Assembly (NCBI GenBank): GCA_965644265.1
Contig: OZ286473.1
Span: forward strand, 85,746,001 to 85,810,000
DNA from: Glycera tridactyla
Taxonomy: Eukaryota
Direction: 5' to 3'
Length of the DNA stretch: 64,000 nt
The notes below the pieces were generated by a model, which was not told the DNA's origin, did no database searches, and saw only the letters and a list, made by a program, of their open reading frames with translations. Shown here in pieces: positions 1 to 64,000 of the stretch. Position 1 is the first letter of the stretch, and every line of letters begins with the position of its first letter. The position numbers and the translations under genes were made by a program.

Positions 1-11195: not shown

Positions 11196-14100
11196 ATGCG
11201 ACCACTTCCAGCTAAATAGGTTGAAACAATTCTGGCAATATTAATATCAATATCAATGTGAAACCAACTTTGTGTATTCAAGCTCAACATTATTCTACGG
11301 TAAATTGAACACGGAAAACCCAAACGCAGGCAAAATTGAGAAATTACAAATTAATTCCTCAAGGTCGGGGAATAAAAAGAACAAGAGTGACCACAAAACT
11401 CACTGTTGAAAATGTACTTCGGGTATTGGTGCAAGAATGGGGGGGGGGGGGGACAAAGTGAATTTCCACGTTATATGAATGAGATATAGTTCGAATGATA
11501 CGCTGAACACAGACCTCCCGAATGTGTACAAGGAATATCGATAACGAAAAGTGGAGCAACAGCCTCATTCTGATATGAAAAAGTAAGAAACCTGATGATG
11601 GCACAAACCACAACAACGTACGTCATCATTCAAATGATGAAAAGGAATCAGAAACAGTCTAGTTTTGTGTACACACAAGGAAAATTCACACAAAATATAT
11701 CAGCAATCACAGAAAATATGACCTATATTTGACCGTCATGAAGGCAACTACCATATAAACTTCCGGTAACCACCCGGCAAACATGAGATTTGGCCAGTTT
11801 TGGTCCAGCACAAAATATTTGCCGGGTATTCCAGCTTTTCATGATAGCGAGAACTGATGATAGCTGACTAACACATATCAGGTGATGCAGTTACTACTAC
11901 TGGCATAAATCTTGTCCACAAGGTCATCCTATCCACAAGGTCATTCTGTTGATCAAGAGTTCGGATAATTGACTAGGCTTCTCACAAGGACTATTTCCAC
12001 ATTTGACAGCATTCAAATAATGAGATTCTTCATTTTCATATGACCCACCATAATGGTCATGAACAGAATAATACCAGTAAGTTGAAACAAGAATGAATTC
12101 TAAAGAAAACTATGCACAAGATCATTCTCTATTCCCAGAGATTTTTGACAATAGAAGGCCAGCATAAATCTTGACTACAGTGAATTGACATTAGTTTTGT
12201 TCGGGTCGAGAGACTCCAATATTCAGACAATCGCAAAATTTGGACCCTGTGTATATCATGAATTGTGAGGCATTTGATTTTTGAAAATGAACTAGAATGT
12301 TTTTCTCGGAGATGTGAATGAGATGAAATAAGAGGTGTTGCCTTGGTGATAGGATGGTGATGGAGAATGGATTGAAATGGGAGTAGCTGCTGTGGAGAAA
12401 CACATCTTAGATGGCCATCACTTGACACGTGGCTCCCCTGATAGACTCCAACCACCATGACCTTCACCTTACTCTCCCATCCAGTCATTCATAATCAGGA
12501 ATCTCACACTTTGACAGTTCAATCACTGCAGAATACCACTTCAATGAAACCAAATTTCTATCATCCACTTGCCAGCACCATTTCATTGAAGTGGCAAATT
12601 CACCATCTTGTTGGGGCAGCCATCTTGAATCTCAAGGTCACTGAGTGAATTCACTGCTTGACTGTGCAAGGAAGGAGAGAAGATAACACTACAAACCTTC
12701 TACCTGTCATATGATGCTACATTAAATGTACATTTCGGTGATTTCTATACCGCAGAATCATTGAGTTGGCGAACACTAAGCATGCCTTGTCTGCTGGCCA
12801 CACAAACCATCACTCGCCCAATCAAATCAGACCGAAATTATCCAAAACGTCAACCAGACTCACTAATATATGATAGAACACTCAAGAACATACCGATGCG
12901 ATCTTCCATCTGGACTCATACAGTTGAATTGTTTACATTATCACTTTCTTATCTCCAGGACAAAAGGCAGAATCAACGACATGGTCACCATTTCATTATT
13001 ATATTATGAGTTCTTTTTTTTGAAATGCCAGCATGATAAATGCCAATTGTTTCTTCCCACTCAGATAGCCGATCACAGCGATGCGTTCCCATGCAGTTTA
13101 CAACAAGTCCAGATGAGACGATGCAACTTTTTGATAAGACTGCCGTCGTCACATTTGACGGGTCATCATACACACTTCACTCCAATCACAGATCACAAAT
13201 GGTACCATTCAAAGAATGACTAGAGTCAATGATAACATGCGTTATATTATATATACAAGTATATGGAATTCTCCAAGTGAAAATAGTGAAAAAAAGATGA
13301 TTCATAATGTCCAATAATGATTTTGTATGTACATGAAAGCCATTGACGAGTGTCTCCAATACCAGTGTGACTCTCTTTTTTTTCTGTATATACCACAGAT
13401 GTGACAATACCAGTGGAATATAGGGGTGTGGGATATAACTTGCATATTCCATGGGCGTGGTTTCTTACTATAATATACCACAGATGCTGCTAAATCCACC
13501 AGATACGCATCCGTCATATTTCGAGAGAAATACCCCGATGGTCTTGAAACTTCATGAAAGCAAGGTGGAAAGGTAGAAACTCAATTTGAACACATGTGTC
13601 TGTGGTATACAAAAAAGAATCTAAGATTAGTAATTAAATTCGCCACCCAAATAACAGCAGTTCCCCAGAGATCTCTCAGCCCCCCTCCCCCAGCTCCTAT
13701 CATATACTCCTGGAAGTCTGACATACCAATTCTGAAGAACTTTTTATATCCCCTCTTCAATAACATCGGACACCGAACAATAATTCAACCTTCATTCGCT
13801 TTCCCACTGTCACTGGCTTTTAATACTTTCTCCCTTCAGAGTGCAATCAGAAATTTGTGCAACAGATGCCACAAATATGCTGATATCATCCAATATATAG
13901 GGGTCCAATGCAGAGTGATGGCAAAACAGAAAAAGTACCCAATACTTCTGCCAGGAATTGCCAAGTTATCCCCGTTGATTAAATTGTGTTATCAATACAC
14001 GATTAACCACAAGAGTTGCCGGAAAGTACCCATATTGATTTTTACAATTCAGAAAACTCTCAAAATATTAGCATCATTGACGTACATTCCCTTAAAAATT

Positions 14101-17100
14101 CCGCCATAATTGTTGGATTTTATTTGGCAAGACCAACTACTTTAGATGATCATACTGGCTACCAAGTATCGTACACAACATACATTGGCATTTTGGTCAA
14201 TTCCAGCTATGTTGCGATTGAATTCGGGATGGTTTACAGAATTCTATGTCTATGTATGACCGATAGTGAGGTCTTTAATTCTGCTATACAGGTATATATC
14301 TAACACAAACATTGGCTGTCCGGGGCCCACTAGACCTGAGTGAAATTGTCCTTTACATCGGTATTTCTCATATCACTAGCCAAATCTGTCACGAAGGCTG
14401 CTGTGTGTACTGGCTCAAAGAAGTCTGGGACAAATCTCCATTACTCTTAGAGGTCAACGATCAAACAAAATAAAAACAACAACAATAACAGACTGAACAA
14501 AAATAAACTGGTAACAAAACTATACAAACATTTATGAACATAGAAAAACATAGAAAACCTATACAAAATAAAACTGATTGCATGATTCCGATGGTACAAA
14601 GAGAGATTTTCTAGAATGGAGAGTGGAAAGCAGCTACAAATGTCGTCAGATGAATGTTGAAGGTCAGATATGTCACATCTGTCACATCTGTCCACATTTC
14701 TCAGGGAGCTATCTATTTACCGTTATCCACCTGGGTCCTAGCTTATCAATGATTTTACAATCTTATCATAATTTCTCCGACGTGACTTACTAAACTCAGG
14801 GTCATGAGCTTGTCACATCTCAGTGTCATAACTTTCCTGACAGGTCATTAACTTTCCAAAGTTTGTAATTTTCGCATAAATGGCACATTATTGAATTTTA
14901 CATTCTACCTGATGTCAAAATCGATTAGAGGGACTAAGTTGAATCAATATTGATGAATCTTGATTCAGGACCATGTTTTGATAGAATTATCAAGTAAAAC
15001 CTTGACGACCTTGTTCTGACTTATGATGACTTTGATAACTTGTTAGTAAGCCACTTTTTGGCAATTAATTAAGTTCAACTTGGGATCCGAAAGTAATTAG
15101 GATTCAGACGTATCTAGGATAGTGAGCATGGCTTCGAATGTGATGCTGAGGATGGACACTAGATGCAAGTCTAGGAGAGTGCACAGAAAGGACAAAGGAA
15201 CTAGCTGGTCAAGATAACCAAGTAAGACAACTACCATGGAAATGCTATTTAAAACTGGCTTCATCTTTCTGTCATTCCATACCAGAATATGATAAACATG
15301 ATTGAATGAACATACCAGAAATCTTAATTCAAACATTTCACTAATAAAATGTCATGATTGTCCATTTTGTTGATTTCAATGTGCTGAGGTCGTCAAGCAC
15401 ATTTGCAAATTCTTGAATGCTAGCAATGATCAATTTTCCAACAACAAATCACAGGAACAATGGGAGATTATTTTTTTTCAGGTAGCATCTCTATTTAGCA
15501 TGGTAATATATACCTTTGCAGCTATTGGATGGTAGCAAATCTGGTCTGTGATATATGATTCCCATATGACTGCAAAAATGGATGTCAGGTTTGCAGCTAA
15601 GATTTTGGAGGAATTTCATTGAATCATTTAAAGTTGGTTCACTAGATGGCACTTTCAGGCAGTTTGGCCGTGGCATGTCAGTGAGATTGCTATCATGCTG
15701 GTCTGCTTTCCCACTAAATTATGTTTCCATGTTTTCATGGCATTCTGATGACTTAAATAGTCCAGAACACTTGACAAGAATGTTCACGAGTGAAGTCTGA
15801 CCTGCCTGATTTTACATAAATAAACTTACAGATGTTGAATTGGTCACCCATCAGGATGTTTATTCACAGATGCATCAATCCCACGTTCATACACATCAGT
15901 TGCTTGAATACCCCATCGAATATATTGGCATACTTATACTCTCTGTTGGCATCATCCACACAAACACCAAACAAATACCAGAAGGCTAACCAAATTGGCT
16001 GCCAGTCACTAAAGAACAATGAGGTACAGTGCAAGATGATTTCAACATGGAAGTTCAGTCAACTATGTACAGTCAATTCCACTCATTTTGACACATTTTC
16101 GATTTTGCTGCAGGATGAGTGTCAATTCAACAGAGGGCAATTTGGAGTAATCCCATTGGTTATCAGGTTTTCAAACACTGTCTGCTGCATTCTTTGTGTG
16201 GAGATTCCTCAGAAAGAGTAGCATGTAAGCATAATTTTGATATGGATTTCAAACGATCTAAAATTTGAATCCAAACTTGACATATCGATAACATATTTCT
16301 ACTGTGAGGCGCTACAATCATGGGCCATGGTGCCAGAAGTAGTAGGTAATGACCCACTGCAGACATGCTTGTTTTGATACATGCATCCCAGCAATGAATG
16401 GGCATAGCATCCTTGAGCCAGTCACACTTCAACTAAACCTTATACACAACCTCTTGTGACAGCAAATAATATTCCAGCTCATCAGATCATTCCTTTACCA
16501 CATATGCACAGGAATGAATGAAGAATGAACAAGTCACAAAATCGTGGAATTCACTATTTGCAGACTCAACCTCCGATGCTGAAATTTGATGCAAAATTAT
16601 AGAGAAATGATGAGATGGACATAATTGGTGACTTCAATAGCAGGATATGGAATCACTGGGAAGAGAAATTGGGAATGACACACATGAAACAGACTAGACA
16701 TGCTAAATATATGTTCAACATGAACATTGCAATATAATATGATTATAAAAAACCAAGTCAAATGAGTATTTTATCAACACACCCCCATGGTGGCTAAGTG
16801 TTAAGCCGAAGTGTACAGTCACGGACCCCTAATCATTTCAGTTATCCTTTCACCCTATATTTTAGAATATCTTGCAGTGCCTGCAATGTTTCACCCCCGC
16901 CCAAACAGCAAGCATGCTAGATGGTGTGATCAAGTTCCATAAATTCACGATGCAAATGCTGGAGCGAGGTAAAGTTTTTCAGCTCCTCAAAGACAGACTT
17001 CAGTGAAATGTCCTACTCAGTATGTCCCAACAATGGAGCAAGAAGGCGTGTCAGAACCGTCTAATCTCAGATTGAGTGGATAATAACACTCTGATTGCAT

Positions 17101-17565
17101 CTTCAATTCATTGAAATGTGATGGCATGAGGCCCAGTGGGTAGTGTTACTATTATAGAGATTTGCATCAGAGGTATGTAACCAGAAATTGCCATCTGGTG
17201 TAATGCTTGTAAACCTCACTTCCTGTTTTGTGCTTGCTTTCAAGATGGCCTCCCTTCTTGAATATAGTTTCATCCAAATGTTGTAAAGTGGTTTATAGAG
17301 CTCCACTGCTGGTCCATCAAATACGATGTAATCATGCAATTTCACAACAATGACGTTTTGCTTTTATCCTGCGAATAACAATCACCCAATATGTGATCAG
17401 ATTATTGTGTCATTTATAGTTCCAATTTCCTTGCAAGATTAGATGCATTTCTGACACTGCCGTCAACTCCACTGACTGATTCTAGCTGGCCATTTTAAAG
17501 GATCACAAAACATTGATTAACTCGACAGCATATCACTGCCATTGATGCTCTCTATCTCTGATGCA

Positions 17566-17632
17566 AACACACACACACACATACACACACACACACACAC
17601 ATACACACACACACACACGAACACACACACAC
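17566..17632. repeat. (CA)n microsatellite
   Basis: Directly visible. Confidence 0.97.
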
Positions 17633-20600
17633 TCTCGCTCCTTCTCTCCAAATATATTACTCACGAACACAATTGTGTTGCATCTGGGAATGTACACATA
17701 TACAGCATGTAGTTGAAATGGAGCTCATGAAAGGATTGCTGTAGGCTATCTGCTGTCATGTGGGACCTGATACACAGTATGTTCAATGCATACTACCGGA
17801 ATATATTTCAAGCTGTCAAAGACAGCAATGCGTTTCTGCACTCATATCACTGTGCCTGATCATTACACGATGTAGCAGAGTTACAACCTATAATGACCAG
17901 ACTATAATCCATCAATTCTGAAAGTGAAAAGGTTTCAGGAAGAAGGAGAGGATACCAACTGTCATCTAGAAGATAGAAGCGGGGTCGTAGGTAATAAGTA
18001 TTACAGGAGATGGTAGGCACACAAATAAACCTGAGGAGGCACTACCAGCTTCACCATACCATTCTTTTTCATTCATGCGAAATTCATCATGTGAAAGAAA
18101 GTGATTGATTGTCCGATGATTGGTTTAATTAGGTTGACTTTAACAGCAAAAAGAGAATGCACAACTGAATTCAATCAAAAACTGGTTCTTACTGCTGGAA
18201 ACGTTGCCATTCCACAAATGCATGGCAATGATTCTTGTTAAGTTTATTCATGCTGCACAGTCAGTCAATACTTTGTCGTCGACAGGCCTAGTTTCAAAAA
18301 CTGAAGGTGAGTACCCCCTTTTTATACTCACATATTCAGATTTTCAAAATTGACATGCTGTACAGCACCTTGTTAAACTGAGAAGACCTGATTTCTCAGG
18401 TGCAAGAACCACTTGTTAGTACATACATGAAATCAGTGTAGAAAGAGAGTACGGTGGAAACAGGTGAAGCTGGTAGCCAAAAGATGTGACATTGGCCTCC
18501 ACTACATTGGTCTCAGAAACTTGATGAATGGAATATCACACAATGAAATAAGATGGAACAAGTAACAAGAGTATTGAAACCATTGTGTTCACAAACTTCA
18601 TGGTGGGAGTGCATCTTCAAGTTTGATGACATGAGATGTAGTTGGTAGTCCCATGATGTGATGGAGACATGAATTGGAGGTATGCAACCACAGTGATTGC
18701 CATCTGGTGTAATGCTTATAAACCACACTCCCTATTTATGGGTTGATGATGCAATATCATTCAATGCATACATCTTGCTACATGTTGGATTAGAATAAAG
18801 ATTTCAGGCAAGATATTTGGGCATGAAATCAGAGGAAAAACATGACCTCAACACATCGAGATTGCTGCATTTGCTGCAAAGACTGACAATATGCTGGAAA
18901 TTGTGCAAAGTTTTCAAATGACATCACTATAGGGCCTCCCTCACTCTCGTCACAGCAGAAATGCCAGAATTGGCCATAGTTGATATTTATCCTCCAGAGA
19001 AAAGTTTTTTATTGGTATTATTTCTTTTCTGAATATACAGGACATAGTAATATAAGGAAGGAGATACATCAATGTAAAAATCGACATGAAAATGTATATT
19101 ACATTTCTGACCACCATCACAATGGCTAGATATGACTCAAAACTTCAAACTACCAGTACATTTCACAAAAAAGTGGCAAAAAATGGCAAAAGAATACCCA
19201 AGTTCGAGGACATCATATTCAGGTTCAATGAATCTTTTTCTAACAGAAAAAGTTCCCTATTGTCCTAGTGCTGAGCCCCAAGAAATATGGAGACTATGAG
19301 TGACTGACGCTAACTTTCAATGAGTGAGTTTTTTATATCTCGATTCTCGACCAATCAATGCTCCAATCAACTGCTTTCTTTCCTTGACTACTCATTGGAA
19401 CATACCAATGAAAACGTACCTCTTCATACGCAATCAATCTCTTTCTATCATGTACAGCTTTCAAAGAATGACTGATTGAAATGCTCCAAATTGACAACAA
19501 TGGTTTAGTTTTCACTAAGAAGCCAAATTGGCAAATTCGAGTAAACTTCTTATCCATGGGCATTGAATTTGCATATCACCATGGCACAAGCATTTGCATA
19601 TATTTACATACCAATTATAATGAGATTTATGTTGGAAGATTCAAGACTATTGGGTTTGATTTCAGAAAATAGCATGACGTAGGGCTGAAGACTCACTTTA
19701 ACAATACTAAGAAATGATACTTCATACTCATGATTTGTGACGTGTACTGAAACAATGGGCAGCTAAGCACCCTAGAGATCTCTTCAAGCTAATCTAGATA
19801 TAATCTCTCTTAACGAAAGATGGGTTTGGTCAGTTGATTGATTGATTGATTGATTGATTGAGTGATGGCCTGACCGATTGACCTGCGTCTCTTGATTAAC
19901 CTCAGGTATGTCACACTCACAATAATGTGTGTGTCACCAAGATAATTGAATCATAATTTCAAATGTCTACCAAAACATTACTGCCTCAATGATGGCAGAT
20001 GGTAAATTGAATTTGACGACCTTGGAGATGACCTTGACGATGAGTCCCTGGCCTGGTGCATGTGACTTCAATGAAATCACCATGAAAACTATACTGAACT
20101 TCATGGGTGTAAATATAAAGGTTGTCTATAGACAGGAGGTATTCAGGATGCCTACATGATGTCACAGTGACATAAGTGACACCGTCAGGACATTCTATTG
20201 ACAGTGTTTGAGATGTTATGTGGGATGATACCTACATTCATGCAACAGATTGTCATCATAGGATCCACCATGGCTCACGACTCCCTCAGGTGCGCACATG
20301 TGCATTCGAAAGAAGGCATCACAGACATGCAGACAATTATACAGTACATACGCGCAGGCATGAACACATGCAGGCTAAGCCTTACACACAGGCATCCGCC
20401 CACCCACACCCACACCCACATCCACACAAACGAGCACAAGTTAAAAAGACCAGCTTGACTCGTCAACTGGGCAAACGAGGGATTGTACACTTGGCTTCTT
20501 CAGTTCACCACTTCACAAGTACCCATGTCTCTCTCACCAATTTTCAAAATCAAACCAAAAAAAAAGATGACTTTCAATTTTATGATACACACAGTACTAT

Positions 20601-22237
20601 TCGCTAAAAACAAGAAGCCTTCTATATGGATACTCCCTGGAGCTTGGAGGTATGGTCTGCTTGAGTGACAGATGACCTTCAGGTGACCTTCAAGTTCAAG
20701 GTCAGGTGTGATGAGAGCACCACCCCATAGGAGATAACCCAGTGAATTCTTTCAATAGACTCCATCCCTGTCGAAAATCTTTCAATGATGTTGTTTATAT
20801 TCTACCTGCCAAGTTTAGTTGTCTCATTGAAATGGTGCATGGAACGAAATGGTACTTATGACCTTTGAATTACTAATTCTTATGACCTTTGAATTACTAA
20901 TTACCAATTCTGAGAGCCAAGGATGAAATCATACTTAGTCGTATCCGCCCAGCTACCAAGTGCGTAACTGGTGAAGGGTTATGATTTACGGGGTGGCACA
21001 GGGACTTCCATGAAAGTGGTTGGTTAGGTAATTGGGTTGAATAGCATACATTAACCCGGGTGATCACCATTATGTATGCCATGTGATACTAAATGGGGTG
21101 GAAAGTGTTATGATTTGATAGTGATTTGCATTAGAGGGATGTAACAACAGTGAAGGACATCTGTTGTAATGTAAGTTAACTGCATTTCCTGTTTTGTACT
21201 TCCTGTCAACATGGCCGGCACACAAGAGTCACGTGCAAACTTTCTTCTGTCATCCTGTTCCCACTGCCGACTTAAAATAGGACGCAAACTCATTCGTCTA
21301 TGAATATTGACACAACTCTGCCANNNNNNNNNNNNNNNNNNNNNNNNNNNNNNNNNNNNNNNNNNNNNNNNNNNNNNNNNNNNNNNNNNNNNNNNNNNNN
21401 NNNNNNNNNNNNNNNNNNNNNNNNNNNNNNNNNNNNNNNNNNNNNNNNNNNNNNNNNNNNNNNNGCGTAAGTGGGTGTNNNNNNNNNNNNNNNNNNNNNN
21501 NNNNNNNNNNNNNNNNNNNNNNNNNNNNNNNNNNNNNNNNNNNNNNNNNNNNNNNNNNNNNNNNNNNNNNNNNNNNNNNNNNNNNNNNNNNNNNNNNNNN
21601 NNNNNNNNNNNNNGCCTGTGTGAAGGTTTATGCATACACACAGAATAAGTCCTTATGACCATAGTTGACAGGAGAAACATCACTTATGGGAGAGACTCAT
21701 GTTACAGAACATCGAGGGGTATATCCCGGAATTCACAAGGCACAAAAGCCAGCTAATCAGTCACTCTTCACTCTGAACATAGCCTTGAGCACCATGACCT
21801 CAAATATTTTACATGACCTTGGTTTTTTATCTTTATCACAGATCATGCCTGATTTGACCTTCTGAATGTCACGGTCAAGGGTAGTGCCCCATAGATAGTT
21901 TTGATACTGAGACCTGTCAACGGTCAAAGAATACAATAACAGTGTCAATCCATACACATCCCACACCAAAGAAATGAATTTAATGATGTCGATCAAAGTC
22001 TTAACAAATGACATGTGGAGTTTTGTTTGGCAGGGTTTGGCTTCATGTTGCGGTGCTAAGATGGCAAGAGGAGACATTTCCGCACAATGCCCATTTCTTC
22101 GAAGACTGAGAAAACCCATCGGAAATAAGGACAGGTGCTTCCACTTGATACAGTTTCCATGGCAACCAGAGGCATCCGTTCTTCATTCTAATGCAACTCG
22201 TTACATGTGCCCTGGCCACATCTCTGACAAACTTTAC

Positions 22238-22243
22238 TTTATT
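22238..22243 (-). terminator. First AATAAA downstream of the RIM stop, candidate proximal poly(A) signal
   Basis: tttatt on the + strand about 220 nt 3' of the stop. Motif only; no transcript evidence. Confidence 0.3.
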
Positions 22244-22463
22244 TATACTGATGAAAAACAAAAAAAAGTCAAGAGTAGAGACTGATGTTGAGGATGTTGA
22301 GACATGGGTACGGGTGATTCCCGGTGAACACTGGTTCTACATTATTAACCAATCAGGAGTCGGTCGTCCTGGCAATGCAGCCCTTTCCTAATGATGGCAT
22401 CACCTCATGGTTGGCCGACTCCGGATAACAGTAGAAGTTGAAATCTACAAGTGGGAGTAAAGA

Positions 22464-22694
22464 CTAGGAGCGAGTCGACCCACTTTGATACGCGCTCTCA
22501 ATTGATGACCCCGAATTACGCCTTGACGTCGTGGAGGACGTCGTTGTATACTGGTGACTGACCAATGAGGAGCTGGTGAACAATTTGTACCAGCCAATCA
22601 CAATGTTTGAGAGATCCAAGTCATCCAATAGGATTTGAGCAACTCCCATGAATACCTTACGATCCATTCTTCCATAGTCTCCCCATACGGTGAC
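22464..22694 (-). CDS. RIMS: RIM terminal coding exon (VTVWGDYGRMDRKVFMGVAQILLDDLDLSNIVIGWYKLF...SAYQSGSTRS*)
   Basis: TTTTGTAG acceptor; 231 nt including TAG at 22464-22466. Matches the RIM C2B end and C-terminus. Confidence 0.98.
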   Translation of the reverse strand, partial: VTVWGDYGRMDRKVFMGVAQILLDDLDLSNIVIGWYKLFTSSSLVSHQYTTTSSTTSRRNSGSSIESAYQSGSTRS

Positions 22695-22879
22695 CTACAA
22701 AATAAGACATTCACCTATTAACTGAAAAAAGGACATCTATTCATTTATCTATTCATTCATTTATTGACCATCCTTCATAGGAGCACATCATATCTGATGG
22801 CTATCGACAGTGTGCCCTAACAATCATAGAATGGTACATCCGAAGGGTGAGCTTGTGCATAAATACAAAACTGCAAGTA

Positions 22880-23037
22880 CAGTGAAACCTCTTTGAGAGA
22901 CTGCCCTCTTTTGAGAGACTGCTTCATCAGTTCTTCTCTATTTGGCACAGTCAAATATACCTCCAATGAGACCACCTCTCTCTTGAGCCCACTTGTGGTC
23001 GGCAGTTTGGGCAGGTCTCCTGAGAGAGGTTTTACTG
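22880..23037. mobile_element. Tc1/mariner-type MITE (TA|CAGTGAAACCTCT...AGAGGTTTTACTG|TA)
   Basis: Terminal inverted repeats with flanking TA; internally similar to 61251-61427 and 45501-45645. Confidence 0.88.
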
Positions 23038-24069
23038 TACTGCCTTATGTCTCTCTAACAGTGAAAACCAGAATTATTTCTCTGGTTGCAATATGGAGCT
23101 AAACATTTTAATTCACCTGGAAAGAGATGTTATCACATGGATGTGCCATTTTCAGTGAAGTACATGTATCAGGTGTTGAGTATTGCGTGTGACACTTCAC
23201 AGCTGGATGAGGACTACTTTTTGATGATTTCTCCCCTGATCCATGTGATACAAGGAATAAATGCACAAATGGCACGCATGTGCGCCGCTAATTCATCCAA
23301 GCAGCTAAATCTAGCAAGCATAATCGTTTGCTCCAAGCATTCTCAAGTTATTGCAGTAACAAGGTCATGACCTGGGAGATGGAGATCAAGGTCACTTGTC
23401 ATTTGATAGGCTTCTTTTGCTTTCAATGGTGCATATATGGTGTAAATCTAGCGAATGTTGCTCCAAGCATTCTCATGTTATTGGAGTAACAAAGTATTTT
23501 TAATGTCAAGGTCATGACCTTGAAGGTGAAGGATGAGGTCAACCACATTTGATGGGATCATCCCCATTCATTGGTACATATCTGGCAGAAATTTGATGGA
23601 TGTAGCTCGAAGTTTTCAAAGTCAAGGTCATGACCTTCAAAATGAAGGTCAAGGTCACAGGCATTTGATAGGCTCTTTCTGCCCCTGCCATCGCTCCTCT
23701 CACTGTCCTAGCCCCCCCCCCCCCCCTCCCCCCAGCCCAGGTGCAATCAATTCCGCTGCAACTTCCACCGCCTCACCCCCACCCCAACCATTCCCCCCCC
23801 CCATCCCATGGCCACTCGCTGCTTCCCCCACCCCCTGCCCTGCCCTCCACAATTTAATTGAGAGATCAGACAGCTCTGCTGATATGTGAAAGGATTCCAC
23901 TTGGTGCAAAGACAGTTATGTAACCGAGGACGAAATGTAACAAGGCTCCATTCATAGGACCGGCAGTGTCATTACATAACAGCCTCGGTAATAGACATCT
24001 TATACTCCACTCTTCCCTATTCTGCTGGTAGAAAGTTGCTTTAAAATTTAGGATTCCAGGCTGAATAAC

Positions 24070-24295
24070 TCATCTTCCATGGAAGTTATTGGAACAATAT
24101 TGATACCCGACATTCTGCCGCTCATGATCTTTATGATTGTTTACAGAGAAGTGGCTCAAAGAAAAACTTTAACCAAAAACTTTAACCAGGAAGTTTACGC
24201 CACACGGCCAAACGGCCACACGGCCGGACGGCCTGACAGACGGAACCTGCGCCATTATATAGACACGCATTTTGCTCCGCATGCGTGCCAAAAAG
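24070..24295 (+). mobile_element. HINE-like element 3' end
   Basis: CGGCC/GACGG-type microsatellite, then stem-loop ACGCAT(24265-70)...ATGCGT(24281-86), then an A-run. TGACCTT/AAGGTCA-rich related sequence at 23360-23670 and 20670-20900. Confidence 0.4.
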
Positions 24296-24462
24296 TAAGA
24301 CTATATGACCGTGAGGTAAAAATGCAATAGCAAACTCGGTATGAATTCACACCTTGTTTGGTATTGCGTTTTTACTTCACGGCCATACAGTCTGCTATAA
24401 TAACATTGCAACTTACAATTTGGTTTGATTGGGAAATGTCATTCACAAGAAAGCATCTTTAC

Positions 24463-24602
24463 CTGGAGAATCTTTCCTACATATGACTCCGTGAAGTACA
24501 GTTGTTGTTGATAGAGGGGATCCAATGTTCGACGTACTATCGTCGTCTTCTGTTTCTCCACACAGTTCTTCCCCTCCATTAGATACACCTTCACATATGG
24601 GG
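24463..24602 (-). CDS. RIMS: RIM C2B exon (APYVKVYLMEGKNCVEKQKTTIVRRTLDPLYQQQLYFTESYVGKILQ)
   Basis: TATTTCAG acceptor and CAG|GTAAAG donor; 140 nt, phase 1-0. K-x-K is retained at the polybasic PIP2-binding strand (KKKT in vertebrates). Confidence 0.98.
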
Positions 24603-24716
24603 CTGAAATACAAACAATACTCTTAACTACTACACCTAGATTATTCTTGATTGCACTTTCGATTCCTTCACTGGTCAGCGTAGGCAATGTTCTAGAAACA
24701 GATGGTTACCTGGAGA

Positions 24717-24879
24717 TTTGTTTGTTTTGTTTGTTTGAGGTTTAACGGCATGTATCAACCCTAGGGTTGAGTATGCCATGTGTTCCTGGTTAATGGAAGC
24801 TAGATATTCTCTCCCTTGCAGACATCACTCACAAACCCTGAACACAAGATGATGGGGAACCTGATAGGTTGTCGAGTGG
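24717..24879 (-). mobile_element. SINE-like family A fragment
   Basis: High similarity to 4024-4218 with a TTTG tail. Confidence 0.8.
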
Positions 24880-25267
24880 TTACCATGGAGATGGATGATC
24901 ACATCACTCCCTAGTGTGACTGCCCAACTTGAGGCACTTATATGAGCAACATGAGGCCACACAGTGGCAACTTTTTAACAGGGTGATTTAAAATAGGAGA
25001 ATGGAACATATCTTGTATCTCTATCAAGACCATCTCTCTATAAAGGCCACCCCGAGCTGCGATTGTACCGTGCCACACCTACCTGATCCACAGCTGCTTA
25101 CAAGCGGCATCACATGTTATGTACAATATTCTAAAGCACAGACATGACTTGATTGGTCCACTGGGATATTCCAATTACATCCTATACTACTAGATATTCA
25201 AATCATATCCCATTGTACTAGACTGAAATAAAGATGAGAGTTGCATGGCAGATAAGTGAATACTTAC

Positions 25268-25485
25268 CGGGTAATAATTTGGCGCCTGGTTTAGCCATAA
25301 GTCCTCGGGCTCGTATCACCTCGACCTCCAAATGACCTTTACGATCAAATAGGCCAAGCTGTATTTCACCCATACAGGGAGAACCTAGCACTTGTCGACC
25401 CACAAGTTGGGCGGGGCCCAGGCCCTCGATAAAATCTCCAAACTGGCCCTCTGGCCCCAGACGCATCCCCGAAGGCAGCCACATC
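25268..25485 (-). CDS. RIMS: RIM exon, start of C2B (MWLPSGMRLGPEGQFGDFIEGLGPAQLVGRQ...EVIRARGLMAKPGAKLLP)
   Basis: TTTGCAG acceptor and G|GTAAGT donor; 218 nt, phase 2-1. Highly conserved RIM sequence. Confidence 0.98.
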
Positions 25486-25530
25486 CTGCAAATAAGGTCA
25501 TTGTTGTGATAAAGTGTGTAAATTGGAATA

Positions 25531-25680
25531 CAGTTGAACCTGCTCTGAAGACCACCTCTCTATAAAGGCCACCTGCCTATAAAGACCACCCTGAACTGCG
25601 ACCGTGATAGTATTTTTAACAGTAAATGACCTCTCTTATAGACCACTTTTCGATGCGACCTTTATAGAGAGGTTCGACTG
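25531..25680. mobile_element. Tc1/mariner-type MITE (TA|CAGTTGAACC...GGTTCGACTG|TA)
   Basis: TIRs, TA flanks and internal TATAAAGACCAC repeats; related to 26273-26448 and 38560-38736. Confidence 0.88.
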
Positions 25681-26272
25681 TATATCATTCATATTTACTG
25701 TAACCAGGACAACTACCTTATCTGACATAGTCAAATGTACCTGTTGACAAGAGACCACCTCTTCAAGAGACATTCAGGTGACATTTAAAATGGTCCCTAG
25801 TCACAGGTTTCACTCTGCCAATGCCAGTTTCGAAATCATTTTGCATTTCAAACTGGCAAATCATGCAACCGATACATGTAAAGGAAATCTGATTTTCAGT
25901 ACCCCAACTCACTTGAAAGATCAATTTCTCATGATCATGTGAGATAAACAAGAAGATAGAATCTCTACTTTCATCTGTTCAATCTGATCATGTCTAGAAA
26001 CTGCATAGGACAATATTGGTGCATCTGTTGACCTTGAATCTTCTAAGCTATAGGAGAGGCATCTTGACCAATCAGAGGCCATCAGTTGGCAGAAAATCAC
26101 TCAAGCATGAAGGTACATAGAGCACAAATTTGAAATCTCTCATGTTGCATCTGATGAAGCCAAATATTCTGAGCAATGCTGGACGAGATATGTCTTGACC
26201 AAATAACGGCCAGTATTTGGCAGGAAATGACTGAATGAAACTTGAATTTTCCAAGCAATTCTAGAAGAAATA

Positions 26273-26448
26273 CATTTGAACCTGCTCTAAAAACCACCTC
26301 TCTATAAAGACCACCTTTCTATAAAGACCACCCTGAGCTGCGAACGTGGTGGTATTTTCAACGGTAAACAACCTCTATAAAGACCACCTGTCCATGAAGA
26401 CCACTTTTTGATGCGACCGAATGCGGTCTTTATAGACAGATTCGCCTA
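26273..26448. mobile_element. MITE, same subfamily as 25531-25680
   Basis: Shared GAACCTGCTCT...TATAAAGACCAC...GATGCGACC sequence; ends degraded. Confidence 0.8.
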
Positions 26449-26533
26449 TGTCCTGACCAACCAGAGGCAATCATTTGGTGGGAAATCACTGACAATCTTG
26501 AGTTTTCTAAGAAATGACAGAGGAGCTACATAC

Positions 26534-26675
26534 GCTGATGATGAGTCGCTGCTGATAGAACCCATACTGCCATCTGTTGAATCTTTACTTGCTTGTCGGA
26601 CCATTCTGTTACGCATCTCTGCCGCAGCACCAACCTCCTCGCTTCGTTGGAATGAAGACCGAGGTTTTTTGCCAC
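26534..26675 (-). CDS. RIMS: RIM exon (GGKKPRSSFQRSEEVGAAAEMRNRMVRQASKDSTDGSMGSISSDSS)
   Basis: TTGTTGACAG acceptor and GC|GTATGT donor; 142 nt, phase 1-2. Matches RIM SFQRSTETGLAVEMRNWMTRQASRESTDGS. Confidence 0.96.
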
Positions 26676-27864
26676 CTGTCAACAATAGACCATAGATAAT
26701 AGACAATACACTAGACGATACACGATACACATACTTTAATTTATCTTCAGGGTGTAGTCATAATTCAATGATATCCCGCCTCTGGAACAAAGTGTCTTTC
26801 CACAGGTTCTCGCAATATAAGATGTGATTGAGGGGAATTTTCACATATTATTCACTCAGCCATAGGTGATGGAGAATTTTTCCGAGGTTACATCCAATAT
26901 TTCTGAAAGCAGGGGCATTTGCCCCCTAGAATCTGAGAAAAGGGGGCATTTCTTCACAGAAGTTCACTACTACAGTGAACTAGAATTGCAGACTTCTTGG
27001 TGATATAGGGGGCATTAAGGCCCCTAGTTGCCTCGAAAAGAGGTTGATGGTCAATTACCCAATTGTCCATTGCATAAGATCAATATGATATTCAGAATTT
27101 AGAATGACACAACTCGCACATGGCTTAAGACACCCATATATGTTCCACTTGGGACTGAAAAAAACACTGCCCTAATATCCTGATATGATATTCACAGAAA
27201 AAAGGCAAGCGATTGGCTAACAAAAACACTGAACATTTATGTTTTTCCAAACCGAGTAAATCCCCAAATCTACCAACAAAAAGATATTATGATACCAGTT
27301 GAGCAAAAGAATGAGCACGTCAAATAACATCCATGTTCTCCACCCTATCATCACCAATTTTGGTGCAATTCTTATGATCTAAAAACAAAATATGCAGGAC
27401 ACGATTCAGTCTCCACTCATATCTAAACCTAGCTGCATTTGCTTTCCAGAACATGAAAACTGCGGAACAATCATATCCTCAAAATGACTTATAAAATGCT
27501 AATGCACACAATTTTCAAATAGAATAAGATAATATGAATAATATGAATCAAAGTAGTCAATGATAAATGTGGAGGGATTGGATAATCACGGTCGCATCCA
27601 GGAAAGGGGGGGTATTCCTCCACAGAAAAAATGGGCTCAATTAGAAAAGAAAATGGGCTACATCTCATTGATTTAGGGGGCATTGTGGCCCCTGATGTTC
27701 TTAAAAAAAATTGGAAATGATCTCAAAAGAATAGAATTGTATATAGCACATATTCCAATGGGCAGTGCATTTTGCAGAAAAATGGTACAACTAAATCGAT
27801 CATTGAACATGGTGAGGTTTTGCAAATACTGCCGTTGTGTATTTCAGATAAAGCGAAATTCTTA

Positions 27865-28716
27865 TTGTATATACTGGCACATAAGTCAACCCCCTGATTT
27901 TACCTCCAAATGTCAGAATTTAGCAGATATCCCGTACATAAGTCAACCCATAGTTTTGCGGAGACATGACAGTGAATTGCAAATACAGGCGGAATATATC
28001 AACAAGAGATGTCATTTCAAACTGGGAGAGAGATGAATTGATCTGTGTTTAATCGAGTAGCGACGAGTGAAGTGACAGATCAAAGAAGAGTGTAAAGAAG
28101 CTATTTTGCTCCTTATCCTGGCTATGGTCCAGCTTTTTCCACCTGCATGCTTCAATGATTTATGATGTTCAATCCATGAAGGGGCTTTCCCTACCGTGGG
28201 AACCACATTGTAAAGCCAGTAACGAATTTCGCAATAAAAACAAGAGGCTGACATCTTTGATAGTGATTTAGGTAAGTGAGTAAGTAAGTAAGTAAACTTT
28301 TTATTATACTCCGTGGCATTGTTGTCTAGTCACAAGGCTGAAGTCCAACAGATGTGCCTTGATTTTTTTTTTCATTGTTGGTTCTCATGATCTTGAGGGG
28401 CTCATCATGGTGGTCTGCCCTACGATGGTTAAACATGCCGGGTGTTTTCATCACGTTTGTGGCAATAATGTCAGTTTTTTTCTTCAAAAATGATCATCAG
28501 ATACACAATTAAAGTAATTACTCATGCATTTGGTACCATTTACTGACATCCGGCTGAATTTTGGGTATTTCAAAAGTGATCAGAATTCGTGAAACTCATT
28601 GTTGTCAACGTCGATATTCACCGGGTAGAAGTTGTTCCTGTGTATAAGTCAACCCCCTTGTTTTTGGCTTGTATTTTAGTACAAAATACTTAAGACTTAT
28701 ATGCCAGTATATGCGC
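27865..28716. mobile_element. ~850-bp non-autonomous TcMar (Tc2/Tigger-like) element
   Basis: Inverted repeats ATATACTGGCACATAAGTC (27869-27887) and GACTTATATGCCAGTATAT (28694-28712), 18/19 match; TA at both ends; subterminal ATAAGTCAACCC repeats. Confidence 0.75.
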
Positions 28717-29672
28717 TACTTGTTTTGTTACGAGGTTGAATGATTTTTTTCTCAATTCAATTCGATTCTGAATCTAGAATCTGTGCTTGTGCAAGTGATG
28801 ACTAGCTGTCAGCTACTCAAGCAAAACTACAGTCAAACCTGTTCCATGCAGCCACCCTTGGGAGGGGGGGGGGGCACAAATAATGGCTACTTGAGATGGT
28901 TGAATCATAGTGAGAGAAATTATCTACTCTGTTTTAACCAATTCTTAGATGAGGTGGGTCTTCATCAAGCTTACCAGATTTTTCGATTGAAACCCTTTGA
29001 TCGAAAAATTGCAGGCTCGTTAAGCTTGATTGATTGATTGAAGTGGTAAAGTGAACAGGCTCCACTCAGTCACCTCCACATAGGAGTGCCCCCTTTAAAA
29101 GAGGCCAGATCATATAGATATGTGTAATGGTGCCGATATAGTGTTGAATGATCAATACTAGAACTGCACTATACAAACGTCTTTATGATAGACACCTCTT
29201 GGGTAGGAGGCACTCCTGTGTAAAGGTGACTGAGCAGAAACCTGTGAACTATAGAATCTTCACACTGTGAGTAACGTGAATCACATATTTTAAAATAAGC
29301 AGACACCTCTAGAAAGGTACTACAATACTTGATAACGTGATAAGTATGCGTATTACATGCAAATTACCTGAGACAAGGAAGCAGCTTTTGAGAACACTTT
29401 TACCTTATGAATATACATCTTTATGATCAAAATCTCTGGACAGGAAGTGCTCCTGTGTAAAGGTAACTAAGCAGACACCTCTAGAAAAGGACTACAATAC
29501 TTGTGATAAGTTACAAGCGATTACCTGAGGGGGAAGCAGTTTTTAAGAACATTGTTACCTTACAGATAGACCTGCGATCAACAAGCACCTATTATTAAGG
29601 GGGTAAAACTAGCGGGGAATGGTGGTGCTTGTTGGTCGCAGGTTTCAGGTGTATCCCGGCGCATTGACTGAC

Positions 29673-29920
29673 CTGTGTTGGCTAGTTGTGACGTTGAGCT
29701 ACTGCGGCGTGACAGGCCGACAAGAGCTGCCACTTTGTAGCCAATACTGGGCCGTCGTTTGCGACCCTCCGTCACACTCGAAGTCACTGCTGAGTCAGAG
29801 ATGCTCCCATCGTTTTTTTCATACCCGGCGACATCTGTGTTACTATAGCTACGATTGAGAGGCTTGCGGGATGAGGGTGTCCCTCCCCCCGCACGACTCT
29901 CCATTTTTGATGTAAATTCA
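29673..29920 (-). CDS. RIMS: RIM exon (SEFTSKMESR...EKNDGSISDSAV...KVAALVGLSRRSSSTSQLANT)
   Basis: TTTTTTCAG acceptor and G|GTCAGT donor; 248 nt, phase 2-1. Matches RIM FTSKMQSR, KNDGSQSDTAV and KMVAIVGLSRKSRSASQL. Confidence 0.95.
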
Positions 29921-30025
29921 CTGAAAAAACAAAACAAAGCTATGTTATGATGGCTACGGTTGAGACGGCTTGGGGGATGAGGGTGACTCTCATCTGCATG
30001 ACTCCACATTTTGATTGTAAAGTCA
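29921..30025 (-). CDS. RIMS: Possible alternative 5' extension of exon 29920 (+35 aa) from a duplicated acceptor
   Basis: Second TTCAG|T acceptor at 30026/30025, 105 nt upstream, in frame, with no stop codon. The sequence is a diverged copy of the exon start. Confidence 0.4.
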
Positions 30026-30497
30026 CTGAAATGAACAATAACAAGCTGCTCCATGGAGCGATATGTCCCGCCTGTGGGAGCTAACGCAGGCGGGACAACA
30101 AAAATGGGATCATGGAATAGCATTGATTTGTGTTTGGTCATGATGAAGAGAGCAAAAGAAAAATTATTCGCTGATAGAAGCATCCATTTTCAAACTTCAG
30201 CAATTAAACATATTCCCAGATATTCATGGGGGATACCCTATCTGTAAACTACATGTTGATTGGCTGTTGCTGTACCACAGAATAAGGTATGAACCAGTCA
30301 TAACTGCCCTTTCCTATGCTGGCAGGGACTCCTTTGGAATTCATGGCTGGATTAAGCTCCTATCACCGGACAATAGATGATTTCTGACAGAGACGGAGTC
30401 ATGATAGGATAGGGAGGGACGTTCAGATAACACATTTCCACTTGTGGTGTTCTACTGTTCAAAAATTGCCTCAACCTTGACGTAATTTCACACTCAC

Positions 30498-30630
30498 CTA
30501 AGTTTGCGCCGTGGTCGTTCCGACTGAGTTGATTTGACGCTAATTGTACTAATTTTTGACACTTCTGACATGTCACTTGTTTCTGATGCGTCACTATGAA
30601 TAGCTTCATCCGAAACATCCGGGCTGAATT
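30498..30630 (-). CDS. RIMS: RIM exon (EFSPDVSDEAIHSDASETSDMSEVSKISTISVKSTQSERPRRKL)
   Basis: Poly-T CAG acceptor and AG|GTGAGT donor; 133 nt, phase 1-2, which is needed to reconcile the flanking phases. Resembles RIM SDVSDVSAISR...QSERPRG. The ORF track shows a different frame here. Confidence 0.92.
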
Positions 30631-31482
30631 CTGAAAAAAAAAAAACAGAAGTTCATGATGACATTCATGAACTTGTATGACTGCCAAATAAAAGGAATTT
30701 CATGACCCATTCTCAATGCAGATTTAGATTCCTCTCACAATATCTACATTCTGTTTTTGTCCATATATACTCCATCCACCGAACCTACCTCATTTTCGAT
30801 AGCTATCACACAAAATGACATATTTACATTTTCCAAGAATCATCAACTTGACATACATAAATTTTCCAGGTGACAACTGAAGGTCCATTCATACATATGA
30901 ATATATATTTATCTGCCCAGTTGAATACTCTGTTGGTGCTTATCTAAAGTAAAGAATGGAGAAATTAACGATCCCAATTCATAAATAATACAAGGTCATG
31001 TGACAAATATAAACATGTGGTACCCAGAGGACAGAACAGAGGCAATCGCCACATGAACATTGTGAATCAATGGTTTGATCGAGGTTCCAGAATTGTGTGA
31101 ATGAAGAAATGTTGCATACTACCGTCATTATTATCTTTTCATTATCATTACTATTATCATTATTAGGTAGCAGCAGTCTCAGGACCCATCTGATGAAGGC
31201 TAGCATCAGTAGACTGTATGTACTAGTGGAACTACAAGGCAGTTGTAGCTCTACCCATAGACTACCAACGCAATCCTGACATTTATATCTGCTACACTTG
31301 ATTATCGCACTGTACCGCATAAAAGACAACTTGGGTGACGATTGTTGTGGTGTTCACTTCACAATCAATATTATCAATAATAATATCATTACCACTATTA
31401 GATTATTATCATTATCATTATTATCATCATCATAATTATTTCTATCATCACATTATGACAGAGAAAAGTCCGTGAGACTCAC

Positions 31483-31701
31483 CCCTACGCCTTGAACGGT
31501 GGCCATGGCTTTGACTGCGATGGCCCCGTTCCAGGCCGCGCTCATGCGATGAGGATGAGTATGGATCACGCATGCGGTCACGTGACCGTGATGGTGGGTA
31601 CATGCCCTCGGGATCGGAGGCTCCCCCGCCGGGACCGCCTGAACGATACTGATGCATCTTCATCTTCATCATACGAGCACGCTCCTCCAAGTCTTGCGTC
31701 A
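31483..31701 (-). CDS. RIMS: RIM linker exon (VTQDLEERARMMKMKMHQYR...HRSRRR)
   Basis: TTTTCTTTTTATTCCAG acceptor and G|GTGAGT donor; 219 nt, symmetric phase 1-1. Confidence 0.9.
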
Positions 31702-31714
31702 CTGGAATAAAAAG

Positions 31715-31955
31715 AAAACTAGTGGTCAACACCCTACTGTTGATGAAATATGGGAATTAGATGACTCAAGGCCTTCCAGGTGCATCATGGGAGGTATAAA
31801 TTAATAAGTTACATCAGAAAACTAGTGGTCAATACCCTACTGTTGATGAAATATGGAAATTTGATGAATTAGAAGACTTCCAGGTGCATCATGGGAGGTA
31901 TAAATCAATAAGTTACATCAGAAAATTAGAGGTCAACAACCTACTGTTGATGAAT
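31715..31955. repeat. ~103-bp tandem repeat, 2.3 units plus a partial copy near 32007
   Basis: Units start at 31715, 31818 and 31922. Confidence 0.9.
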
Positions 31956-32417
31956 AGCATTAAGACACCTGGGTGCCTCATCGAGGGGGAATTTTTTATT
32001 CGACTCAGAAAATTAGTGGTCAACACCTACTGTTAATAAATCACATACATTCAAGTCACAGGTCTAAAATCGCCCTTGGGACCTTGCTATTGATGGAAAA
32101 CAGGTCTTCGAATTTGGCAACTCACCCAAATTCTGGAGAGAGTGAATCTAATTATGGAAGTAACATGCACCTCTGCAATTGTTTTTCGAATGTATTATAT
32201 CCAATAGAGACTGAGATCACCAAGATGGCAGCCACAAAAAACATTCGTTCCTGACCATTTTTTGTAGAATTCATGTCTCCATCTGAATTTCCTTGATGGG
32301 CACAAAAAATTGGTAAAAACTCTGGACAAAATGAGGATATTGGCATGTCAGCATCTGTCTCTCCATCTGTCCTTCCTTTTACAAATTTATGATTCTCCTC
32401 TGAAGCAGTTGTCTCAC

Positions 32418-32578
32418 CTCGGTCTCCCCGATCTCGACCCTCACGACTGGGATGGTGGCGCTGCTGAAGTGGAATCTGTGGCAACTGGCGTTTCTTTGGC
32501 GATGGGGTGCTGGTGGGCGTCACGACGCCGGACTGCGAGGCTGAACCCAGCTGACCTCCCCGCGGTGACATCATGTCC
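32418..32578 (-). CDS. RIMS: RIM exon containing the RIM-BP SH3-binding motif KKRQLPQIP
   Basis: TTTTAATTGTAG acceptor and G|GTGAGA donor; 161 nt, phase 2-1. RQLPQxP is the conserved RIM proline-rich motif. Confidence 0.93.
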
Positions 32579-33185
32579 CTACAATTAAAACCACGTCATC
32601 ATGATGTAACAATCTAACAGATACCCTAACAGACAGCTCTATTTTGAGACAGCCCCCAAATGTCAAGCAAAACCGGCACTCAAAAGAGGTGATGGTCATT
32701 AGAGGTTTAAAGTTGGCCAGTCATAGGAGTGAAACCACAAAATTATCAACACATATTCAGCCCACGACTGGCAACTCACAAATCAAGTTCCGTACACCAA
32801 AATAGCACAAAATCGATGTTCATATCCCATCCTTCTAAATATCAACATTTTCACCATAACATGATAAATTCACCAAGTGTGGCATGACCCATCAATACAT
32901 ACACAGTGAAACCTGTGTGGGGAACTTGCCAAACACAACGAATTACAATTGCATCATCCTCTGCTAATGTTTATACCAAGAGCGATTGATGATTCTGATG
33001 AAACTGATGCTAGAAATATATTCTTCTGCACTACAATTTTCAAAAATAATTATGAATACCATGGGTCTCGAGAACAGTGGAATTGACTGTATGGATTTGC
33101 CTCCAATGAAGATTGGTTGATTGAGTGATGCTCACCTGGGGAATAAAATTGGCACTGTTTGCGATCACAATATTCAGGAACTTAC

Positions 33186-33423
33186 CGATCAGGTGGGGAC
33201 ATGGAACGTGAGGCATCCGACATTCCAGGTATTCGTTGTCGTCCAGGTGACCGTGACCTTGACCTCTCCTCTGCTGACATACGACCAGGCGATCGTGACC
33301 TCTTGGCCTTGTCTGGTACATTGAGCATATCACCACCAGGGCCAATTCGACCCCGATGTCGAGGGTCCATGTCATCCATAGGACCGTGACGACCTCGATG
33401 CCGGTCCATGTCTTCCCGTCCTT
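33186..33423 (-). CDS. RIMS: RIM linker exon, Arg/Ser-rich (EGREDMDRHRGRH...RSRSPGR...RSMSPPDR)
   Basis: TATTTTCAG acceptor and CG|GTAAGT donor; 238 nt, phase 1-2. Confidence 0.9.
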
Positions 33424-33589
33424 CTGAAAATAGGGCAAAACAAACTGAGTAAATACATTCACTGCTTGAAACCAATCTTAATTTGAACAATATAAATAGG
33501 TATAACTGTTACATGGTGGCTTCGATCCATAAATAAATTCCCTATCTTTCCCATGACAAAATATATTAATTGACGATTCACACACATTT

Positions 33590-34150
33590 ATGATAAAATT
33601 CACTGACATCCCCCTCACATTTGGCCAAACTTTGAAATTCTCTGACACCACAATTTAATTCCCTGACTTTACATTGACAACATATATCGATGAACTCATT
33701 ACTTTGCCCATAGTGAGTTGGCCTAGTATTGCACTGAGCCATCGATATGATTTCCCTGACAAGTTCTCTGACTTTAGTTGGTATAATTGTCTACCCGAAT
33801 GCCTTATGGCCATCTTTCCATTGATTTTATTGGGTACAAACCAATTAAAAAGACAAAAAACAAAGTGTAACTGCCGAATATCTGAGAGAGTGGAAGGTAT
33901 TGTGAGTGCAAATGTGAGCGCTCATTCTGATGACAAGTGATGGACCTTATTGATGCTTACAACTTCATATCATCACCTGGTATAATGAAATTCACTGACA
34001 AGTCCCTGATATCTATAATGAAATTCCCTAAAAAAAAACTGACATTTTACCAAAATCAAAATTTCCTTGACAACATATGAAATCCTCTGATGATTCCCTG
34101 ACTTTGCTCCGTCTGTGATTTCACTGACTTCCCTTATGGTGGACCTCCTG
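33590..34150. mobile_element. Degenerate element rich in AATTCCCTGAC-type subterminal motifs
   Basis: More than 10 variants of (A)TTC(C/A)CTGAC in two clusters; typical of non-autonomous DNA transposon ends. Family not determined. Confidence 0.45.
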
Positions 34151-34370
34151 TTGTAAATTCTTTCACAAAGTTACATACATAATATCCAAACTTAAGAGAC
34201 ATTTGCCCTCTAATATCTGAGGGAAAAGACAAAAATTGTTCTCACTCAATAAGCCCTTAGTGCAACCGTCTCATTGATCTAGGGGGCATTGGGGCCCCTG
34301 GTGTCCTCAAAAGAAGGCTTGTGCTTGATAAAATGTGTGAAATACCCCTGGCCCCCTTCTGGATGTGACT

Positions 34371-34565
34371 GTTTTTGTTTGTTTGAGGGTTAACGGCATG
34401 TATCAACCCTAGGTTTATGGATGCCGTGTGTTCCTGGGTAATGAAAGCTAGATGTTCTCTCCCCTGCAGACATCTCTCACAAACCCTGAACACAAGATGA
34501 TGGGGAATCTGAAAGGTTGTCTAATAGAAGTAGCTGACAGTTCAGACACACATCTATCTAGTCAA
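34371..34565 (-). mobile_element. SINE-like family A fragment
   Basis: High similarity to 4024-4218. Confidence 0.8.
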
Positions 34566-35837
34566 CATGAACAAACTGAATTTAATGATGGCATATGTAA
34601 CTATGTAACTGGCTGGAAGCTGACACTCAAGCCTGATAAAGTCTGTCAAATTCGAATGTGGCGGGTACATTCACACACTAACTTTGCCATTTCTTGTCTG
34701 ATTTTACTTTTAATGGCACAAATGGAATGTATAGACCTTCCGGCGATCTTTCAACCTGGTTTCAGATAATCTGCATGCTTTTGAAGAGGATTACGCCATC
34801 ATTCCATCGCTTTTTTTTTCAGCAAAACTGCCGCCATTATCGGCGATTATTTGTATGTGAAACAGTGAAGATACAGCCGCTGCACTCATCCCATAACCAG
34901 CGTGAAATTGACATATTCTGTGTTCTAAGGTGAAATAAACAAGGGAACCTTGCCGTGATCACATTTGTGATTGTCGGAGATGTCCACAATGTCTGCCTGC
35001 GAGTTTCATTTCAATCTGATGCAAATTCGCAATGCTAGGGAAAAAAACGACCCGCCACGATCAAGCTCGACAGACTTTAGCAATGCTTTCTTTCTCAGCT
35101 TCTGGATGCATCTCTGCTTTTTTTATCAATGAATGACTAACAGAGATGTGATCAGGCCACATAATTTTTTTTTAATACAAAATGTGCATAAGTTTTGGTA
35201 GTGGACCAATCACATCCCTCATGAAACCCACACACAGTGCGCTAATCTAACGCTAAATCTGCCTGAATCTAAATCTGTCAAATACGAAAACCCTGATCAA
35301 TGATAACAAGTGAAAAATCAGACAAAAACTATGTGAAGACATCTTATGAATGCATGCAAATATGAAGTTGAACACAGGTCAAAATCAAGTCCGTCACAAA
35401 AGGAATAAATTTCCTTAGAAATCTAATTATAAAGGACAAGAGGGCAAAAAATGGATGAAACCACCGCATCAAATGTGAATGAAAATGCAAAGAAATGAAT
35501 ACAAATATATAAATATTATCAAGACTTCACCCAGGAGAGAAAAAGATCAACTGCATCAATGAACAGGTGGAAAGTGAAAAAAGTGTAACCATGGAAACCA
35601 CTGCTTGATTCGGATAGAGATTAGTACATAACTGCCTGCTATCATCAGTTTGACAACACGCTGAGATTTTCACTCTTATGTCAAAATAGAAGATTATACA
35701 AACCTTAGACAGAACAAATATAGCCATTCCCACGGGAGAAATGTTTGGAATATGAACAGGTATGGAGCAAAACATTATGATAAAACAAAAACCTATATAA
35801 CTGAAAAATTTGGCCGATCAGATTTTCCAGTAATTCA

Positions 35838-36007
35838 CAGTGGAACCGGTATCAAGCAACCGATCTTGGGAGACCAAAAATAGTTGCTTGAGACAAGTGA
35901 TTGCTTGAGAATGTTGAATGGAAAAATATTCAAGTGGAAAATCAGAAATTGACAGTTTGAGAGGGTGTGTTCCTGGATACTGTTGTCACTTTATACAGGT
36001 GCCACTG
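35838..36007. mobile_element. Degenerate CAGT-type MITE
   Basis: CAGTGGAACC...GGTGCCACTG|TA termini. Confidence 0.6.
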
Positions 36008-36571
36008 TACATGAATTGCAAAATATCAAAACCCGAATATGGCAGTTTTTACTGAACAAGTATGTTGCAACTGGAAACGCATTCTCCCATTTTGGGCTTA
36101 ATACACATACACATAGTGAAAGCAGGAATCTGTCCATCAACTGAGGATGACATTGTTTAAAGAGACCACACCACAGACCTACTGTGAAGAGATGAGGGAG
36201 AAAACAGTTGCAGAATACAGAGTCATAACCTGGGAGGAAAGCACCGAGATTCAACTCATCTTGATGTCATCATCACTGGAAACCAGACTCGAGACAAAAC
36301 TAAACAAGAGTAAGGCATCTTTGCAAAGAACTTGGAGTATCAAAACTGGATGAATAATGGTTTACCAACGATGAATCCGCTGTGATGAATATATCTGAAC
36401 CCTAATGAACATGACCTTTACAAACTGTTTCAAAAAACCAACTGTCAACAGATCATTATCCTGAAGATTTCAACCACTCAAAGTCATGGAGAGACAGTTG
36501 ACAACTAACGCCACTTCCATCCAAAACTGTCAGAAGGAAACAACCGACACTAGGATGGAGATAAAAATATA

Positions 36572-36692
36572 CAGTCAAAACTGCTTGAAAGACCACCCAC
36601 ACACAGAGGTCACCCTGAGCTGCAGCCATCATAGTCATGACTGCCTACATTTTCATGTGACTGGGGGTGGTCTTTGTAGACTGACTTGACTG
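36572..36692. mobile_element. Degenerate CAGT-type MITE
   Basis: TA|CAGTCAAAAC...GACTTGACTG termini; internal GACCAC and CCCTGAGCTGC motifs shared with the 25531 family. Confidence 0.6.
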
Positions 36693-36950
36693 CAGATACA
36701 AAGAGCCTAACTACTGGCAAAAACACATCTTCAGAGAATTTGCTGAAATCACAAAATACGAGGAATTTCCGTCATCCAAATAAAGCATCATAGTTATGAC
36801 TTAGAAGTCACACTGCAATGAACGACATCATTTTAATTGAACTCGAACAACGCCACACATCTTTTCTTGGCACGACAATATAAAAGACCAAGTATGGCAT
36901 TTCCATGCAATTTTATTCTGACAGATATTGTTGACTTCACAGCTGTTTAC

Positions 36951-37106
36951 CTGAGGCAAGCCGTCGCCGTGGTAACGGGGAATGACCTCTTTCTGGGTGA
37001 CCCCGTCTTTCAAACTCAGGGAAATCCTCGCTGACTGGTGGTGGACTGCACGAGCTCCCGACAGAGCTCAGACTTGCTCCATCGCCACGACCGCCTATCA
37101 CTGCTC
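36951..37106 (-). CDS. RIMS: RIM linker exon (GAVIGGRGDGASLSSVGSSCSPPP...RRRLAS)
   Basis: TTCTAG acceptor and CAG|GTAAAC donor; 156 nt, symmetric phase 1-1. GC-rich coding-like island in an AT-rich intron. Confidence 0.82.
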
Positions 37107-37430
37107 CTAGAATGTAATACATGCCCCACATCAACCATTAGTACTCAGTACTGACACGGAACATTCACCACTGAATAATGATCTTTCTTGTAATATTGGG
37201 AATCGATACCTTTATTTGGAATCGATTACTAGATTATAGTCAACACTCGATTTTGTGCCTTATAGTTCCAGAAAATACAGTCAATGAGCTTTGTCTTGTT
37301 GAATTCAAATTCAATTTTTTTTTTATCAAAATGAGCAGCAATTAAATCGATTCTAACAAGCTAACATCAATTGGTAGGATCGAAATCCATTTTGATAAAG
37401 CATATCAATTCCTGAGTGATTCGTCTCATC

Positions 37431-37646
37431 CAGGGCTCTATGCTAAGAGCTGCTCAACTGGCACAGGCAGGCAGATTGTTAAGGCAGGCAACTTCATCAG
37501 TCTGTCTGCCCAATGGCCAGGTACTTGAGCATTATTCAGTCTATGATCATATGCAGGAGGGCAGGTGAAACTGACAGGGAGGGCAGGTGAAAATCCAACT
37601 TCACCTGCCTGAAGGACAGCTGAAGTCGAGTGAATGTAGAGCCCTG
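37431..37646 (+). mobile_element. 216-bp MITE with 10-bp perfect TIR CAGGGCTCTA/TAGAGCCCTG (hAT-like termini)
   Basis: TIRs seen directly; second copy in the opposite orientation at 55588-55808. No 8-bp TSD visible, so the superfamily is uncertain. Confidence 0.75.
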
Positions 37647-38214
37647 TTAACACAAGTTGACTTGCTGCTGATTGCATTTGATGAAATTGATCAAAAACGG
37701 CGTCGATTGGCCTCTCTCCATGTTTGAACTGTTGTTTTTCTTGGATAACCTTCATCGGTATTTGCAATTCGCAGACTGGGCGAATAAAAGGAACTTTCCT
37801 GTGACCGAGGATCAGCTCCAATTTGGGGGTGGGCGTTCATTGAAGCATATTCAATTATTAAGTCATAATGGTAACTGGATTCATTTTTTCTGGGTTTTTT
37901 TTCTGAGCCATCATCACAAATCTGTTCATTGCAAAATTGCCACAATCTGTATCTAGTCTGATGTGTCAAAACAATTCCATCCTTTGTAGAAATTGAGCAA
38001 ATGGACAATCATTGCACTTCAATCCAGAGATCATCTAGTTTTAGGTGCAGATCACCAAACAACACAGCTTTTTCAAATTGTGTGATAGCTCATATGAAAT
38101 GTGAAATCACATGACCGGATCAACAAGTGGAATGTGATTCATTTTACTCACTCCCCATGTATTGTCACTATTTTACTACGGATAAATTATGGGCGAGCAA
38201 TTTGTCTGGACATA

Positions 38215-38390
38215 CAGTCTAACCTGCCCTAGGCAGCCACTGTACTAAGCAGCCACCTGCTCTAAGCAGCCACTTTTGAATTTCCCAACGGGGGTTTTCC
38301 ACTATAATCAATCTGCTCTAAGCAGCCACCTGCCCTAAGCAGCCACTTTTTGCCTTCCCAGAGGGTGGCTGCTTAGGACAGGTTTGAGTG
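38215..38390. mobile_element. Tc1/mariner-type MITE with internal CTAAGCAGCCAC repeats
   Basis: TA|CAGTCTAACCTG...CAGGTTTGAGTG|TA. Confidence 0.88.
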
Positions 38391-38559
38391 TACTTTGACT
38401 GGGGGGGGGGGGGAAATAGTGCTCTCAAGGGGAGTATCATGCCCCACCTACAAGTGAATCAGCACAGCTCACTTGTCCTGGAGGCGGGGTTATCCAAATG
38501 CTAGTCCAATGAGAGAGTGTGTAGATTTTGAGGTGGAGCAACTTTTGAGTATATTTACA

Positions 38560-38736
38560 TAGTCAAACCTCTCTATAAAGACCGCCTTCGGTCGCATCAA
38601 AAAGTGGCCTTTATAGGGAGGTGGTCTTTATAGAGAGGTCATTTACTGTTGAGAATACTACCACAGTCGCAGCTCAGGTGGCCTTTAGAAAGAGGTGGCC
38701 TTTATAGAGAGGTGGTCTTTAGAGCAGGTTCGACTG
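38560..38736. mobile_element. MITE, reverse orientation relative to 25531/26273
   Basis: AGTCAAACCTCTCTATAAAGACC...GCAGGTTCGACTG|TA. Confidence 0.85.
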
Positions 38737-40344
38737 TATGTGAAAAATAATGAAACCAAAAAGCAGTCTCTCAAAAAGGTGGGCTCTCGTCGGGGGTATA
38801 TTTGACTGTGTCACATAGAAAAGACTTGCATGGCTAGGATATAGCAAACTTCATTTTCAACTCAATATTGATGTTTTTACATTGTATATTTAGTCATTAT
38901 ATTTATGTACTATTCACCAGAAAACTTTGTTGGATGTGTCGTCTGACACCTGCAAATTCTCTTATCAAGCCGTGAGTACACTGGAAACTTTGTACCACGG
39001 ACGCTACTAATCATCTTAACTAACATACTGATGTAATGTTCCATGGTATTTATAAATAAATGTATCTCAATCTCGAAAGCTGCCCTGGAACAGCACTCCC
39101 CCTATTGGAGGTGGTCTCTCATCGCAGATCTAAATTAGTAGGAAGTTGGTAGCATTCTCACAACAGATTGATTGCAATCCAGAGTGTCGAGGAAGTTCAC
39201 TCCATACAAACTCGGTGCTCTATCTCCACTAAGTTTGGTCTGATTTACATGATTCAAAATCCAAAATAATCAATATGTATTCAATGTGGCATGTTAAAGA
39301 GAAATAAAACATGAATTTCAGCAGACCCATGGAACACTCAAATCCCTGTGATCCATGTTACCCTTGTCAGAATCGACTTTGTTGCCTTCAATTATTAAAA
39401 TAAAATTATTATTGAAACAACACCCTGGCCATCATTTTCTTGAATATATTTCTCTATCTCAATTGCCCTTTTTCATTTACATTATGGGCACAAAATCGCC
39501 CACCTGCTGTCATAAGTCAGGCATCAATGATATGAGGCAATGATTGTCATGATCTTCATTATCTTCTCATACTGTTTTTTGCCATTGTTTTCTCTCTGCA
39601 AGTTGATGTCTGCACATAATTGCTTGCAATAAAAATGAATATATATACGCAACTGTTGTATGATTCATTTCCATTTGAGAAACTTCCAACATTTTTCAGG
39701 AATGTCCATCATTTTTCAGAAATGCCCAACTCTCTCCAACTGACTAATCAATTGATGTAAATCTTTATAAGTTTGCAAAATAGGTATCAATCCCTAACAC
39801 TAGCAGTTCAAAATGTATTCCGGCAAGTGGTCAGTGATCAGCAGTTTCTGTATTTGCTATCTCGGCAATTGTTTGTGAAATTTTACCAAAATGGGAGATG
39901 CTTAGAATGAAGCTATAATTGGTGTATTGTGACACATAGTTTCATCCAAATCATCATTCATTGTGTGAAAATTTCACAAACAGCTTGGTCACGAGTATGA
40001 CCGGGTGGTCAACTGGCTCACTGGGTGTCTGTATAGGGAGTGAACTGTGCTCCTGGTGGGGGTGTGTAGCTGCTTTCTCAAGTAGTCTGCATAGCCCAGC
40101 ACATAGACAGCTTGCTCCTTCCCAGGCAAGGTGGTCGGAACCATTCTGGAGGTTCTGGTTCAAATCCACCAGAAATTGGATAATTTCCGAAAATGTAATT
40201 CATGCATTCCAATCCTGTATTATCAAACATATTCTCGTTCTTGGCATTTGTCTATGCAAGATGGAGGCTTATGTTTGATCATCTGGTTACTTATTCTTTT
40301 TCAGCATCTGAAATCATTCACGGTGTCAATCCACGAGGGAAAAC

Positions 40345-40585
40345 TCAATCTACACAAAGGCAAGCTGCCTACAGAGGCCACTCTGAGCTGTGACCAAGAA
40401 AGTATTTTTCACAGTGAGCAACCTCTCTACAAAGACCACTTCTCGACTGAGGTTGGTCTTAATAGACAGGTTTGGCTGTACAGCCCCTCTCACACAAGCC
40501 GTATTTTGTCTTTCTACAATCTGGATCTGGGATGAAAAGATATGTGAACATTCGCCTATTTAGAGGGCAGGCTGATTCCAAATTC

Positions 40586-40616
<31 letters not shown>

Positions 40617-40860
40617 GAATTCAATTTTCTCCCATTATATTTCCGATGCATCATATTTCAAAACATTCACAATTATTGAAATTTACTCTTGACAGCAAAA
40701 CTCTGTGGAAACTGCAATGAGAGACCACCCTAAATATCATCAGAAAGTGGTCTCTCAAAAGAGTTGGTCTCTCTCAAATAGGGAGGCCGCCCTGAAAGAG
40801 CGGTCTCCAATCAGAGGTGGTCTTTTGCATTGGGTCCCTCATTGTAGGTTTCACTGCAGT
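40345..40860. mobile_element. Two degenerate CAGT-type MITEs (ending ~40477 and ~40856) flanking a poly-C tract
   Basis: Right termini CAGGTTTGGCTG|TA and AGGTTTCACTG; internal GACCAC/GGTCTC motifs. Confidence 0.6.
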
Positions 40861-43099
40861 CAAACTTGTCCTAAGTATGGAGCCAGAGGTCATGATAGGA
40901 AAGTGTGCTCAGAGTAATACTCTGCTGGGATGAAAAGAAACTCATGGCTTCGCACAAGTCTTGTTTAGAATAAGTTTGACTATATTTTATCAATTCCTTT
41001 CTAACCAAAACATATCAGGCAAATAGCAATTTCCACTGCCATATAGACAAACTATGATTGTCGTTCTAAACAAGTATTTTTATCCAACTAAATTGCATCA
41101 GGCAGTGGAGTCCTACTTTCAAGTCAATCCAAGAAGAAAGTCGAGCGGCCATCTTGAAAATTTCTGGACAGTGAAGCTATCTCTTATGATTTCGAAAGAA
41201 TTATCCCGGCCCAAACTGTTCCAGAATAATACAGATACTCCATGATAGCAGGAATTTCCCTGCTATATAAAGTCTTAGACAGCCCACCAAAGCCATTTTC
41301 TTCACAACCTAAGACTTTTTCCAATGGATTATGCCACCTAAGCCTCATTTACCTATAAATATTCATGCATCTTTGAATCTAGGATTTCCAAACCAAGCTT
41401 TCAAAATTACCAAATGACCCAGTACCACCTAAGCTTCTCAGACGATCAGGGAAAACCCTGGATAGATGGCGCTTATTCTTGGTTTGAACATCACGCAGGC
41501 CATATATACATGGCATACAGGGCATACAGGTGCGATTATCAAGCAGCCAATTGCTTCATTTCCGCCCGGAGATCCGGTCAATGCAACGGACGCTGAGTTG
41601 CTACATACAGGTACCGGTATTAGAGCGGAATGTGTCATTCACACGGACATTCTGACACTGAGAAAGCCAATGGCGAAATCACCACCCATGGCCAAAACTT
41701 GATTGATTCTTTCTTATTTAGCATCATCCTAAATGGATTCATTTACTCGTCTCTTGGCGAGTCTATCAAGAACAATATTTGTGGGTGTTTGAAACTTGGT
41801 TCATTTGAAAAGGGACTCAACCTCACTTATTATGTTGTGTGGGGATTGAATCCGGATCTTCCTCAGTTGCAATTTGCATTTGCACCTAGATTCACACTCA
41901 CTCGTGATTGATTTTAACATCTTTTGTCCATGTCTCTTATTACACTCTTGTCATGAAGAAACACCCAAATACATCACTGTCAATGTTGGCCTTAAAGAAT
42001 AGTGTTAATCTCTTCATGTTCAAAATATCAGCATCAGCGGGTCATGCTCATCGCTTGTTCCACTCTAAGACCTGTATGTAGCCATTCACCTGCCCTTAAT
42101 TAGGCGGGAACACATTTATTACAGGTGAGATATTTGTCAACGTCATGGTGAGAGAGATGAGGCACATAGCATCTGGTTCTTCATGGAGTAACAGCATTAG
42201 GGCAACACAAAGTACATATTAGATATTACAACAAGAAATCACAGTCTGGGGGATAAAACTACAACATCCCACAGGCATGTTCAGATGGAGACTGAATTAC
42301 AAAATTAAAAGATGTTTATACTGTTGGCATATCGTGGGATATTGAAGTTATATCGCATATAATTCATGATTTCTTGACATTGTAGGATATCAGGGGCCAA
42401 GCTCACTATCACGAGTCAATTATATCTTCTGAGTCTGATTACTTGTTGTAACTTTCATATCCACACATTCACATTTTCAAATAAGTGGCTCAGTTGAGGA
42501 GTATTCAAGGTCATCAAAAGTTGGGACAATCTCATCTAATTTGATTGATGATTCCAATCAAAATAGGTTCCTGATCAAAATTCATCAATATCTATCCAAT
42601 GCATTCCGTTAGATCATGTTAATGAATATAAAGTGTGATTCATACAAATTTTGGAAATCAAAAATATTGATGACCGATCATTAAGTCATGATGAAGTGAC
42701 AAGACTAACCTATGATCCAACTTTAGTAGGCCACATTGATGAAGAATAGGGAATTTAGGAAGAATTTGATACAGATACTAAGACTTGGGATAGACAGACA
42801 GATGGTAGAAGTGACAATGCTGGGTCTGTTAGTAAGCTAGGCCCCATGAGTGATGAGTTTAGCACATGCATGCATGTGTGTGTGAGAAGCATCGTGGAAC
42901 AAACAGCCGAAGCATTGTTGGATACATGATCCATCGAGTTTCATAGAGGTTCTTAGTAATAATAACAACAACAATGAAAATAATAATAATTATTATAATT
43001 ATTGATGAATTATTATAATAATGAGAATATATCGCATACTATCAATTGCTATTGGCTTCAGATGCCTATAAGTCTGTTAAAGTGTGTCATGAAGTGAAA

Positions 43100-43262
43100 A
43101 CTGCGACAAGACACTGCACTAAACGTCACCAAAAAGCGGCATTTCAAAAAAGGTGGTCTTTGGAATATTTGACTACGTCAAAAATAACAGCTGCCCTAGG
43201 TACATTGTCTCTTGTCAAAGTTGGTCTTTGGTTGTTGGGTCTCTCATCGCAGGTTTCACTGT
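43100..43262. mobile_element. Degenerate CAGT-type MITE
   Basis: GTGAAAACTGCGA...TCGCAGGTTTCAC inverted ends; internal ATATTTGAC motif as in the 61251 family. Confidence 0.55.
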
Positions 43263-44617
43263 GTCACAACTATGATGAGAATGAAGACAGAATTTATCCC
43301 CTCACAAAATCCAAGTTGTGAACAGAAATGGTTGAAGGAGGTATTTTGTTGAGGTTTAAATGGCATTTGTCAAGCCAACAGATCATGTATGCTGCATGTT
43401 CCTAATGTATGAGAGCTGAACTGAGAGAGGTGTGTGATTCAACCCGTTCCAGGATTTCCATAATTTGGGGCACTCAGTCCATAAAATTGAGAAAAGGGGC
43501 ATTTCTGCACAAAATATGCCAAAGTGGGTTCACTCAATATCTACATGTAGGACCAGATTTTTCAGAGTAGCATCACCCATAAAATGCAAGAATTTCGGCC
43601 TAAAATGAGTGGTTGCTACTCCAAAATCATAGTGGTTGGCATCTCTGTTCAGCGTGTAGGCAATATCATGGCAATACTTTCATGTATCAACACAGAAATT
43701 CACTTGGTCTGATGGGTGAAACTCTAACTGTAGTGCTTTTTAACATTTGCAATAATTCATGCATAGCTGTATACACTTTTCAGACATATAGGAACCATGT
43801 AATGACACATATTCTATAGCACCTCTTGTATGGGAGGAAAACAATGCTGTGAATTCAATTGGAGGCCAAAAGTAGGCATAAAACATGAGGATTTGATTGG
43901 GATGTGTTGCACAGTCATTAAAGACCCCCATGTAATGAAACAAAAGTTTCTGAATTTGAATTTGATATTGAGTAGCATCAATTCAGCCAGCAGCTCCAAA
44001 ATTCAGGCGTGAGTTTTCATTGTTTCTTGGAGGGTGACACGAAGCATGTAAGTCGATATAGCAAATCAGACTTGGATGATGAACAGGTCAGTCAAGACAG
44101 GCATGCCGTAACCATGACAACAATAAAGCTTCAACATTTCTACGGTGACAACATTCAAGCTAAAATCTACAGTCGATATTAATTACCGCCAGTGACCAAC
44201 AACAATGTAGCGAAAACATGAATCAGCCATCTTGAATGAGACTTGTGACCATGGCAACGACGATGACAACAACCAGCCCAACTACGAGTGAGATGCTACA
44301 GTGATGGAAGAACCAGGAGTGCAGCACTACCAAAAAGATGCAGATCATACATGGGGAAGAAAACGGAAATAATTCCACACTGATCCACCAGGAGGCTGCA
44401 CACAACAGGCCTTTTGACACAATGACAAGAAATAGAAGGAAGAATGAGGAGGATTCACACCATCACCATGACAACCAAGATATAATGACAACAAAGCATC
44501 AAGCAGTGGTTTCCGAGGGTGGTCCAAGCTAATTCCAACATGATCTAATAGGTGTCAGCACAGAAGCAACAAGGAGCGCAGGACAAGACCGAGAGTAGGA
44601 CACATGCTGCCACCTAC

Positions 44618-44738
44618 CGGCTAGGGAGCTCATTCCATCGTCAAGGTCGAACTCGGACATGTCACTATCACTGAGACGAGCAACCGAACTCGGTGGAGAG
44701 AGATGATCTTTGTGGTCCATGTCACCGCGACGATATCC
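44618..44738 (-). CDS. RIMS: RIM exon after C2A (GYRRGDMDHKDHLSPPSSVARLSDSDMSEFDLDDGMSSLA)
   Basis: TTTCTTTGCAG acceptor and G|GTAGGT donor; 121 nt, phase 0-1. Resembles RIM SDSEVSDYDCDDG. Confidence 0.92.
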
Positions 44739-44764
44739 CTGCAAAGAAACATCGAGTACTGACT

Positions 44765-45805
44765 TGTTTTCATGGAAAGAAACATTGTATGGTGGGTGTT
44801 TCAGTTGTAGTAACTTGATTTCATGAACAGGAACATTGTATGGTGGTTGTTTCAGTTGTAGTGACTTGATTTCATCAACAGGGGCACCGTATGGTGGGTA
44901 TTTCACTTGTAGTGATTTGATTTCATCGACAGGAACATCGTATGGTGGGTGTTTCACTTGTAGTGACTTGATTTCATCAACAGGGGCACCGTATGGTGGG
45001 TATTTCACTTGTAGTGATTTGATTTCATCGACAGGAACATCGTATGGTGGGTGTTTCACTTGTAGTGACTTGATTTCATGAACAGGAACATTGTGTGGTG
45101 GGTGTTTCAGTTAATAGTAACTTGATTTCATCAACAGGAACATTGTATGATGGGTGTTTCAATTAATAGTAACTTGATTTCATGAACAGGAACATTGTAT
45201 GGTGGGTGTTTCAGTTGTAGTGACTTGATTTCATGAACAGGAATATTGTATGGTGGGTGTTTCAGTTAATAGTAACTTGATTTCATGAACAGAAACATTG
45301 TATAGTGGGTGTTTCACTTGTAGTGACTTGCTTTCATGAAGAGGAACCTTGTGTGGTGGGTGTTTCAGTTGTATCAACTTGTCTTCATGAACAGGAACAT
45401 TGTGTGGTGGGTGTTTCAGTTGTATCAACTTGTTTTTATGAACAGGAACATTGTATGGTGGGTGTTTCTGATGTAGTGACTTGTTTTCATGAACAGGAAC
45501 GCCAACTGAAAGTGGTCTCTCAAGACAGGTGGTCTCCCATTGGAGGTGTATTTGACTATGTCAAATAGCGAAGAGCCGATAAAGAGTGGTCTCCCATTAG
45601 AGGTTGGTCTCCCAAAAGAGGGGTCTCCCAAGACAGGTGTCACTGTAGTAACTTGATTTCATGAACAGGAATATTGTATGGTGGTTGTTTCACTTGTAGT
45701 GACATGTTTTCATAAACAGGAACATTGTGTGATAGGTGTTTCAGTTGTAGTAACTTGTTTTCATGAACAGGAACACCGTATGGTGGGAGTTTCTGATGTA
45801 GTGAC
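44765..45805. repeat. 51-bp minisatellite (GTAGTGACTTGATTTCAT.AACAGGAACATTGTATGGTGGGTGTTTCA.TT), interrupted by a MITE
   Basis: 17-aa periodicity in ORFs 44529-45059 and 44836-45081; visible units. Confidence 0.93.
45501..45645. mobile_element. Truncated MITE, inverted relative to 61251-61427
   Basis: Its reverse complement closely matches the 61251 copy. It ends CAGGTGTCACTG|TA. Confidence 0.85.
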
Positions 45806-46314
45806 ATACTTTCATCCATACGACCCAGTTAGTAGCAACCATTCCACAAGAATCAAAACTGAATCTGAATCTGATTTCAACAAAACCATTTTCATAGTTC
45901 TAAACATGAATCGACACTATCATGCAACCTCAATAGATTGCTCATTTTCTTTCATGATGTACGAGAGGAGACATTCAGCTTCAAGATTTATTCTCTGAGG
46001 TATTTCATTTACATATGTGGTGGTGCGGGGACATGGAGTTATATCTAACTTTTTGAGAAGGTGAGAAGCGAGTCCATTGGAAATCCCATTACATGGGTAA
46101 TAATCAAAGAAAAGAGCTGAAGATCACGCAGCTGAATAAAATTGGAGTTTGTGACTGAAGTTCCCCCAAATATTGAGATGTATCAGCAAGAAATTAGCTC
46201 AAAATGATTCTCCAGTCTGTGACACTTATCCACACTTACATTTTGAATATCGAAGTATGCGATGGACTAGATTAATACAATAAAGGACATGTGAAACATA
46301 TGGGAAATACTTAC

Positions 46315-46416
46315 CTCTCTTGCTCCTCCCATCATGGCTGCCGAGCTCTCAACATGACGTAATGTATGCCATTGTGGTTCATCGTAGAGGTCACATGTTG
46401 CAAGGTCAATCACAAC
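46315..46416 (-). CDS. RIMS: RIM C2A exon 3 (VVIDLATCDLYDEPQWHTLRHVESSAAMMGGARE)
   Basis: TTTTCAG acceptor and GAG|GTAAGT donor; 102 nt, phase 0-0. Matches the RIM C2A end (LDDEPHWYKL). Not in the ORF track. Confidence 0.93.
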
Positions 46417-48239
46417 CTGAAAACATGGCATCTACGATCACACGTAATACAATCAAGTTCAAGGTCATGGCCGCTACAGGGGGGCGAGAGGTGCAGAAGC
46501 AGTGCCATCTGGATATGGAACTGAATACACGCCATCTAGTGGAGAAAACTGAGGATGCAAAATGAAAACAGAGTACTGCCACCTACTGGAAAAATCCATA
46601 TGATATACATGCCATCTAGTGACAAATAAGTAAAACACTCCTACTAACATAATGGGCTATCTAAGGGTTTCAAAAAAAAAAAGCTTCCACACAGAAAGAA
46701 TAGCGAAATCCCGAAATCAGTCTTGCCTAATGACTGTTCTGTGAACCAATACAAAGCAGCTTTCATCATTATGATGTGAATTGGTTTTCAGAAGCGTGAT
46801 GAAAATAAATGGCAAAATATATGTGAGAATTAAAAAAGTGATCCCATTTGATGTCATGAATATTACCAAAGTTTTTATGATACCGAGACTATTTTCAGGG
46901 TTGCTACCGGGATTTCCAGAATTTGGGGCAACCTTCATGTTGATTTTCAGAGCATTATAGCCCCCATATACCCTGAAAAGGCCCCACACTTAACAGAATG
47001 TGTGAAACGCCTGCATATCCCCATTTTGGCTGCAAGCCAGGAATATTCTACAAATGGATGCAATGAATACAACAGCTTATGATAAGAATAAAAAGCTCAT
47101 GCATGAACTATATCCACTCAGCTTAGAAACATGTGAAAAACATTCCCTAATGCGCAACATAAACATGCAAATGTTGGTCCATGTGTTACCAGAAATCCAT
47201 ATCTATCTCTTGCTATACCAGCTCAACCTGATTGATTGATTGATTGGTTGATTGAGTTAGGCCTAAAGTCTTGTCAACCTGTCCCGCAAGTAGCCTCCTG
47301 CTCCAGTAGGCCTTGATGCAGGAAACGAGGGCAGGACAGCAAATTTTGCTGTTGTCACTATAAAATGGAACTTATGGGACATGGGGATAGGTTTTTTACA
47401 CAAATGATAATTCTTTCATAGAACATTGAGGAGATTTTTTGGCAGAACAAGCCATCAAAAATTATGAGAGAATCTCAGAATAAAATCCTTGAAGTAACAG
47501 ATCGATTTAACAGAATTCTCCTTTTTTTCTATGATGTTCTCAGAAGTTCAGAATGTATTTCACCTGATCTGCATTAAAATACATTCAACAATTCATCCCA
47601 CTTTATTAGTCTTAATTTCATTCAATACATTACATCAGTGTTAATTCAATTTGCTCAGAAGTCGATGTTACGGGCTAGAATCAATTCTATTGCTTTTAAT
47701 TTCCAGCAAGACACAACTCATCTCCTGATCAACTGATTTCCAAAATGGGTACCAATTCTTGACACTACTGTACATCACAGATCCAAGTTTGTTTATTTGG
47801 GTTTAACATCCTTTCAACCACCATGGAATATATCACACTGAAAAACAGAAAATGCTGAAGAAAGAGGCATGGCTACCAGGGGCCATCCCTACTCCTTGCA
47901 AAAGACAGCAGTGATTTTTTCACATGCACATAGGAACACACTGCTATACACGTCGAAGATGCAAGGAAAATCTTGACGCTTGAAATAATTGTATTCATTA
48001 GGATGAAATAAAAATTTCTGAATCTAGATCAGATATAGTTGGAGAAAAATTAACGCAGCTGGTACCAGCTGCTTTCCACCCGCAATGCTTGCTCATACCC
48101 AGTTTCGTTCTCAATCATTATTCCATCTCAAAATTATTCCATATCCATAAACCAGATATATTTGGGGCAGAAAAAAACATGACATATATACAATATAAAA
48201 AGAAAACATAAAAACTAGCGGTACAATATGAAACCTTGC

Positions 48240-48385
48240 CCTGTCATATTACCGGTATCACTAGGTATGCTTTCAAATATGATCATGACAATAGTTGTTA
48301 TGCTTGGAAATTATATATTACCGGTATCACTAGGTATGCTTCCAAATATGATCATGACAATAGTTGTCAAGCTTGGAAATTATAG
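48240..48385. repeat. 69-bp direct duplication, 2 units
   Basis: ATATTACCGGTATCACTAGGTATGCTT.CAAATATGATCATGACAATAGTTGT occurs twice. Confidence 0.9.
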
Positions 48386-48769
48386 CAATCCTAGTAGCCA
48401 GTCCAATATTTCAAATTTTATACTCTTCAGAACATTTCTAAGAGAATGGGTACTATCCATTGACTTTCGTCATTGCAAGAGTTATTCTAAAAATGGCTAC
48501 CCTGGACCAAAATGTTGGTTTTTTTTCAGAAGAAAGTGAATACAGACCCAGCTTATACCAACTGATCCCCCGAAAAGTTCTCTGATACACGAAGAGACCA
48601 GGCTAATATTCACCAACCCAGGCAAATGTTTATGGACCGAGGTCAATACTTTGGGACCCAGGCATATATGGAGGGATCCCGTGGAACAATCACGGACCAG
48701 GGCATATTTTCACTGACTCAATTACTGACTATAGTAGACTTTGTCCTAAGCAAGACTTGCCCAAAGCAA

Positions 48770-48975
48770 CAGATTTCTGTTCATCCCACTAGAATATTTC
48801 TCACTATGATTGACCTGTACTGAGTGTGGACTTACACTGAGTAACAGATCCCTGTTCATCCCATCAAAGTATTTCTCATTATGATTGACCTGTACTAAGT
48901 GTGGACTTACACTGAGTAACAGATCCCTGTTCATCCCATCAAAGTATTTCTCATTATAATTGACCTGTACTAAGC
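48770..48975. repeat. 75-bp tandem repeat, about 2.7 units
   Basis: 25-aa periodicity in ORF 48746-48994; visible units. Confidence 0.9.
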
Positions 48976-49380
48976 ATGAACTTCCTGTGAGCACAGATTG
49001 ATCACATCCTTTGACTTTATGAGGTCAAGTCAATCTTGTGAATGATTCAGGATTTTGATTTTATACATGGCACAATAGTATATTGGCTATTAAGTCCATA
49101 CACACGCATGCACGCACGCACACACAAATATGCAGGCACATACACCCAACAACACTCACGCACAATTGCAACATTACATTGTCTTCATGTCCCTGTCGAC
49201 CTTCATTATCTCTAAATCATTCCCCCCCCCCCCCCCCACCCCCCACCTGAAATTCATTGTCACCCGAAGTAAAAACTCCCAAATCAGCCAAAACAAAAAC
49301 AGAAGACTGGAACTATCTGCGACAATAGTTGGTAACATATAAGAGGGAATAGACTATAAGCATCGGGGAGCTCCACCTAC

Positions 49381-49546
49381 CTCCCCAACATATTCGCCGC
49401 TACCGATACGGTCGTAGTCATACACCGTCACTTCAAGAGCACGACTCTGAATATCAGAACGTTTCATCGGCGAATAAATGAACGTCTGGTTCCACTTGGG
49501 CTCCAAAGATCCCGCCACTGTTTTTGTTCGCCGTTTACTCTTCTCA
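49381..49546 (-). CDS. RIMS: RIM C2A exon 2 (SEKSKRRTKTVAGSLEPKWNQTFIYSP...VYDYDRIGSGEYVGE)
   Basis: TTGCAG acceptor and GAG|GTAGGT donor; 166 nt, phase 2-0. LEPKWNQTFIYSP matches RIM C2A. Confidence 0.97.
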
Positions 49547-49914
49547 CTGCAAGTGAAATAAATCAATCAATCAACGGATACTACAAGCCTCGTGAAGGGT
49601 AAAGTATTAAGAGTGTTTCTGAACATTTCATACAGAAGCTCTCAATTGTCCTCAAATCCCATTATCTCTCTAGATCCACAAAAGAGAGGAACGATAACAA
49701 AAACTCCCACGACATTTGCTCAGTTTGTAATCCGGTATGGCAAGAGCTCCTTGTGCATTATTTCTTGTGTTCCAATTGTGCAACTTATTAATAGGCATAC
49801 ATTATTCACTCATGTAAGGATGGAACTTAAATTTGGATAGCATTTTGGGTCACATTTTGGATAGCATTGTAGCTAAGGTCCTACTGTATTGTTATCTGTG
49901 GCAATATGACATAC

Positions 49915-50045
49915 CTGCGGTCGGGCAGAAGATAGAGTTTGCAGTAAGGATTGCGCGTCTGACCGTTATCCCGAGGAGGAAGATCAACCGCGCTGATCAC
50001 AGTTACAATCAACTGATAGCTGGGTCCATCATAGTACATCTTCAC
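49915..50045 (-). CDS. RIMS: RIM C2A exon 1 (VKMYYDGPSYQLIVTVISAVDLPPRDNGQTRNPYCKLYLLPDR)
   Basis: TTTACAG acceptor and AG|GTATGT donor; 131 nt, phase 0-2. Classic RIM C2A N-terminal strands. Confidence 0.97.
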
Positions 50046-51092
50046 CTGTAAACACAAACAAAAACACCTACCATGAACAGAGACCGGGGCCTGCACACCC
50101 TCCCAGTTATCTATCGGGAGTTGACAACCATGTCACTTGATCAGGACCCAACTGTGGATCACATGACAACTCAACAGTGAATCATCGCAGTTGCCACCAG
50201 CCGAGGAAGGAGAAAGGATGCGTTTCTCCAAAAGCTCCAAACATCGACATTTTGCAGTGACTAACATGAAATTTCTACAATATGCATTAAAACTCAGCAC
50301 ACACTTGAGCCATAAACACACCTGTCTTTCAAAATGATGAAATGTGAACTTCTCACTGCATGACCAATGTGATCTCTCTACCAGCCCTTGAACCCACAAC
50401 ACTATGGCTGATGAGGACAGCCAAGACATCAACGCCTTGTAAGAAGATCATCATGGTTCTGCAGTGAGAACTTCATAATCCATTATTTGATCCTAACCTA
50501 ATGATACTTTTCATGGACACCTGTCCGTCTTTTGCAATCAGAATTCGGATCAGATGACCTCAAAATCCTGATGGCAGAAAACACACCAACTCAAATTTCC
50601 TATCAGTTTTCCCCCATTCAAATCTGCATCTCAAACCCTTGTCTGACTCACCGCTGCCCACTGACCTGCTTCTGAATCCATCAGAAATCACTCACAGTTA
50701 GAACGTTTCTCATGTTGATTTGGATATTTGATTTTTTTCGGAAGCCTATCAATATTTTGATCCATGTCAGGTATAGAAAAAAATATCGGTGATGCCAATT
50801 TCAGAGTAGCAATGCTAATAATTACAATGGTACAGTAAGAAAGATCTTGATTTTTCAGAATAGCATCATACGTGAAATGAAAGAAACATTGACTTAACAA
50901 GTGATGACCAAATTCTCTCCCCTGCAGGTATCACTTTAGCGAACCCTGTCCCCACGTTGATGGGAACCAGTAAGGTTGCCATGTGCTGCCAAGTAGCTGA
51001 GAGTTCAAACACACCTCTACTACATCTTACATTATGATTGGATGGTGCCGAGATCAAGAATTTGCGCCAAATATCCACTACTGAAAGCCTAC

Positions 51093-51253
51093 CTGTAGTT
51101 TCCCACAGAACTGTGGGGAATGTGGCCGAATTCGCGTCATCCCCGGCGAGCCAGGCGACGTTATCGTCACGCTAGGACGCTTCAACCGACCAACGTCGGT
51201 TCCCCGCGTCTGGTGACGGTAACCACCAATACCCATCATCCGTTTCTCGCCCG
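51093..51253 (-). CDS. RIMS: RIM exon, linker before C2A (GEKRMM...RPSVTITSPGSPGMTRIRPHSPQFCGKLQ)
   Basis: TTTCGTTGTTTCAG acceptor and CAG|GTAGGC donor; 161 nt, phase 1-0. Resembles vertebrate RPSISVTSPMSP...QFLSGQL. Too short for the ORF track. Confidence 0.93.
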
Positions 51254-52411
51254 CTGAAACAACGAAACAAAAAATATCCTCAATAATTATTCATATCACA
51301 GGGATGAAAGTCACCATCATGGAAAATATCTGCAACCAATTTTCAACCCTAATTTCTGTTATGATCAAAATATCTGAAATGTGAAAACTTTCATCACTGA
51401 CAGCTATGATGTTGCATGAACTAAATTGATGCCAAGTACCAATGGCAACACAGTTACTGATTTCAAAGTCTGGATGTGTTCAAAAAAGGAAACAAATGCT
51501 TGACAAAGCAATAAATCACAATTGAAGGTAACAGCGCCGATCTTGTTAAACCAGTCTCAGAATCTTCCTAATAATATCAATCCATCATCTCTCTATGACC
51601 AGTAACCCTTGTGAGACCACTTGTTTTGGAGAACCATCCATGTATCTTGATTATCTGAATATTCCAGTAGGAAGAACAACAGTTCTCATAAGTTAACTCA
51701 TTGATGATTGTCATGAATAACAACATTCTAATTTAGCACAATATATCTTCTCCGGCATGGTATTCATTTACATTCCTTCTCATAAAATGAAGAATCCCAA
51801 GGCGGATCATCTTCCCAAGGATTACAGTGCAGAGTTTCTCCCAATTTACTCTGAAGCCAACCACAGGTTCACCAAGTGATCCGTACCATATGTAGACTAC
51901 ATGCAAAACTAACTTATGTCTAATGTCACATGATAGATCTCCCTCGAAAGTTTGGTTATGTGTCACGTGAAAGTTCTCCTCGCAAGGATTTTGAGTATTT
52001 CCAAGCAGACGGTGTTGTAAGAGTGCAAGTTTTTCCCGCAAAGTGAGCGTTGTTCCAAGTGCAAGTTCCCATTGAGAAAGTTGTTGTACATGATCTCCCA
52101 GGCTACATCCCAAGCAGCATGACCTTTGATAGTATCTGTATGACCTTCATTAGTGTCAGGATGTTAGGTCAAGGAAAGAGAGAAGCACAAACATCATGTT
52201 CTCAAATTATGAAAACAAATCCGTGCAATACTGAAAACAATTCTTAATAACTATGATTATGTACAAAATGCTAGTAATAACACAAACTTAACATAACATA
52301 GTGCAAAAACATTTAACTGTATACAATAAGTCATAACAAAGTAAGGCGGCTTGTGATACAATAACTTTACATCTCTTTATTCTTGGCACTTCTGATCCAT
52401 GACAGTTATAC

Positions 52412-52543
52412 TGTTTATTTGTTTGTTTGTTTGTTTGACGTTCAACGACATGTATCAACCCACAGGATTATGTATGCCGGGTGTTTCTGGTTAATGAAAG
52501 CTAGATGTTCTCTCCCCTGCAGACATCACTCTCACAAACCCTG
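52412..52543 (-). mobile_element. 5'-truncated SINE-like family A copy with 13-bp target-site duplication
   Basis: Flanked by ATGACAGTTATAC (52399-52411) and ATGACTGTTATAC (52544-52556), 12/13 identical; (TTTG)n tail. Confidence 0.85.
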
Positions 52544-52641
52544 ATGACTGTTATACACATGTTTTATGATAATAGTATTTCAAGGAAATTACCTCAGCGA
52601 GAACATTCAAGTTGGGAGATCTAATATCAGAAGTGGGAAGA

Positions 52642-53255
52642 GTTTGGTTTGGTTTGGTTGAGGTTCTACAGTATGTATCGATCCAGAGGATTATGTATGT
52701 CCTGTGCTCCTGGTTGATGGGAGCTAGATGCCCCCACCCTACAGGCATAAATCTTGGTCAATGAAAGCCAGTCGTTCTCTCCCCTGCAGGCATCACTCTC
52801 ACAAACTCTGAATGCAAGATGAAAGGGAATCTGAGAGGCTATCAAGTGGAAGTTGATAACAGTTCAGGCACACCACTACCTATCCAACATCAACATAATC
52901 AACCTCAAGATGGTGTATGTAACAATGAAGTGGAAAGTGACTCACCATACATACGGTATAATTTCCAGGAGACCAATTTTAAATCCAAACTGTACGTTTT
53001 CATTATTGCTTGATTCTGACACAAACCCTCATCCTCCTGACTGACTGAAGAGCATCCCAGCTGTTACAGTCTTATGATGGCATCCATGAAGTATGGGGGT
53101 TCTACTTGCTGAAGCAGCGGAGATGAGATATAGGGGCTTCCACGATGGTGTACGATTTGTTTGTTTGAGGTTTAACAGCATGATGATGGGGATCCTGAAA
53201 TGTTGTCAAGTGGATGTAGCTGACAGTTCAGACACACCTCTACCTACTCAAAACA
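52642..53255 (-). mobile_element. Two further degenerate family A copies (52642-52895; 53155-53255 with an internal deletion)
   Basis: Recognisable family A motifs and TTTG/TTTGG tails. Confidence 0.7.
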
Positions 53256-53499
53256 TAATAAATGATGATCGGGTTGATTGAGAGTTTTGTTTAAGTCCTC
53301 TCGACACCACATGGGTCACTTTGTAGCGAAGGGAAATGAACAATGTACCCCCCGGACTGAATTTGTCAGACTTTGAATAAGTGTTCCAACCAATTTTTGA
53401 TCAGTCCAAGCACAAGCATAAATCAATCATCCGTCTTTGGGAATGCAAGCTAGACAGAGTAGCTGCTATGGGTTAATTGGGACTAGTTATGGATAAGAT

Positions 53500-54880
53500 A
53501 GGTGCATCCATTGGCTGTTAATAAGGAGAGGCAATTGCTGGTGACAATGGAATAGTAATCTTGATTGGGCAATTCCTAATTGTTAATACTGTTATTTTCA
53601 AACAATTCAAGTCACACTCTCCACCATGACTATGCATCCACCACTTGACAAACTCATTCATATCATCAGTCAATTGACATTCCAAGCATGAGAAGGCATC
53701 AATCATTGGTTATTAGTAATACAAGCAAGAGAGGGGATTCCTGATTGGCTGTTGTTACTTATGGCGAATAAGACAGATGCATTCATTGGCTGACTGTTAC
53801 GGATGGTGGATAAGACAGATGCATTCATTGGCTGATTGTTACAGATGGTGGATAAGACAGATGCATTCATTGGCCGATTGTCACTCACCGGTGCATTCAT
53901 TGGCTGATTGTCATTGATGGGGATAAGAGAGAAACTTTCATTGGCTGGTTGTTACTGATGGTGTATGAGACAGATGCATACATTGGGTGATTGTTACTGA
54001 TGGTGGATAAGACAGATGCATTCATTGGCTGATTGTCACTGATGGGGATAAGACAGATACTTCCATTGGCTGATTGTTACTAATGATTGGAAAGACAGGC
54101 CCATGGATTGGCTGATTGATACTTATGGTGTATAAGACAGATGCATTCATTGGCTGATTGTCACTGATGGGATAAGACAGATACTTCCATTGGCTGATTG
54201 TTACTGATGATTGGAAAGACAGGCCCATGGATTGGCTGATTGATACTTATGGTGTATAAGACAGATGCATCCATTGACTGATTGTTACTGATGGTGGAAA
54301 AGCCAGATGCATCCATCGGCTGATTGTTACTGATGATGGGAAAAAACAGGCCCATGGATTGGCTGATTGATACTTATGGTGTATAAGACAGACGCATCCA
54401 TTGGCTGATGGTTACTGGTGGAGAATAAAACAGGTGCATCCATTGGTTGTTAATATGGAGAGAGGTAATTGGCCAAAGGTATTGCTGACTACAAAATGGC
54501 AATGGTGATTGGGCAATCCATAATTGTTAATACTGTTATTGTCAAGAATTTGTCAAGTCATGCTCTCCAAAATGCCCGCCACGACTACATATTCACAACT
54601 TGACAGACTTTAAATATCTGTATCATTAGTCATTGCTCACTCCAAGCTTGAGAAAGCGTCAATCAATGGTCATTAATAATACGAGCAAGAGGAGGGATTT
54701 GCCATCGGTTGATTGTTACTGATGGTGAATAATACAGGCACACCCATTGGATGTTAATAAGAAGGGAGGCAATTGGCCATAGGTGTAGGTGACTACAAAA
54801 GCAATGGTGATTGGGCAATTCCCCAATTGTTAATATTGGTATTGTCAAGCATTTCAAGTTGCACTCTCTTAACTGCATGG
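53500..54880. repeat. Composite repeat: 42-bp ATTGGCTGATTG-containing array (53700-54450) within ~230-bp diverged duplicated flanks
   Basis: Unit CATTGGCTGATTGTTACTGATGGTGGATAAGACAGATGCATT; the flank block recurs at ~53500, ~54430 and ~54740. Confidence 0.88.
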
Positions 54881-55587
54881 CATGGCTATGCATTCATCAC
54901 TTACCACAACTACTTTAAATATAATTGCAACATAAAATGCAATTCTCCAAACTGAAATAAAACAGTATTATTGTAAGTAATAATGTGATAAATTTGTGCC
55001 TGTTATAGATTGTTAAAATCCACAGAAGATGAATCTAATACCTTCTCACAAAATGTTCATAATACACCCTACACCTTTCCATTCATCGTTAAATATCTTC
55101 TTCGATCCAGAAGATATATTTTGTGAGACCTTCACTTGGATATCTACTATTTTACCAATGAAATCATGAAATATCTTTCCATGTTGGAGATCCCAGGTTC
55201 AAATCCACAAGAAATGGGTTGATTTCTGAAAGTGTAATTTGTACCTTTCAATTGGTGTATCATGAAACACAGTTTCAACAAAATATATCATTTCGCTCAG
55301 CATTTTTATGCTGAATTAAAGAGTCCTGAATGCGAAGTTCAAAATAACATACAATTATGTCTGGTGACCATAATGCTTCAGGGTTTTGATTGAGAATTTG
55401 GTAACTTGATCAATATGTTAGCCTGATGAAGGGAAGCCAAGTGATATGCTCTGGTGGAAAGTGGTGAGATGATTTACTGAGATATTGACATCCAATTAAT
55501 CAAATTAAATATAATTTCAAAAGTTGATATTGTGTCAAACTTGAACTTCAATGTCTTGAACATGACAGCTCATACTTGTGTGCACTA

Positions 55588-55808
55588 TTGTGCTCTACAT
55601 TAACTTTTTCTTCGGCTGTCCTTCGGGCAGATGAAGTGTGAATTTTACCTGCCCTCCCTTTCATGTTCACCTACCCTCCTGCATATATTGATAGCATGCA
55701 TTATGGTGGAGTACCTGCCAATAGGGTAGGCAGACTGATATAATCGCCTGCCCGAGCAAAAAATCTGCCTGCCTGTGCCAGTAGGGCAACCATTAGCACA
55801 GAACCCTG
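55588..55808 (-). mobile_element. Inverted second copy of the 37431-37646 element
   Basis: Its reverse complement aligns along the whole length (ACTGGCACAGGCAGGCAGATT, ATATGCAGGAGGG, AGGGAGGGCAGGT, GAAGGACAGC.GAAG). Confidence 0.78.
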
Positions 55809-56608
55809 CTATTCAGGCTACAGCCAAGCACAAGAAACAAATGACATAAAGGTCTTTGATTATTTCAGTTACGGAAAGATATTGTCACCACGACTTCTAT
55901 CAGAAGTTATAATCAGTTCCATCAACCAATACAATTGATATTACATATACATGTATTTGCATCGTCGATAAGGATTTTATATGGATTTGTTGTGTTTTGG
56001 TTGGTTCATACATGAATTGTACCTCAGAAAGTGGAATGAAAGTATTCAAAAAGCTAGATTTCCTGCCTGTCCAGGGATGGCTGAAAGCATGAGAAAAGGC
56101 TTGGCCAGGATTGGCAATTTTGCCAATGTGCTGTGCGGTGTCAGGAGTGGCATGGTCATCACTTGCTCCCACCTAGAACCCAAATGTAGCGATTCACCCG
56201 TCCATGGACAGGCGGGAACGGGTGGCAGAAATGAAGCTATTGAATGGAAGTGGGTTTTGAATCTAGTTATTGATATTACCTAGTGAGAATTGCAATTCAT
56301 ATCTTGTAATGAGCATCAAAGTGGCAGCAACATGTATACAGCACATTTGCATATATATGCTAGACAAGAATACTGCGATGAAAGCATGTATTTATTGTAT
56401 ACAATTGCTAGACCATCAGTACTGAGAATGTCCCCCCTCAAACCCAACAACATATCTTAAAACTTCATTGTGCAGTGATGCCGATGAAAAGAAGCTTATT
56501 CTTTGGAAATATATTCTGATTTTTACAACCACCCCACATATATTCTCAGAAGTGTCTTTTCTGAAAATTGGCATCAAGATTGTGAAACACCATCGAAAAA
56601 GCATAGGT

Positions 56609-57010
56609 AACTAGATGCACTCAGTGAGTGCTGATGCCCCGCTGAGTGCATGCTTGTCACAGGAAGATTGAATGAGAGAAGTGAAATAGAGCAAAACTAA
56701 TACCTTTCACACTCAATGACCTTGAAATTCAAGATGACCAACCAAAAAGCCATAGCTTTAGAGAGTCTGTACACCAAGTTTGAGAAGGCTAGCCCTGCAA
56801 CTTTTGAAGTTATTGTCCGGGAACCGTTTTGACCTTTTTGACCCAAAATTGATAGGTGTCATACCAGAATCTAGGAAAGTCTGTACACAGAATTTAAAAA
56901 GGCTACCCCTGACACTTTTGAAGTTATTGGTCAGAAATCATTTTGACCTTTTTGCACTCAGTGACTTGAAATTCAAGATGGCCGCCCCAAAATCAATAGG
57001 TGGTCAGAAA
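56609..57010 (+). mobile_element. HINE-like (Helentron-associated) non-autonomous element, 5' part
   Basis: AACTAGA start followed by the perfect palindrome GCACTCA-G-TGAGTGC (56617-56631) and internal TGACCTT repeats. Family assignment is from recalled structure only. Confidence 0.4.
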
Positions 57011-57383
57011 CCATCATTCAAACCTCAACAGAATATCAAAGCTCTTCTCAGTCCCGAGAAGACCTCAGTGGAATGTCTAAGGTCTTCATGGTTACACTAA
57101 TAGAACATAGAGGGAATGTCCATTGTTTTCATGGTCCCACTAAAACCTCGATAGAATGTCCAAGGTCTTCTAGGGCCCCACTGAAACCTTAATGGAATGT
57201 CCCAAGGTTTCCATGGTCCCATTGGAACCTCAAGGGAATATCTAATTTCTTCATGGTCCCACAAAAATGTCAATGGAATGTCTAAGGTCTTTGTGATGAG
57301 ACGACCATCAAGGGAATATCCAAGGCTTTCATGGCCCCACTATAACCTCCCTGGAATGTCCAAGGTCCAAGGAATGGTCCACA

Positions 57384-57472
57384 TAGCTCAGGGTGTAAGT
57401 CAGCTTGCTCCTCCACAGGCTAGGCGGTTGGTGCCATGCAGGAGATCCCGGGTTCAATTCCACAAGAAATGG
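57384..57472 (+). mobile_element. tRNA-derived Pol III promoter (SINE head); partial second copy at 55179-55217
   Basis: A-box-like TAGCTCAGGGTG (57384) and B-box GGTTCAATTCC (57451-57461). The second copy shares GGAGATCCC.GGTTCAA.TCCACAAGAAATGG. No cloverleaf or acceptor stem. Confidence 0.55.
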
Positions 57473-57699
57473 AATAATTTTCTTAAATATTTGCACATTT
57501 CAATGCTGTACATAGTTTCATCTATGTCTAAGGTCCTTCTAGCCCCACTGAAACCTCAATGGAATGTCAAAGGCTTTCATGGATCCAAGGTCTTTATGAT
57601 CCAATAGAACAACAGATCTAATAGAACAACAAAGGTATGTCCTTGGTCTCTATGGTCCGGCTAATAGAACAACAAGGGTATGTCCTTGGTCTCTATGGT

Positions 57700-59110
57700 C
57701 CGGCTAACAGAACATCAATGGAATGCCAAGGGTCTTCATGGTCCAACTAATAGAACATCAATGGAATGCCAAGGGTCTTCATGGTCCAACTAATAGAACA
57801 TCAATGGAATGTCCAAGGGTATTCATGGTCCAACTAATAGAACATCAAGGGAATGCCAAGGGTCTTCATGGTCCAACTAATAGAACATCAAGGGAATGCC
57901 AAGGGTCTTCATGGTCCAACTAATAGAACATCAAGGGAATGCCAAGGGTCTTCATGGTCCAACTAATAGAACATCAAGGGAATGCCAAGGGTCTTCATGG
58001 TTCAACTAATAGAACATCAAGGGAATGCCAAGGGTCTTCATGGTCCAACTAATAGAACATCAAGGGAATGCCAAGGGTCTTCATGGTCCAACTAATAGAA
58101 CATCAAGGGAATGCCAAGGGTCTTCATGGTCCAACTAATAGAACATCAAGGGAATGCCAAGGGTCTTCATGGTCCAACTAATAGAACATCAAGGGAATGC
58201 CAAGGGTCTTCATGGTCCAACTAATAGAACATCAAGGGAATGCCAAGGGTCTTCATGGTCCAACTAACAGAACATCAAGGGAATGCCAAGGGTCTTCATG
58301 GTCCAACTAATAGAACATCAAGGGAATGCCAAGGGTCTTCATGGTCCAACTAATAGAACATCAAGGGAATGCCAAGGGTCTTCATGGTCCAACTAATAGA
58401 ACATCAAGGGAATGCCAAGGGTCTTCATGGTCCAACTAATAGAACATCAAGGGAATGCCAAGGGTCTTCATGGTCCAACTAATAGAACATCAAGGGAATG
58501 CCAAGGGTCTCCATGGTCCAACTAATAGAACATCAAGGGAATGCCAAGGGTCTTCATGGTCCAACTAATAGAACATCAAGGGAATGCCAAGGGTCTTCAT
58601 GGTCCAACTAATAGAACATCAAGGGAATGCCAAGGGTCTTCATGGTCCAACTAATAGAACATCAAGGGAATGCCAAGGGTCTTCATGGTCCAACTAATAG
58701 AACATCAAGGGAATGCCAAGGGTCTTCATGGTCCAACTAATAGAACATCAAGGGAATGCCAAGGGTCTTCATGGTCCAACTAATAGAACATCAATGGAAT
58801 GTCCAAGGGTCTTCATGGTCCAACTAATAGAACATCAAGGGAATGCCAAGGGTCTTCATGGTCCAACTAATAGAACATCAAGGGAATGTCCAAGGGTCTT
58901 CATGGTCCAACTAATAGAACATCAAGGGAATGTCCAAGGGTCTTCATGGTCCAACTAATAGAACATCAATGGAATGTCCAAGGGTCTTCATGGTCCAACT
59001 AATAGAACATCAAGGGAATGTCCAAGGGTCTTCATGGTCCAACTAATAGAACATCAAGGGAATGTCCAAGGGTCTTCATGGTTAGACTAATAGAACATCC
59101 AGGGAATGTT
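57700..59110. repeat. 43/44-bp satellite core (AATAGAACATCAAGGGAATGCCAAGGGTCTTCATGGTCCAACT), about 32 units
   Basis: Near-perfect tandem array; period measured 57841 to 57884. Confidence 0.98.
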
Positions 59111-61250
59111 CAAGGTCTTCAAGGTCTGACTAACAGAACATCCAGGGAATATTCAAGGTGTTTATTGTCATATGATCACATCAAGAGAATGTCCAAGATT
59201 TCTCTGGCTCACTTAAACCTCAACAAAATGTCTAAGGTTCCCATGGTTCCACTGAAGTTTGGAATCTGAAAGCCTCATGGATATGTCCAAGTACCGATGC
59301 TTCCACTAAAACCTCAAGGTGAATGGCCAAGGTTTAATTGGAAATGTCCATGGTCTCCACAGTCCTGCTAAAACCTCAACAAAATGTAGGTTTCCATGGC
59401 CCTGCTAAAACCTTGAAGAAATGTCAAAGGTTCCAGAGTCTCACAAAAAGCTCAAGGGAATGTCGGAAGGTCATGGCGATCCAACTAATAGAACATCAAA
59501 GGAATGTCCAAGGTCAAGGCGGTCCGACAAATAGAACATCAAAGGAAGGCCAAGGTCACTGCGGTCCGACTAATAGAACATCAAAGGAATGTCCAAGGTC
59601 AAGGCGGTCCGACTAATAGAACATCAAAGGAATGTCCAAGGTCAAGGCGGTCCGACTAATAGAACATCAAAAGAATGTCCAAGGTCAAGGCGGTCCGACT
59701 AATAGAACATCAAAGGAATGTCCAAGGTCAAGGTGGTCCGACTAATAGAACATCAAGAGAATGTCCAAGGTTTCCACTGTCCCACTGAAACCTCAACAAC
59801 ATGTCCAAGATTTCCATGGTTCCGCTGAAGTCTCAATGGAATGTAAAACCTTGTGGATATGTCCAACTTTCCACGGTTCCGCTAAAATCTCAAGGGAATT
59901 GCCAAGGTCCAGTTGGTCCACTAAAACCTTAAAGAAATGCTCATGCTCTTTGTGGTCACATTGAAATCTCAAGGGAATATTCGAGCTATCCACAGTTCAA
60001 CTAACCACATGGGAATGTCCAACTTTCCGCGAACCCCAAAGGAATGGTTAAGGTTTTGTTGGCTCTACTCAAACCTCATGAGAAAGCTGAGGGTTTCCAT
60101 GGTGCTGGTAAAACCGTAATGATATGTAGGCTTCCATGGCTCTGCTGATACCTAGAGAAAAGGTCCGAAAGTTTCCAGGGTCCCACTAAAAGCTCAAGGG
60201 AATGTCCAAGGTCTTCATGGTCTTACCAAAACCTCACCAGATTTCATGGTCCCATTGAAATTTCAAGGAAATGTCCAAGGTCTTCATGGTCCCAATGAAA
60301 CTTTGAAAAGTTTGAATATAGAAATCAGCAGGCTCTGGCCTCTTAATACACACTACATTGAATGGCGGCAGGTTTTCCATTTGTCTCTAATATAATCCCT
60401 ATGTAAATCATCAGAGAAAAAAAATGACAATCACAAGTTCAAACTGCAAGTCAGGATGATACTCCAAGGATGTCATCTATACATCTAATTCTATACCTGA
60501 CCTCAACTCAGACTGAGGCTAGCACAAGCTTCTCAATATATACTGAGAACTCATCTTATCATGTGATCAAGATCCAAAGACTCGGTAAAAGAGAATCTCG
60601 CATAAAATCACGTAATTTAGGCTCACATTTAAGCGCATAAAATTTGACATATTTGACGTATTTCTAAACCTTCATTTTTAGGAAAAAGTATGTGATAAAG
60701 GAGGAGTAGCACACATGACTGCACATAATGATGATCCATGATGCAATCCTGATTTCCGGCTGCATATCTTTCACAATCACCCATTACAAGTCAGCAAGAG
60801 ATTCAACTCAGTCATCAGGTATGCCAAACGCTAAAATTTTGGTATTGTGATGACGGGTTTCATGTTTCTTTGTTAAAATGTCATTATTCCCTCAAAATCA
60901 ATCATCGAATATATATGTACAGCTAATTTACAAATGTTTGGCATTATCTACCCACTCAAGATTGGGTTCATAGTGCATAGAGATAGATCAGCATGTTATG
61001 GTTGTCACAAGGTCGCATGGTGCGATGGGTATTTTCTCAGATTCAATTCCAAATAGATGCACACAGCACTGCTTATGCCTTCATGCCCTACGCATTTATT
61101 CTGTTATATAAGATGTTGGCTGCTTTATGAGACCATTATGAGCTCAAAAGAAGGGTGGTGTTTATGGATATGGACAACTGTAATCAATTCTGAGAAGATA
61201 GATGAATTGCTCACAGTCCCAGGAGCATATCAAAGGAATTATATGCAGTA

Positions 61251-61427
61251 CAGTGAAACCTGTCTTGGGAGACCCCTCTTTAGGAAGACCATCCTCTAAT
61301 GGGATACCGCTCTTAATCGGTTCTTCTCTATTTGACATAGTCAAATATACCTCCAATGAGAGACCACCTGTCTTGAGAGACCACTTTTTGTTGGTGTTCG
61401 GGCGGTCTCCCTAGACAGGTTTTACTG
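61251..61427. mobile_element. Tc1/mariner-type MITE, followed directly by an older copy (~61430-61605)
   Basis: TA|CAGTGAAACCTGTCT...AGACAGGTTTTACTG|TA with long TIRs. Confidence 0.9.
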
Positions 61428-61885
61428 TATAATGAAACCTGAGGAGAGTTCCCTATCAAGACCACCTTTGATGAAGGACCATTTCCATTGCAGAGAGGCT
61501 CTCTTATTTGACACTGTCAAATATACTCCTGATAAAAGACCACTGATTTTGGAATAATCATTCTTGGTGACATCAAATACAGGTCTCTTGTCTCAGGTAT
61601 CACTGTATTTGATTAGACCTGCAATGAAGGATCCCTCAAAAATCACCTGCAATAGCAGGCACCCTTCCCTCATTCTTGCCTTCCATTCGAAGCCTTTTGA
61701 CCCTTTAATGATGATTACTATGCAACTGGTTATATGTTCTCTGAGATCACTCCATGGCATTATTCACAGTGGTCTTCAATGATACGTTCTGCAGAACAGA
61801 TAAGTTTGTGTTAGTGCAAAGACAGTGAACTGGTTATGTCAACAACTTAAGGTAAAGTTACGTTGACATGCAGCTTTTGACCTAC

Positions 61886-63832
61886 CACAGCGTAGGCGCT
61901 GGAGACCAAAACACAGAAGCCAAAGAGCTCTGGACGGGGGTGAGGTCTTCTTCTTATGGATCAGTAGCGATCTATCACTGCCGTCATAACACTTCATGTC
62001 GTTTGCCATGCTGTAGGATAACGGGGAGGACACACGTCTTCTTCTCTTGAGCCATGACTTTGACCCGGACAAACTTCCATCAGAGGTCATACTGTCATGT
62101 GATGGAGAGTCTTTACTTGATTTATGACGTCGGCTCAACGGTGACGGAGTTACTCTCTCCGATGAAACTTCCTCCTTAGCTCCAGCTATCGCCTCCAGAC
62201 TTAAGAATCCTTCAGTCTCATTCGAGTTGGTCACTCCAGCTAAGTCCCTTGAGCTTGCTGTAAAGCTCACTGATTTTGCTTTGATCTTTCTGAACAAACT
62301 CTTCCTGCCTGGTTTACTATCATTACATCTTGCCAGATCAGAAGCCTCAGATTTTGTCCTTGATCTTGAAAATAATCCACGTTTTTTCATAATTTGTTCA
62401 GTCTTCTTAGGTGCAGAATCATCCTCCCTTGTGGAGTCAAGTTCTACAGTCCTCATGTTAGCAGCACTGGCAATTTCTTTATCTAGGTTTCTTGGTGTGG
62501 ATGTGAAAATACTAGAGGTTGGTTCTGGATTGATGGGGGAAGACGAAAGTGAATCCATGGCAGTTTCTACACCAGAGGAAGGTGACATATTTCCTGCTGC
62601 AGATGATGATGACGTTTCCGACCACTGGACAGGCACATCGGGTTCCCCAATCTCTCCCGCTGACGCAATTGCACGTCCATCAGACCTATCATGTCGGATC
62701 ACCATGGCCAAGCCACAACTGGTACATACAACCCGAGAAGAATTGCAGCTTACTGTCTGAGTCGATTGATCGCACATGGAGATGGATTCCCGCCCGCGTA
62801 CATCTGTGATTCCGGCACGCTGGAGACATTGCTCTTCATTGTTCCTCAAATCAATATCACTGCAATATCCATCATAGATATCAGCTCCTAGCAATGACAG
62901 CGTGTGTGAATTGAGAGCAAATATCTCGTCAAACGAGTAGTCAAAGGATGAAGTTGACGGCAGACTAGAGCGTTCTCTCTCTCCATTCATACTAAGCATC
63001 GGGTCAGTATGAGACCACCGCTCCCCATGTTGACCCGATACTAAACCCTGTTTCGGGGGCGGTCTTATATCCACACTTGGTCTGAGCTGACCATTTGCTG
63101 AGGGACCAAGTTCCTTATCAACATCTTCAACTGCAATTACAACCGGACCCCAACTCCTGGCCTGGAGAACCTCTTCACTATGATTGCGTCGACATTTGGC
63201 CGTAGAATACTCAGATGATCTCAATTCGAGAGAGAGATTTGAGTGGTGTTTCACAGCATTGAAAGTATGTACATCAAAATCTTCATGAATGAAGACACTG
63301 TCATCTTCAGACGATGCTAGGCTCCTGGTTCGACAGTTTGAGTTTGATGCTGACTTGCTCAATGACCTGCTTGCTGATGTCCTCCTCGTCGAGGTCCTGC
63401 CACTGATGTGTGGAGGACCAAGCTCACTCTCATACGATTCCGGGGGATGTACGACCTTCCGAGCTGATACTGGATGACTACCATATCTGGTGTTGCTGGA
63501 TTCTGGTTCATGAGGATTAATCTGCAGTTTGAACCAAGGTGACTCTACAGAGGTTGGTTCTGAAACCCCCGAGATAGATCCATCACTAGTGATCGTGAGA
63601 CTTCGACGAAATGCCTCATCTAAACTTGACTCCGAGCAATTCTCACCGACCTCCTGAGGAACACTGTTATGACTATTTAACATCCAATTAGTGTTAATGT
63701 TACGATACACAGTTTGTGGTTCTATCCACGGTTCCAGCAGCTCGTTCTCTTCTGTCTCATGCACGGGTTCCATATTCCCGATTCCTCTCTGCATCTGCGT
63801 GGGTCTCTTACCAGAACCCCTTCTGTTTCTCC
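61886..63832 (-). CDS. RIMS: Putative giant RIM exon (1947 nt, phase 1-1), Ser/Arg/Glu-rich low-complexity insert; alternatively a first exon starting at ATG 63773 (MEPVHE...)
   Basis: Lies inside the 710-codon ORF 61839-63971. Acceptor ctag|G at 63833/63832 follows T-rich intron-like sequence. Donor TGTG|GTAGGT at 61886/61885 exits in phase 1, matching the phase-1 entry of exon 51253. No recognisable domain. Confidence 0.7.
63812..63832 (-). CDS. RIMS: Putative 21-nt RIM microexon (GRNRRGS), same acceptor as the giant exon
   Basis: ctag|GG AGA AAC AGA AGG GGT TCT G|GTAAGA: near-consensus donor, symmetric phase 1-1, frame-compatible with exon 51253. Confidence 0.5.
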
Positions 63833-64000
63833 CTAGGATTTCATAGATAACAACACAAACTACATGTATCAGAAAAATAACAAGCAGTAAAAAAAGGTGC
63901 TGATGAATGAAAGAAACAAACATAATGAAAATATCACACCTGATAAAAGCTGATGAAAGAAATGATTGCAATAAGTAAATTGGTATTTCAATAGTTCGGA

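Follow-up and report, generated by a model that had tools for sequence, protein, structure and literature searches.

At the release site, RIM proteins tie together calcium channels via PDZ, vesicles via the zinc finger, Rab3 and Munc13, and the membrane via the C2 domains; their disordered parts help to drive active-zone condensates. In vertebrate RIM, the linker between PDZ and C2A is short, about 60 residues, and the known splicing sites A, B and C fall either in the zinc finger-PDZ interval or in that separating C2A from C2B. To our knowledge, vertebrate RIM has no exon of some 650 residues at the PDZ-C2A position, and no paper on a long PDZ-C2A insert, or on splicing at that position in any RIM, was found in the literature. 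Two further bodies of work are relevant for comparison. Neural microexons are cassette exons of 3-27 nt whose inclusion depends on SRRM4/nSR100. MARCKS-type and juxtamembrane Cys segments associate with acidic lipids, carry palmitate, or have phosphorylation as their switch. Moreover, RIM genes make N-terminally truncated isoforms from internal promoters, such as RIM1 beta, RIM2 beta, RIM2 gamma and RIM3/4 gamma (PMC10169678). The known beta forms keep PDZ and the gamma forms carry C2B only, and both differ from a PDZ-less C2A-C2B form proposed for the locus described here. We know of no description of a RIM form starting between PDZ and C2A with a new N-terminus of 650 residues.

The locus analysed here occupies a stretch of 64,000 nt from Glycera tridactyla, hereafter the window, whose positions are used throughout. 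The host gene was recognized as an orthologue of RIM (regulating synaptic membrane exocytosis), as the initial annotation had named it, by means of its C2A and C2B domains, which match solved RIM domains, are both found on the strand of the open frame and assign it to the same gene family as vertebrate RIM1/RIM2 (RIMS1/RIMS2) alpha. The comparison of positions 49357-49566 (minus strand) with solved structures returned Drosophila Rim C2A (4TS6, E 1.9e-17) and rat RIM2 C2A (2BWQ, E 3.2e-16), with RIM structures ranking above Piccolo and the synaptotagmins among the matches to the C2A exon. Similarly, the sole matches of the last exon (22467-22694, minus strand) were to RIM1 C2B (2Q3X, 8Z22; E 8e-21). 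The exon beginning at 51253, just upstream of C2A, requires one base to finish its first codon, which defines phase 1, and contains the motif RPSVTITSPGSPGM...PQF.GKL, presumably equivalent, to judge from the rat RIM1 sequence, to the vertebrate linker immediately before C2A. The 32 codons at the 3′ end of this exon (RLKRPSVTITSPGSPG...GKLQ) are 88% identical in a diverged relative, and the 20 codons at its 5′ end are already unalignable. Since no PDZ-like motif was found on the minus strand between 50000 and 64000, the exons coding for the zinc finger and PDZ must be placed beyond the window edge.

Upstream of this pre-C2A exon lies a long open reading frame (ORF) of 1.9-2.2 kb, in which the initial annotation had located an acceptor at 63832 and donors at 63812 and 61886, both to be joined to the exon at 51253; all of these coordinates proved exact on the minus strand (Table 1). 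The claim that the 649-codon long form stays open amid stop-rich DNA was also borne out, with open stretches of 17 codons on average over the six frames of the window and a next longest one, N excluded, of about 210 codons. The probability of finding no stop over the ORF length is about 1e-18, and in 2000 shuffles of the ORF region no open stretch ever exceeded 224 codons. The open frame is far beyond chance. Its sequence occurs only once in the window and does not consist of simple repeats; the in-frame stop is found 15 codons beyond the distal donor at 61886. The codon-usage score rated the ORF about 5 SD more exon-like than the introns of the same gene and its own frame as the best of six, with a weak frame-specific codon bias (-0.045 versus -0.105 bits per codon in the next frame), below that of most confirmed exons.

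Table 1. Positions of the RIM exons, the open frame and the candidate splice sites in the window (a slash marks a splice junction)
Feature	Position	Strand	Remarks
RIM C2A domain exons	50045-49915 + 49546-49381 (span 49381..50045)	-	Match to solved RIM C2A
RIM C2B domain exons	22467..25485; 25485-25268 + 22694-22467 checked	-	Match to RIM1 C2B
Pre-C2A linker exon, confirmed	51093..51253	-	Phase-1 acceptor (tttcag/), phase-0 donor
Full open frame, 719 codons	61842..63998	-	Runs to the window edge on its 5′ side; stop at 61841-61839
Candidate giant exon, 1947 nt (649 x 3)	61886..63832	-	Phase 1 at both ends; Ser/Arg/Glu-rich, without domain
Proposed 21-nt microexon	63812..63832	-	TAG acceptor; donor CTG/GTAAGA, 5.1 bits
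Third donor-like site, TCG/GTGAGA at 63647	63641..63649	-	Phase 1, 3.3 bits; the exon would be 186 nt
Distal donor GTG/GTAGGT, last exon base 61886	61880..61888	-	Phase 1, 3.6 bits
T-rich stretch (48% T)	63833..63998	-	Open in the ORF frame; T concentrated at codon position 2
Two basic clusters with Phe and Ser: KKRGLFSRSRTKS, RKSLFRKIKAKSVSF	62262..62387	-	Relative has a similar cluster, KSKRFSFERLKRTLRRKSSVF
Exon end: basic run (HKKK), then hydrophobic Cys-containing ALWLLCFGLQRLRC	61887..61958	-	End of the relative's ORF: RRRKKGLHCCLLGICAPLF

The search of related genomes that had been suggested for this ORF revealed a long syntenic counterpart, recognized by position. A 52-kb contig of the diverged relative carries the RIM orthologue, with 81-93% amino acid identity in the C2A exons and 88% in the pre-C2A exon, and, on the same strand, an 812-codon ORF that precedes the contig's own phase-1 pre-C2A exon by 2.1 kb. 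The presence of a long syntenic ORF in the RIM gene of a diverged relative, without frameshifts or stops, argues that the long ORF belongs to the RIM locus. No PDZ exons were found in the 2.8 kb between the relative's ORF and the upstream end of the contig. The two ORFs are barely alignable (BLASTP E 0.04, or 0.001 without composition adjustment; Smith-Waterman against shuffles, p ~0.02-0.03), and hhalign found no significant match between the window ORF and the two-sequence profile of the relative. The best local alignment covers the SGVS..WF..NP..GPP stretch, with 35% identity over 83 columns. The similarity in sequence is marginal, and the putative homology of the two ORFs rests mainly on their position. 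The order of motifs is nevertheless similar in both, running from [KR]NRRGS through SGVS..WF..NP..GPP and the basic-Phe-Ser clusters to a C-terminal basic run and a hydrophobic Cys-rich end. Each ORF also has a candidate phase-1 acceptor close to its start and is followed by an exon with a phase-1 acceptor, and the relative presents a phase-1 donor-like site, AAG/GTATAA, nine codons before the stop, which is conserved in a third sequence.

This third sequence, closer to the relative, was compared with 403 codons (~1.2 kb) of the relative's ORF, and 660 nt of aligned flank served as control. The ORF showed 72 substitutions, no stops and four indels (99, 99, 48 and 3 nt), all of them multiples of three, whereas the flank had accumulated 65 substitutions and 15 indels, 13 of which were not multiples of three; the flank rate would predict about 24 frameshifting indels for the ORF. 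The divergence was 6.0% in the ORF versus 9.8% in the flank (Fisher p 0.003). The calculation of dN/dS and the check for stops, both proposed at the outset, were run on this pair and gave a value of 0.84, with no stops and in-frame indels only. A dN/dS near 1 alone would also fit non-coding DNA, and only the pattern of indels and stops speaks for coding; read together with that pattern, 0.84 is what a disordered coding region would be expected to give. The third sequence matches the ORF over its 3′ two-thirds, joined in frame to unrelated 5′ coding sequence, and could therefore represent either a chimeric scaffold or a paralogue. These comparisons indicate that the relative's ORF is maintained in frame and point to the ORF as a coding segment of the RIM locus that is maintained and probably disordered, in which selection appears to act on the open frame and on a few short basic, hydrophobic and Cys clusters rather than on the residue sequence. 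The ORF is best regarded as a genuine protein-coding piece of the RIM locus, lineage-restricted and very fast-evolving.

Database searches returned no relatives of the encoded protein. No Pfam family was detected in the 648-, 719- or 812-residue frames of the window ORF and the relative's ORF, an exhaustive phmmer search with the ORF gave no match among 1.84 billion protein representatives, and a word-based search of proteins 356-1134 residues long gave none. From the ESM Atlas, the feature search yielded only sub-threshold low-complexity look-alikes, and the scans of metagenome and viral contigs confirmed by tblastn yielded no match to the ORF. When metagenome contigs were scanned for exact matches to the start of exon 51253, in search of a spliced transcript, the outcome was equally negative. 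A transposon or viral origin was considered and rejected: the ORF presents no reverse transcriptase, integrase, transposase or capsid domain, has no relatives in viral contigs and is single-copy in the window. The search of sequencing runs with the ORF retrieved one run that contains 6% of its words and looks like low-coverage DNA. Over 61000-64000, this run gave one 262-nt contig within the ORF (62307-62568), with seven differences and neither gaps nor stops; the six differences listed comprise two synonymous and three non-synonymous codon changes, too few to test selection. In this run, a high-copy repeat was seen at 61249-61430.

The composition of the encoded segment agreed with its earlier description as Ser/Glu/Arg-rich (Ser 17.6%, Arg 8.3%, Glu 7.6%), is non-repetitive and includes the motifs KKRGLFSRSRTKS, SWLKRRRRVSSP and LWLLCFGLQRLRC that had been singled out. 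As to the disorder prediction that had been proposed as a check, AlphaFold2, run on the single sequence with no alignment and weak evidence for that reason, gave a mean pLDDT of 36 and no fold, the sole helix with pLDDT near 60 being located at the exon end (61887..61958). Together with the polar and charged composition and the lack of a Pfam domain, this points to a segment that is probably intrinsically disordered. Lys/Arg clusters with Phe and Ser, reminiscent of MARCKS-type basic effector segments, occur in both species (RKSLFRKIKAKSVSF here and KSKRFSFERLKR in the relative), and both ORFs end in a basic run and, after it, a hydrophobic stretch rich in Cys, as in juxtamembrane Cys clusters. 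These likenesses are of composition only, no alignment or family model linking the segments, and the clusters found here are short and lie within a much longer disordered chain. By analogy, the basic-Phe-Ser clusters and the Cys-rich end may bind membrane lipids, or be phosphorylated or palmitoylated, next to C2A.

The reading we favor, at a little under an even chance, is that the ORF is an internal and frame-symmetric giant linker exon of RIM. Splicing would join it upstream to the PDZ-side exons beyond the window and downstream, through the donor at 61886, to the conserved pre-C2A exon starting at 51253, which would place about 650 disordered Ser/Arg/Glu-rich residues between PDZ and C2A, versus about 60 in vertebrates. 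From the sequence we infer both the inclusion of the giant exon in RIM mRNA and the splice sites used. GTAGG-beginning donor motifs like the distal one are used by three confirmed exons of the gene (two GTAGGT and one GTAGGC), and only ~0.05 donors of at least 3.5 bits would be expected by chance in the last 60 nt of the ORF. Against an internal exon were counted the weak frame-specific codon bias, the marginal homology between the two ORFs and the acceptor at 63832 (...atcctag/GGAGAA, with 63832 as first exon base), whose pyrimidine content is middling, with purines at -10 to -7, and which is weaker than most confirmed acceptors of the gene. The stretch upstream of this acceptor also counts against it. 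There the ORF frame is open for 55 further codons up to the window edge (probability of being open ~0.03-0.07), the T periodicity given an open frame has a probability of ~0.008 in simulation, and the stretch ranks top among seven real T-rich open stretches for T at codon position 2, a pattern not expected at an intron end. This stretch, with its first in-frame ATG at 63922, would be read as a hydrophobic segment and then RNRRGSGKR; it may be either the 3′ end of an intron or coding sequence.

Alternatively, the ORF may form a 5′ exon that has a promoter and start codon of its own (ATG 63922, 63794, 63773 or beyond the window), is spliced from 61886 to 51253 and produces a RIM without zinc finger and PDZ, which we consider fairly unlikely. 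The open frame up to the window edge, with T at codon position 2 as a signature of hydrophobic codons, and the merely middling acceptor would fit such an exon, and so would the ATG at 63773, present as annotated and in good context (aatATGg), the phase-1 donors near the ORF end, which suit it as well as they suit an internal exon, and the precedent of the internal promoters that give rise to the vertebrate RIM beta and gamma isoforms (PMC10169678). It is weakened by the relative's ORF, which has no hydrophobic N-terminal segment and is adjoined upstream by a T-rich repeat element with a chance open hydrophobic frame of its own, so that T-rich non-coding DNA beside the ORF is normal here. The other real T-rich open stretches in the window likewise have positive T2-T1 values, and within the window only 78 nt precede the ATG at 63922; a RIM isoform starting between PDZ and C2A is, moreover, not known to us. 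On balance, the PDZ-less isoform with its own start, already offered as an alternative in the initial annotation, is as likely as before. Its particular version starting at 63922 would be a membrane-anchored RIM isoform, composed of a hydrophobic anchor (63922-63834), a basic cluster, about 650 disordered residues, C2A and C2B; this is very improbable. If true, such an isoform, with anchor, linker and two C2 domains and no zinc finger or PDZ, would resemble synaptotagmin, arisen inside a scaffold gene.

The initial annotation had favored a switch in which the acceptor at 63832 is combined with either of two competing donors, giving a PDZ-C2A linker of 7 residues (21 nt) or of 649 residues (1947 nt). 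Both donors do exit in phase 1 and join the phase-1 exon at 51253 in frame, because each leaves one base. The proximal donor (CTG/GTAAGA, last exon base 63812) scores 5.1 bits, within the 4.8-7.7 bits of the confirmed donors of the gene, and a strong donor so near a given acceptor-like site, here 21 nt, is seen in only ~0.9% of cases. In its length of 21 nt, a multiple of three, its strong donor and its location in a synaptic scaffold gene, this candidate resembles neural microexons; it differs from them in the absence of UGC near the acceptor, in its lack of conservation in the relative and in alternative donors set 1.9 kb apart. The agreement in phase is a 1-in-2 event per site, since donors of the GTAAG, GTAGG and GTGAG types can occur in an open frame only in phase 0 or 1, phase 2 creating a stop. 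About nine pseudo-microexons, that is, acceptor-like sites with a strong donor within 30 nt, are expected by chance per 64 kb of the minus strand, and the acceptor at 63832 is not strong and has no TGC (the UGC motif) in the 40 nt before it, the nearest being ~57 nt upstream. In the relative, a KNRRGS hexapeptide at ORF residue 225 (224 codons inside) resembles the start of the proposed exon, a chance-level match (BLASTP E ~10), with no acceptor-like or donor-like site beside it, and the first donor-like site occurs ~200 nt into the candidate exon; the microexon and the proximal donor are not conserved. The switch is clearly unlikely. What is supported of the earlier interpretation is a RIM gene with an ORF between the PDZ side (outside the window) and C2A that is genuine and probably disordered coding sequence; the 21-nt microexon, not conserved in the relative, is not.

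The ORF might instead be an orphan gene in its own right, of old origin and nested within a RIM intron on the same strand. Translation would then begin at an ATG of the ORF itself and end with the stop at 61839, the product would be a disordered protein carrying basic-Phe-Ser clusters and ending in a Cys-rich tail, and the splice-like sites would be there by coincidence. We judge this distinctly improbable, on a par with the switch. An old nested gene would also keep its position, gene callers made the relative's ORF a stand-alone gene of 746 residues, and the third sequence joins the 3′ two-thirds of the ORF in frame to its unrelated 5′ part. The stop is kept in the relative and the third sequence (TAA versus TGA), and Cys enrichment continues past the proposed donors to the very end of both ORFs. 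These points are opposed by the phase-1 donor-like site found in both species 9-15 codons before the stop and matching the acceptor of the next RIM exon, for which the rough joint chance is ~0.005-0.02, and by the frame closing after the donors about as soon as an intron predicts (mean 18 codons). Same-strand nested genes are also uncommon, and no homologue is found elsewhere among 1.84 billion proteins. A non-functional ORF, either a chance or decaying frame or the remnant of a mobile element, would account for the missing homologues and domains, the dN/dS near 1 and the weak frame-specific codon bias. This view is close to refuted by the improbable length (P ~1e-18), by the second long ORF at the same place in the diverged relative and by the relative's pair, in which 1.2 kb hold in-frame indels only and no stops while the flanks hold 13 frameshifting indels in 660 nt, and it finds neither a reverse transcriptase, integrase or transposase signature nor viral relatives.

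As an internal linker exon or in another coding role, the ORF exemplifies a coding exon that would be near-neutral in residue sequence and yet strictly maintained in frame. Such exons are missed by homology-based annotation and protein searches, and the counterpart in the relative was found only via synteny. Lying between PDZ and C2A, a fast-evolving insert of 650-770 residues whose frame is open in two diverged species would amount to a natural experiment on RIM, testing how linker length and extra lipid-binding clusters affect the coupling of channels and vesicles.

The window carries on its minus strand an orthologue of RIM, a synaptic scaffold gene. The exon placed before C2A ends in RPSVTITSPGSPGMTRIRPHSPQFCGKLQ, a stretch that vertebrate RIM1 has conserved directly ahead of C2A. 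Between 50000 and 64000 nothing PDZ-like was found, and therefore the long open reading frame (ORF) was placed after the PDZ exons, beyond the window, and before C2A; with the C2A exons lying downstream, this agrees with the position proposed in the initial annotation.

Features of the window and of the compared loci (L001 and L003, loci of a diverged relative; L004, a third sequence closer to that relative)
Feature	Location	Strand	Remarks
ORF	window 63998-61842	minus	719 codons, stop-free from the window edge in the frame set by the acceptor at 63832
Candidate giant exon	window 63832-61886	minus	1947 nt
Antisense open frame	window 62227-62760	plus	177 codons, opposite the ORF
Repeat	window 61249-61430		short, high-copy, probably SINE-like
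Tandem arrays between ORF and exon 51253	window 57618-59150 (also 57020-57367, 59452-59836)		intronic; 43-bp unit, 35.5 copies, 97% identity
Second array between ORF and exon 51253	window 53744-54446		intronic; 42/125-bp, about 13 copies
Pre-C2A exon	window 51253-51093	minus	
C2 domain exons	window 50045-49915, 49546-49381	minus	best solved relatives: Drosophila Rim C2A, rat RIM2 C2A
Minisatellite	window 44756-45500, 45640-45815		51-bp unit (17 codons), 14.5 copies, 87% identity, units like HPPYDVPVDEIKSLQVK; its end lies 18 nt before the acceptor of confirmed RIM exon 44738, in whose frame it is open
Last coding exon	window 22694-22467	minus	matches RIM1 C2B only
Masked N runs (n = 5)	window 340-475, 1313-1445, 2902-3060, 21324-21464, 21479-21613		those in 1-3160 lie amid long minisatellites with units (HPINSDHHHCVIMI...) open in several frames, giving a spurious 496-codon open stretch
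Relative's ORF	L001 2793-5228	same as pre-C2A exon	812 codons, 2.1 kb upstream of the pre-C2A exon; gene call of 746 residues
T-rich repeat, two copies	L001 2039-2776, 8786-9520		one immediately 5' of the long ORF; frames of up to 80 codons, open by chance, look hydrophobic
LTR retrotransposon ORF	L003 15219-19871 (= L001 13964-17549)		1550 residues, intact-looking; reverse transcriptase, RNase H, integrase
Unrelated 5' part	L004 1-873		184 residues, joined in frame to the common 3' part; breakpoint L001:3771

The acceptor and the proximal donor (63832-63812) read ...atcctag/GGAGAAACAGAAGGGGTTCTG/gtaagaga..., and the distal donor at 61886 reads ...CTACGCTGTG/gtaggtca.... The frame arithmetic of the initial annotation was right: the two alternatives measure 7 x 3 = 21 and 649 x 3 = 1947 nt, and each donor leaves the one base that completes the first codon of exon 51253 behind its tttcag/ acceptor, all in frame. 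The long open frame was confirmed and lies far beyond chance (probability about 1e-18), the longest open stretch in 2000 shuffles of the region being 224 codons and the mean over the six frames of the window 17 codons, with the next longest free of masked N at about 210. In its remaining five frames the region has 21-68 stops, and the ORF stretch is present once in the window and is no simple repeat. The antisense frame opposite it is taken here as a shadow of coding-strand codon bias and not as a gene.

Only one public sequencing run (X1) matched part of the ORF stretch (6% of its words), its reads on 61000-64000 yielding a single 262-nt contig within the ORF, 97% identical and free of gaps and stops; a piece upstream of the acceptor was also covered. 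On the high-copy repeat, many diverged copies piled up and the summed depth reached 20,000-57,000, against 0-2 in the adjoining unique sequence. Such coverage is what genomic DNA sequenced at low depth, from this or a sister species, would give.

The Ser/Glu/Arg-rich composition described earlier was borne out (Ser 17.6%, Glu 7.6%, Arg 8.3%), with net charge near zero and no repetitiveness. No Pfam family matched the ORF, a word-based protein search gave no match, phmmer, run exhaustively against 1.84 billion representative proteins, returned zero matches, and no relatives were found among metagenome and viral contigs; structure prediction from the single sequence reached a mean pLDDT of 36, without a confident fold. 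When codon usage was scored after training on 523 codons from confirmed RIM exons, the ORF came out about 5 SD above intron windows, lower than most confirmed exons and with a small margin over the neighbouring frame. Taken alone, these properties point to an ORF that is coding, young or fast-evolving, and probably disordered.

With the short pre-C2A exon as query, one protein of 58 residues was retrieved, from a 52-kb ENA contig that represents the RIM orthologue in a diverged relative. The relative's pre-C2A exon shares 88% identity over 32 residues and likewise has a phase-1 acceptor, and C2A with the following exons is 67-93% identical (81-93% in the C2A core exons). The relative's C2A sits 17.6 kb beyond its pre-C2A exon, behind an LTR retrotransposon that stretches this intron, which is 1 kb in the window. 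Intron positions within the C2A domain also differ (window 49381/46416 vs L003 7965/7153-7049): the window's intron between ...EYVGE and VVIDL... is absent from the relative, and the relative's intron after ...DYDR is absent from the window. Window 64000-50900 showed no nucleotide-level similarity to its counterpart on the relative's contig, and silent sites therefore appear saturated.

The relative also has a long ORF at the same place, and the two are barely alignable. The best BLASTP segment showed 35% identity over 83 columns (E 0.04, or 0.001 when composition was not adjusted for), Smith-Waterman alignment scored 70 against 50-54 +/- 7 for shuffled sequences (6-8 of 300 shuffles reaching 70), and hhalign found no match. 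Within the confirmed pre-C2A exon, the first 20 residues align no better between the two species, and such divergence is the usual behaviour of linker sequence in this gene. Both ORFs show similar motif types in the same order, namely [KR]NRRGS, SGVS..WF..NP..GPP, basic-Phe-Ser clusters and, at the end, a basic run leading into a hydrophobic, Cys-rich stretch.

A search with the relative's ORF yielded L004, a 2.7-kb metagenome scaffold with the 3' 60% of that ORF and 660 nt of downstream flank. Over 403 aligned codons (1209 nt) there were 72 substitutions (6.0%), none creating a stop, and four indels, all in frame (99, 99, 48 and 3 nt), whereas the 660 nt of flank showed 65 substitutions (9.8%; Fisher p 0.003) and 15 indels, 13 of them not multiples of three. 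At the flank rate about 24 frameshifting indels were expected in the ORF and none was observed. With dS 0.071, dN 0.060 and dN/dS 0.84, the residues are nearly free to change while the frame is strictly kept, which is the pattern of a disordered region that is translated. At its 5' end L004 has 870 nt that are in frame but bear no relation to the relative's contig, and the scaffold may be chimeric, a paralogue or a real rearrangement, without effect on the pairwise selection test. In this 5' part, YLSDFHPFS...DGLTYAHAMQY is reminiscent of NADAR/YbiA-type domains, but Pfam gave no match there.

We infer the manner of splicing from sequence motifs. Both species have a phase-1 donor-like site shortly before the stop: GTG/GTAGGT in the window, 15 codons ahead, GTAGG starting the donor motif in three confirmed exons, and AAG/GTATAA in the relative, 9 codons ahead, unchanged in L004 and similar in style to the relative's confirmed donors (GTATAG, GTAAAT, GTTAGC). 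Each agrees in phase with the acceptor (phase 1) of the RIM exon that follows, and after each the frame closes about as soon as expected for an intron. Donors scoring 3.5 bits or more turn up here about once per kb, so that the chance of one falling within the last 60 nt and in the correct phase is 0.03-0.05. Phase-1 acceptor candidates lie near the ORF start (63832; 2890/2893 in the relative) and add little, since acceptor-like sites are frequent. The ORF is almost certainly a coding part of the RIM locus that is being maintained, and splicing from 61886 into the part encoding C2A is probable; a gene nested in a RIM intron is quite improbable. Entry from the PDZ side and exit at 61886, as an internal giant linker exon, would be the likeliest, though still tentative, arrangement.

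The course of the 5' side bears on whether the ORF might instead be a 5' exon with its own start, an unlikely reading kept alive by the sequence upstream of the acceptor. There the frame stays open for 55 further codons to the window edge, in a stretch with 48% T (26-39% upstream of the gene's other acceptors), concentrated at codon position 2 (62% vs 33% at position 1), that if translated would give a hydrophobic, membrane-anchor-like segment followed by RNRRGSGKR. In simulation, P(open) was about 0.07 and P(periodicity given open) about 0.008, and the stretch ranked first among seven real T-rich open stretches in the window (16 vs 10, 10, 8, 6, 3 and -4). However, the relative's ORF has no hydrophobic start, and just upstream of it lies a T-rich repeat in which a hydrophobic frame is open by chance. 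As for the proposed switch between a 21-nt and a 1947-nt exon, its motifs and in-frame phases were confirmed and its proximal donor is strong (5.1 bits), but an acceptor-like site with a strong donor within 30 nt occurs nine times on the minus strand of the window, phase agreement inside an open frame is a 1-in-2 event, and the relative lacks an acceptor or donor beside its KNRRGS hexapeptide, itself a chance-level match 224 codons inside its ORF; such a switch is doubtful.

With the ORF read as a maintained part of the locus, this would be a RIM gene whose PDZ and C2A parts are separated by a giant insert, in which residues evolve nearly neutrally and the frame is preserved.
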